Assembly (NCBI GenBank): GCA_964016885.1
Contig: OZ024743.1
Coordinates: 200,260,001 to 200,324,000 of the forward strand
Direction: 5' to 3'
Length of the DNA stretch: 64,000 nucleotides
DNA from: Eledone cirrhosa
Taxonomy: Eukaryota
Positions within the stretch are counted from its first letter, which is position 1; every line of letters begins with the position of its first letter. Both the position numbers and the translations under genes were made by a program. The notes under the pieces were generated by a model. That model was not told the DNA's origin. It searched no databases and was given only the letters and a program-made list of their open reading frames with translations. Shown here one piece after another: positions 1-64,000 of the stretch.

Positions 1-85
1 TTCCTATTACCCACTCTACTACGCTAAGTATTGAGTACTTTGGTGCGTTATGGTCTATCTGGTTCCTTACCACATTTCCTTCGTT
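1..85 (+). mobile_element. 3'-terminal fragment of the Penelope-like element family (family A), ending in (TA)n
   Basis: ttcctattaccactctactac...gagtactttggtgcgttatgg...ccttcgt|TATATA aligns by eye with 53697-53781, the 3' end of the RT/GIY-YIG element. Confidence 0.85.
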
Positions 86-102
86 ATATATATATATATA
101 TA

Positions 103-500
103 GTGAAATTAGATAACAAGGACGATTGGTTACTCCTTCATTACGTTTGTTGGTTGGTGACGCGCGTTTCACCACTGATCAGCTCAAAATTCGATCTCTA
201 TCGATCTGACCCGACTCTGTAATCCGCGGCTCGTCAGACCCCTTATAATGTTAATAGAAAAATGAATACATGCTGTATGATAAAGTCAGAAGTTCCTAAG
301 GTGGTCATTAAAGTTTGTTCTGATTGGTGGATTAATTCATAAGCATGTTTTTGCCTGTAGTGTATGTGGGGCAGGTGAGTGTGGTGATTTGTTGGTGGTG
401 ATGGTCGCAGGTTGAAGTGTGCGGCATGTGGGGGTGCTGATTGTCGGTAGACAGTTTGGCATGTAGATGTGGCTGATTTTTGTGTGTGTATGGGCGTGGT
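103..500 (-). mobile_element. Decayed 3' end of a second Penelope-like element (GIY-YIG C-terminus remnant plus hammerhead)
   Basis: Minus-strand translation HAAHFNL...RQKHAYELIHQ...TL..LGTSDF resembles the xxHFN...R...E..LI..L.T....GLN tail of PLE endonucleases. A hammerhead motif follows, then (TA)n at 85-102. Confidence 0.5.
156..240 (-). ncRNA. Type I hammerhead ribozyme motif with minimal stem III
   Basis: Reverse complement reads ggt-CTGACGA-gccgcgga...tcagtggt-GAAAC-gcgc-GTC-acc: intact core, ggt/acc stem I, palindromic GCGC loop, GUC triplet. Confidence 0.75.
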
Positions 501-516
501 GTTGTTGTTTTTGATA

Positions 517-850
<334 letters not shown>

Positions 851-919
851 GAAGCAACAAAACAACATATGAAAATGACAAAGTATATTAGTTTAAAGCT
901 TGATATAGTACAAAAAGAG

Positions 920-955
920 TCTTAACGTTTCGGACTCTAGACTTTCATCAGAAGA
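920..955 (-). ncRNA. Minimal hammerhead ribozyme motif
   Basis: Reverse complement tctt-CTGATGA-aagtctagagtcc-GAAAC-GTT-aaga: stem I tctt/aaga, palindromic AACGTT in place of stem III, weak stem II. Confidence 0.55.
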
Positions 956-1060
956 TAGAATGAGAAATAAAAGAGGATATAGAAAAATAGAAAGTGAGAA
1001 AAAGTTGAAAAGTAAAAATTATTTTTGAAAAAAAGCACGTGTATATTCAGTTAATCAAGC

Positions 1061-1113
<53 letters not shown>

Positions 1114-1145
1114 AACACAGAGCTGGCATATCTAAGTACTGACTA

Positions 1146-1201
1146 ACTGCCTGATGAAGTCATAGCCATTCAATGGCTATCATCAAAATATATATAGCAG
1201 T
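1146..1201 (+). ncRNA. Decayed minimal hammerhead motif between two (TA)n tracts
   Basis: actgc-CTGATGA-agtc atagccatt c aatggctat catc-AAAA-T-atat-ATA-gcagt: perfect 5-bp stem I and 9-bp stem II. GAAA reads AAAA, consistent with CpG decay of cGAAA. Confidence 0.55.
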
Positions 1202-1242
1202 AAATAAAAGATTATAAGTTCATGCAATTGACTTATGTTTCG

Positions 1243-1364
<122 letters not shown>

Positions 1365-2412
1365 GTTACACACTCACAGACACGACGCTTACACGCACAA
1401 ACTCACATACACACACACATATTTGTATATATATATTTATTTATCTATCTATATCTATATATATCTATGTATGTATGTATGTATGTATGTATGTATGTAT
1501 GTATGTATGTATGTATGTATGTGTATGTCTGTGTGTGTGTGTGCACGTGTCTATGTGTCTGTGTGTGCATGTGTGTGTTTATACCGTATACATTTCAATG
1601 TGGAAAACGTTGCTATTAAAGTAAAATTAGTGAATAAGCTTGCAAAATAACATTGTTTCCGCAGTGATTGATTATCGATGCTAAACATAGGTGTGAAAAT
1701 CCAGTTCAAGCGAAACAAAAGTGTTGTTTTTTTTATAAACACACGCTCACATACACAGTGCATGTGTGCATGTGATGGTGGGTGGGTTTCTGAGTGATTT
1801 GTCTACACATAATTTACGTATGTTCTATCCAGTCCAACTAATTGGCTTCATAATTGTTTGGCTTATACTCATTGATAGTCTTCAATATTTCCGTGTTAGC
1901 CAGATTCATGATGCGTGTTGGAACGTTAAAGATTTAGAGCATGACTGCTTATTCCGTAGACATCTGTAATCTTAAGGTAGTTCTCAACGATATTCAGCCT
2001 CACTCAATGTGTGGCAAGGATGGTCATTTAAATTACATGTACCTCTCATTTCTTTCCAGCTGACTAGAATAGAACAACGTAAAATAGAGCGTCCCGCTCA
2101 CGCCCACCACCAAGAATCAAGCTAAGGAACGTACGACTGTGAGTCGAACAAACTTCCCATTATGTCATACAACTTCACATCACGACAATGAATTTCTCAC
2201 ACTTTAAATTGCTCAATGAAAACAGTTGAATAAAGTGATTTGAGAAGTATTACCGCCTGAAAACCTGGACTGTATCACAGTACTGTTCAGTGTTTCCGTC
2301 TCTAACAGCTTATATGCCTAACTTGTTCCCCTATTTTAGAAATATTATCTTCGAAAAAGATTTATATAGTAATGAAAACTTTACTGCATGATTAAAATAT
2401 AATATAATTAAA

Positions 2413-2560
2413 CTGAGTTCAAATTCTGCCGAGGCTAACTTTGCCTTTCATCCTCACGGGGTCTATAAAATAAAATACCAGTCACGCACTGGATTAATTT
2501 AATCGACTTTCCCCTCTCCTCAAAAATTGCTGGCCTTGTGCCTATATAAGAAACCAATAT
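2413..2560 (+). mobile_element. tRNA-derived SINE, family 1 (5'-truncated)
   Basis: B-box gagttcaaattc, central gcctttcatcc..ggggtc.ataaaata..accag block and tail ttgctggccttgtgcc, shared with other copies in the window. Confidence 0.85.
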
Positions 2561-2689
2561 AATTACACTGGTATATGCACTTCTATCACCTTTACTTCGA
2601 TGAAATAGAATGTTCTTCACACAATCTGTTCCCTATTGTCACAGATCAAGTCTCAGTCTGTGTCCTCGTAGCATACTACTGACGTCACC

Positions 2690-2860
2690 GATCACTTCAG
2701 TCTAGCCATGGTCGTCTGGATGTACTCTCAGTTGCTTTCACATTGATGTCGATGACTCTTCTGCTGCTCACTCTTGTGATATCCTTGTTTCGTTAGGCTT
2801 TACTAGAGAAATAACTTGCCAATCCCCTCTGGCATACAGATGATACTCTACCAGGTGTTG
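2690..2860 (-). mobile_element. Decayed C-terminus of an RLE-type non-LTR retrotransposon (HERO-like)
   Basis: Minus-strand translation GLASYFSSKA*RNKDITRVSSRRVIDINVKATESTSRRPWLD resembles the GF...SL.KA...LGI.G..RRRAI....EAAE.ASRWLW end of HERO ORFs. Confidence 0.45.
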
Positions 2861-3931
2861 GAGTTGCCTTCTGAGAATAGCTTAAATACATTTAACTCAT
2901 TGACAGCGAATGTTTCTAAACATGAAATACGGACGGTTGTATGGTCATTTTAACTCAACATGAAAAGAGAAGCTTCTAGAACTACTTTATTCATATCAAA
3001 TCAATGTTCATTTTTATGCTATATTTATTCTTTTATTGGTTGTAGTCAATAGGCTGCAGCCAAGCTGGATCATTCAACAAATATTTTTAACCATAAACTG
3101 AAAAAAGAACATGCAATTAACCAAACCTCACTTTCTGTGTATATGCATTTAACTGGTGAATGTTACGTCTTCATATTATAGTCAATGTAAAAATACATTT
3201 GATAATGTATTTTTGAAACTTACTCTTGATGTGAGTAATATTTGACTACTATTTCTACCAGATCGATCGACAAAGTTGAGGCTCTCTTATTGGTATTGCT
3301 GTTGTGCGTGTTATTTAGCCTGGTGTGAGCAATAATTTAATAAGGCATATAACCCTCGACACTCACGGTTTATTTTTTAAATTTAAACAATGTGTCTAAT
3401 ACAATATTGCTTATGTGTCATTTATTTAGGAAAATAGAATAAGGCATGCTCATGAAGAAAATTTAGCTGATATTTCTAGCAGATCGGACTGCCTTGTAAT
3501 GGCTTCTGCATTAGATCGTATTCTCACTGTGATTCACAACGGTAGTGCAACTCATATATAGATTGAATCTATGTAAGAGTTATGAATTAAATTCGGACGC
3601 AAGGCAATTGAAAAGGTGTTGTCGGAGCCGGTGTTTGCTATCTCAGCTGGCTTTTCCGCTGTATTATTAACACACTTACACAGATGCTCACTTTTTCTAC
3701 AGTATATGTAATTGGAACACCAACCAGTCTTCTTCCTGAACACAAACAACCACCAATTATTGACGATTCATTATAATTTAATTGCAAATATTTCAGTTTT
3801 CAAATTTTCTGCAATATTCTCATTGACTCGTTGCTTTTGTTTCTCCCTATGATTCCCTAAGAGTTTTTTTCCTTTTGTTTCTTTCTATGCATTTAGAAAA
3901 GTATATATATAATACATACCCACCCCCACCC

Positions 3932-3969
<38 letters not shown>

Positions 3970-4055
3970 GTGCACGAGTGGGCTGTATGCATCTATATAC
4001 ATGGGAGGGCTTTTGTGTTTATAAATTATAAACTAAATTCGTGTTTGTTTGTGTG

Positions 4056-4119
<64 letters not shown>

Positions 4120-4295
4120 TATGTAAACAATATATGAATTAACAATAAAAATGCATATGAACAACAAATATATCCACACACTCACACACACAGAAACCAC
4201 AGCTATTATCATCATAAATAATAGCTAAAGTTTTGTCCTTGTTTGTTATTTTATTTAGTTCTTATATGTATATGTATATACACATAGATATATAA

Positions 4296-4337
<42 letters not shown>

Positions 4338-4414
4338 GTGTGTGTGTTTTTATATGTATATATATGTATATATATATTTATATATATATTTATATATATA
4401 TGTGTGTGTGTGTA

Positions 4415-4454
<40 letters not shown>

Positions 4455-5411
4455 TGTGTGTGTGTGTGTGCGTGTGTGTATGTGTGTATGTATATATATA
4501 TATATATATAGTTGACCCGTTATACGATATCTGCATGTTCTTGATCTTATAAACTTTCTTATTGTTTGAGTGAAAGAAAACTAACTTCAATGAAACAACC
4601 GGAAGTGATCTCATATACAAGACATTTTCACATTCTTGTCAAATGTTCAAATTTGCCATTTGGAAGCCATATTCTCAGCTGGAATGCACAAAGACTGGAA
4701 TAATTCAGAATTATACAATGGTTGGAAATTTCAAACAAATATATCAGAAAGCAGTTCATGAATGCTACGGGGAAATATCATAGGATTTCTTATATTAGAC
4801 AGAGAAATCATTTGGTCTCAAAAGAAAACTTGATTCCAACATGGCGTCACATCCCTTTGAATACAGGAAGTCAAATAATATTCGATGACAATCGAAAGAA
4901 CTCTATAGTTCGTCAATCGATGACTTTAAACATCTGTCATGCAGAGAGGAATATACAGGTGACGATTGCTGAAAAGGCTTCAGTTACAAGAACTCATGTA
5001 GTTAAACTCGCTTGGCGGTTAAATTCCGTTAGGTTCGTGCCGGAAACTAAATTTCTGGTATTGTCTACTATGCATCTACAGAAGAAACGCCTTCTCTGTC
5101 GGAACAAAGACATATAAATGTTTATTGTTATTGTTCTGTTCATTCAAACCGAAGGACACAATAGCTTTAGATTTATCAAGGCTTTTGTATAAATCTGTCT
5201 CTATTTTCCTTTCTATTTCTTTCTGACTTTGTCTATAGCTTCTCTTATTCTCTCATTCCAACTCTGTCTCACCCTTCCATTTACTTATTTCACCTCTCCC
5301 TGTCTCTCCCTTTCATTCTCGTACGCTATCTCTCTCCTTTATTCACCTTTCTCTCCATCACTCTTTCACCTGACTTTGTCTATATCTTCTCCTATTCTTT
5401 CATTCTATCTC

Positions 5412-5486
<75 letters not shown>

Positions 5487-5764
5487 TCTCTTTCTCCCTT
5501 TCATTTTCTCATTCCACCTCTCTCCCTCTTTACCATACATTCATTCCCTCTCTCTGTCGCTATATATAGTATTCTATGTTTTTCTCTATCACTGTGTTCC
5601 AACTCACCATTCAGATAGATATTCATGCCAAAGCTTTAACAACACGACAAAAGAATTTTCTACACGTTTGCCAGATAATCTCTTCTGCTGTTTTTCCTAC
5701 TACTGCCTCATACCCTGTGTCATCCTGTTTTATTTCTAACTCAGTCTGTCATACACCTCCCTCT

Positions 5765-6400
5765 TCATCACCACCACCACCTCTACCACTAACAACAAAA
5801 ACTACATCACTATCAGCAACAACATCACCAGCACAACCATCACCACCACCACTAACAACAAAAACTACATCACCATCAGCAACACCATCACCATCACCAT
5901 CACCATCACCACAATCACCACGATCAACACCTCCACCACTAACAACAAAAACTGCATCACTATCAGCAACAACATCACCAGCACAACCATCACCACCACC
6001 ACTAACAACAAAAACATCACCACCAGCAACACCACAGCAACACCACCATCAGCAGCATCTCCATCACCACCACAACTAACAACAAAAACTACATCACCAT
6101 CAGCAACACCATCACCATCACCATCACCACAATCACCACGATCAACACCTCCACCACTAACAACAAAAACTGCATCACTATCAGCAACAACATCACCAGC
6201 ACAACCATCACCACCACCTACAGCAGCATCTCCATCACCACCACAACTAACAACAACAAACAGTACATCACCATCAACATCAGCACCATGACCATCATCA
6301 GCAGCACTTCCATCACCACCACCACTAACAACAAACAATACATCACCGTCAGCAACAAACATCAGCAACACAATCAGCAGCACCACCAGCAACAGCAGCA
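5765..6400. repeat. Degenerate C/A-rich tandem repeats leading into the 72-bp array, with an internal duplication
   Basis: Recurrent ccaccactaacaacaaaaact(a/g)catcac; about 5851-5997 is repeated at about 6075-6217. Confidence 0.85.
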
Positions 6401-8080
6401 ACACCACCACCACTAACAACAACAAACAGTACATCACTTTCAGCAACACCAGCAACACCATCAACAGCAGCAACACCACCACCACTAACAACAACAAACA
6501 GTACATCACTTTCAGCAACACCAGCAACACCATCAACAGCAGCAACACCACCACCACTAACAACAACAAACAGTACATCACTTTCAGCAACATCAGCAAC
6601 GCCATCAACAGCAGCACCACCACCACCACTAACAACAACAAACAGTACATCACTTTCAGCAACAACAGCAACACCATCAACAGCAGCAACACCACCACCA
6701 CTAACAACAACAAACAGTACATCACTTTCAGCAACAACAGCAACACCATCAACAGCAGCAACACCACCACCACTAACAACAACAAACAGTACATCACTTT
6801 CAGCAACACCAGCAACACCATCAACAGCAGCAACACCACCACCACTAACAACAACAAACAGTACATCACTTTCAGCAACAACAGCAACACCATCAACAGC
6901 AGCACCACCACCACCACTAACAACAACAAACAGTACATCACCTCAGCAACAACAGCAACACCATCAACAGCAGCAACACCACCACCACTAACAACAACAA
7001 ACAGTACATCACTTTCAGCAACAACAGCAACACCATCAACAGCAGCAACACCACCACCACTAACAACAACAAACAGTACATCACTTTCAGCAACACCAGC
7101 AACACCATCAACAGCAGCAACACCACCACCACTAACAACAACAAACAGTACATCACTTTCAGCAACACCAGCAACACCATCAACAGCAGCAACACCACCA
7201 CCACTAACAACAACAAACAGTACATCACCTCAGCAACAACAGCAACACCATCAACAGCAGCAACACCACCACCACTAACAACAACAAACAGTACATCACC
7301 TCAGCAACAACAGCAACACCATCAACAGCAGCACCACCACCACCACTAACAACAACAAACAGTACATCACCTTTCAGCAACAACAGCAACACCATCAACA
7401 GCAGCACCACCACCACCACTAACAACAACAAACAGTACATTTACTTCAGCAACATCAGCAACACCATCAACAGCAGCACCACCACCACCACTAACAACAA
7501 CAAACAGTACATCACCTTTCAGCAACAACAGCAACACCATCAACAGCAGCACCACCACCACCACTAACAACAACAAACAGTACATTTACTTCAGCAACAC
7601 CAGCAACACCATCAACAGCAGCACCACCACCACCACTAACAACAACAAACAGTACATTTACTTCAGCAACATCAGCAACACCATCAACAGCAGCACCACC
7701 ACCACCACTAACAACAACAAACAGTACATCACCTTTCAGCAACAACAGCAACACCATCAACAGCAGCACCACCACCACCACTAACAACAACAAACAGTAC
7801 ATCACCTTTCAGCAACAACAGCAACACCATCAACAGCAGCACCACCACCACCACTAACAACAACAAACAGTACATCACCTTTCAGCAACAACAGCAACAC
7901 CATCAACAGCAGCACCACCACCACCACTAACAACAACAAACAGTACATTTACTTCAGCAACACCAGCAACACCATCAACAGCAGCACCACCACCACCACT
8001 AACAACAACAAACAGTACATTTACTTCAGCAACACCAGCAACACCATCAACAGCAGCACCACCACCACCACTAACAACAA
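6400..8080. repeat. 71-73 bp minisatellite, about 23 copies
   Basis: Unit caccaccaccactaacaacaacaaacagtacatcactttcagcaacaccagcaacaccatcaacagcagcaa with 1-nt indel variants. Confidence 0.97.
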
Positions 8081-8597
8081 AATTGACATCACCATCAACA
8101 ACACCATCAACATCAACACCAGCACCAGCACCACCACCACCACCATCAGCAGCTCATCCATTACCACCACCATTACAACTTCTACTACCACCACTACCAC
8201 TAACAACAACCACACATTACATTATCCTTTAGCAATTGTTCTCAATATATCACTAAATTTACCAGTTTCTCGATCTTTCAACTTTCATCATCTATCTACG
8301 TATACACACATGAACAAATATTCAATACCAACAGAATATTTATATATGCGTATGTTTTTGTGTGTATATATGTATATACATGTAATATAAATATATATAT
8401 ATATAAATACATATATGTATTTATATATGTATATGTATATACATGTAATATAAATATATATGTAATATAAATACACACATACACACTCAAAAACACACAC
8501 AAACACACACAAACACACACATATATATATACACATACATATATATTTATATCTATTCATGTATATATACATATACATATATATATACACACACACT

Positions 8598-8770
<173 letters not shown>

Positions 8771-9361
8771 ACAATAAGGAGTTGACGGACCCAGTATATT
8801 TATCAATGCCAGGATCGGTTGTATCTCAGCGTACTCAATATATATACTGAGAGAGAGAGAGCGAGAGATAAAGAGTTACACAATTTATATAAGAATCTAC
8901 ATACAAAAACTCATATATGGGTATGTATGGAAGCATGTACAATAACATAACATACAACTATATATATATATATATGAATAAAGTTAGTCCTTCATCAGTG
9001 ATCTTCCAACCATCATTGGTATTTCATCGCTTTAAAGACCACATACCTCCGGTCGGTGCGAGCGACGGCTAAAGAAAATCGTTGGGACACGTAAATAAGG
9101 GGAACGAGCGAGATTGTAAACAAACAAAGATGGTAAAGCAACGAAAAGTGAGGAAGAATGAGTCAAATTTCAGATTTCGATGAATATATGTTCGGTGAAA
9201 TCGTGAACGAGAGAGAATAAATACCATCAAACCTAGTTGAAATGTGAGCAAGGAAGGAATTCCGCACGGGTCAAACGGGAGGAAGAAGGAGTCCAGTCCG
9301 TGAATTCGGTGAACATAAGTTCTCTGAAATCGTAGACGAGAGAGAGAAAAAGGGAACCAGC

Positions 9362-9497
<136 letters not shown>

Positions 9498-9783
9498 GAG
9501 GTTGTGTTATTGTACAGGCTTTCATATATACCCATATATGAATTTTTGTATTTAGATTCTTATATAAATTGTGTATATCTATTTTGACTTTATATGCATA
9601 TTTGTTTGAGTATGCATGCATACGTGTGTGAGTATGTCTTTGTGTGAGTATGTGTTTGTGTGAGGGTGTGTGTGCGTGTGCGTGTGTGTGTGTGTGTGAG
9701 TAAAACACATGTGTAGGTATCCTTTTATATATTCATTGTAAACGTGTAGGTGTATAAACATATACAAATATTTGAACACATAT

Positions 9784-9828
<45 letters not shown>

Positions 9829-10010
9829 CATACACAATAAATTCTCTAGGTAACGATAGTCATTGCCCATCATCTAGTACTCTTTTAACAACCGGTTTGT
9901 CTATCTTTCAGTCTCCCAACCATTCTCACCCACAATTCCTCTCTCTATTTTAAAACAAACAGATGCACATATATATGGATATATACATATTCACACTTCC
10001 CCATACACAC

Positions 10011-10062
<52 letters not shown>

Positions 10063-10467
10063 GGCTGCCAACTCGTTTTCGAGTACGGCCACTACTTTAT
10101 ATCCATCTAGGAGAACCCCTACCGATGCGCTGAACGAGTGTGACTTTTTAGTCCAGCCAGCGACTTGAAAACTCTGGTACAAACACTACACTTGTGACAA
10201 TTATTGACACATAGTGCAGGATCCATGGTACCCTGTGATGACAAGTGCAGAGAGATCTCCAAATATAAAGCAATGTCTGTGCCGTGAAGCTTTTATAGTG
10301 ACCAAAGGCACTGCACAAAGCCAGTCCCACTCTCTTAACCCAGATGATATTTACCCAAAAGCAGAACAAGTCAACATCATTGGATACCATCAGGGTTTCA
10401 GGTGTTATATCAGAGTTTTCCTTCTCCTAGAATTCTGTCTGGACAAAGGCTAAGGGGTCATCTCTCC

Positions 10468-10515
<48 letters not shown>

Positions 10516-10516
<1 letters not shown>

Positions 10517-10891
10517 GAGGTGTGTCAGAAAAGTTCCAGGACTGATGTCACAAAAGATTTATTTCAAACCCAAACTTCACAGTAAGAGTTTTTTCCTTCA
10601 AAGTAATCCCCCTGGAGTCTAATGCACTTTTTCATCATTTTCTGGCACGCTTGCATGCACTCCTGGAAGGATTCTTCCGGAATCCTCCGCAGTTCCGTCG
10701 TCACGACCTTTTTGATGTCGTCCACATCTTCAAGACGGGTCCCCTCCGGGTCGTACTCGAAGATCCATGACTAATCACCGGTGATGACTGTCCCTAGCAA
10801 GTCTGGTTCGGTTTCAAGACGCTCGAGGATGTCCTGGCACACTTGCATGCGGCGACCCTTCTGGCCATCGTTCAGCAGTTTTGGCACTATC
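10516..10891 (-). mobile_element. Mariner (Tc1/mariner) transposon remnant with 3' TIR and an internal deletion
   Basis: Minus-strand translation IVPKLL...VITGD*SWIFEYDPE|GTRLEDVDDIK...KCIRLQGDYFEG. TIR-like end cgaggtgtgtcagaaaagttcc directly after TA of a (TA)n tract. Confidence 0.9.
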
Positions 10892-10894
10892 TAT

Positions 10895-11022
10895 ATAAGT
10901 GTGGTAAGGAACCAGGTGGACCATAACGCACCAGAGTACTCGATACTTAGGACAGTAGAGTCAGTTCGGATCTAGCTGTCGAAACAGCCGGAGCTCAGCC
11001 GTCGGGGTCCTGACTCTTTTCC
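10895..11022. mobile_element. Family A mini-element (minus-strand tail fused to a plus-strand hammerhead 3' half)
   Basis: gtggtaaggaaccag...gagtactcgatacttag is the tail in reverse; then ctgtcGAAACagccggagctcagccGTCggggtcctgactcttttcc|TATATA. Confidence 0.85.
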
Positions 11023-11134
<112 letters not shown>

Positions 11135-11162
11135 CGTGTGTGTGTCTGTGAGTAGAGAGAGA

Positions 11163-11229
<67 letters not shown>

Positions 11230-11418
11230 AAGAGATTAATGTGTGTTAATATATATCCATATGTATATACCAATATGGACTGACAGTTGGAATTTCACGG
11301 GAACACTTGGCGGAAAAGGAAAGAGAAATCAATCTGGTTGCGGGGGTGGGGAAGTGGGGAGAGTGAGATGAACCAGCCTCCTTTCGTAATGTTTTCTAGT
11401 CTTCGTTACGGGAAACTT

Positions 11419-11445
11419 GTAGTAGTAGTAGTAGTAGTAGTAGTA

Positions 11446-11488
<43 letters not shown>

Positions 11489-11516
11489 TGTTGTTGTTGT
11501 GGTGGTGATGGTAGTG

Positions 11517-11575
<59 letters not shown>

Positions 11576-11717
11576 TGTGGTGGTTGTGGTGGTATTAGTA
11601 GCAATAGTAATAGTAGTATTAGTAGTAGTAGTGGTGGTAGTGGTGGTGGTGGTGGTGGTGGTGGTATTAGTAGTAGTAGTAGTAGTAGTAGTAGTAATAT
11701 GACGGTGGTGTTGGTGG

Positions 11718-11765
<48 letters not shown>

Positions 11766-11775
11766 CAGCAGCAGT
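11419..11775. repeat. (TAG)n/(TGG)n/(TTG)n trinucleotide tract
   Basis: Direct reading. Confidence 0.98.
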
Positions 11776-12123
11776 AACGAAGAAGAAAATATATTTTAAA
11801 TTCCCAAAAAGTCAGAAAAGTAAGAAGTGTTTTGTGTTGTTTAACAATACCAGTTATGTCGTAGAAACCATATACAAACTATATTGTCAACATTCTCCTT
11901 GTCTTTTTCTTAATCTCCTACATTTCCCTTGCTCTCCCTCTACCCATCAGATGAAGGGCGTAGCCCGAGACGTTATGCAGTGACATGCTCTCACATATTC
12001 TAAAAGTCAAACCTGCTTTTCTTTGTTTTTAGTAGGTTTATTCTTTATGTTCTCTTTTGTTCCCTTTCGCTGTTTTCAACTTTCTCTCCCTCTCATTCTC
12101 TCTTTCACTATACACAGACAGAT

Positions 12124-12154
<31 letters not shown>

Positions 12155-12248
12155 TATAGATAAACATATGCATATATATATATATATATATATATATACA
12201 GTTTATTGTGCATGATGTATTTGTGAATGGATGTGTATGTATGTATAC

Positions 12249-12589
<341 letters not shown>

Positions 12590-12729
12590 CACACACACAT
12601 ATATGTAAATATGGATTTGGGTATTTATGTATTTTTCTGCTATTATGGTATTGTTATTGACAAAGTTGTTATTCCATATTCTTTTGCCCAATGATGTTGA
12701 TGTTGTTATTATTGTGGTTCCTATTGTTA

Positions 12730-13790
12730 TTGCGTATATTGCTGCTGTTGTTGTTATGGTTGCTATTTATGTTGGTGTTATTGTTGTTATGGTTGCTATT
12801 TATGTTGCTGTTATTGTTGTTGTGGTTGCTATTTATGTTGTTGTTATTGTTGTTATGGTTGCTATTTATATAGTTGCTGTTACTGTTGTTGTGGTTGTTA
12901 TTTATGTTGCTGTTATTGTTGTTATGGATGCTATTTATGTTGTTGTTATTGTTGTTATGGTTGTTATTTATGTTGCTGTTATTGCTGTTATCGTTGCTAT
13001 TTATATAGTTGCTGTTATTGTCGTTATGGTTGCTATTTATATTGCTGTTATTGTTGTTATGGTTGCTATTTATGTTGTTGTTATTGTTGTTATGGTTGCT
13101 ATATATATATAGTTGCTGTTATTGTTGTTGAGGTTGTTATTTATGTTGTTGTTATCGTTGTTATGGTTGCTATTTATATTGTTGTTATTGTTGTTATGGT
13201 TGTTATTTATATTGTTGCTGTTATTGTTGTTATGGTTGCTATTCATGTTGTTGCTGTTATTTTTGTTATTGTTGCTCTTTATATTGTTGCTGTTATTGTT
13301 GTTATGGTTGCTATTTATATTGCTGTTATTGTTGTTATGGTTGCTATTTATATTGTTGCTGTTATTGTTGTTATGGTTGCTATTCATGTTGTTGCTGTTA
13401 TTTTTGTTATGGTTGCTCTTTATATTGTTGCTGTTATTGTTGTTATTGTTGCTATTTATATTGCTGTTATTGTTGTTATGGTTCCTATTTATATTGTTGC
13501 TGTTATTGTTGTTATGGTTCCTATTTATATTGTTGCTGTTATTGTTGTTGTGGTTGCTATTTATATTGTTGCTGTTATTGTCGTTATGGTTGCTATTTAT
13601 ATTGTTGCTGTTATTGTTGTTATGGTTCCTATTTATATTGTTGCTGTTATTGTTGTTATGGTTGCTATTCATGTTGTTGCTGTTATTGTTGTTGTGGTTG
13701 CTATTTATATTGCTGCTGTTATTGTTGTTATGGTTGCTATTCATATTGTTGCTGTTATTGTTGTTGTGATTGCTATTTATATTGTTACTA
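12730..13790. repeat. 33/36-bp G/T-rich minisatellite
   Basis: Unit gttatggttgctatttat(att)gttgctgttattgtt. Confidence 0.95.
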
Positions 13791-13914
13791 CAGTTGTTAT
13801 AGAGGTTGCGATTTTTGTTGTTGTCATCTTGCTGTTATTGTTTTTATTGCGGTTGTTATTGTTATTGTTACTCGTTTGCTGTTGTTTTTGATTTTGTTAT
13901 CCTTCTTGTTACGT

Positions 13915-14100
13915 TTGTTGTTGTTGTTGTTACTGTGGTTGCGATTTTTGTTCCTGTTGTTGTTGTTGTTACTGTGGTTGTTGTTGTTATTGTGGTTGCG
14001 ATTTTTGTTCCTGTTGTTGTTGTTGTTACTGTGGTTGTTGTTGTTATTGTGGTTGCGATTTTTGTTCCTGTTGTTGTCGTTGTTACTGTGGTTGTTATTG
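13915..14100. repeat. About 54-bp tandem repeat, about 3 copies
   Basis: gtggttgcgatttttgttcctgttgttgttgttgttactgtggttgttgttgttatt repeated. Confidence 0.9.
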
Positions 14101-14411
14101 TTACTTGTTTGCTGTTGTTTTTCTTGTTGTTACGTTTATTGCTGGTGCGTTTTTGTTTGTTTTTAGTTGTTGTGTTTTGGTACTGTTGTTTCCAAAATTT
14201 CTTTGCAGTGATAAACTTGACAATAAAGGCAGAGTCTCACAAAAGGCAGAAATGAGGATACTACCTATATTTTGATTTCCGAAAAAGGGAATGGGTTGAA
14301 GAACGGGGAAGGAGGAGTAGTAGGTGCAGTGGGTGGGTGGGGAAATATGGAACTCTGTGTGGGTTTTTGTTTGTTTGTGTCAAAATGTGTGCTTCTGTGT
14401 ATATATATGTG

Positions 14412-14449
<38 letters not shown>

Positions 14450-14481
14450 AAATGTGTGCTTCTGTATATATACATACACAC

Positions 14482-14518
<37 letters not shown>

Positions 14519-14519
14519 T

Positions 14520-14578
<59 letters not shown>

Positions 14579-14601
14579 CATATTTGAATATACACATATA
14601 T

Positions 14602-14633
<32 letters not shown>

Positions 14634-14674
14634 ACATATTTATATATTCTCATCTACATTGGCCCACACTCACA

Positions 14675-14868
<194 letters not shown>

Positions 14869-14880
14869 TGTATATATACA

Positions 14881-14922
<42 letters not shown>

Positions 14923-15205
14923 TGTATATATACATATATTTATATATATATGTGTGTGTGTGAGTATGGAGCAATGTAGATGAGAATTTATGAAGGATAG
15001 AATGATGATATAGTAAATGTATTCTTTAAGCTCACTTCGTGTCTCAAGGCTCCACTGTGACTCAATTGTGTCGTTTACTTTATAGTTGTTGTTGTAGCTG
15101 TTGCTGTAGTTGTCGTGTTGCTGCAGCTACTGCTGATGGCATTCTTGTTTTTGTTACAGCTCCTATTATTGCTGTTATTGTTGTTCGGTATTGTTGCTAT
15201 GTTAT

Positions 15206-15210
15206 TTCTT

Positions 15211-15241
<31 letters not shown>

Positions 15242-15339
15242 TTCTTATTCTTCTTCTTCGTCTTCCTCTTCTTCTTTTTCTTCTTCTTCTACTAATACCA
15301 CTACCACCACCACCACCACTACTACTACTACTACTACTG

Positions 15340-15370
<31 letters not shown>

Positions 15371-15386
15371 CACCACCACCACCACC

Positions 15387-15445
<59 letters not shown>

Positions 15446-15496
15446 CACCACCACCACCACCACCACTACTACTACTACTGTTACTACTACTACTGT

Positions 15497-15549
<53 letters not shown>

Positions 15550-15570
15550 AAACTACTACTACTACTACTC
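15206..15570. repeat. Compound (TTC)n-(CTA)n-(CCA)n tract
   Basis: Direct reading. Confidence 0.98.
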
Positions 15571-15947
15571 TTCCTTCCTTTTATCTTCTTACTACTTTTT
15601 CCTTCATCGTTTGTACTGTTTCGTCTTTTCCTCTTCCCTTACATTATTTCTTCTTGGTTACTTCCTCCTACTTTTCCTTCTTCCTTTTCTTTTCCTCTTT
15701 CTTCCCCCACCTCTTCCTTCTCCTCCTATCCCTCCTCCCCAGTCTCTCTTTCTGCACCTCTCATATCCCTCTTCCTTATTCTTCAAGAACTGTTCGATGG
15801 TTTCAAACCATTGTCTTGCTGCTTTTATAACTGATATTCTCTACATGGAGGGTTTGCCGGATTATCCTCTAATCCACTAGCCCTACATTCCCACCTCCCT
15901 CGCCTCATCGCCACTACTATAATCCGTGTCATCTTTATCGTCTCCAC

Positions 15948-16494
15948 CAGGGGTCGGCAACCTCTTGGGGTGTGTGGGCCACATTGCTATACAGTGTCTC
16001 GTCGGCGGGCCACATAGCTATGCAGTGTCTTGTCGGCCGGCCACACTGCTATACAGTGTCTCGTTGGCGGGCCACATAGCTATGCCGGTCTTGTCGGCGG
16101 GCCATGATATCAAAATATAATAAATTTGCTCGACCTCAGACTACTTTCTCCAGAAGGTTACCTTGCTACCTTAGTCTCGGGATTTAAAGAAAAACAATGA
16201 ATTGTATGTGATATTACTTTAATGTCATTCCTATAGAATACAGACAGAAATGGTAAATTGTTTAATGAGAACTTATCTGTCTGAATTAGATTGTTTGTTA
16301 ATGCCACGCAAAAAATTACGTTCAGCACAGTGAGTCTTGTGGCTAGACATGTTCTTTAGTTGGTATTCTAATCCATAATAATTCAGAGCACTTTTTCAGG
16401 GATCGCTTAGCCTAAGATTGAAACATTTGGCGGGCCGGACAAAAATCCTTCGTGCGGCGGATGTGACCCGCGGGCCGGAGTTTGCCGATCTCTG
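15948..16494. mobile_element. Non-autonomous hAT (Charlie-like) DNA transposon or MITE
   Basis: TIRs CAGGGGTCGGCAA and TTTGCCGATCTCTG; GC-rich subterminal gcgggcc motifs; 31-bp tandem unit about x4 at 15977-16104; degenerate 8-bp flanks gtctccac/atttgcac. Confidence 0.8.
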
Positions 16495-16859
16495 ATTTGC
16501 ACCATGACCACTGCAATTACCCCTATTACAACCACTACCATCATACCCACAACAATCATAAACAGAATTATGAGAAACACCACAATCACAACTACCAACA
16601 TAATAACCGCCACTATAGAAATACCAAAACTACTACAAACACGATTCTATCCACGACCATCGCAAAAACCACCATCAAAACCATAGCCAATACAACACCC
16701 TGCAATCAAAATCGGCATCATCGTAATCCCCACCAATATATAGACTTAAATCACAACAACCGCCATCACAACCACCGCCATCACAAACTACACTATTACA
16801 ACCACCACCCTTGCTATCATACACATCGTATCCTCCACCATCGCAAACACTATCATCAA

Positions 16860-17740
16860 ACCACCACCATCACAACCACGACCATCGGAACCATTACTAT
16901 GACGACAATCACCAGCAAAACAACTACTATAGCAACCATCCCCATCACAACCACCACCATCACGACCACGACCATCGCAACCACTACTATGACGACAACC
17001 ACCACAACAACGGCTACTATAACAACTATCAACATCACAACCACCACCATCACGACCACGACCATCGCAACCACTACTTTGACGACAACCACCACAACAA
17101 CAGCTACTATAACAAGCATCACCATCACAACCACCACCATCACAACCACCACCATCACAACCACCACCATCACGACCACGACCATCGCAACCACTACTAT
17201 GACGACAAGCACCACAACAACGGCTACTATAACAACCATCCCCATCACAACCACCACCATCACGACCACGACCATTGCAACCACTACTATGACGACAACC
17301 ACCACAACAACGGCTACTATAACAACTATCACCATCACAACCATCACCATCACAACCACCACCATCGCAACCACTACTATGACGACAAACACCACAACAA
17401 CAGCTACTATAACAACGATCACCATCACAACCATCACCATCACAACCACCACCATCACAACCACCACCATCGCAACCATTACTATGACGACAATCACCAG
17501 CAAAACAACTACTATAACAACGATCACCATCACAACCATCACCATCACAACCACCACCATCACAACGACCACCATCGCAACCATTACTATGACGACAGTC
17601 ACCAGCTAAACAACTACTATAACAACGATCACCATCACAACCATCAACATCACAACCACCACCATCGCAACCACCACCATCGCAACCATTACTATGACGA
17701 CAATCACCAGCAAAACAACTACTATAACAACGATCACCAT
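16860..17740. repeat. Higher-order array of about 90-120 bp units built from diverged 15-mers
   Basis: Recurrent accatcgcaaccactactatgacgacaaccaccacaacaacggctactataacaa separated by variable numbers of accatcacaacc 15-mers. Confidence 0.92.
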
Positions 17741-20700
17741 CACAACCATCAACATCACAACCATCAACATCACAACTATCAACATCACAACCATCAACAT
17801 CACAACCATCAACATCACAACCATCAACATCACAACTATCAACATCACAACTATCACCATCACAACCATCAACATCACAACCATCAACATCACAACCATC
17901 AACATCACAACCATCAACATCACAACCATCAAAATCACAACCATCAACATCACAACCATCAACATCACAACTATCACCATCACAACCATCAACATCACAA
18001 CCATCAACATCACAACTATCAACATCACAACTATCATCATCACAGCCATCAACATCACAACCATCAACATCACAACCATCAACATCACAACCATCAACAT
18101 CACAACCATCAACATCACAACCACCAACATCACAACCATCAACATCACAACCATCAACATCACAACCATCAACATCACAACCATCAACATCACAACTATC
18201 AACATCACAACTATCACCATCACAACCACCAACATCACAACTATCAACATCACAACTATCACCATCACAACCATCAACATCACAACCATCAACATCACAA
18301 CTATCAACATCACAACCATCAACATCACAACCATCAACATCACAACTATCAACATCACAACCATCAACATCACAACCATCAACATCACAACTATCAACAT
18401 CACAACTATCACCATCACAACCATCAACATCACAACCATCAACATCACAACCATCAACATCACAACTATCAACATCACAACCATCAACATCACAACCATC
18501 AACATCACAACCATCAACATCACAACCATCAACATCACAACTATCAACATCACAACTATCACGATCACAACCATCAACATCACAACCATCAACATCACAA
18601 CCATCAACATCACAACTATCAACATCACAACCATCAACATCACAACCACCAACATCACAACTATCAACATCACAACCATCAACATCACAACTATCACCAT
18701 CACAACCATCAACATCACAACCATCAACATCACAACCATCAACATCACAACCATCAACATCACAACCATCAACATCACAACCATCAACATCACAACTATC
18801 AACATCACAACTATCACCATCACAACCATCATCATCACAACTATCAACATCACAACTATCACCATCACAACCATCAACATCACAACCATCAACATCACAA
18901 CTATCAACATCACAACCATCAACATCACAACCATCAACATCACAACTATCAACATCACAACCATCAACATCACAACCATCAATATCACAACTATCAACAT
19001 CACAACTATCACCATCACAACCATCAACATCACAACCATCAACATCACAACCATCAACATCACAACTATCAACATCACAACCATCAACATCACAACCATC
19101 AACATCACAACCATCAACATCACAACCATCAACATCACAACCATCAACATCACAACCATCAACATCACAACTATCAACATCACAACCATCAACATCACAA
19201 CCATCAACATCACAACCATCAACATCACAACCATCAACATCACAACCATCAACATCACAACTATCAACATCACAACCATCAACATCACAACCATCAACAT
19301 CACAACCATCAACATCACAACCATCAACATCACAGCTATCAACATCACAACTATCACCATCACAACCATCAACATCACAACCATCAACATCACAACCATC
19401 AACATCACAACTATCAACATCACAACCATCAACATCACAACTATCACCATCACAACCATCAACATCACAACTATCAACATCACAACCATCAACATCACAA
19501 CCATCAACATCACAACTATCAACATCACAACCATCAACATCACAACCATCAACATCACAACTATCAACATCACAACTATCACCATCACAACCATCAACAT
19601 CACAACCATCAACATCACAACCATCAACATCACAACTATCAACATCACAACCATCAACATCACAACCATCAACATCACAACCATCAACATCACAACCATC
19701 AACATCACAACCATCAACATCACAACTATCATCATCACAGCCATCAACATCACAACCATCAACATCACAACCATCAACATCACAACCATCAACATCACAA
19801 CCATCAACATCACAACCATCAACATTACAACCATCAACATCACAACCATCAACATCACAACCACCAACATCACAACCATCAACATCACAACCATCAACAT
19901 CACAACCATCAACATCACAACCATCAACATCACAACTATCAACATCACAACTATCACCATCACAACCATCAACATCACAACTATCAACATCACAACTATC
20001 ACCATCACAACCATCAACATCACAACCATCAACATCACAACTATCAACATCACAACTATCACCATCACAACCATCAACATCACAACTATCAACATCACAA
20101 CTATCACCATCACAACCATCAACATCACAACCATCAACATCACAACTATCAACATCACAACCATCAACATCACAACCATCAACATCACAACTATCAACAT
20201 CACAACCATCAACATCACAACCATCAACATCACAACTATCAGCATCACAACTATCACCATCACAACCATCAACATCACAACCATCAACATCACAACCATC
20301 AACATCACAATTATCAACATCACAACCATCAACGTCACAACCATCAACATCACAACCATCAACATCACAACCATCAACATCACAACCATCAACATCACAA
20401 CTATCAGCATCACAACTATCACCATCACAACCATCAACATCACAACTATCAACATCACAACTATCACCATCACAACCATCAACATCACAACCATCAACAT
20501 CACAACCATCAACATCACAACCATCAACATCACAACCATCAACATCATAACTATCAACATCACAACCATCAACATCACAACCATCAACATCACAACTATC
20601 AACATCACAACTATCACCATCACAACCATCAACATCACAACCATCAACATCACAACCATCAACATCACAACCATCAACATCACAACTATCAACATCACAA

Positions 20701-23460
20701 CCATCAACATCACAACCATCAACATCACAACTATCAACATCACAACTATCACCATCACAACCATCAACATCACAACCATCAACATCACAACCATCAACAT
20801 CACAACCATCAACATCACAACTATCAACATCACAACCATCAACATCACAACCATCAACATCACAACCATCAACATCACAACCATCAACATCACAACCATC
20901 AACATCACAACCATCAAGATCACAACTATCACCATCACAACCATCAACATAACAACCATCAACATCACAACTATCACCATCACAACCATCAACATCACAA
21001 CCATCAACATCACAACCATCAACATCACAACCATCAACATCACAACCATCACCATCACAACCATCAACATAACAACCATCAACATCACAGCCATCAACAT
21101 CACAACCATCAACATCACAACCATCAACATCACAACCATCACCATCACAACCATCAACATCACAACCATCAACATCACAACTATCAACATCACAACTATC
21201 ACCATCACAACCATCAACAGCACAACTATCAACATCACAACCATCAACATCACAACCATCAACATCACAACTATCACCATCACAACCATCAACATGACAA
21301 CCATCAACATCACAACCTTCAACATCACAACCATCAATATCACAACCACCAACATCACAACCATCAACATGACAACCATCAACATGACAACCATCAACAT
21401 CACAACTATCAACATCACAACTATCAACATCACAACCATCAACATCACAACCATCAACATCACAACCATCAACATCACAACCATCACCATCACAACCATC
21501 AACATCACAACCATCAATATCACAACTATCAACATCACAACTATCACCATCACAACCATCAACAGCACAACTATCAACATCACAACCATCAACATCACAA
21601 CCATCAACATCACAACTATCACCATCACAACCATCAACATGACAACCATCAACATCACAACCATCAACATCACAACCATCAATATCACAACCACCAACAT
21701 GACAACCATCAACATGACAACCATCAACATCACAACCATCAACATCACAACTATCAACATCACAACTATCAACATCACAACCATCAACATCACAACCATC
21801 AACATCACAACCATCAACATCACAACCATCAACATCACAACCATCAACATCACAACCATCAACATCACAACTATCACCATCACAACTATCACCATCACAA
21901 CCATCAACATCACAACCATCAACATCACAACCATCAACATCACAACCATCAACATCACAACCATCAACATCACAACCATCAACATCACAACTATCACCAT
22001 CACAACTATCACCATCACAACCATCAACATCACAACTATCAACATCACAACCATCAACATCACAACCATCAACATCACAACTATCACCATCACAACTATC
22101 ACCATCACAACCATCAACATCACAACCATCAACATCACAACCATCAACATCACAACCATCAACATCACAACTATCACCATCACAACTATCACCATCACAA
22201 CCATCAACATCACAACCATCAACATCACAACCATCAACATCACAACCATCAACATCACAACCATCAACATCACAACCATCAACATCACAACTATCACCAT
22301 CACAACTATCAACATCACAACCATCAACATCACAACCATCAACATCACAACTATCACCATCACAACCATCAACATGACAACCATCAACATCACAACCATC
22401 AACATCACAACCATCAATATCACAACCATCAACATCACAACCATCAACATCACAACCATCAACATCACAACTATCAACATCACAACTATCACCATCACAA
22501 CAATCAACATCACAACCATCAACATCACAACCATCAACATCACAACCATCAACATCACAACTATCACCATCACAACCATCAACATCACAACCATCAACAT
22601 CACAACCATCAACATCACAACCATCAACATCACAACCATCAACATCACAACCATCAACATCACAACCATCAACATCACAACCATCAACATCACAACCATC
22701 AACATCACAACCATCAACATCACAGCCATCAACATCACAACCATCAACATCACAACTATCAACATCACAACCATCAACATCACAACCATCAACATCACCA
22801 CCATCAACATCACAACCATCAACATCACAACCATCAACATCACCACCATCAACATCACAACCATCAACATCACAACCATCAACATCACAACCATCAACAT
22901 CACAACCATCAACATCACAACTATCAACATCACAACCATCAACATCACAACCATCAACATCACCACCATCAACATCACAACCATCAACATCACAACCATC
23001 AACATCACCACCATCAACATCACAACCATCAACATCACAACCATCAACATCACCACCATCAACATCACAACCATCAACATCACAACCATCAACAACACAA
23101 CCATCAACATCACAACCATCAACATCACAACCATCAACATCACAACTATCAACATCACAACCATCAACATCACAACCATCAACATCACAACCATCAACAT
23201 CACAACCATCAACATCACAACTATCACCATCACAACTATCACCATCACAACCATCAACATCACAACCATCAACATCACAACCATCAACATCACAACCATC
23301 AACATCACAACCATCAACATCACAACCATCAACATCACAACCACCAACATCACAACCACCAACATCACAACCATCAACATCACAACCACCACTATCACAA
23401 CCACCAACATCACAACCATCAACATCACAACCACCACTATCACAACCACCACTATCACAA
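17740..23460. repeat. 15-bp satellite (cacaaccatcaacat)n, about 380 copies
   Basis: Phase of 15 is kept throughout, with substitution variants only (ctatc, accat, gacaa, cacca). Confidence 0.99.
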
Positions 23461-23736
23461 CCACTATAGCCATTATCATCTGAATTATCAAAATACCATT
23501 ATAATGTACCACAACCATTGAACAAATGTTACTATAACCTATTTAACACTACCACCTCTGTCACAATCGTCTTCATCGCCGCCATTATCATCCTCGTCGT
23601 CGTCGTCACCATCATCAGCATCAGCGACACCACCACTACTGCTACTACTACCAACACGACCATCATGACTATCCGGTTACATAATCAGTATTAGTAGTGT
23701 CCATCATAACATCAAATCCACACACACACACACACA

Positions 23737-23767
<31 letters not shown>

Positions 23768-24113
23768 CACACACACACCACACATACACCACACACACAC
23801 AAACACAGTATATATATATATATATATAATATATGTAGTAATAAACACAGTAAATCGTGTGTCTAAAATGCTCAGTATTTATACTTTGAGCTTGTTAATC
23901 ACAGGGTATCAGTATGAGTTATTAACTGCCTTTTATTTGTGTGTGTATATATATATATATATATATTCATGCGTGTTTTAGATATCAAATTCCTGTTGAA
24001 CAATAAAACTTTGTTTATATAACTGCATATCTTTGCACGTTCTCTTGCAGATAAAACACAAACAGGTGTACACATAATCTATTTATCTATCTATCTATAT
24101 ATCTATATATATC

Positions 24114-24208
<95 letters not shown>

Positions 24209-24730
24209 CACAAAAACAAGATGGTGTAAGACAGAACAAAGGTGAGATACAAAATAACTAGAAAAGTAGTCAATAAGGAGGTCACAGAATGTGTGACGAA
24301 AGTGCTTCAATGACAATCAACAACTAAACAAACATTCGGTTATTAAACTAACCAGGTACAGCTACTTTACAATTATTTCTACTACTATTAGTACTACTAT
24401 CACCACAACCACCACCTATACTACTACTACCTCCAACACCACCACTATTACTAATACTAATACTACTACTATAACGACAGCTAGAACAATTATTCTACAA
24501 TTATTACTACTACTATCAGTACTACCACCAATACTACTACTACTACGTCCAACACCACCACTATTACTACTACTAATACTACTACTATAACGACAGCTAG
24601 AACAGTGTCAACCCCATCACCACTACCACCAACAACAACAATGACAGCTAGAATAGTGTCAACAACAACAATGACAACAATGACAGCTAGAATAACGTCA
24701 ACCACACCACCACCACCAGAAATAACAACA

Positions 24731-24910
24731 ATAATTGTTTCTACTTTAGGCACAAGACCAGCAATTACCCAGTACATTACTGGTACTTTATTTTATCGAC
24801 CCCGTAAGGATGAAAGGCAAAGTTAACCTCGGCGGGATTTGAACTCAGACTGTAAAGGGACGTAACTATGCTAGAAAGCATGGCGTCCAACCCTCTACCG
24901 ATACTGCCAA
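24731..24910 (-). mobile_element. tRNA-derived SINE, family 1
   Basis: Reverse complement: A-box tggcagtatcgg, B-box gagttcaaatccc, central block, tail ...gtagaaacaattat. Confidence 0.92.
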
Positions 24911-25180
24911 ATGACAGATAGAAGAGTGTCAACCACAACTACAGCAACAACAACAACAGCAAGAATATTGGCTACAATGGCAATGAGGACACAAAGAAGA
25001 AACGTAAAAATGAAAAGATGGAGGGAGAGAGAGAGAGAAGAGGTGGGTGGAAGAGAGATAGGGAGATATAGAACTGATATACTAGATAAATAGATAGATA
25101 AAGGGAGAGATGATGGCGGCGAAGTTTATGAAAGAAACAAGAAAGGATTGAGACAGAGGATCCGATAGAGACAAGGAAAT

Positions 25181-25275
<95 letters not shown>

Positions 25276-25302
25276 CAGAGAGAGAGAGAGAGAGGGAGAG
25301 GG

Positions 25303-25360
<58 letters not shown>

Positions 25361-25736
25361 TGGAGACAGAGAAAGTGAGAGAGAGAGAGTGAGAGAGAGA
25401 GAGAGAAATGTTGATAAATATATAGAGAGAGGAGGAGTATATGTGACATGGAAGATTCAATAGATATAGAGACAGAGACAGACGGAAATAAATTGTATAT
25501 GAGATAAGGAAGACTTTGGAGAAAGAAAGAAAGAGGGTGAGAGAGAGAGGGGGTAAAGGGGGTCAGTAAATGATGAAAATGATTTGAAAGATCGAGAGGG
25601 GGAGAGATTGAGAGATAGGGAGATAGGGGGAAAGAGAGAGAGATAAATAGGGATAAAAAGTGAGAGAAAGATAGGGAGAAATAGATAAAGAGATAGGGAG
25701 AGATAGATAGATACATAGTTAGAGGGATAGATAGAT

Positions 25737-25793
<57 letters not shown>

Positions 25794-25874
25794 GATCTAA
25801 ACAGTGAAATTGAAAGAATTGTATAACAAAAGATCCATTGATTTTTCGTGGCATTCTAATACTCAACCAACAAC

Positions 25875-27142
25875 CAACCCTCCACCACACCACTCCACCA
25901 CAGCTAACCCTCCACCACAGCTAACCCTCCACCACAGCCAACCCTCCACCACACCACTCCACCACAGCTAACCCTCCACCAGAGCTAACACTCCACCACA
26001 GCCTACCCTCCACCACATCACTCCACCACAGCTAACCCTCCACCACAGCCAACCCTCCACCACAGCCAACCCTTCACCACAGCCAACACTCCACCACAGC
26101 CAACCCTCCACCACAGCCAACCGTCCTCCACAGCCAACCCTCCACCACAGCCAACCCTTCACCCAAAAGATCCATTGATTTTTCGTGGCATTCTAATACT
26201 CAACCAACAACCAACCCTCCACCACACCACTCCACCACAGCTAACCCTCCACCACAGCTAACCCTCCACCACAGCCAACCCTCCACCACACCACTCCACC
26301 ACAGCTAACCCTCCACCAGAGCTAACACTCCACCACAGCCTACCCTCCACCACATCACTCCACCACAGCTAACCCTCCACCACAGCCAACCCTCCACCAC
26401 AGCCAACCCTTCACCACAGCCAACACTCCACCACAGCCAACCCTCCACCACAGCCAACCGTCCTCCACAGCCAACCCTCCACCACAGCCAACCCTTCACC
26501 ACAGCCAACACTCCACCACAGCCAACCCTCCACCACAACCAACCGTCTTCCACAGCCAACCCTCCACCACAGCCAACCCTCCACCACAGCCAACCCTTCA
26601 CCACAGCCAACACTCCACCACAGCCAACCGTCCTCCACAGACAAACCTCCTCCACAGCCAACCCTCCACCACAGCCAACCCTTCACCACAGCCAACACTC
26701 CACCACAGCCAACACTCCACCACAGCCAACCCTCCACCACAGCCAACCCTCCACCACAGCCAAACCTCCTCCACAGCCAACCCTCCACCACAGCCAACCC
26801 TTCACCACAGCCAACACTCCACCACAGCCAACCCTCCACCACAGCCAACCCTTCACCACAGCCAACACTCCACCACAACCAACCCTCCACCACAGCCAAC
26901 CCTCCACCACAGCTAACCCTCCACCACAGCCAACCCTCCTCCACAGCCAACCCTCCACCACAGCCAACCCTCCACCACAGCCAACACTCCACCACAGCCA
27001 ACCCTCCACCACAGCCAACCCTTCACCACAGCCAACCCTCCTCCACAGCCAACCCTCCTCCACAGCCAACCCTCCACCACAGCCAACCCTTCACCACAGC
27101 CAACACTCCACCACAACCAACCCTCCACCACAGCCAACCCTA
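25875..27142. repeat. 17-bp minisatellite (ccaccacagccaaccct)n containing a 337-bp tandem duplication of its left boundary
   Basis: Unit read directly. The unique flank caaaagatccattgatttttcgtggcattctaatactc occurs at 25827 and 26164. Confidence 0.97.
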
Positions 27143-27259
27143 ACTCACGTTCTTCAAACTCACAGACACAAACAATCATATACATATACGTACACAGACA
27201 TATCATGCCACCTGAACTTCTAACTACCTGTCCATACACATACACTTACCAGCATCAGC

Positions 27260-28830
27260 ACCACCACCGCCATCACTATTACCACCTCTACCACCACCAC
27301 CATCACTAACACCACCGCCATCACTATTACCTCCTCTACCACCACCACCATCACTAACACCACCGCCATCACTATTACCTCCTCTACCACCACCACCATC
27401 ACTAACACCACCGCCATCACTATTACCACCTCTACTACCACCATCATCACTAACACCACCGCCATCACTATTACCACCTCTACTACCACCACCATCACTA
27501 ACACCACCGCCATCACTCTTACCACCTCTACCACCACCACCATCACCATCACTAACACCACCGCCATCACTATTACCACCTCTACCACCACCACCATCAC
27601 CATCACTAACACCACCACCATCACTCTTACCACCTCTACCACCACCACCATCACCATCACTAACACCACCGCCATCACTATTACCACCTCTACCACCACC
27701 ACCATCACCATCACTAACTCCACCGCCATCACTATTACCACCTCTACCATCACCACCATCACCATCACTAACACCACCGCCATCACTATTACCACCTCTA
27801 CCACCACCACCATCACCATCACTAACACCACCGCCATCACTCTTACCACCTCTACCATCACCACCATCACCATCACTAACACCACCCCCATCACTCTTAC
27901 CACCTCTACCATCACCACCATCACCATCACTAACACCACCGCCATCACTATTACCACCTCTACCATCACCACCATCACCATCAGTAACACCACCGCCATC
28001 ACTATTACCACCTCTACCATCACCACCATCACCATCATTAACACCACCCCCATCACTATTACCACCTCTACCATCACCACCATCACCTTCACTAACACCA
28101 CCCCCATCACTCTTACCACCTCTACCATCACCACCATCACCATCACTAACACCACCGCCATCACTCTTACCACCTCTACCATCACCACCATCACTAACAC
28201 CACCGCCATCACTATTACCACCTCTACCACCACCACCATCACCATCACTAACACCACCGCCATCACTATTACCACCTCTACCACCACCACCATCACCATC
28301 ACTAACACCACCGCCATCACTATTACCACCTCTACCATCACCACCATCACCATCACTAACACCACCGCCATCACTCTTACCACCACTACCATCACTACCA
28401 TCACCATCACTAACACCACCGCCATCACTATTACCACCTCTACCATCACCACCATCACCATCACTAACACCACCGCCATCACTCTTACCACCTCTACCAT
28501 CACCACCATCACCATCACTAACACCACCGCCATCACTATTACCACCTCTACCATCACCACCATCACCATCACTAACACCACCGCCATCACTATTACCACC
28601 TCTACCACCACCACCATCACCATCACTAACACCACCGCCATCACTATTACCACCTCTACCATCACCACCATCACCATCACTAACACCACCGCCATCACTC
28701 TTACCACCTCTACCATCACCACCATCACCATCACTAACACCACCGCCATCACTATTACCACCTCTACCATCACCACCATCACCATCACTAACACCACCGC
28801 CATCACTATTACCACCTCTACCATCATCTC
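27260..28830. repeat. 48/54-bp C/A-rich minisatellite
   Basis: Unit accaccgccatcactattaccacctctaccatcaccaccatc(accatc)actaac. Confidence 0.96.
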
Positions 28831-29370
28831 CATCTCGTCTTTTTAAAAGCTCAGCTTCGTGGTATCGAAAAACAGTCCTGCGAGGAATATATCAACACTG
28901 CGAAACAATCAATCATATAAGAGTCTTTAAAAGAATGGCAACTTCCGTATGGGAATGGGACCAAAAGGTTTGGCAAATGTAGCGTTTCCTTTGTTAGTTG
29001 TGTTTAGCACAGCAGTGAGTTGGCATGGTGGCTGCCGGTTGAATGCTTTAGATTGTGGCACAAATAACTGACTGACTGGCTAGCTAGCTGGCTGGTTGGT
29101 TAGTTCGTTTGTTTGTTTGTTTGTTCAATGGTTCATTGGTCATCTAACTGGCTCATTGGTTCCTTTATCGACTGCAGCTGATGGTGCTGTTGATGTTACT
29201 AATGGTAAAGTGTGGTGCCAGTAGGGTGGGAGGTTTAGATCTGCAATATAATCATTAATTTTTAACAGTGGCGCATGTGGTATATAAACTTTTAGAGAAG
29301 GGAGACTCCTAAACACAAACACACACATACACACACACACACTTACACACACTGACACACACACACACTG

Positions 29371-29403
<33 letters not shown>

Positions 29404-29416
29404 CAATATATTAACA

Positions 29417-29517
<101 letters not shown>

Positions 29518-29767
29518 TAGATAGATATGTTTCTTTATTAGCCACAGGGGCACAAAAGAAGGGGACAAATACAAAGGGGGGAAGTTTACATACAATAAAA
29601 ACGTGTAAAATGTTATCTCAAATGTAATTTAAAAAGTTAGTCGATTTTCCCCAATAGGGGGAGACAGTTTATATGGGTAACACATACCCCCGAAAAAATG
29701 TGCAACCCTCATCTCCAGGAGTACGAAGAGTTTGTACTCCTTTGCTCTCCTCCTCCTCTTCCTCAAC

Positions 29768-32737
29768 CTACAGGCTGATATAGAGAGAAGGCCCATTCAC
29801 TCGGGCCATTCTCGCCACTTTCACCCACCTTTCATAAAACTTGCTGGGGTACAGCACCTCTCTCTCCATCCTGATTCTTCTTCCAAAGTGGTATTTGAGA
29901 AAAAGAATCAGTTGTTGGCCGGAGAGAAAGGTGTCTGACCTCAGCCCTTTCAACCTTGTCCACCATACAACCTCTTTCGCCATAGCTATCACACAAAGGA
30001 AAACCACCTCTCCTTCGTTTTTGAAGGAGGGTGGCGGTTTTATCATGACAATGGACTCGGTGGTCAACCGGATTGGTCCCACCCACGACAATAGTCGTTC
30101 TACATATCCCCACAGGTCAGTGACGCCCGGGCACTGTATGAATGCGTGCGCGACGGTTTCTTCGTCTCGCACGCACCTCGGACAGATCTTTTTTGCAGGG
30201 TCCCTTCCCGGGCGCCCATGTCTGTAGAGCTTGTCTCGAACTGGTAGAGCTCCTCGGTAGCACTGCCAGGCCAGGTACTTTTGGAAGTTGTCCATCGGTC
30301 CCGGGCGGAAGGTCCTACCGAACAGACTGGCCAGTTCATCTTCCTCTACGCCTAGAGTTTCACCGAGCGCGTCGTCGCACTTGCTGCGGATCAACCCTCT
30401 ATAGAATGACGAAGTGGAGCCTCCACTGATCGCCGGGTCCGCCTGCCAGAGAGCTGTGAGCGCCTGAGCACATTCGATGTGCCAGTCGCCCATTTTCCTC
30501 GGTCCTTGCTTGACCCAGGACTGCAGCTCGGTCAGCGAGACTAGTCGTGGGAAGGCTCGCCTCACGAACGGGGCCCACACCGGTTGTCCGGTGAGGAATA
30601 CGTAGAGATACCGCAGCCTGAGCGCGTATGTGCGCATCGTTAACCACGGCATCCCCAGCCCTCCGTTAGAAGGGTGTTGGCAGCAGATGGATCTTCTCAC
30701 CAAAGGAGCCCGCCTCTTCCAAAGGAATCGGAAGAGCGCGCGCTCCATTTTGGCGAGCGTTTTGGCTGTACAAGGCACAACGGTCAAGCGGTAGTAGATG
30801 GCGGACGCTATAAAAGTGTTCGCCACCTCCGCTCGACCTTTCAAGGATAGTTTGCACTCGGCCCACTTCTGGGTGAGTGCAACCACCTTGGCCGTCACTT
30901 CGTTCCAGTTCTTCTCCACCTGGAAGTCCGGACCAAACCAGCGTCCGACGATGCCATCGGAAGGCATCGGTTTGCCTTTCCACGATCCGAGTTGCAAACC
31001 GATGGACTTGTCCCGGTTCAGCTTCGCTCCTGTGAAACTTTCGTATTCCTTCAGTAAGGTGCCGACTTCCTCGATTTGTGAGGCGCTCGACACCTTTACT
31101 ACGACGTCGTCGGCGTAAGCCGACGCCGCTTTCCGCAGTCCAGGTTCCAGAGGGATGCCCTGCAATAGCTGCAACTTCCGCAGTAGTGGCTCGAGAGTCA
31201 GTACGTACGGAAGGGAGGAGAGAGGGCATCCCTGTCGAATGGATCGCGTAATATGGAACGGCTCCGAGAGGTAGCCGTTCACCTTGACCCCTGAGCAGAT
31301 GTTGCTTTTGTGCATTACAGCAATCCAGCCCCTGAACACGGGTCCGAAGCCTGCCGCCTCGAGCACCACATCCAGGTAACGATGGTCAACCCTATCGAAA
31401 GCCTTAGACTGATCCAAGTTGATCAGAGCCCCACCGAAGCCTGGTTTACATCCTACCCTCTCTATGATGTATCGCATGAGGTGGAGGTTGTCGTGTATGG
31501 ACCTGGTCGGGATTGCGCATGTCTGCGCTTCCCCCACCAGGTTCTCGACGACAAGCGCCAGCCTCTTTGCCAACACCTTGGCCAAAATCTGTAACTCTGT
31601 GTTTATCAGAGTTATGGGCCGGAAGTAGCCTATGTCATCCCCCTTATTCTCGTCCTTCCTGATTAGTGTGACCACGCCCCCGGTTACAGAACTGGGATTT
31701 CTCCCGTTCTGTTGCCAGTTGCAGTAGACGGCTTCCAGGAGACCGGAGAATAAGTCCGGCATTGCTACGTAAAATTCGTAGGGTAGACCGTCGAGACCTG
31801 GAGATTTGCGTTTGCCGCATTGGCTCAGCGCGTCCCCTATCTCAGCGGCTGAAATCAGCTTTTCGCAGAAATTTGCCTCCCTGTCCGAGAGTCGCGGTAG
31901 GCCGTCGAGGTATGGACTGAAATCCATAGCCCCTCCCGGCGCGCTGCCCCTCCCGAACAGTTGAGCAAAGTGCCGCTGAAAGGCCGCACACATCTGCTTC
32001 GGCTCCCGTATCACACGTCCGTTTTGGTCCTTCAAAGACCGAATCATGGACTTTTTGCTACTTTTTGCCTCCGTCACTCGAGCCCAGCTAACAGCTTTGG
32101 TTCCCTCGTTTCCCAGAGCACGTATTTTGCTTCTGACAACGCAGCCCTCGTGCTTTGCGTCAAAGAACTGGTCCAAGGACGTTCTTGTTGCTAGCATGCT
32201 GGCTACGTTGCCACTTCTAATTGCCTCTTCTACTTTATCTACCAGTTCCTTCTCGGTTTTATTTCTATCTAACGCTAATTCTTTACTAAAAACTATCGAG
32301 TCTAATCTAACTGCCCTCTTGAGAGAGTACCACCATCTGTTGTTGACAATGGCCCCTGTCAAGTGCTGTTTAACTAAAGTGCTAATCCGTCTACTGTAGG
32401 CTTTGCTTGTCGGTAACGACAAGTTCAGCTTCCAGTAGCCGGGTCCTTGTCTATGGGTTCTATCAAGGTTGGCCATGCAGGTCACTAGTTTGTGATCTGA
32501 ATAGGCAACCATGAACATTTGTGGACAGCTTAACATGTCCCTATCCTTATTTCTAACTAGAACCCTATCTAGGTACGATCTAGATGTTCCGCTACGATTA
32601 CTCCACCCCCACAATGGCGCAGTCGGAAAATCTAGTCGATATCTATCGGCCAGGTCAAATCGCTCGATTAACTGTTTGAGGCTGTTACACCCCCCCCCCT
32701 TTATCGGGACATGCTCCCACATAGTCCCAACGTGCAT
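29768..32737 (-). CDS. Tx1 ORF2, main part: end of APE endonuclease, reverse transcriptase, C-terminal zinc finger
   Basis: SYLDRVLV and SDH (APE); GPGYWKLN; KSPGLDG, FRPITLIN, LDQSKAFDRVDH, RQGCPLS, YADD (RT); GGLG; CPRC-x8-H-x4-C. The listed start Met is an artefact of a frameshift at the C10 run 32690-32699. Confidence 0.95.
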   Translation of the reverse strand: MHVGTMWEHVPIKGGGCNSLKQLIERFDLADRYRLDFPTAPLWGWSNRSGTSRSYLDRVLVRNKDRDMLSCPQMFMVAYSDHKLVTCMANLDRTHRQGPGYWKLNLSLPTSKAYSRRISTLVKQHLTGAIVNNRWWYSLKRAVRLDSIVFSKELALDRNKTEKELVDKVEEAIRSGNVASMLATRTSLDQFFDAKHEGCVVRSKIRALGNEGTKAVSWARVTEAKSSKKSMIRSLKDQNGRVIREPKQMCAAFQRHFAQLFGRGSAPGGAMDFSPYLDGLPRLSDREANFCEKLISAAEIGDALSQCGKRKSPGLDGLPYEFYVAMPDLFSGLLEAVYCNWQQNGRNPSSVTGGVVTLIRKDENKGDDIGYFRPITLINTELQILAKVLAKRLALVVENLVGEAQTCAIPTRSIHDNLHLMRYIIERVGCKPGFGGALINLDQSKAFDRVDHRYLDVVLEAAGFGPVFRGWIAVMHKSNICSGVKVNGYLSEPFHITRSIRQGCPLSSLPYVLTLEPLLRKLQLLQGIPLEPGLRKAASAYADDVVVKVSSASQIEEVGTLLKEYESFTGAKLNRDKSIGLQLGSWKGKPMPSDGIVGRWFGPDFQVEKNWNEVTAKVVALTQKWAECKLSLKGRAEVANTFIASAIYYRLTVVPCTAKTLAKMERALFRFLWKRRAPLVRRSICCQHPSNGGLGMPWLTMRTYALRLRYLYVFLTGQPVWAPFVRRAFPRLVSLTELQSWVKQGPRKMGDWHIECAQALTALWQADPAISGGSTSSFYRGLIRSKCDDALGETLGVEEDELASLFGRTFRPGPMDNFQKYLAWQCYRGALPVRDKLYRHGRPGRDPAKKICPRCVRDEETVAHAFIQCPGVTDLWGYVERLLSWVGPIRLTTESIVMIKPPPSFKNEGEVVFLCVIAMAKEVVWWTRLKGLRSDTFLSGQQLILFLKYHFGRRIRMEREVLYPSKFYERWVKVARMARVNGPSLYISL

Positions 32738-33176
32738 CTAGGATTCCATTCCAGTCCCCCACTAAAAGCAAGGAGCGGGACGTTCCCAGAAAAGTCTCTA
32801 GACATTTGAAGAAGTCTGGCCGCGGTGTCCCGGATGGGGCATATGCGGCCACCAGCATGAAGGCTCCACCTTCACTACCGTCAACGTCTATGTCCACCAA
32901 TCGACCCTCCGGGTCCAGATGTACCGTCTGTGTCACGAGGCCCAGGTGTTTCCGCAGCAAAACGGCAACTCCGCCCCCACCTCCCGGTTGACATAGAGAT
33001 CCGTAGATCTCAAAGTCATCGAAGATGGGGGCCAGCTGTCGCTGGCTGTGGATCCTGGACTCGCAAATGGCTACCACATCCATACTGTGCGACCTGAGAT
33101 CGTTTAAGAGTTTGCCCTGTTTCCAGGGCATCCTCAGGCCGCGTACGTTCACACATCCAACTCTTATATTGGCCAT
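32685..33176 (-). CDS. Tx1 ORF2 N-terminus, apurinic-like endonuclease (joins the main ORF across a frameshift)
   Basis: CVNVRGL, ICES, GGVAVLL, GRLV, AYAP and GDWN motifs. Confidence 0.93.
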   Translation of the reverse strand: MANIRVGCVNVRGLRMPWKQGKLLNDLRSHSMDVVAICESRIHSQRQLAPIFDDFEIYGSLCQPGGGGGVAVLLRKHLGLVTQTVHLDPEGRLVDIDVDGSEGGAFMLVAAYAPSGTPRPDFFKCLETFLGTSRSLLLVGDWNGILDARWDYVGACPDKGGGV

Positions 33177-33209
33177 GTTGGTGCTGAAAAGTTAAAAGAG
33201 GAAAAGAGA

Positions 33210-35132
33210 TCACTCACCCTTCGTCTCCTGGGGACCAGGACGCACGATTTCCATGGGGGTGTTGGAGGGGTTGTCTGGATGGGTGGTGGTTTCCGGCGGG
33301 GTGGGGACGGAGATGTTTGGTGGGGTGGGGTCTGGTGGGATGGGGGTGTCTATGGTGGGGAGACATTTGAGAAGGACGTGGTTAAGTGGTTTCACGCAGG
33401 AATTCCCCACATCCTTCTCAAATGTTTCTTTTAGGGACCTATAAGTTTGTATAGGGACCCTAATCAGTTTTAGGTTCAGTTTTTTGCTATTTTTAATAGA
33501 GTGGGCGAAAGTTTTCCCTTCGGTTTTCACCGAAGGGTCGTTCGTGATGGTCTCCATTAGTGTTTTGTTTTCAGTGTTTATGTAAGTGTAAGTGTAATTT
33601 TCTTGTGTTGTGTTTATTTTTGTCTGTAATTCTTGTGTGTGCTTTCGTTTTGTTGTAGGTATTTTGTTTTCAGGAGGTGGGGGTTTTGTTTCTGATGTTT
33701 TTGTTGTTTGTGTTGGTGGTTGTATGTTTGTGGTAGTGTTTGCTGGTTTTTTGCTTTTGTGATGTCTTTTCTTTCTTTTCGAGCGATGGGGTTCTCCCTC
33801 GTTTTCACTGGCTGATGGCGTGATAGCCTCATCTGTTGTATCGTCTGTGTGATTGGGGAGGGGTATGTCTTGGGGAGCTGTTGTGTCTGTATGTGATTTT
33901 GCAGTGGTTTTAGGTGGAGTGGGGTTGGGTGGGACTGTGTTTGTTGTGGTTATTTCTGTGTGTTGGTGTTGTTGTTTTGGTGGTGGTGTTGGTGGTTGTG
34001 TTGTTTTGATGGGTGTCGGCAGAAGAGCCTTTTTTTACTCATTAATTTAGGACAGGAAGCCCTCAGGTGACCCCTGCTAAAGAAATGGTAACATGAAGGC
34101 CGCCTACCCTCAACCGAAATGTTTATGTAGGTGAGTCCGTCCAAGAGTACACGTTGTGGGATCATAGCTATTCGCTCTGGGCTCATTTGCACCAGAACCT
34201 CAATGCTAGTCCCATTGAATACATCTCTGGGGGACTTTCCTACTGACAGTATTCTGTCTTCATCAAAATTGATGAAGCCGCACAGTATCCACCATATGTT
34301 CACCTTTGGTGTGACACTCGTGATTTTGATCTTTTGTGTCCTTTTTCCCATGTATGTAGGGAAAAAGGTGTACAGGTTGGATACAATTGGCGACACAGAG
34401 TAATTTTTGGCCGTCAATTGATCCTTCATGAGTACCGAAATACTCCCCAAAAGTTTGCTTCTTTGAATGAATGCAATATCATTCATTTAATTTTTGAAAA
34501 CCATTCAATTTCTTTCTGTGACAATTGGACTGGTTTTCGAGTAGAAATGGAAACTGTCCTAAAAACTATCGTTTTGGGGGCAGTTTCCTTGCGAATTTCT
34601 ACCGGAGAATTGATGCTGAAAGCACCATTTTTTTCGAAAGTGACATATCTCCTAGCGTCCTTTAAAAGTTGTTCGGCATTTGTTATGTCGAGATATGTCA
34701 GTTCCTCCTTTTTCTGAACTGTGTGAGCAAAGGAGATTTTGGTTTCTTTGTGGAATTATCCGTGTTGGTGGTGTTGTCATTATTGTTGTTATTGTTGTTG
34801 TTATTCTTGTTGTCACCGATGTTGATATTATTCGTATTTTCCTTGGTGTTGGTGTTGTTTTTGTCTTTGATGCTGGTGTTATTGGTGTTGTCTTTATTTT
34901 TTTCTTTGTTGTTGTTATCATTGTTGTTTTTATCATCATTATTGGTGTTGCTGTTATTTTTCTTGTCATTGAACTGTTTGGTGTCATTTGTGTTGTTTGG
35001 ATATGAATTCGTTTTTACATTTTCATTTCGTCTTTCCATCTCTATAGTATCTAGGGAAGAAGACGATGTTGACTGCAAGCTCTGTAGTCTTACCGACTCT
35101 CCACCACCATTATCGTTGAACGCAGCGTTCAT
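33210..35132 (-). pseudogene. Tx1 ORF1 (gag-like), disrupted by stops and frameshifts
   Basis: ATG at 35132; Asn-rich N-terminus; VEGRRPSCYHFFSRGHLRASC is a CCHC knuckle with its second Cys changed to Phe; Thr/Pro-rich tail ends 33 nt before the ORF2 ATG. Confidence 0.8.
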
Positions 35133-35350
35133 AACGTAATCAAACTTATAATATTTTTTTTCCAAAAGTCGATGGAGAAAAAATTTTTCAAACGAATATT
35201 TCGCCCCTCTAGGGGCGAAAATGAGTTGACCCACCACCTGAAGGTCCAGACGGGGGGTCAAGTTACACAATAATATAAAATTTAACTGAAAACTCACGTT
35301 TTTTTCTTACATAAATTAACGGAAACTTCTCCGCGAAGTTACACACGTCT

Positions 35351-35383
35351 GATAGAGAGAGAGATAGACAGATAGATAGATAC

Positions 35384-35456
<73 letters not shown>
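35351..35456. repeat. (GATA)n tract between the two Tx1 copies
   Basis: Direct reading. Confidence 0.98.
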
Positions 35457-35846
35457 ATTCTTTATTTGCCACAGGGGCGTACAAAAATGGGTCATTACAA
35501 GACATGACAGTTTTACATAAAATCTTTAACAATGATGAATAACAATAAATTATATATAAAATAACAATTGAAATCCCCAATAGGGGGAAACGTTATTGAG
35601 GGGGGGGGGTACACCCCATGGATAGAACAACCCTCAACACCAGGAACACGTTTTGTAGGTGTTCGCGTCTTCAACCTACAGGTTTATATACAGAGAAGGC
35701 CCATTCACTCGGGCCATTTTCGCCACCTTTCAGCGAATTTACTGGGGTGTAGCACCTCTCACTCCACTCTCACCTTCTTTCTGAAGTGGTACTTAAAGGA
35801 GGGGATGAGTTGTTGTCCGGAGAGAAATGTGTTTGCCCTCAGTCCT
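35457..35846 (-). mobile_element. 5'-truncated Tx1 relative (ORF2 end plus 3' UTR)
   Basis: ttctttatt.gccacagggg, ccccaataggggg and tcaacctacagg..atatacagagaaggcccattcactcgggccatt are shared with 29530-29950. (GATA)n on both sides. Confidence 0.92.
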
Positions 35847-35919
<73 letters not shown>

Positions 35920-35935
35920 CGATAGATAGATAGAT
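35847..35935. repeat. (GATA)n tract
   Basis: Direct reading. Confidence 0.98.
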
Positions 35936-36083
35936 AAACAGTAATAAACACATGTACGGTATATTCATGATTGTTCAATATCCGTTTCAATTTTCACATA
36001 CACGCAAAGTGAGAGAGAGAGAATCAAAGAGGGACAGATAGATGTGTATATATAGATGTATGTGTGTGTATGTATATATATTT

Positions 36084-36153
<70 letters not shown>

Positions 36154-36431
36154 ATGTGTGTATGCATGTTCATACAAATATATATGTATTCGTTAGTATA
36201 CGTGCATACTCAATAAGTAAAATAGAATTTGAAGATTTTATTGGAAACTGAAACATTTGAATCATTACTCTGAAGTTGACACTGCCGATTATTTAAAACT
36301 GAAGGCAAGGTGTTGAGTCCATATTCCTTAAATAAGGTCTATTGAAAGTAGGAATAACATTATGAAGCGGTAGTGGGGGATTTGAGAAAAGTAAGCATAG
36401 GTAAAAAATCAGCAAAAATGAAACACAATTC

Positions 36432-36620
36432 AATAATTGTTTCTACTTTTGGTACGAGGCCAGCAATTATCCCAGTGCTGCTGCTACTTTATTTTATCGA
36501 CCCCGTAAGGATAAAAGGCAAAGTTAACCTCGCCAGGATTTAAACTCAGACTGTAAAGGGCCGTAACTTATGCTGCAAAGCATGGCATTCGACCCTCTAC
36601 AGATATTGCCAATCCACCGC
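36432..36620 (-). mobile_element. tRNA-derived SINE, family 1
   Basis: Colinear with 24731-24910. Confidence 0.92.
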
Positions 36621-38303
36621 AACACAATAAAATAATGTTATATTAGTATAACTCTAAAAACAGTTGAGAAAAAGTCTAGAAGTTTCGTATGTTAGTCCTT
36701 CATCGGAAACCTACAGAAGAAAGGATGTGTGGATATATGGAAAAGAGAAAGAAAAGGAAAACGAATGAGGGTAAAAAAAAAATGAAAAAGGGGGTGGGGT
36801 GAGAAGAAAACACAAATTGTAGCTCGTCGGTCTTCAACCTTTTATTCTCAAGTTGCTTTTCCGCAGCTTTCTAAAACATATTTAACTCCACATATTTAAC
36901 CCCACATAACGATTCGCAAAAAGTATACTATTATAACACATATATATATATATATATATATACCCACACACACGCACATATATATATATATATATATATA
37001 TGCGTGTGTGTGTGTATGTACGTGTGTGTATGTGTGTATGTTTGCCTGTATATGTATGTATGTGTGTTTGAGTGTGCGTGTATGTTCATGTATGTGTGAA
37101 TGTATGCGTGTGTATTTGTGTGAATGCATGAGTGGTATATTGTGTAAATCAGTGCGTGTATGTGTGTGTGGTATGTATATGTATGTGTGCATACATGTAT
37201 ATGTGAATGTGTTTGTGTGTCATATACCATATGTTTAATAAACATATTTAGTCATGCTGTGAATAAAGAAAAACTTTCGTCAACTTGAAAGACAGGTAAG
37301 CAATCCCTCCTGAAGATTTAACAGAAAATAAAACTAGTCGATTAGGTCCTCCTTTCAAGCTGCCAAAACCCCTGTGGTTTCTCTCCGGGGCCTTCTCTTC
37401 CAACGAGATTAAATATATTCCTACTAAACATATGGGATATGCCTCTCTATACATGATCATACTGTAATGGTACTTTAGTCATTTATGTATATTTATATTT
37501 AGGACTTATTTGATAATTAACCCCTGTTCCTTTATAGAGTTGCATACGATAGGCTTTTGTTCATGGAACGATGAGATAAACAGAAATTAGTTGCAAAAGT
37601 TACTATCATTAGTGCCCTCGATATCAGAATAATAATGAAACGCTAGGAAGCGAACAGCATGTGATAGATAGGGACTGTATAGAGACGATGACTTAGTAGT
37701 TTAATGTAGCATAAATTCTACACCTTAATTTGTCTTACAGAAGCCAATATTCAAATTATTCAATTTAAACCTCGCCATTAACACAAACTTCAGAATAACT
37801 GAAGTGGGGGAGGGGATATATTCGACTAACCCAGCGATAGTACTTAGCTGGGGCTTTAAATTTTCGACCCTAGAAATCAACCTTACAAAGGTTGAGTTTG
37901 ACAGAATTTGAACTCACAACGTAAAGAAACGTAAACTGAATAAAAGAAAACATTTTAAAAAAGACAATGAGAAAAGTATAACGTATATAACTAATGATAA
38001 CAGTACCTGTCAAAAATGTGGAGGTTTATAGTAAAAACAATGTAATTCATTGATTACAACAATCCACTAAATTATGATGAAATGGTTCTACTTATCTATC
38101 TATCTCTCTCTATATATATATCTGTATGCTATTAGGATTTGTCATTTAATGTTGTTCTTGTCCGAAGATCCATTGGTAAATTGACAGTCATGCTGATGGA
38201 AATGCGGTCCGACTAATTGATATGACGGTCGGTACGTAGATATATAACCAGTTAGATAGGTAAATCCACAGATAAGTAGGTGTGTAGGTAGATAGTTAGA
38301 AAG

Positions 38304-38345
<42 letters not shown>

Positions 38346-38682
38346 GTGTATGTGTGTGTGTGTATATATATATAATAGAATATTAGTCTAACGACTCCTT
38401 TTATAACATAAATGCGTTTTTTTTCTTTGCAAGAAATTGCTCTCATCGCTCCACACAACCACGTAATTATGTTCGTTTTTTCCGTTCGTTGCCAGCGAAC
38501 GTCTTCATGAAACAAAGTATCGTCTTCCTGTTTTCCTTCGGTTGTAATGATTTTTAAAAATATTTACTTCTGTGTCCACAGATTGATTCTTTTAGTTTCA
38601 GAAGATACCGTTAAGAGTGAAAGCAGTGATTCTTTGCTTAAACTTTAATCTGTTCTTATAATAAATTAACAAATAAATAAAT

Positions 38683-38770
<88 letters not shown>

Positions 38771-39424
38771 AGATGATAAACGAGTTTATTGTCTGAAGAT
38801 ATATATGTAGATAGCTAACGGTTTGACTACTGATCATCTTGCCTATAAAAGAGAAGGCAGGAAGATATAAATATTCAAAATTACTATTTTCTTGTTAAAG
38901 TTATCAACATGTGGCTGTCATGTGACTTCTGTCGTTCCCTATCTTCGAACCACTTAACTACTCACTGTTATTGGACGAAGCTGGCCATACGCAGTAGTGA
39001 AACTCGCATGTTGGAATGATTCGTTCAGCATGTCTCTCTCGCTATCCTCCTGTATATTTTCCCTATTCGGTCAATGAGGCAGAACAGACAAAAATAGGTG
39101 TAATGGAGGACTTGACAATCCTTAATCGACCTATTCGTGCTGTTACTGTTGGTCATTAGATATTAACACATACAAGAATACAATATGATCAGAGATCAGT
39201 TTAAACAATTTACCTTGCATCATTAGTAAAAGTCTCGCTTTCAATATAGTGAGAAAGATATGTTGACATTTGTCACATTTGTAACGTCGGTGATCATATG
39301 TCTGCTAAGCAACAACACTAACCTCGACAACAATCTGTCAGAGAGACTTGACATCTTAGTCCCATCGAATAGCACCAAAACAAAATCTCTATACATCTTA
39401 TAGCAATACTGCACTATGTAATAG

Positions 39425-39599
39425 CAGACCTGCCAACCTCTAAAGCACCAAACGGGAAGTACCATGAAAAAAGGTGCCCCAAAACGTGGATAAATAATAA
39501 GGCAAAATGGGAAGATTTTATATAATGAAAGTTATACCCATTTCCACAAGTGAAGACATCTCTCAACCACCCAACGGAGGGAGAGAGTTGACAGGTCTG
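39425..39599 (+). mobile_element. MITE with CAGACCTG(C/T)CAAC TIRs (hAT-like)
   Basis: cagacctgccaac ... gttgacaggtctg; related copies at 59229 and 59695. Confidence 0.85.
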
Positions 39600-39619
39600 T
39601 AATAATATGATCATTGTAT

Positions 39620-39802
39620 ATAATTGTTTCTACTTTTGGCACAAGGCCAGCAATTATCCTAGTGTATTACTGGTACTTAATTCTATCGACCCCGTAAGAT
39701 TGAAAGGCAAAGTTAACTCCGGCGGCATTGGAACTCAGATAATAAAGGGCCGTAACTCTATGCTGCAAAGCATGGTGTCCGACCCTCTACCGATACTGCC
39801 AA
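39620..39802 (-). mobile_element. tRNA-derived SINE, family 1
   Basis: Colinear with the other copies. Confidence 0.92.
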
Positions 39803-40012
39803 TTTGTATATAATAAAGATTTCTAATTTAGTGACAATGTCAGTTAATTTACAGAAAAAAAAGACAAAGTTGATTAAATAATTCCTGTACTTAAATGGTA
39901 CTTTAATTTCTTGATGAAATTTAACCTCAGGGGGATTTAAAATGTAAAGAGCCAGAACAAGTACTGCAGAGGCATTAAACGACGTTCTATCACTTCTACC
40001 AAACATTATTGA

Positions 40013-40196
40013 TGGATTGGCAGTATCGGTAGAGGGTCGGACGCCATGCTTTGCAGCACAGTTACGTCCCTTTACAGACTGAGTTCAAATCCCGACGAGG
40101 TTAACTTTGCCTTTCATCCTTATGGAGTCAATAAAATAAAGTACCAGTAATGTACTGGTAATTGCTGGCCTTGTGCCAAAATTAGAAACAATTATT
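40013..40196 (+). mobile_element. tRNA-derived SINE, family 1 (near full length)
   Basis: A-box TGGCAGTATCGG, B-box GAGTTCAAATCCC, central gcctttcatcc block, tail tagaaacaattatt. Confidence 0.93.
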
Positions 40197-40273
40197 GATA
40201 GAAGTGGTGGTTTATAATATTGATTTCCTATATTAGGATTAAGTCTCTGAATATAATAAATGATGTAAAGATT

Positions 40274-40437
40274 TCGGACCCCATGTTTTGCAGCATAGAG
40301 TTACGGCCCTTTACGGTCTGAGTTCAAAATCCGCCGAGGTTTACTTTGCCTTTCATCCTTACGGGGTTGATAAAATAAAGTACCAGTAATGCACTCGTGT
40401 AATTGCTGGCCTTGTACTAAAATTAGAAACAATTATT
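40274..40437 (+). mobile_element. tRNA-derived SINE, family 1 (A-box missing)
   Basis: Colinear with 40013-40196. Confidence 0.9.
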
Positions 40438-41230
40438 ATGTAACTCTTCTTTCTTTAGTTCCTTTTGCTTTTCCTTGGAATTTTGGATGACATATAACAC
40501 TAGTATCGTATGTATACTAATGAAATAGAGAATGAAATTATGTGTCCGGGTGTCTCTTGAAGGACAGAGCAGCAAGAAGACTGAACGAGGAGGGAGGATG
40601 AGAGAGAAAGAAAGCGATAGATTGAGTGAATGTGTGAGTGAGTGTATGAATGAATGAGAGAGATAGAGAGAGTGAGAGATGTAAGGTCAAGCGATGTAAC
40701 GGCTAAGGGTAGCTAGTTTTAGGAGAAATAATAAGCAAGACAGTGTTGGTATTGGATAAGAAGCAACATTTGATAAACAGCAGCTAGAGCGATAAAAAGA
40801 ACAAGGCATGAATTTAGAAGAATTCCACTTGTATTAATGTTGTTATTGTGTTTTATTTTTCTTCACTCCTCCGCATCTTTGTCGAAGACAAAGGCTGTCT
40901 TTGATGCCTAGAAACTTGGCCAGCTCTTCTAGTGTTTCCCTCCAATAACCATCTCACCGAAACACTCCTAGCCTTCGGCATTATTGTTAACCTAACCGAA
41001 GTGTTTTCATGAAGTGTTGTCTTAGTGTATAGGTTTTGAGTATCTGGGGAGGATGGAGGTGCGCTTGTGCGTACATGTGTGTGTGTGCTTGTTTTGTTTT
41101 TTCGAAAAAAACAAAGTTCTTTGATAAGGTTTTCATATGTCAAGGTTTTACCCTATTTACTGGAATGTTTTTGTTTTACTTTATGAGAGTCCAAAAGTTG
41201 AATTGGGTTTTGTACAAAGTTCTGTAAAGA

Positions 41231-41420
41231 GCCATGGACTAGTGGTGAGGGTATTCGAATAACGATCATAAGGTCATGAGTTCGATCCTGGGCGGGGTGT
41301 GGCGTTGTGCTCTTGGGCATAACGTTTTATTTCACATTTCCCCATTTCACTCAGGTGAAAAGAAAGAGTAGCAGCAACAGCCAGTAACCCCTGCTACAAA
41401 ATGGCATCCGATCCAAAGCG
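41231..41420 (+). mobile_element. tRNA-derived SINE, family 2 (decayed)
   Basis: A-box tggactagtgg, B-box gagttcgatcc, then gttgtg.tcttgggca...tttatttcac. Confidence 0.75.
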
Positions 41421-41652
41421 AACTCAGGTGGCTGTCAGTACAACCCTCGAGAAATCATTTGTGACATGCACCCTCTTCCTCGTGTGAGACAAGCTAAACC
41501 TACATGTGTATGAATTGTAACAGCAACAAAACCGTCAACAAGAACGTTTGTGGAATTACGTTTCTCTAGCCGTTGACTACTTGATAAATATATAATTGTA
41601 CTTTACTAGTTTTATCATGAAAAATTCGAATACAATATTTCCTTATTGATAC

Positions 41653-41995
41653 CTTCTTCTTTGTCCACTTATTCCTGAGAGAGTCTTGGGGACAGAGTCC
41701 TCAAAAACTCCTTCCAGAGGGTCCTGTCAGAAGCAACTATCTCCAACTGATCCGGCTGGATCCCCAAACGAGCCCAGCCAAGCTCATGGATGTTATTCAA
41801 CCATCTTACTCATGGTCCACCCCTAGATCTCCTGTTGGTTGGTTTTGCCTGTGAAATCTATCCAGCGATTTTTTCCTGAGATATTCTAACAACAAGCCCA
41901 TAGTATCAGAGCTGTGATCTCTCAATTAGGAGAAGTAGAGGCTCTGTCTGGAGTGATTCTGTGATTTCCGGGTTACGAACTCTATCTATTACTGA
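41653..41995 (-). mobile_element. RTE-clade LINE 3' fragment
   Basis: Translation DRVRNPEI..LLLIERSQL*YYG...GP*VRWLNNIHELGWARLGIQ...ASDRTLWK, ending in gaagaagg; same family as 56730-58229. Confidence 0.85.
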
Positions 41996-42611
41996 TATGT
42001 GTCACCAAATGTATTAGGTACTCTTTCTGAAAGCAGTATCAATCTAGCTATTCAGAGACACCGGTCTATCGCAGATAACATTCCCCAAAGATTGAACACC
42101 TATTCCAGACAAATTGCTCAATTAGGGTTTCTCAAATTAACTCTCTAATTTCTCCCTCTCTTTAAATACTCTACAAAACGTCTACTTCCCCCGTCCCACA
42201 TGACACGCGACAATCTGTCAGTAAATAAGCTCTATAGGCACGGTTTGCTATGAATATATAGCAGACAAATCTACCCCAAATCAAACCCTATAGGTGTTTA
42301 ATAGAAGTACATTAAACAATGAAGTCCATGTTATACCAAAAAATAACGTCGTTGATAATATGCCTGTTAAGTAATAGCAACAACTTTGAAAACATTCTGT
42401 TATAGAAACTTGAAAGCTTGGTCACATAGCACCGAAAGGCAATCATTACACATCTGAAGGAGCCAAAACCCCAACACCGTATATGTTCTCTTGATTAACA
42501 ATATACTAACAATCCGGTGTATACCAATAAGTGCAAGGTTTGAAATCTCAAATATTAATTATTAAAAGATTTTTTTTTTTTTAAATACAACTGTATCGAA
42601 AAGTTTCCCTT

Positions 42612-42699
<88 letters not shown>

Positions 42700-42802
42700 T
42701 TACACATACACCAATTAAACAAAGTCACAGGTATATATGTGTGTTTTTGCAACTTTTCATTATGTGGCTCAATGGAGAATTAATAAATTAATCACAGCGA
42801 AA

Positions 42803-43131
42803 TACTATAGAGTAAAGTATGTCCAGAGAATTATTTGATAATATATACACATCATCTCTACTCTCAATTAGCATAATTAACCACACAAAAAATCAATTAG
42901 ACCAGGCTATAAGAATAAAAAGCATCTATGAAGAAACAGTAAATAAATACGCTATCGTGGCGTCTTCGCGTGCAACGGCAGCGTATTTATTTACTGTTTC
43001 TTCATAAGATGCCTTTTATTCTTATAGCCTGGTCTAATTGATTTTTTGTGTGGTTAATTATGCTAATTGAGAGTAGAGATGATGTATATATATTATCAAA
43101 TAATTCTCTGGGCATGCTTTATTCTATAGTA
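42803..43131. repeat. Long inverted repeat (arms about 150 bp, 26-nt spacer) ending at (TA)n
   Basis: 42803-42953 is the reverse complement of 42980-43131 with only a few mismatches. Confidence 0.95.
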
Positions 43132-43183
43132 TATATATATATGTGTGTGTGTGTGTATGTGTGTATATATACATATACACACG

Positions 43184-43223
<40 letters not shown>

Positions 43224-43289
43224 GAGAGAGGGGGGAGAGGGGGAGATTTGGATTATACCAGTTTTAAACTAGTAAGACTATTATTCAGC

Positions 43290-43356
43290 AGAATACTCGA
43301 TACTTGGGGGTAGTAGAATGTAAATATAGTAGAGTCGGGCCCCGACGGCTGAGCTG
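43290..43356 (-). mobile_element. Decayed family A fragment
   Basis: gaatactcgatacttgggggtagtaga...cccgacggctgagct. Confidence 0.6.
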
Positions 43357-43837
43357 TTGTCGTTTTGTTCGACAGCAAATTGCAGGCTCTAAAATTTGCT
43401 GTTGAAACGGCAAGTGATACAAATATTTCGGGTGGATTGGGATGGAGCAGGTGCGTGATTAGTTAATTCGGTGAAGCATGAGACTTGGTAGAATGGATAT
43501 AGAGATAAGGTAATACGCCAGTGACCTGGTTCATGAGTAAATATTTTAAACGTTAATAGTGTTAATATTTGATCAGGTATGAGATACACTTGTTAATATA
43601 TTTCTTTAGTAAGACATCGGTCTTATCCTTCTAGCTGACTTCCTAATCATAGCGGGCGTCTTTTCATGACTACTGAATTTACTAGAAAATGCATCCACAA
43701 CACACCATCAAATCAAACCTCACCGTTTTCAAAAACAAACAAAAACAATGGCGTGACACATGGATAATGCATGACTAGATACACTATCACTGAAAGAAAC
43801 GTCACGAAGATCATACGTAGAAATCAAATATCATTTA

Positions 43838-44148
43838 AGGCGGTGATTCCTATTGGTTAGGTTATTTGGTTTACGGTCATAAGGTTTAATTCCCAGTGGC
43901 ACATTGTGTCCTTGAGCAAGACACTCATTCACGCTGCTCCATTTTATGCAGCTGACAATAATGAGTTGTACATTTAATTTAATGTGTCGGCTTTGTCCTA
44001 TCTTGTGTCACGTTGAATCTCCCTGAGACCAACGTTGTGTATACGTGTGTCGATAGAGTGCTCAGTCACCTGCACGTAAATTTCCTGACTATACAGTTCC
44101 GTTGATCGGATTAACTGAAACACTCATCGTCAGAACCGATGGAGGTCC
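43838..44148 (+). mobile_element. SINE related to family 2, with a longer 3' body (decayed)
   Basis: Degenerate tRNA head followed by ttgtgtccttgagcaagacact..ttcacgctgctcca. Confidence 0.65.
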
Positions 44149-45540
44149 ATCACCTGCGATCATGGGACTGTGCGATCATGGGATTGTGCGATCATGTTTG
44201 ACTTGGAAACAAAAGGCAGAAGCAACTGATTTTTTTACGTGATTTTATTTAAATATTTCTTGTGTGAGATGTGAACAATTCTATCAGTCTTGTCATTACT
44301 TTTTACTTCCAGCTATCCTTGTGGGTTTTTATTTTTTTATTCTGTTCATTTTGTTTTGTTTGTTCTTTTCTCAGTCAATTTTTGATATTTGCCAGAGTCT
44401 TTGTCAACCACTTCAACTATTCCTCTTGTCATTCGGCCATCAGTATTCTAGTTTTCACTATCCATTTCTCAAATACAACCGTTATTTTGTTTTGATCTCT
44501 ATAAATAACATGTTAGCGAGGAAGAAGTTTATGATGAGAGCAGCTAGAATCAATGTGTCTTTTGTAAGTGAGAACCATGGCTGTGTTGTTGTTGTGCAAA
44601 TGTCTTTGAGATAAATAAACAGACTAAGAGTAGATCTATCCAAACAGAATTAGGAATGCAGTGGTTATATGGTAAAGTGAAGAGAAGATGTAACTATATA
44701 ATCAGAACAAAACACAGGCTTGTGGAGTGAACAGTTGTTATACTGTTATATATTGTGCAAGACAGTGTGTATGGCAGAGTCGAAATGATGCCAGGGTAAC
44801 AAGCCGTGAGATCAGACGTTCGTATCTTGTCACTGTTACTGTATTGTGCACATCGTTGTCAAAAGACCAAAAATAAGCCCGTCGTTGTAATAAACATAGA
44901 AGAAAAAAACCGTAAGCAACTTTCAGCAGGTAGAGAACAACGCTTCATTCTGTAACAACATACATTGGACCAGCGATCAATCGACCTGCTAGAATGATTT
45001 AGGCCGATCTACACTTGTCATTAGTAAAACCGACACTCTAATTCAAAAGAAATTACATCCGAACATTAGAAATTATTCGTTTACTGGATTCAGTCAATAG
45101 ACTTCGATCAGGCTGGGGTATCGTCACGAATTAAGTCGATCATATCGACCCCAGAACTTATATTTGTAAGCCAGGTACTTATTGGATCGATGTTTTTTTT
45201 TTCTTTTTTCTTTTTTCGAATCGCAAAATTACGGGACATAATCTCAAACACAGACATGTCCAGACGGACACATACATACACGCATAAAATATATATCAAT
45301 TATGTTTCTCAATAAAAGAAAAGGTCAGAGCATCAATTATACAGCAATTTTACACGATATATAAAAGAATATATATCTATATTATCAGATGAGAAACTAC
45401 TAGTATTTTATACATATATAGAGAACAATTAATATGTAAGTAGATATACTTACTTCAAGCTGATAACACTGCCTACAATAACTTAAACAGATCTGTTTCT
45501 GGAAATAGGAGAAAAGACGCAAATAATTGATGCTCTAAAA

Positions 45541-45872
45541 CAGGGACGTGCACAGGCGGCCGGCAGGCCACAATCCAGCCCGCCCGGCCAGTCGGAGTGA
45601 CCCGCGATATCATTTTTAATTTTTACCTTGTAGACAAATTTAGAATTTTTTTCGTAACCGTAATATAATTTTCTGTTAGTTGACCTATACTAAAGGACTT
45701 CGCTGATAGGGTTATGTGTGCTATAATTTCCCAGTTCCATCTTATGGAAAGAAGTTGTAGTGAATCTTTGGAATAGTGTTTAATAAATATTAATGGCCCT
45801 AATAGTTGTTCCAGTGTTCAAAAGTGGCCCGCCAATGAAATATGTTGTACCCCCCCCCCCCACACACACACA
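45541..45872. mobile_element. Non-autonomous hAT-like element with an 8-bp target-site duplication
   Basis: Starts CAGGGACGTGCACA; right TIR overrun by poly-C/(CA)n; ggcccgc subterminal motifs; flanks ctctaaaa (45533-45540) and ctctaaac (45873-45880). Confidence 0.7.
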
Positions 45873-46091
45873 CTCTAAACTAATATTCACGGAGCTCTTT
45901 TATTGCGAAACATAATCGATATATATTTTATATGTATGGATTAACCTAAATTTAGTAGTGGTAAGAAACTATCAGAAGAGCTGAATAACAAAAGGTCTTC
46001 AGAGAAGACGAGTGTTTCGGTCCTTAACACCTTTTTAACTATTTTTCTTTTTAGTTGACCGAGTTGCCTTAATTGGGCTTGTTTGGTTCTA

Positions 46092-46156
<65 letters not shown>

Positions 46157-46227
46157 TATATATATATACACACATATATATTATGGAATACTGTTGGCTT
46201 CTTGCTACAATAATTTCTATACTTTTC

Positions 46228-46276
<49 letters not shown>

Positions 46277-46278
<2 letters not shown>

Positions 46279-46336
46279 AAAAGAGTCAGGACCCCGACGG
46301 CTGAGCTCCGGCCGTTTCGACAGCTAGATCCGAACT
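46277..46336 (-). mobile_element. Family A fragment (hammerhead 3' half) joined to (TA)n
   Basis: Near-exact reverse complement of 10963-11022. Confidence 0.85.
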
Positions 46337-46430
46337 AAGCCACCAATACACACACACACATATACACATATATATATATATTAGTGTGTGTGTGTGTGTA
46401 CATATATACATATATCATAATATATACGAG

Positions 46431-46529
<99 letters not shown>

Positions 46530-46552
46530 GTGTGTGCGTGTGTGTGTGTGTG

Positions 46553-46591
<39 letters not shown>

Positions 46592-46927
46592 TTTTCTATG
46601 GACTTTCAAACAACCTCAAGGCAGGATGAAGCAATTATAAGATCTATAGATAAAAAAAAAATGCAGATTAAATTAGTAACCTTCATTTCTATTTATGATT
46701 TTGTTGTTGTTTTGTCGTTGTAGTTTTCACAATTAAGTACAATGCGGATATCAATAGAGAATTGTGTTTCCTTCCGTCGAATTAGAATTTCTTGTAAATT
46801 CATTCAAGATGTTGACGCTTAACATTAATTATGGAATATACCTTTCCTTTCTCTATCGACGACCACAATCGTTTATATATATATTTCTCTCTATCTCTCT
46901 CTCTCTCCCTCTCCCCCTCTCTCTCTC

Positions 46928-46983
<56 letters not shown>

Positions 46984-47167
46984 AAGCCAATAGTTCAACT
47001 GATGCCATTTTTCTCGATTTAACCATTCACACCAAGCTACGCGGAAAATTGAACAGGAAGTGCTTATACACCTCAGTTCTTACCCGCACACGCATACACA
47101 TATGCATGCATAAACACAAACACACAAACACACACACACATATATATATATTTATTTATATGTATGC

Positions 47168-47215
<48 letters not shown>

Positions 47216-47240
47216 ATATATATGTATATATATATATATA

Positions 47241-47314
<74 letters not shown>

Positions 47315-47385
47315 TATATATACATACATATATATATATATATACATACATACATATATATACATATATATATACATACATATAT

Positions 47386-47465
<80 letters not shown>

Positions 47466-47771
47466 GTATATATGTATATAAGCTTAGACGGTTTCGACGT
47501 TGACTATTCCACTTGATCAATCAACCGAACTACCTACTCATTGTATTATAGTATAATGGTCGAGTATTCCCCTCCGATACTATATTCCTTACCCCAATAA
47601 TAATCAGGCAGAATCTGCGTAACATACATACACTCAGACATACACAGACACTCACCCCACACCCACACCCACACACACACACAGACTCATTCACAGACTC
47701 CGCCCACACACAGACACAGCTTCACTCACAACCCCCTCCCTTCCACACACACATACACATATATGTATGTT

Positions 47772-47820
<49 letters not shown>

Positions 47821-47837
47821 TGTATGTGTGTGTGTTT

Positions 47838-47945
<108 letters not shown>

Positions 47946-48335
47946 TATGTATATATATATATGTTTATTCAAATGATTAACGAGTCCCCAAAATACATTA
48001 AAAGAATGAAGACAAAGTGTTTTATTCAGAATTTTCAGTCTAAAGAAACCAACATCTGAAAATATAAGATCTGTTTTGTTTTGGTTAATAGTCGACATTT
48101 GAAAAAAATATGAGCTTTAGTTAGTCTAAAGTTAGTCTAAAGTTAGTCTAAAAGATGTTGAAGGAACAGATAATAGCTTGTCGGGTATTTTTTTTTCTTT
48201 CCCTCTCTTAAATGTAATGTTTAAAAAACTGAATGGTAGAAACCATACATATTGCAGTTGATTAACGGTTGAAAAATCCGTAGTTGGAGAGAAATCTTTA
48301 AATCGTATTCTTCCAAGTTCAGCGAAGAAACTCGT

Positions 48336-48562
48336 AACGATAATTTTGAGGACCCAATTATGCCTCCAGTAATAGGTTCCCTCACCTAGTGTTTGGAAGC
48401 ACCTGCATAAGATATGTTCAAGGGTTGATGCTTTGGAACAAATGAGTCATGCTGGTGAAACCTCTGAATCAAAAGCTTGATCCTTTTGGGGTTCCACTTG
48501 CAGAAGGTCAGCCAGGCTATTTGTTGCGCGGCCATTTGCTTCAAATTCATCTAAGCACCATT
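48336..48562 (-). mobile_element. Decayed RLE-type non-LTR retrotransposon fragment (HERO-like zinc-finger region)
   Basis: Minus-strand translation ..ADLLQVEPQ(fs)RIKLLI..SPA*LICSKASTLEHILCRCFQTLGEGTYYWRHNWVL matches the CCHC plus G.Y.WRH(D/N).VL motif. Confidence 0.75.
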
Positions 48563-48897
48563 TTATCACAATAACTCTCGTCTGGTTGCTCGCTCGTTCT
48601 CCTACACCGAAATCTGCACCTCACGCTGCACCAACTTCAGGATCTTTCATACTTGCCGTGTCTAATCGGATTGGCGCCACACACGTGCGTATAAGATTTG
48701 ACTGTCTTCTACATCCTTCCAGTTTTCACAGCAATTCCAGCTCCAGCTACTATAGGGTCCCTCGATCGGCTATACTGAAGGATGTTCTAACTCACGTGAC
48801 ACCATGAACTCCTCACTCCCTATACACACACATACAGGAGCGAGGGCGCATGCACACACGCACACACACACACACACACAAACACACATATTATATG

Positions 48898-48931
<34 letters not shown>

Positions 48932-48958
48932 TACACACATACACACATATATACAAAA

Positions 48959-49016
<58 letters not shown>

Positions 49017-49247
49017 GGTGGGGGCTGTGGTGTGGTATATTTGTGTGTCTGTGTGTCTGTGTGTATTTCTTTCTAATCTTTGTTAAACAGTTACTCACCT
49101 GATAAATCAACTTCTAATCCCAAAGATTAAAGAATTATCACTATACACCTTATCAGATATATAGAGTTATACTCATACAAAGAGAAAACTGCTTTTAGGC
49201 GGTTTCATCCTTGTTTAGGCTTCATATATTCATGCATATATACATAC

Positions 49248-49334
<87 letters not shown>

Positions 49335-49376
49335 ACACACACACATATATATGTATATATGCGAGTGTGTGTAAGT

Positions 49377-49416
<40 letters not shown>

Positions 49417-49806
49417 TGCATCTATGCATAAATGTATGTATGTACATATGTATGTGTGTGTGTGTTTTTTATTTACTCACTGGTTTCAATTTTTAATGGT
49501 ACTTATTTTACTGATCATTCTTTTGTCGAATCAGACTCAGACTCAAACATACGAACACACTCGCAGACAGACACATACATACAAATGCAAACACGCATAC
49601 ATGCACACTTAAAAAACTTTCAAAGCACAGTCATTGCTTGTTCAGGATATGTTAAAGGTTTGTGTGGCTGGCCGTAGCCTAAAAGTGCACCATATTCTGT
49701 AATCTGACAAGCGATTTCAGTACTCTTAGTACAGTTTGCAGCCATCATATATATATATATATATGAGTGTATGAATGTAGGTATATATATATATATATAT
49801 ATATAT

Positions 49807-49992
49807 AGGCACAAGTATGACCCCGACGGCAGAGCTCAAGCCGTTTCGACGGCTATGTCCAGAAATAGCCGTCGAAACGGCTTGAGCTCTGCCGTCGGGG
49901 TCATACTTGTTCCTGTTAACCACTCTACTACCCTAAGTATTGAGTACTTTGGGGCGTTATTTTCCATCTGGTTCCTTACCACAATTCCTTCG

Positions 49993-49993
<1 letters not shown>
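49807..49993 (+). mobile_element. Family A palindromic mini-element between two (TA)n tracts
   Basis: 50-bp arms at 49807-49856 and 49865-49914 with one mismatch and an 8-nt loop, followed by the family A tail ending cttcgt|TATATA. Confidence 0.92.
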
Positions 49994-50061
<68 letters not shown>

Positions 50062-50094
50062 TATATATATGTGTGTGTGTATGCGTGTAAGTGT

Positions 50095-50129
<35 letters not shown>

Positions 50130-50398
50130 AGTGTATGTGTACGTGTGTGTGTGTGTGTGTATATGTGTGTGTGTGAGTGCAGTTATGGATACCATTGCTG
50201 TGTGGATATGTCTATTCTGTATCTCTACGTATATATATATATCCTCTCTAGTTCGGCATAAATATTCTATATTCCACTAATCTTAATACTATATTAACAT
50301 CTGCTAGGCAGATAGTTCCCACTTCTGTTGACGCCTTCTTTTCTCAGTCCCATAACCTTGTGTATGTTTATATATATGTATGTATATATGCATGTACG

Positions 50399-50458
<60 letters not shown>

Positions 50459-50589
50459 GATAAATCTACCAAAAGTTTACGGTAGTGTCCAATCCGTATG
50501 AAGAACTCAATGTAATACGGATATCATGAAAAGAGAAGATGCATTCAAAAACTACTTTCGGTGAAAAATAAACGGAAAACAGAGTCAAG

Positions 50590-50767
50590 ATAAATTAATA
50601 AAATAATGAATAAACAAAGAACCAGTTCCTTATATGTATAAATATTGTACATAGATCTAAAGAATATGCATACCAACTCTAACACATATATATCCTAGAA
50701 ACGATCGTAAAATGATGAATTTTTTTAATATAAGGAACTGGTTCTTTGTTTATTCATTATTTTATTA

Positions 50768-50773
<6 letters not shown>
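50590..50773. repeat. 46-bp inverted repeat with 92-nt spacer, ending at (TA)n
   Basis: ataaattaataaaataatgaataaacaaagaaccagttccttatat and its reverse complement at 50728-50773. Confidence 0.9.
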
Positions 50774-50853
<80 letters not shown>

Positions 50854-50880
50854 GTGTATATATATATAGGAACGAGTAGG

Positions 50881-50976
50881 ACCCCGGCGGCTGAGCTCAG
50901 GCCGTTTCGACGGCTAATTCTGGACTAAATGAAAATTGTTATCCTCGTATATGAATAGCCGAGCTTCTCAGGGGGT
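50881..50976 (-). ncRNA. Hammerhead-like motif in the inverted pseudo-LTR
   Basis: Reverse complement acccc-CTGAGAA-gctcggcta...tagccgtc-GAAAC-ggcctgagctcagcc-GCC-ggggt; the triplet reads GCC. Confidence 0.55.
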
Positions 50977-51442
50977 AATTCCATATATGGTAAAAGTGAT
51001 TGTCACAAGGATTGGTCAAAAGTGTGTTGTTGAGTCACATAATTCTATCATGGCAATTTGTGGAAGGAAGCGGTAGCTGAATCTGCCAGTAGAAGAAAGA
51101 GGGAGAGGGAGTGGAGGAAACCTAGTCGTGCGTTGATAGTGCCACTACAGCAGGGTAGGAGGTCAAGCAAGTATACTAGGGTGGGGGAGGGGGATGAAGT
51201 CGAAACAATAAGTAAATCAATATGGAGTAAATATATAGAAGAATACCAAGAATGTTAAAAGTATAAAAAAATAATTTCTGGTTACTATTCCCTAACGACA
51301 GTCATCAAGTCTCTCACTGGTACTGCTAAACTATAGAAAAGTTTACTAGGTGGGACGAAATTGTAATGAGACCATTTTAAGAGTTAGTAGTAATCAACCG
51401 AGTATATCTTACGGTGACAGGTCAACAAGTGGGGGGCCAAAA

Positions 51443-53035
51443 TCAGTAAAAAAAATCCTAGACCGCGTTATACCAAAAGTTAACCAAAACGCCAGACTTA
51501 GCCTATGGGTCAACACCCAGGAAGTAATCTCATGGTTCAGAAATATGGAGGACAAACGAGACACAAAATTCAACCAGTATGACAAAGAGAGATACTATGC
51601 TTCAATTACCTTACCGCTAATTACGGCTGCCTTGCACTTTGCCGATACACTTGCGCCCATCACCGACAAGGAAAGAAACATCATCCTCCACGCCAGGAAG
51701 ACATTCCTACTTTTCGACAACTCCAAATGGATAAAGAGAGCTCCCGACTCGCCCTTCGACGTCAGCATGGGCGCGACGGATTCGGCTGAGGTCACAGATC
51801 TTATAGGATTATTCCTACTAGTTAAACTCACCGATATGTTTCCTGCATTCGGCGGTGGATTGTACCGTGATGATGGGCTCCTTACCCTTAAAGGGTACAA
51901 CCCCAGTAGTACAGACCGGGTCCGTAAACAATTAATCAGCTTCTTCCGCGACTGGGGATTTAAAATAACCCTACAAACGTCCCTGACCCGAGTAAACTTC
52001 CTGGACGTTACCCTTGACCTCGATAATGATCTGTACTGGAAACCCAACGACAACCTGCAGTACATCCACCGCCGGTCAAACCATCATAGGAACATCACCA
52101 ATAACCTGGTTAAAAACATCTCCCTCCGCATATCTCGTTTGTCCGCTAATGAGCAGATATTCGAGGAATTTGCGCCTTATTACAACCAGGCCTTCAAGCA
52201 GAGTGGTTTCCGGGAGTAAATATCCTACTGTCCAGCTTCCATTAGCGGAACCAGCAGGCGACACCGCCGCTCACGCAATGTAACATGGTTCAATTCTCCC
52301 CACAACGCCGAGGTGACAACTCCTATCGGAAAAATCTTCTTTAGGCTCATCGAAAAACACTTCCCACTACAACACCGCTACCACAACATAATCAACAAAA
52401 ATACCATCAAACTCTCCTACAGCACCACACCAAACTTTGCACAAAACATCGTCTCCTCTAACAACAAAAAACTCAACCCCTATGTAAGAAATAACCTAAA
52501 TAGCAGTGGAGAGCCGACCAGGAGGTGCAACTGTCCTGATGGATCCATTTTCCCCCTCGACAACAGATGCAGAGATCGTAATGTGATCTACCAGTGCAAC
52601 GTGAGGACGGACACCTCCAACAAAGCTTATATAGGATTAACCGCATGTGACTTCAAGACCCGGCTATACCAACACAGACATACTATCCGAAGCCCGGCCC
52701 GGCGTCACGCCACCACACTTTCGGGCCACATCTGGGACCTCAAAGGTAACAATATTACCTATGATCTCACTTGGAGCTTACTGTCCAGAGCCAACTCTTA
52801 CACGGGAGGACGCCGTCCGTGCAATTTATGCTCGGAGGAAACTTTACAAATGCTGTTTTCGACGGACCAACTCCTAAACAAGAAAGACGAACTGGTAACT
52901 GCATGCAAACACAGATTGCGTAGGACTTACCTCGCCCTCAAACCCCATAATGACCCGGGGGGGGGGGGGGTAGACAAGGGCTGTAACATCCCACTTGCCG
53001 ACTTTTTTATGGGTAACCCCTGCTTGCAAAGGTAA
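51443..53035 (+). pseudogene. PLE polyprotein (reverse transcriptase, linker, GIY-YIG endonuclease) with one in-frame TAA at 52217-52219
   Basis: QYD...YYASI, FDVSMGATDSAE, GLYRDDGL, VNFLDVTLDL, YIHRRSNH; same frame continues RNVTWFNSP..IGKIF..LIEKHFP, CNC..C, VIYQ..YIG..FKTRLYQH, TTLSGHIW, CNLC. The two track ORFs 51350-52219 and 52313-53035 are in one frame. Confidence 0.93.
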
Positions 53036-53592
53036 CCCCTGCTTTAATTTCTCGTACATCAGTATTTTTTTTTTTTGGTGGGGGATTCTGAATTAATTTT
53101 CCGTATCAAATTTTTCATATACTTCGTACGAGCATTTATGTAGTTTGCACTAGAATTCTTGTATCGTAGCGGCACCCTTAGAGATAGTATTAGTATTCAT
53201 TTTCGGGATTCTGAATTATTATTTTGTATTAGTTTATTTTTTGCACTGGGTGGTTGCTGGCCTTGTGCCTAGGGAAGAAACAATTATTTCGTATTGTTTT
53301 TTTATACTTTTAACATTCTCGGTATTCTTCTATATACTTACTCCATATTGATTTACTTATTGTTTCGACTACCTCCCCCTCCCCCTCCCTAGTATACTTA
53401 CTTGACCTCCTGCCCTGCTGTAGTTGGCACTATCAACGCACGACTGGGTTTCCTCCACTCCCTCTCCCTCTTTCTTCTACTGGCAGGTTCAGCTACCGCT
53501 TCCTTCCACAAATTGCCATGATAGAATTATGTGTCTCAACAACAAACTTTTGACAAATCCTTGTGACAATCACTTTTACCATATATGGAATT

Positions 53593-53688
53593 ACCCCCTG
53601 AGAAGCTCGGCTATACATATACCAGGATAAAAATGTTCATTTAGTCCAGAATTAGCCGTCGAAACGGCTTGAGCTCAGCCGTTGGCGT
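53593..53688 (+). ncRNA. Hammerhead-like motif in the 3' pseudo-LTR
   Basis: acccc-CTGAGAA-gctcggcta...tagccgtc-GAAAC-ggcttgagctcagcc-GTT-ggcgt; other copies give the consensus GTC-ggggt. Confidence 0.6.
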
Positions 53689-54711
53689 CCTACTCGTTTC
53701 TATTACCCACTCTACTACTCTAAGTATTGAGTACTTCGGTGCGTTATGGTCCACCTGGTTCCTTACCACATTTCCTTCGTTATGTATATATATATATATG
53801 AATATATGTATGTATGAATGTATGTATGTATGTATAAAAGTATGTATGCGTGTGTATGTATATATATGAATGTATGTATGTATGAATATATGTATGTATG
53901 TATGAATGTATGTATGCGTGTGTATGTATATATATGAATGTATGTATGAATATATGTATGTATGTATGTATCTTTATATGTATGTATGTATTATGTATGT
54001 ATGCAATTTTATATGTATGTATGTATATATGTATGTATTATGTATGAATGTATGTATGTATATTTATGAATGTATGTATGATTGCATGTTTATATGCATG
54101 TATATGTGTGTGTGTATGAATGTATGTATGTATGAATGTAAGTATGTATGAATATATATATATATGTATGTAATATATTTATTTATGTATGTGTGAATGT
54201 GTGTAAGTATGTATACGTATGAATATATATATATATACACATCCATGTATGCATATATTTGGATAGATATCCATGTAGTTATGTATCTATGTTTATATGT
54301 ACGTATGTGTGTGTATATGTGTGATTCAGTAAAGGCAAATTGGTGTTTGGCGTGTCGGTTTCAAAGTTCGACGTATAATAATTAAGATTCCAAACAAAAT
54401 TGTTAAAACAAAGAGTGTGAAACAAGATCTTCAGGTTAGTATTGTTTACAAATTATGGCTCATACAATTGGAGATAAACGTAGGTGATACTCCAATACAT
54501 TGCTGTTATGTATGAACAAGGAACCTTCCATGGTTACAATAGTATTTACTTATGGCTGCGTGGGTATGGTAGGGAAAATCAATGGGTTGAAAAAGTCATC
54601 TTCGCATTCTGATGGTTTATGGTTCAGTACAACCACGCAGCATGAAATAAAACTTCTATTACTAGATACTCGTTTTTATGTGACCAACACCATCATGTGA
54701 TTGGAATTAAC

Positions 54712-55194
<483 letters not shown>

Positions 55195-55563
55195 TATATA
55201 TATATATACACAGAGATATCCACGGTAAGTTGTGGGGTCTATTCTGCATGAAGAACTCAATGTAATCCAAATGTTGAAGATAAATCCCGGAAAACAATAA
55301 AACATTAAAAGGAAAACAGTCATGATATAAGTTAAAACAATGAAATAAAAAAATGATATAAAAAACAATGAAATAAAAAATCAAGTCATTAGAGATATAC
55401 TTCACTGCTTTACAAACGTTTCTAGATGATGATAATACATTGTAGTTATACTTCGTTATTGATCTATGTAAGGTTAGTTACAAAATAAGAGAATATTTAC
55501 TTACATGCATATCACCAGCTGTTTTCAAAAGCAATGACTTGATTTTTTATTTCATTGTTTTAA

Positions 55564-55641
<78 letters not shown>

Positions 55642-56399
55642 CTTGCGTAAAATGTCGATACACGAATAAACTACCTTGTTTTTTCTAATTTATATATACA
55701 TATATGTACCTATATATTTATATGGGGGGGGGGGTATATATACACACACACATAAACACATATTTCTTCATTGTCCTGTGTTGTTTGCTTTCTTGCTTCT
55801 ATTTACTTTGAATAGATGTATACACACACTCACACATCCGCATTTAGTATCACATCAAGAGTAATAGTGGACGGGAAGGGGGGAAAAAAAACAAAAAAAA
55901 AACATTATCAGAATTTCGGCGAAACGAAGTGTGCGATCCGGTTTCGATTTTCTGTTGCAATTATTTCGCTTCAATTACGTAAATCCTGACCTTGTAAAAA
56001 CAACAAACAGCTTGACACACAATACCGAACTTCCATTTTCATTTTGACACCCACCTCTGCATGAAAAGAAATCTAAGTAAAGCAATGAGAAACCATTGTA
56101 GTGTACCCTTCCGTGAGACATGACGACTGCATAACAAACTAGAATCGGAAGCGGATGTGTTGCAAAAGACAAAAGAAAAAGGCGATTTTAAATTGTTTGT
56201 ACATTGTACCATAACGGAAAGTATCTGAGTGTCTGTACGTGCGTACGTGTATGTATGTATGTGTGCATGCATATATGTATGTGTGTATGTATGTGTGCAT
56301 GTATATGTATGTATATGTATGCATATGTATGCATGTATGTATATATATATATATATATATACATACATACATGTATACGTATACATACATACACATACA

Positions 56400-56438
<39 letters not shown>

Positions 56439-56729
56439 GCATATGTATATGTGTGTGTGTGTGTTTTGTGTGTATGACTGTGTGAAAGCTTACTTGCTAA
56501 GTGAATATGCTTCAGTGAGGACATCTATATATATATATACCCACAGTAGAATATTGCATGTTAAATAGTGAAGAGTTGAAATATTTCAATCAACTGAGAT
56601 TATTCTGGGAATTGTAAGACCAGGGCTCTGATTGTGATGATTAGAAAGAAAGAAAACCTCGATTGTTTGAGTTGAACTAAATTTAGAAGATTAATTTTTT
56701 TAAAGAAAGTGAAGAGAATTTGTTCCAAT

Positions 56730-58229
56730 TACCGAGGGATCTCCTGGTTAAGCCTTCCCGGTAAAACCTTAGCTAAATGTCTGGCATTATGATGTAGGGA
56801 GATTGTCGAATCCAAGCTAGTTGATGAACCGTGAGGTTTTCGCCCAAGACGTAGCAAAGCCGACCAAATATCCACACTGTGGCAGGTCTTCTAGAAATCA
56901 TGGAAGTACTACAAATAATTATATTCTTGCTTTGCAGACACCGAAGATGCATATGACCACATTCTCCGTTACTTCCTCTGGAAGGTTGTGCAAGAGTATG
57001 GGATCGATTGCCAGCTTCTTTTTGCGCTGATGTCTATATACGAGTGCCCGAGTATTGGTGCTCGGATAAATGGTGCAAAGTCGAACCTATTCAACGTTGG
57101 AGTTGGATTCCGCCAAGGGTGCGTACGGTCACTTCACCTATTCATTATGTTTATGAACAGGATTGACATGCTCAGCCAGGCTGGAAGCGGTGACACGACT
57201 GGCATGATTAAAATCAGTCGGCTGGAATTTGCAGGCGACATGGCGTTACTTAACTCGACAGAAGGTGATCTCTGACTTGCACTTGATAGGTTTGATGCCG
57301 AGTGTTGCATGGCTGGAATGGAAATCAGTGCTGCGAAAACCGAGACTGTCGTCCTCTCATGGAAGCCTGCCCGGTGCTCTTTCTATGAGAATAGAGTTCC
57401 ACCTAAGCAGATGGAGAAGCTAAAGTACCTCGGGGTCATATTCACGAGTGATGGAAGGCAGAAGGCTGAATTAAGAGGAAGAATTGCTGGAGCTGGTGCA
57501 GTAAGGCGAAAGCTTTAGCAATCGGTAATCAGAAGAATGGAGGTAGGTGTAAAAGCTAAACTCGCTATCTTCAATTCGGTATTCGTACCAACCCTTATTT
57601 ATGGTAATGACTGAAAGCATACGATCCAAATAAAAACGCCCGGTAAGTTGTTCCTCCGAAGATTCTTTGGAGTAACGTTACTCGATAGAGTGCGTAGCTC
57701 GGAGATCAGAGAGACACCCGAGGTAGAACGGCTACTTCTCCGAATTGAGAGATCACAGCTTCGATACTACGGGCATATGGTTATAATGTCTACGGAAAGA
57801 ATCACTGGACGGATGTACGGGCAAATCCAGCCGACAGGAGAGCCATTGGTAGACCTCGAGCACGAGTATACATACGAAAAGACATGCTCATGCCCTCCTA
57901 ATTCATAGTTCAGGAGTGTTTCGGCAGAGGTGGGGCTATAATGTCAACGAGATCAATCGTAACAATGGGTTTCTTGTTACAGACTCGCTGTGTGGCAACT
58001 TGGACACGCATCTTCGTCTAGAGGATGACCAATACCTTGTGTGCAGACATTGGTTGGGGTAACATCAATGAGTTCTGCTTGTCTTGCTTGGGGTTCCAGT
58101 CGAATCAGTTGGAGCCGTTAGCATCTGACCGCACCTGCTGGAAAGAGTGTTTGAGGATCTGCTCCTATAACCCTCTCGGGAATAAGTGGGCAAAGAAGAA
58201 GAAGAAGAAGAAGAAGAAGAAGAAGAAGA
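56730..58229 (+). mobile_element. 5'-truncated, decayed RTE-clade LINE with (GAA)n tail
   Basis: YRGISWLSLPGK, GFRQGCV, EFAGDMALL (decayed FADD), LKYLGVIFTSDG, RIERSQLRYYGH, GRPRAR; (GAA)n at 58194-58229. Confidence 0.9.
57862..58054 (+). repeat. 193-bp insertion in the RTE, duplicate of 62352-62544
   Basis: Ungapped alignment by eye, 14 mismatches in 193 nt. Confidence 0.92.
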
Positions 58230-59228
58230 ATTTTTTTAGACAATAGAGAGAGAAATATGGGAGTGATGTATATGTTAGAATTCCAAAAGTATCTAACATA
58301 AAAATGAACATATGCCACAACAGAAGTCGGACCGTGCATCTATCGTTTATCATCTGATCGAGCTACCAATTAGACGTTTTAGAAATATTACAAATATCTA
58401 CGTGTTTTTACTGAATTAACATAACAATGTAGTCTAATATCATGTGCCTTGAGAATTTCCTAGGTACTTAAACATAAGCAAACAGTCTACCCTAATTAAC
58501 GTCTAACAGTATAGTCTGAAACTGAAATTCTTCTATATTTATGAATTAGAGCAACAACTGAATACAGATAGTCTTAAGTTAAAACCTAATTACTTAAGAT
58601 ACTTTCATATATATATATATACATATATACATATATACATATATATACATATATACATATACATATATACATATATATATATACATATATCCATATATCC
58701 ATATATACATATATATACATATATACATATATATACATATATATATATATACATAGGTGTGTGTGTGTGCGTGTTTGTATGCCGGGTTCACTCAGGGGTA
58801 ACCACAGAAAGTAAGGTATTCAATACATAGTTTTTTTTTATTTTAGTTTCTATATTAAATATTATATATATATATGTATGTGTGTGCGTGTGTGTGTCTG
58901 TGTGTGTGTGCATGTTTGTACATACGTGTGTGTCTGTGTCTGTGTGTGTGCACGTGTGTACATACGTATGTATACACTCCATACATATTCTGGAGCTGAA
59001 AATCTAGAATATTTCGTAATACATTACTTGATTAGAATGGTACATATGTATCGAAACTTCTCCTCCGTGGTTGGGACAAACAACAACTATAGTGGCTAAT
59101 ACAGAAAATACACATCTTGGGTCATAACTATAAATTCACATTTTCAATGCTTTATCTAACTACAAACTTGAATAAAAGACTGGAGGTAGATGGGGCATTT
59201 ACAAGAAAGAACAAACTAAACTAACCTT

Positions 59229-59420
59229 AGACCTGCCAACTTCTAAAAGCCCAAACGGGGAGAAGCATGAAAAAAGGTGCCCCAAAATGGGGAGAAATGA
59301 GGCAAAAGATGTGCTTTTACATAATGAAAGCTATACCCATTTTCACAAGAAAAGACATCTCTCATCCACCCCAAAGAGCGTGGGATATCTCTCCGTCGGA
59401 CTGGAGAGTTCACAGGTCTG
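59229..59420 (+). mobile_element. MITE with CAGACCTG TIRs (copy 2)
   Basis: agacctgccaac ... gttcacaggtctg; internal sequence similar to 39425-39599. Confidence 0.85.
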
Positions 59421-59694
59421 TAACGTACATCTTCAATATATAATCGATTAGGAGAGCTATGAAGATTTCCAAGACATTCCCAAGATTCTCAATTTTCGTT
59501 TCCTGTAATAAATGCTCAGCTACATGGGGCACCATAATCTATTCGAACTTTTAAAGATATGTACGTAATACTGGAGAAACCTTTTTCAATAAATATAAAA
59601 AACATCAAAGACAACAGATTTATTTTAGCTCTATCGGACAGGAAACAGACTTTATGTACAATTGTAGAGGTTTGCTGCGAAGCAAATATGAATG

Positions 59695-59847
59695 CAGACC
59701 TGTCAACTCTCCCCGTCCGACGGGAGATCTCCCACCTAATTTAGGGTGGGTGATAGATGTCTTCTCTTGTAACAAAAGGGTATAACTTTCATTATGTAAA
59801 ATCTCCCTATTTTGCCTCATTTCTCCCCGTTTTTCATGGCAGTTCTG
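59695..59847 (-). mobile_element. MITE with CAGACCTG TIRs (copy 3, inverted, internally deleted)
   Basis: cagacctgtcaac ... tggcagttctg; reverse-complement similarity to copy 2. Confidence 0.8.
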
Positions 59848-60260
59848 GAAATATGAATCTGTGATGTAAAATGGTGAATAAAACGAACATCAAGTGCAAA
59901 CTAATAAAGAAATTGCATGTCATTTATCCTTGTAATAACTTCTCAACTTTTACCTATTGGCGCAACTTACTTGGATAAAATTCTGAAACACCAACTTTCC
60001 CCAGAAAGATCGAAGTAAACTAAGTTGCAACCTCCAAATCCAATCGATTTGTGGTACATTGAAACATTCCAGGGATTCTCCATTTGAGTTTCTTGGAATG
60101 AATGTATACACACAATCGCATATGTTCATATACCAGACTCACATAAAAGGTAATCAGGTGCACGATTATACTCAAAACACATGATCATATCTATCTATCC
60201 ATCTGTCAGTCTACCTCTCTCACTATCTATCTAGCCACGTATCTCTATCTCTCTCTTTAT

Positions 60261-60372
60261 ATGGCTGAGTGGTTAGAGAATTGGATTCGCAATTGTGAGG
60301 CTGTCAGTTCGATTCCAGGACCGGGTGGTGCGTTATGTCCTTGAGCAAGACACTTTATTTCACGTTGCTCAT
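60261..60372 (+). mobile_element. tRNA-derived SINE head, family 2
   Basis: A-box tggctgagtgg, B-box agttcgattcc, then gtccttgagcaagacactttatttcacgttgctc. Confidence 0.85.
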
Positions 60373-60459
60373 TCAACCTGGAGTTGCGACCGATAGATAG
60401 TATTAGCAATTGGAAACATTGTTTCCTCGGTCCGATTTGACGAAAGTCGATCGACTGTC

Positions 60460-60503
<44 letters not shown>

Positions 60504-61291
60504 TATGCATATTTATATATATATGTATACACATATATTTATATATATATATATATGTATATACATATATACATACATATATACATATTTACACACACAC
60601 ACACACACACACAGACATATATATATATATATATATATATGCTTAATCTAAACTCGGATATTCATAATCTTTGTAATTATCAAGGCTAAAAACAACACTC
60701 AATGTTACTTTGAAATAAGTCGCTTGAATTCTGTGAAAGCAATAACGATATAAATCTCACAGGAACATATGAGGCCTCCTGTTATGACTGTCTATCGCTT
60801 TGTTGCACCAAAACGTCCCTGGACTAGGTCTTTTTTTTAATATACCATCATTTCCCCTTGTATGCATCTGTCACTTCTCTCAACGACAAGCATGTATCCA
60901 TGTGAAAGTCAAACGCCGATACAGCTTGGCTCGAGTGTCGTTGTAACACAAATGTTACCAGCTGATTTGATTGGAACAATGTGAAATAAAGTATCTTGCC
61001 GCCTAGTCCGGGAAGCGAACTCACGATTTTACGATTCTGAATTATGTCAATACCCTAAACATTCGACCTACACAAAAAGACATGTATATACATTCATAAG
61101 TATACTTGTAAACGTAAAGTCGTATATGCACATTCACACACCCACATACGCACACACACATACACACCCATTCATACATATATAGAGAACATCTCAATAC
61201 AATCACTTATCTTCGACTGATAGCCATAACATTTTGACATCTGTAGAGAAACACACAGACACACAGACATACACACACACACACACCCACA

Positions 61292-61322
<31 letters not shown>

Positions 61323-61327
61323 CCACA

Positions 61328-61410
<83 letters not shown>

Positions 61411-61433
61411 GTCTATGTGTATATGCATATATA

Positions 61434-61466
<33 letters not shown>

Positions 61467-61475
61467 TCGTGTGTG

Positions 61476-61506
<31 letters not shown>

Positions 61507-62644
61507 ATATTTTCATATTATACATCACACAGAAATACAGAAATAGACTAAACAGGAGAGATAGTGAGCGAAAGAGTGCATCGTGCATAGTCACACTGCC
61601 AAATGCACTGCACCCACACGATTAGCTATTGCATTGGATGAGCAACATAGACGTCAGCTAGGAAAGGGGGAGTAGTATATGTGGAGATATGGATCAATGG
61701 ATGGCAACTAGTTGTTCGGCTGAGTAACTGCATGCCATATGTCTGCTCTCCTGTCTATTTCTGTAGATCACCTATTTTCTTGAAACACTTATACTTCTGT
61801 GTTAACCATTCCGTTACCATAATTCTAATGAAAGTCATTGTCTAAGATTTTCAATAATTTTGAAAATAATTAAAAACGGTTGGTTGGGGTCATTTCTTAA
61901 TATAACTAACTTACTCATTATTAAGCTAATGCTTGGAGCATTGTTTGAGGAAGGTCTTTACTTAAAATGATGGTGAAAAGATTTTAGATAAGTATAATCC
62001 TTTTAAAACAAATAGTTTTGTATAATCAAGGACGGATTATTGTGGTGTGGTATCAAAAGGGCTAATACCTATATATATATATATAAATGGGACACGAAAC
62101 ATCCTAGAGGAGAGTTACATGTCGGCATAGCTATGCATCTCTACAGCTCTCTTAACTTTTAAAAATCATGAAACTTGTGAAGTCGGTAAAGTTATAGGTT
62201 ATTGTAAAGAAACCTTCAACTTTTCCCCCTATAATATTACTCGTGTGGGTTATATTTAAAAAAAACATAAGTTTTAACTGTTTTAACTTTAACTGTGGTC
62301 ACCTCCCAATACCCATCGGAAATCCACTCATAATTACCTTTATGTATATATACGAGTATACATACGAAAAGACATGCTTATGCCCTCCTAATTGATAGTT
62401 CAGGGGAGTTTCGGCAGAGGTAGGGCTGTAATGACAAAGAGATCAATCGCAACAATGGGTTTCTTGTTACAGACTCGCTGTGTGGCAGCTTGGACACTCA
62501 ACGCCGTCTAGAGGATGACCAATACCTTGTGTGCAGACATTGGTAGAAAAAGTTTGCAGGAACCTTGTACTGTATCATTCTCCTCTTCTCTTTTTTATTC
62601 TAGTTGACTTTTCGCATACATACACACAAAACTCACACATACGC

Positions 62645-62694
<50 letters not shown>

Positions 62695-62705
62695 GCGTAT
62701 GTGTG

Positions 62706-62772
<67 letters not shown>

Positions 62773-62804
62773 GCGTATGTGTGAGTTTATATATATATAT
62801 ATAT

Positions 62805-63079
62805 AAAGTCTAAAGTCTGTCTTAAGCCAGAAGGCTCATCTGGCCGGTGCTTATCCCGGTTTCATGACATGAAGCGTCTGAGAGTACAAGACTGCCCCCT
62901 GGACATGATGCCAGTCCATCGCAGGGTTAAATCCCCTGTTATGGCTGGTACTCAATTTCAGCTGAGTACACTGGAGCAACGTGAAATGAAGTATTTTGCT
63001 CAGGAACACAACACGTAACCCAGGAATCGAACCCACGACATTATGATCATAAGTCCCTTAACACTAGACCACGTGCCTC

Positions 63080-63081
<2 letters not shown>
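62805..63081 (-). mobile_element. tRNA-derived SINE, family 2, full length, with a V-domain-like central block
   Basis: Reverse complement: tggtctagtg A-box, ggttcgattcc B-box, ccctgcgatggactggcatc..gtccagggg, short tandem tail (agacttt)x2. Confidence 0.85.
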
Positions 63082-63144
<63 letters not shown>

Positions 63145-63453
63145 TATATATATACATAAACTGCTACCACCTCTGTTGGCCAACACTAACAAAACTACGG
63201 ATAAAAATATGAACTTTCCTCTCTAAACATATATGTAAAAACTGACAACATTTTTATCTCCATTTTATTATTATTCGTATAAATATTCAATTTAACTGCA
63301 CTATACACTTCCGTCGTTCAAAAAGCATATAAAGCTGAAACCGGTACACGATTATATGCCGAAATCCCTACTTTATATATAAATATTTTGATTTTATACT
63401 GAAAAAAGCCCTCTACCACTTTCTACTATTTTGTTTCATTTTTACTATTTGTT

Positions 63454-63542
<89 letters not shown>

Positions 63543-63645
63543 AACAGTTAACACTTATAATATTGTTTACGGATGTTAAATTCGATTGTAATGTCAGTGA
63601 ATAAATAATAGTGTATATGCATTACAATCATAGAGTATATTAATT

Positions 63646-63730
63646 GTTTATACTTTTGGCACAAGGCCAGCAATTACCCAGTACATTACTGGTACTTTAT
63701 TTTATCGACCCTGTTAGGATGAAAGGTAAA
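63646..63730 (-). mobile_element. SINE family 1, 3' half
   Basis: ggcacaaggccagcaattacccagtacattactggtactttattttatcgaccc. Confidence 0.88.
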
Positions 63731-64000
63731 GAGTATATTAATGTTAGAACATGAGTGCTAAAATTACCTATCAGACTAACTATTGAGAACAGTACCGTTA
63801 AATAATTCCTGCACTTCCAGTCTTCTATAACCTTTACGAAAAACCTTGTTTATACTTTAAACTCTTCAATCAGGAAGACGCACACCTACCGTCGGTAAAT
63901 AAGTCCTTTTATATGTTATATATAATTGATTCTAATGATTTTAAAATAACATACTTTGGAGAATGAAACATGTGTAAATCAAATATGTAATGTATTAATT

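Follow-up and report, generated by a model that had tools for sequence, protein, structure and literature searches.

How an element copied by reverse transcription comes to end at two fixed points, as inverted arms set in a TA repeat, is the question raised by a 64,000-nt stretch of Eledone cirrhosa DNA (contig OZ024743.1, positions 200,260,001 to 200,324,000; here called the window). An initial annotation, made from the letters of the window, had assigned its copies to Penelope, noted that their ends recur as small modules with two TA junction points, placed relative to a predicted hammerhead cleavage site, and proposed a stereotyped, TA-microhomology-guided integration. Positions are counted here from hammerhead residue H17 (position zero); in the long copy this residue is at window position 53683, and the triplet there has become GUU. 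The proximal junction, P, is at +17 (TTCC, then TAT) and the distal junction, D, at +97 (CTTCGT, then TAT). P ends stand in the window at 710, 11022, 46277, 49808 (TGCC variant), 50869 and 54774 (near-match), and D ends at 84, 519, 49993 and 53780. The modules are:

1 to 84, forward strand: hairpin cut by the window edge, with tail and D end inside and the P arm immediately upstream, in L049
519 to 710, no strand assigned: minimal D+P hairpin in reverse orientation, with turn junction -34/-40
10898 to 11022, no strand assigned: two inverted arms without overlap, the P end on (TA)n and the distal end ~9 nt short of D
43290 to 43381, reverse strand: decayed remnant, ~71% identical, with no TA junction
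46277 to 46338, reverse strand: single P arm ending at about -42, of a diverged subfamily with TTAGTT
49808 to 49993, no strand assigned: minimal P+D hairpin insertion in (TA)n, of an old subfamily
54774 to 54889, no strand assigned: short P arm and D arm, inverted, with barely any overlap

The long copy (50869-53780) consists of:

50869 to 51454, reverse strand: P arm, inverted, running from +17 to about -577, with its outer end (TTCC, then TATA) on (TA)n
51441 to 52975, forward strand: 5'-truncated ORF with RT from the N-terminal region onward, CxCx5C linker and GIY-YIG endonuclease
52976 to 53592, forward strand: 3' UTR, shorter than in other copies through internal deletions near 53034 and 53296
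53593 to 53688, forward strand: type I hammerhead motif (stem I ACCCC/GGGGU, GAAA, stem III with GAGCUC loop)
53612 to 53619, forward strand: TATA-like box of putative function, ~30 nt before the wall of arm ends described below; TATTTAAA in the young family
53641 to 53645, forward strand: initiator-like TTAGT, a predicted transcription start; the A at 53643 is -40, the commonest arm stop
53700 to 53703, forward strand: P (+17), then TAT; likely first RT start site
53701 to 53780, forward strand: one-sided 80-nt tail up to D (+97, CTTCGT, then TAT); D is the likely second RT start site

Every recurring module of the initial annotation was found again, as were both junction points (its own D coordinates fall inside the TAT overlap) and the architecture common to long and short copies. 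Its description of minimal copies as hairpins holds for 519-710, 49808-49993 and the module at the window start, all three carrying an unpaired 80-nt tail, but not for the other modules listed. Two supposed private arm substitutions, gtatga and gttcaaga, proved to be subfamily variants. The ORF of the long copy has an in-frame TAA at 52217-52219 and a poly-G expansion at its natural end, and its GIY-YIG match falls under the Pfam cut-off (E=0.007).

The Penelope assignment stands: the parent, judged from its sequence, is a young Penelope element of Hydra-like type. Intact tandem parents are present in the genome, with a 3,531-bp unit (period across copies 3,528-3,543 bp), inverted arms, and an open frame of 784 aa, or 717 aa from the first Met, encoding RT/GIY-YIG. 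Homologues of ~700 aa match at ~40% along the full length, and PF01541 was found on the top match, P0002. The motifs RLRWR, SDKTGN, CNCPDRSIC, CNLC and CKH correspond to those of the Hydra clade. With that clade, as described in the accessible text of PMC8557442, the parent shares RWR (RWK-type), DKT, the CxCx5C linker, the C-terminal GIY-YIG with CxxC and CxH around conserved E and N, a ~700-aa ORF, (TA)n targets and a 3' hammerhead. It differs in unit length, the clade being generally <3 kb, because of its long UTR, and no Hydra hammerhead given in File S2 of that paper matches its own.

Ends across the genome are not scattered. Among 100 core-anchored copies chosen regardless of their ends, 55 ended at P, 42 at D, 2 elsewhere and 1 internally, three of the copies being classed by eye. 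(TA)n adjoins 93 of the 97 P or D ends, as judged by eye, while TATATA follows a random position in 2.4% of cases. Exact junction matches number 27,044 for P and 32,235 for D (~1:1), and reversed control patterns gave 0 matches against 61,069, 27,044 and 32,235 real ones, which rules out chance. The proposed two-point integration and (TA)n targeting are therefore upheld, with flanks far above background. The two ends are also paired, at rates taken from samples of inserts rather than from a whole-genome hairpin count: adjacent outward-facing ends were inverted PD in 45 of 48 cases (2 DD, 1 PP), and longer two-armed inserts in 62 of 64 (2 PP). The exceptions, 3/48 and 2/64, break the pairing rule and count against the two-primer model set out below. 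Either arm can be the long one; in L128 the D arm is ~260 bp and the P arm ~5.3 kb.

Both arms of an insert carry the same haplotype, only 13 of 521 cells being discordant against 245 expected under independence; four of the 13 are alignment artefacts and seven fall at one G/T site (-48), possibly a mutation hot spot. On this count, an origin of each insert from two different source RNAs was rejected as the rule. Use of two primers consequently needs both templates to come from one locus; same-haplotype arms are equally predicted by fold-back.

Most inserts are ~190-bp stubs, of which the genome holds tens of thousands, vastly outnumbering ORF copies. Statistics on short inserts refer to the initial 21 Mb of a single chromosome. 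Of 60 such inserts, 22 had a P arm extending upstream beyond the D arm by 5 nt or more, in 9 the D arm exceeded the P arm by that margin, and in 7 the D arm began at +14 or later. Arms stop at a wall: 76 of 100 end within -34 to -46 and just 3 between -47 and -100, and in 47 of 60 inserts the furthest-reaching arm stops between -36 and -46 (in 27, between -39 and -41). Read depth rises ~20-fold across -40 and drops ~1000-fold from its peak to past D, a step overstated by subfamily divergence and contig tapering; the sequence runs behind it may be the assembly's own source. TTAGT/TCAGT is conserved in diverged subfamilies, with the TATA-like box ~30 nt upstream, and by eye the arms showed no consistent cap-derived G at -41. 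Erosion of palindromes could have produced the asymmetric short inserts, and some turn junctions recur within short quasi-palindromes, so that the wall may owe something to an annealing hot spot; both points count against the model set out below.

The hammerhead is probably only a landmark, as far as its sequence indicates. The young family has the core UUGAGAA (U3-A8), a variant known from Schistosoma PLEs (PMC4209133, accessible text), while the long copy of the window has CUGAGAA, whose C3/A8 mismatch makes cleavage there doubtful. Among 167 cores, CUGAGAA accounted for 86, UUGAGAA for 64 and other forms for 17; the canonical CUGANGA expected of the Hydra clade occurred in none of them, although the fold is type I. 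The best 150 of 255 rows of an Rfam scan held only sub-threshold matches, nearly all microsatellite-driven miRNA, and no hammerhead. A causal tie of the junctions to hammerhead cleavage is not supported: ends do not pile up at 0/+1, and a subfamily whose core is mismatched has been amplified.

Guidance by TA microhomology survives in part. TAT does follow both junctions within the element, but TAT at +42, +62 and +148 and ATATAT at -99 go unused, and a second family starts at non-TAT sites. TAT microhomology thus exists at both sites and does not suffice. Flanking TA runs have a summed median of 51 nt against a length-weighted background of 17, in ends pre-selected for TA-like starts; target-site duplications are indistinguishable inside (TA)n. 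Forward-strand junctions of the second family comprise 211 TC, 1 AG and 1,754 TA, and the main family shows 52 TC against 13,557 TA-junction matches, with patterns not identical to those of the second family. Telomerase-like stutter was considered as the source of the second family's (TC)n tracts between its ends and (TA)n. Post-insertion slippage is preferred, because the (TC)n(TA)n polarity is that of the genome background (9 vs 0 of 920 run ends) and the copies that carry TC appear to be older (arm divergence 8.0% vs 3.8%, measurable in 9/24 and 13/22).

These observations make it probable that Hydra-like Penelope inserts arise when both (TA)n strands are nicked and reverse transcription proceeds from each side at different internal RNA sites, stubs resulting from starts near the 5' end. 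The motifs suggest that transcription would begin at the TTAGT initiator (-40) inside the pseudo-LTR. An RT/GIY-YIG complex, likely dimeric, would nick both strands; one 3'-OH would prime at P and its partner at D. The RNA-protein complex would fix the position, and 3-nt ATA:UAU pairing may steady the priming. On a monomer transcript both cDNAs would run off the RNA 5' end after ~57 and ~137 nt, and on read-through tandem RNA either arm could become kilobases long. The cDNA ends would then be joined head to head, through 0-3 nt of microhomology or with short inserts. In this scheme stubs would not propagate, and the element would have no need of hammerhead cleavage. Most inserts are ~190-bp stubs, likely because an ordinary transcript has both start sites close to its 5' end. 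In the accessible text of PMC11167929, an anole PLE nicks and extends both strands, two internal starts bound its tail, the enzyme is predicted to be dimeric and the hammerhead is not required.

A single priming event might instead be followed by self-priming or fold-back of the inverted arm and an endonuclease cut at P, with asymmetry arising by later deletion. Source variants common to both arms and the AT-rich TTCC, TATT context fit this scheme, and self-priming and 'EN-mediated resolution' have been proposed (PMC3846280, PMC8557442; accessible parts). Yet fold-back primed at D needs the P arm to be nested in the D arm, and P is the longer in 22 of 60 inserts, young-subfamily copies included, and by kilobases in L122, L126, L128 and C1b; fold-back primed at P has no way to give a stub its tail. 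Since P is longer in some inserts and D in others, neither direction suffices without later deletion. Both tail boundaries are, moreover, RT start sites in vitro (PMC11167929, in its accessible part), and we consider fold-back unlikely. A slightly better but still low probability attaches to two-sided priming in which the -40 wall is an annealing or pausing hot spot or reflects palindrome erosion, rather than the RNA 5' end. Junctions ranging from -33 to -46, some with 2-nt overlaps in TCCAGA/TCTGGA, the inconsistent cap-derived G and the lack of an equally sharp wall in the second family (30 copies) argue for it. The edge, however, is one-sided, as the counts above show, it still falls at AGT in a subfamily whose neighbouring sequence differs (window 10898, 46277), and the predicted hammerhead stems would be reached at +5 to -30, not at -40.

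The initial annotation had also left room for the hairpins being a non-autonomous family, here copied as hairpin units by the parent's enzyme. Their excess over ORF copies, the initiator and both start sites retained in the stub, and a few recurring junction types are in keeping with this. An inherited internal junction, as in a MITE-like family, was not seen, the 60 short inserts showing 52 distinct turn junctions; recurrent junctions sit in differing subfamily backgrounds, and subfamily variants are common to hairpins and long copies. A copied hairpin would lack a fixed outward-facing P end, and the anole enzyme needed RNA ~55 nt past the distal start (PMC11167929, accessible text), which stubs do not have. 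This origin is very improbable, and short de novo products fit better. Nor are the stubs non-LTR retrozymes, since they are inverted and begin at -40, past the 5' half of the core.

A stricter version of two-sided priming can be held tentatively, at somewhat less than even chances: Penelope integration would be obligately asymmetric, a dimer committing one strand to P and the other to D, each via 3-nt pairing with (TA)n, so that stubs come from ordinary transcripts and the gene spreads only by read-through tandem RNA. As the start sites lie just behind the promoter, ordinary transcripts would on this reading give only ~190-bp hairpin stubs. RT stutter at the start sites may, in addition, lengthen the microsatellites.

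In L1 twin priming, the second target strand primes internally, which yields an inverted 5' part and a microhomology join. In Eledone, by contrast, both starts are internal and at fixed positions, and the sequence of one arm usually overlaps that of the other, so that two template copies or displacement would be needed. The two-point plan itself has been published as the PLE 'tail' with an inverted 5' copy (PMC8557442, PMC3846280, PMC11167929; accessible parts), unrecognised in the initial annotation. Poseidon of Anolis, as far as the accessible text of PMC11167929 describes it, likewise has a pair of fixed ends that lie downstream of the hammerhead, within the 5' part of its unit, together with an AT-rich target and an apparently dispensable hammerhead. 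The Eledone family differs in its 80-nt tail (30-40 in Poseidon), in the TAT homologous to the target after both sites, in start sites upstream of the first ATG, and in having one site per side in ~95% of inserts; in vitro, the anole enzyme showed no difference between strands in where it started and no homology to the target, which counts against the two-primer model. Penelope of Adineta vaga (PMC3846280, accessible text) similarly shows an inverted 5' pLTR, a one-end tail, a palindrome at the turn and TATA plus Inr-like motifs in the pLTR; there, copies are few and self-priming was invoked, whereas the stubs of Eledone run to tens of thousands, and their geometry favours two primers. Non-LTR retrozymes (bioRxiv 10.64898/2026.07.22.740005, accessible part) are also short non-coding derivatives of PLE pseudo-LTRs, but are direct tandems with complete hammerheads, in contrast to inverted stubs without the ribozyme 5' half. 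A literature search, with most subscription papers outside its scope, found no report of near-obligate P+D pairing, a -40 wall, an 80-nt tail or arm geometry beyond a single fold-back without later deletions.

How PLE tandem and inverted inserts are assembled is named as an open question in the accessible text of PMC8557442 and PMC11167929. The Eledone family offers natural integration products in the tens of thousands, and the quantitative rules that they follow (a P paired with a D, the -40 wall) discriminate between models; it also has many near-identical intact ORFs usable for an in vitro assay. Palindromic stubs are also a hazard for annotation, being mistakable for MITEs, miRNA hairpins or a separate family. 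If integration is obligately asymmetric, a single rule would account for the tails and inverted ends of PLEs, for their tandem structure and for genomic palindromes in the tens of thousands.

The two junctions at which the main family, a Hydra-like Penelope element (PLE) encoding RT/GIY-YIG, meets its flanks are real and follow a highly stereotyped pattern that belongs to known PLE architecture. Counted from hammerhead residue H17 (0; minus upstream, plus downstream), the proximal junction P (TTCC) lies at +17 and the distal junction D (CTTCGT) at +97, and TAT follows each within the element. P and D are the known PLE tail: RT has been shown to start at both boundaries of the published tail (Frangieh et al., PMC11167929), and a 5'-truncated inverted copy, a one-ended tail and a preference for (TA)n have been described (Craig et al., PMC8557442). 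The tail described by Craig et al. measures 30–40 bp, whereas that of the main family is 80 nt.

The source genome comprises 3.0 Gb and is rich in microsatellites. A BLAST search of the window with the end of the long element recovered every module listed in the initial annotation, and the window carries the following inserts:

50869-53780: long copy of the main family; inverted arm reaching from P to about -577, RT/GIY-YIG frame, 3' UTR, hammerhead and tail to D
54987-55194: second Penelope-type family, hairpin insert; its hammerhead is canonical (CUGAAGA...GAAAC AAUU GUU)

The long copy's frame is 5'-truncated (~1.6 kb, one stop), and its 3' UTR carries deletions. The short modules comprise three hairpins with an unpaired tail, two with arms barely or not overlapping, one single arm and one decayed copy. 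Elsewhere in the window, a stretch at 1150-1190 containing CTGATGA adjoins a TA run and may be the end of another hammerhead-bearing repeat, and the extreme GC skew at 17000-29000 (down to -0.99) probably reflects simple tandem repeats. Across 20 evenly spaced 10-kb stretches (L031-L050, one adjoining the window), (TA)5+ makes up 4.9% of bases, and compound microsatellites are polarised, with (TC)n ahead of (TA)n at 9/920 run ends and (AG)n at 0/920.

The parent unit spans 3,531 bp, and tandems reach four or more units. Of 43,030 candidates in a protein search, 147 were scored, and 24 rows have a 784-aa open frame; the 717-aa protein shows ~40% full-length identity to many proteins of ~700 aa and contains the Hydra-clade motifs given by Craig et al. 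(PMC8557442). Activity of the family is recent, since the youngest inserts have two arms with no difference between them along 348 nt. The hammerhead region is type I in its minimum-energy structure, with no excess of fold stability over shuffles (z 0.5). Its core, UUGAGAA (U3-A8), is a variant known in Schistosoma PLEs (PMC4209133); the window's subfamily has a mismatched core, CUGAGAA, and nevertheless hundreds of long copies. Among the genomic stretches examined, one frame (L128:4191-4391) is open for 67 codons ahead of its first ATG, across hammerhead, P and D, probably incidentally because homologues begin at the ATG. Three extra short P arms (L130:7465-8080) lie beside an intact-frame element (2886-7465), at least two preceded by one identical non-element sequence, a possible capture of flanking DNA. 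Older inserts in L003, L011, L012, L017 and L030 are made up internally of several segments whose orientation alternates, which suggests rearrangement or repeated jumps between templates.

Genome-wide, the 24-mer upstream of P and D has 61,069 exact matches (control, 0), and exact junction patterns number 27,044 for P|TA and 32,235 for D|TA. In a census of its first 100 matches (first 14 Mb of one chromosome-scale sequence, all examined, the arms of one insert counted separately and three divergent or deleted copies classed by eye), P accounted for 55 ends (+17 to +23) and D for 42, two ends lay elsewhere and one was inside a tandem. By eye, 93 of the 97 P or D ends enter three or more TA units containing no more than one mismatch, against TATATA after 2.4% of random positions. 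The proposal of two fixed junctions in (TA)n therefore holds: ends are not scattered, and flanks are enriched. Contigs of public runs, which may derive from the assembly's own sample, also show loose ends at both places. Three low-depth contigs in run X5 (organism B, study P2) are near-identical to the young family, including a D junction and hairpin, and may reflect a relative, contamination or transfer, indistinguishably.

The junctions are paired. Neighbouring ends that face outward and lie up to 7 kb apart were paired, using the 86 of 100 listed P places covered by the range of the D list and the full 100 D places; they formed 45 PD, two DD and one PP pairs, 40 of the PD pairs with ends <200 bp apart. 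Of 64 longer two-armed inserts, picked in part through a query containing D, 62 were PD and two PP; either arm can be the longer.

Most arms also share an upstream limit. Among 100 arms found with a query demanding reach to -30, 76 stop at -34 to -46, three fall short of this at -30 to -33, 10 run on to between -47 and -150 and 11 go further; in 27 of 60 short inserts the furthest arm stops at -39 to -41. Contig depth, which is inflated by divergence and is not copy number, rises from 0.19 to 4.5 million across -40 and falls to ~0.004 million past D. An initiator-like motif, TTAGT/TCAGT, has its A at position -40, and TATTTAAA is situated at -69. From these motifs a transcription start is predicted at -40, which would put the RT start sites just 57 and 137 nt into the transcript. 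Run-off stubs would follow, and read-through tandem RNA would be needed for full copies. Schostak et al. located the Penelope promoter within the pseudo-LTR (PMC2377424).

The hairpins had been read as either a non-autonomous family or truncation products. Among the 60 hairpins left from 71 candidate rows after removal of six with false P calls, a further miscalled row, two PP rows, a DD row and an insert of 579 bp, there are 52 distinct turn junctions, with overlaps of 0–3 nt in 40, 7 nt in one and inserts in 19. Most variants match those of long copies, and the arms of one hairpin share one haplotype (13/521 cells discordant at shared polymorphic sites, four of them artefacts, vs 245 expected). 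The truncation reading fits better than the family reading: the data match de novo products of one source locus rather than a replicating family. Shared haplotype alone does not discriminate between priming of RT by both cut strands and fold-back of one cDNA. Palindromic turns and TATA/Inr motifs have been described, and self-priming proposed (Arkhipova et al., PMC3846280); nicking and extension of both strands, with the hammerhead dispensable in vitro, were reported by Frangieh et al. (PMC11167929). Arm geometry favours two primers, because the P arm extends further upstream in 22/60 hairpins and the D arm in 9/60, and the D arm begins at +14 or later in 7/60. Such asymmetry could come from later deletion in copies that are old, an explanation harder to apply to young copies or to kilobase-long P arms.

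Guidance by TA microhomology, also put forward initially, stands in part. TAT follows D in 15/15 internal copies and P in nearly all, but the element's other TAT sites remain unused, and second-family start sites fall in ACTTCT and CTACC(ACT). Pairing of 2–3 nt may assist priming; it does not choose the site. The second family (5,346 exact matches of its 23-mer) likewise forms two-site hairpins in (TA)n, with paired, inverted ends ~66–70 nt apart, often with (TC)n between ends and (TA)n. What the P and D feature adds to known PLE architecture is quantitative evidence on the integration mechanism.
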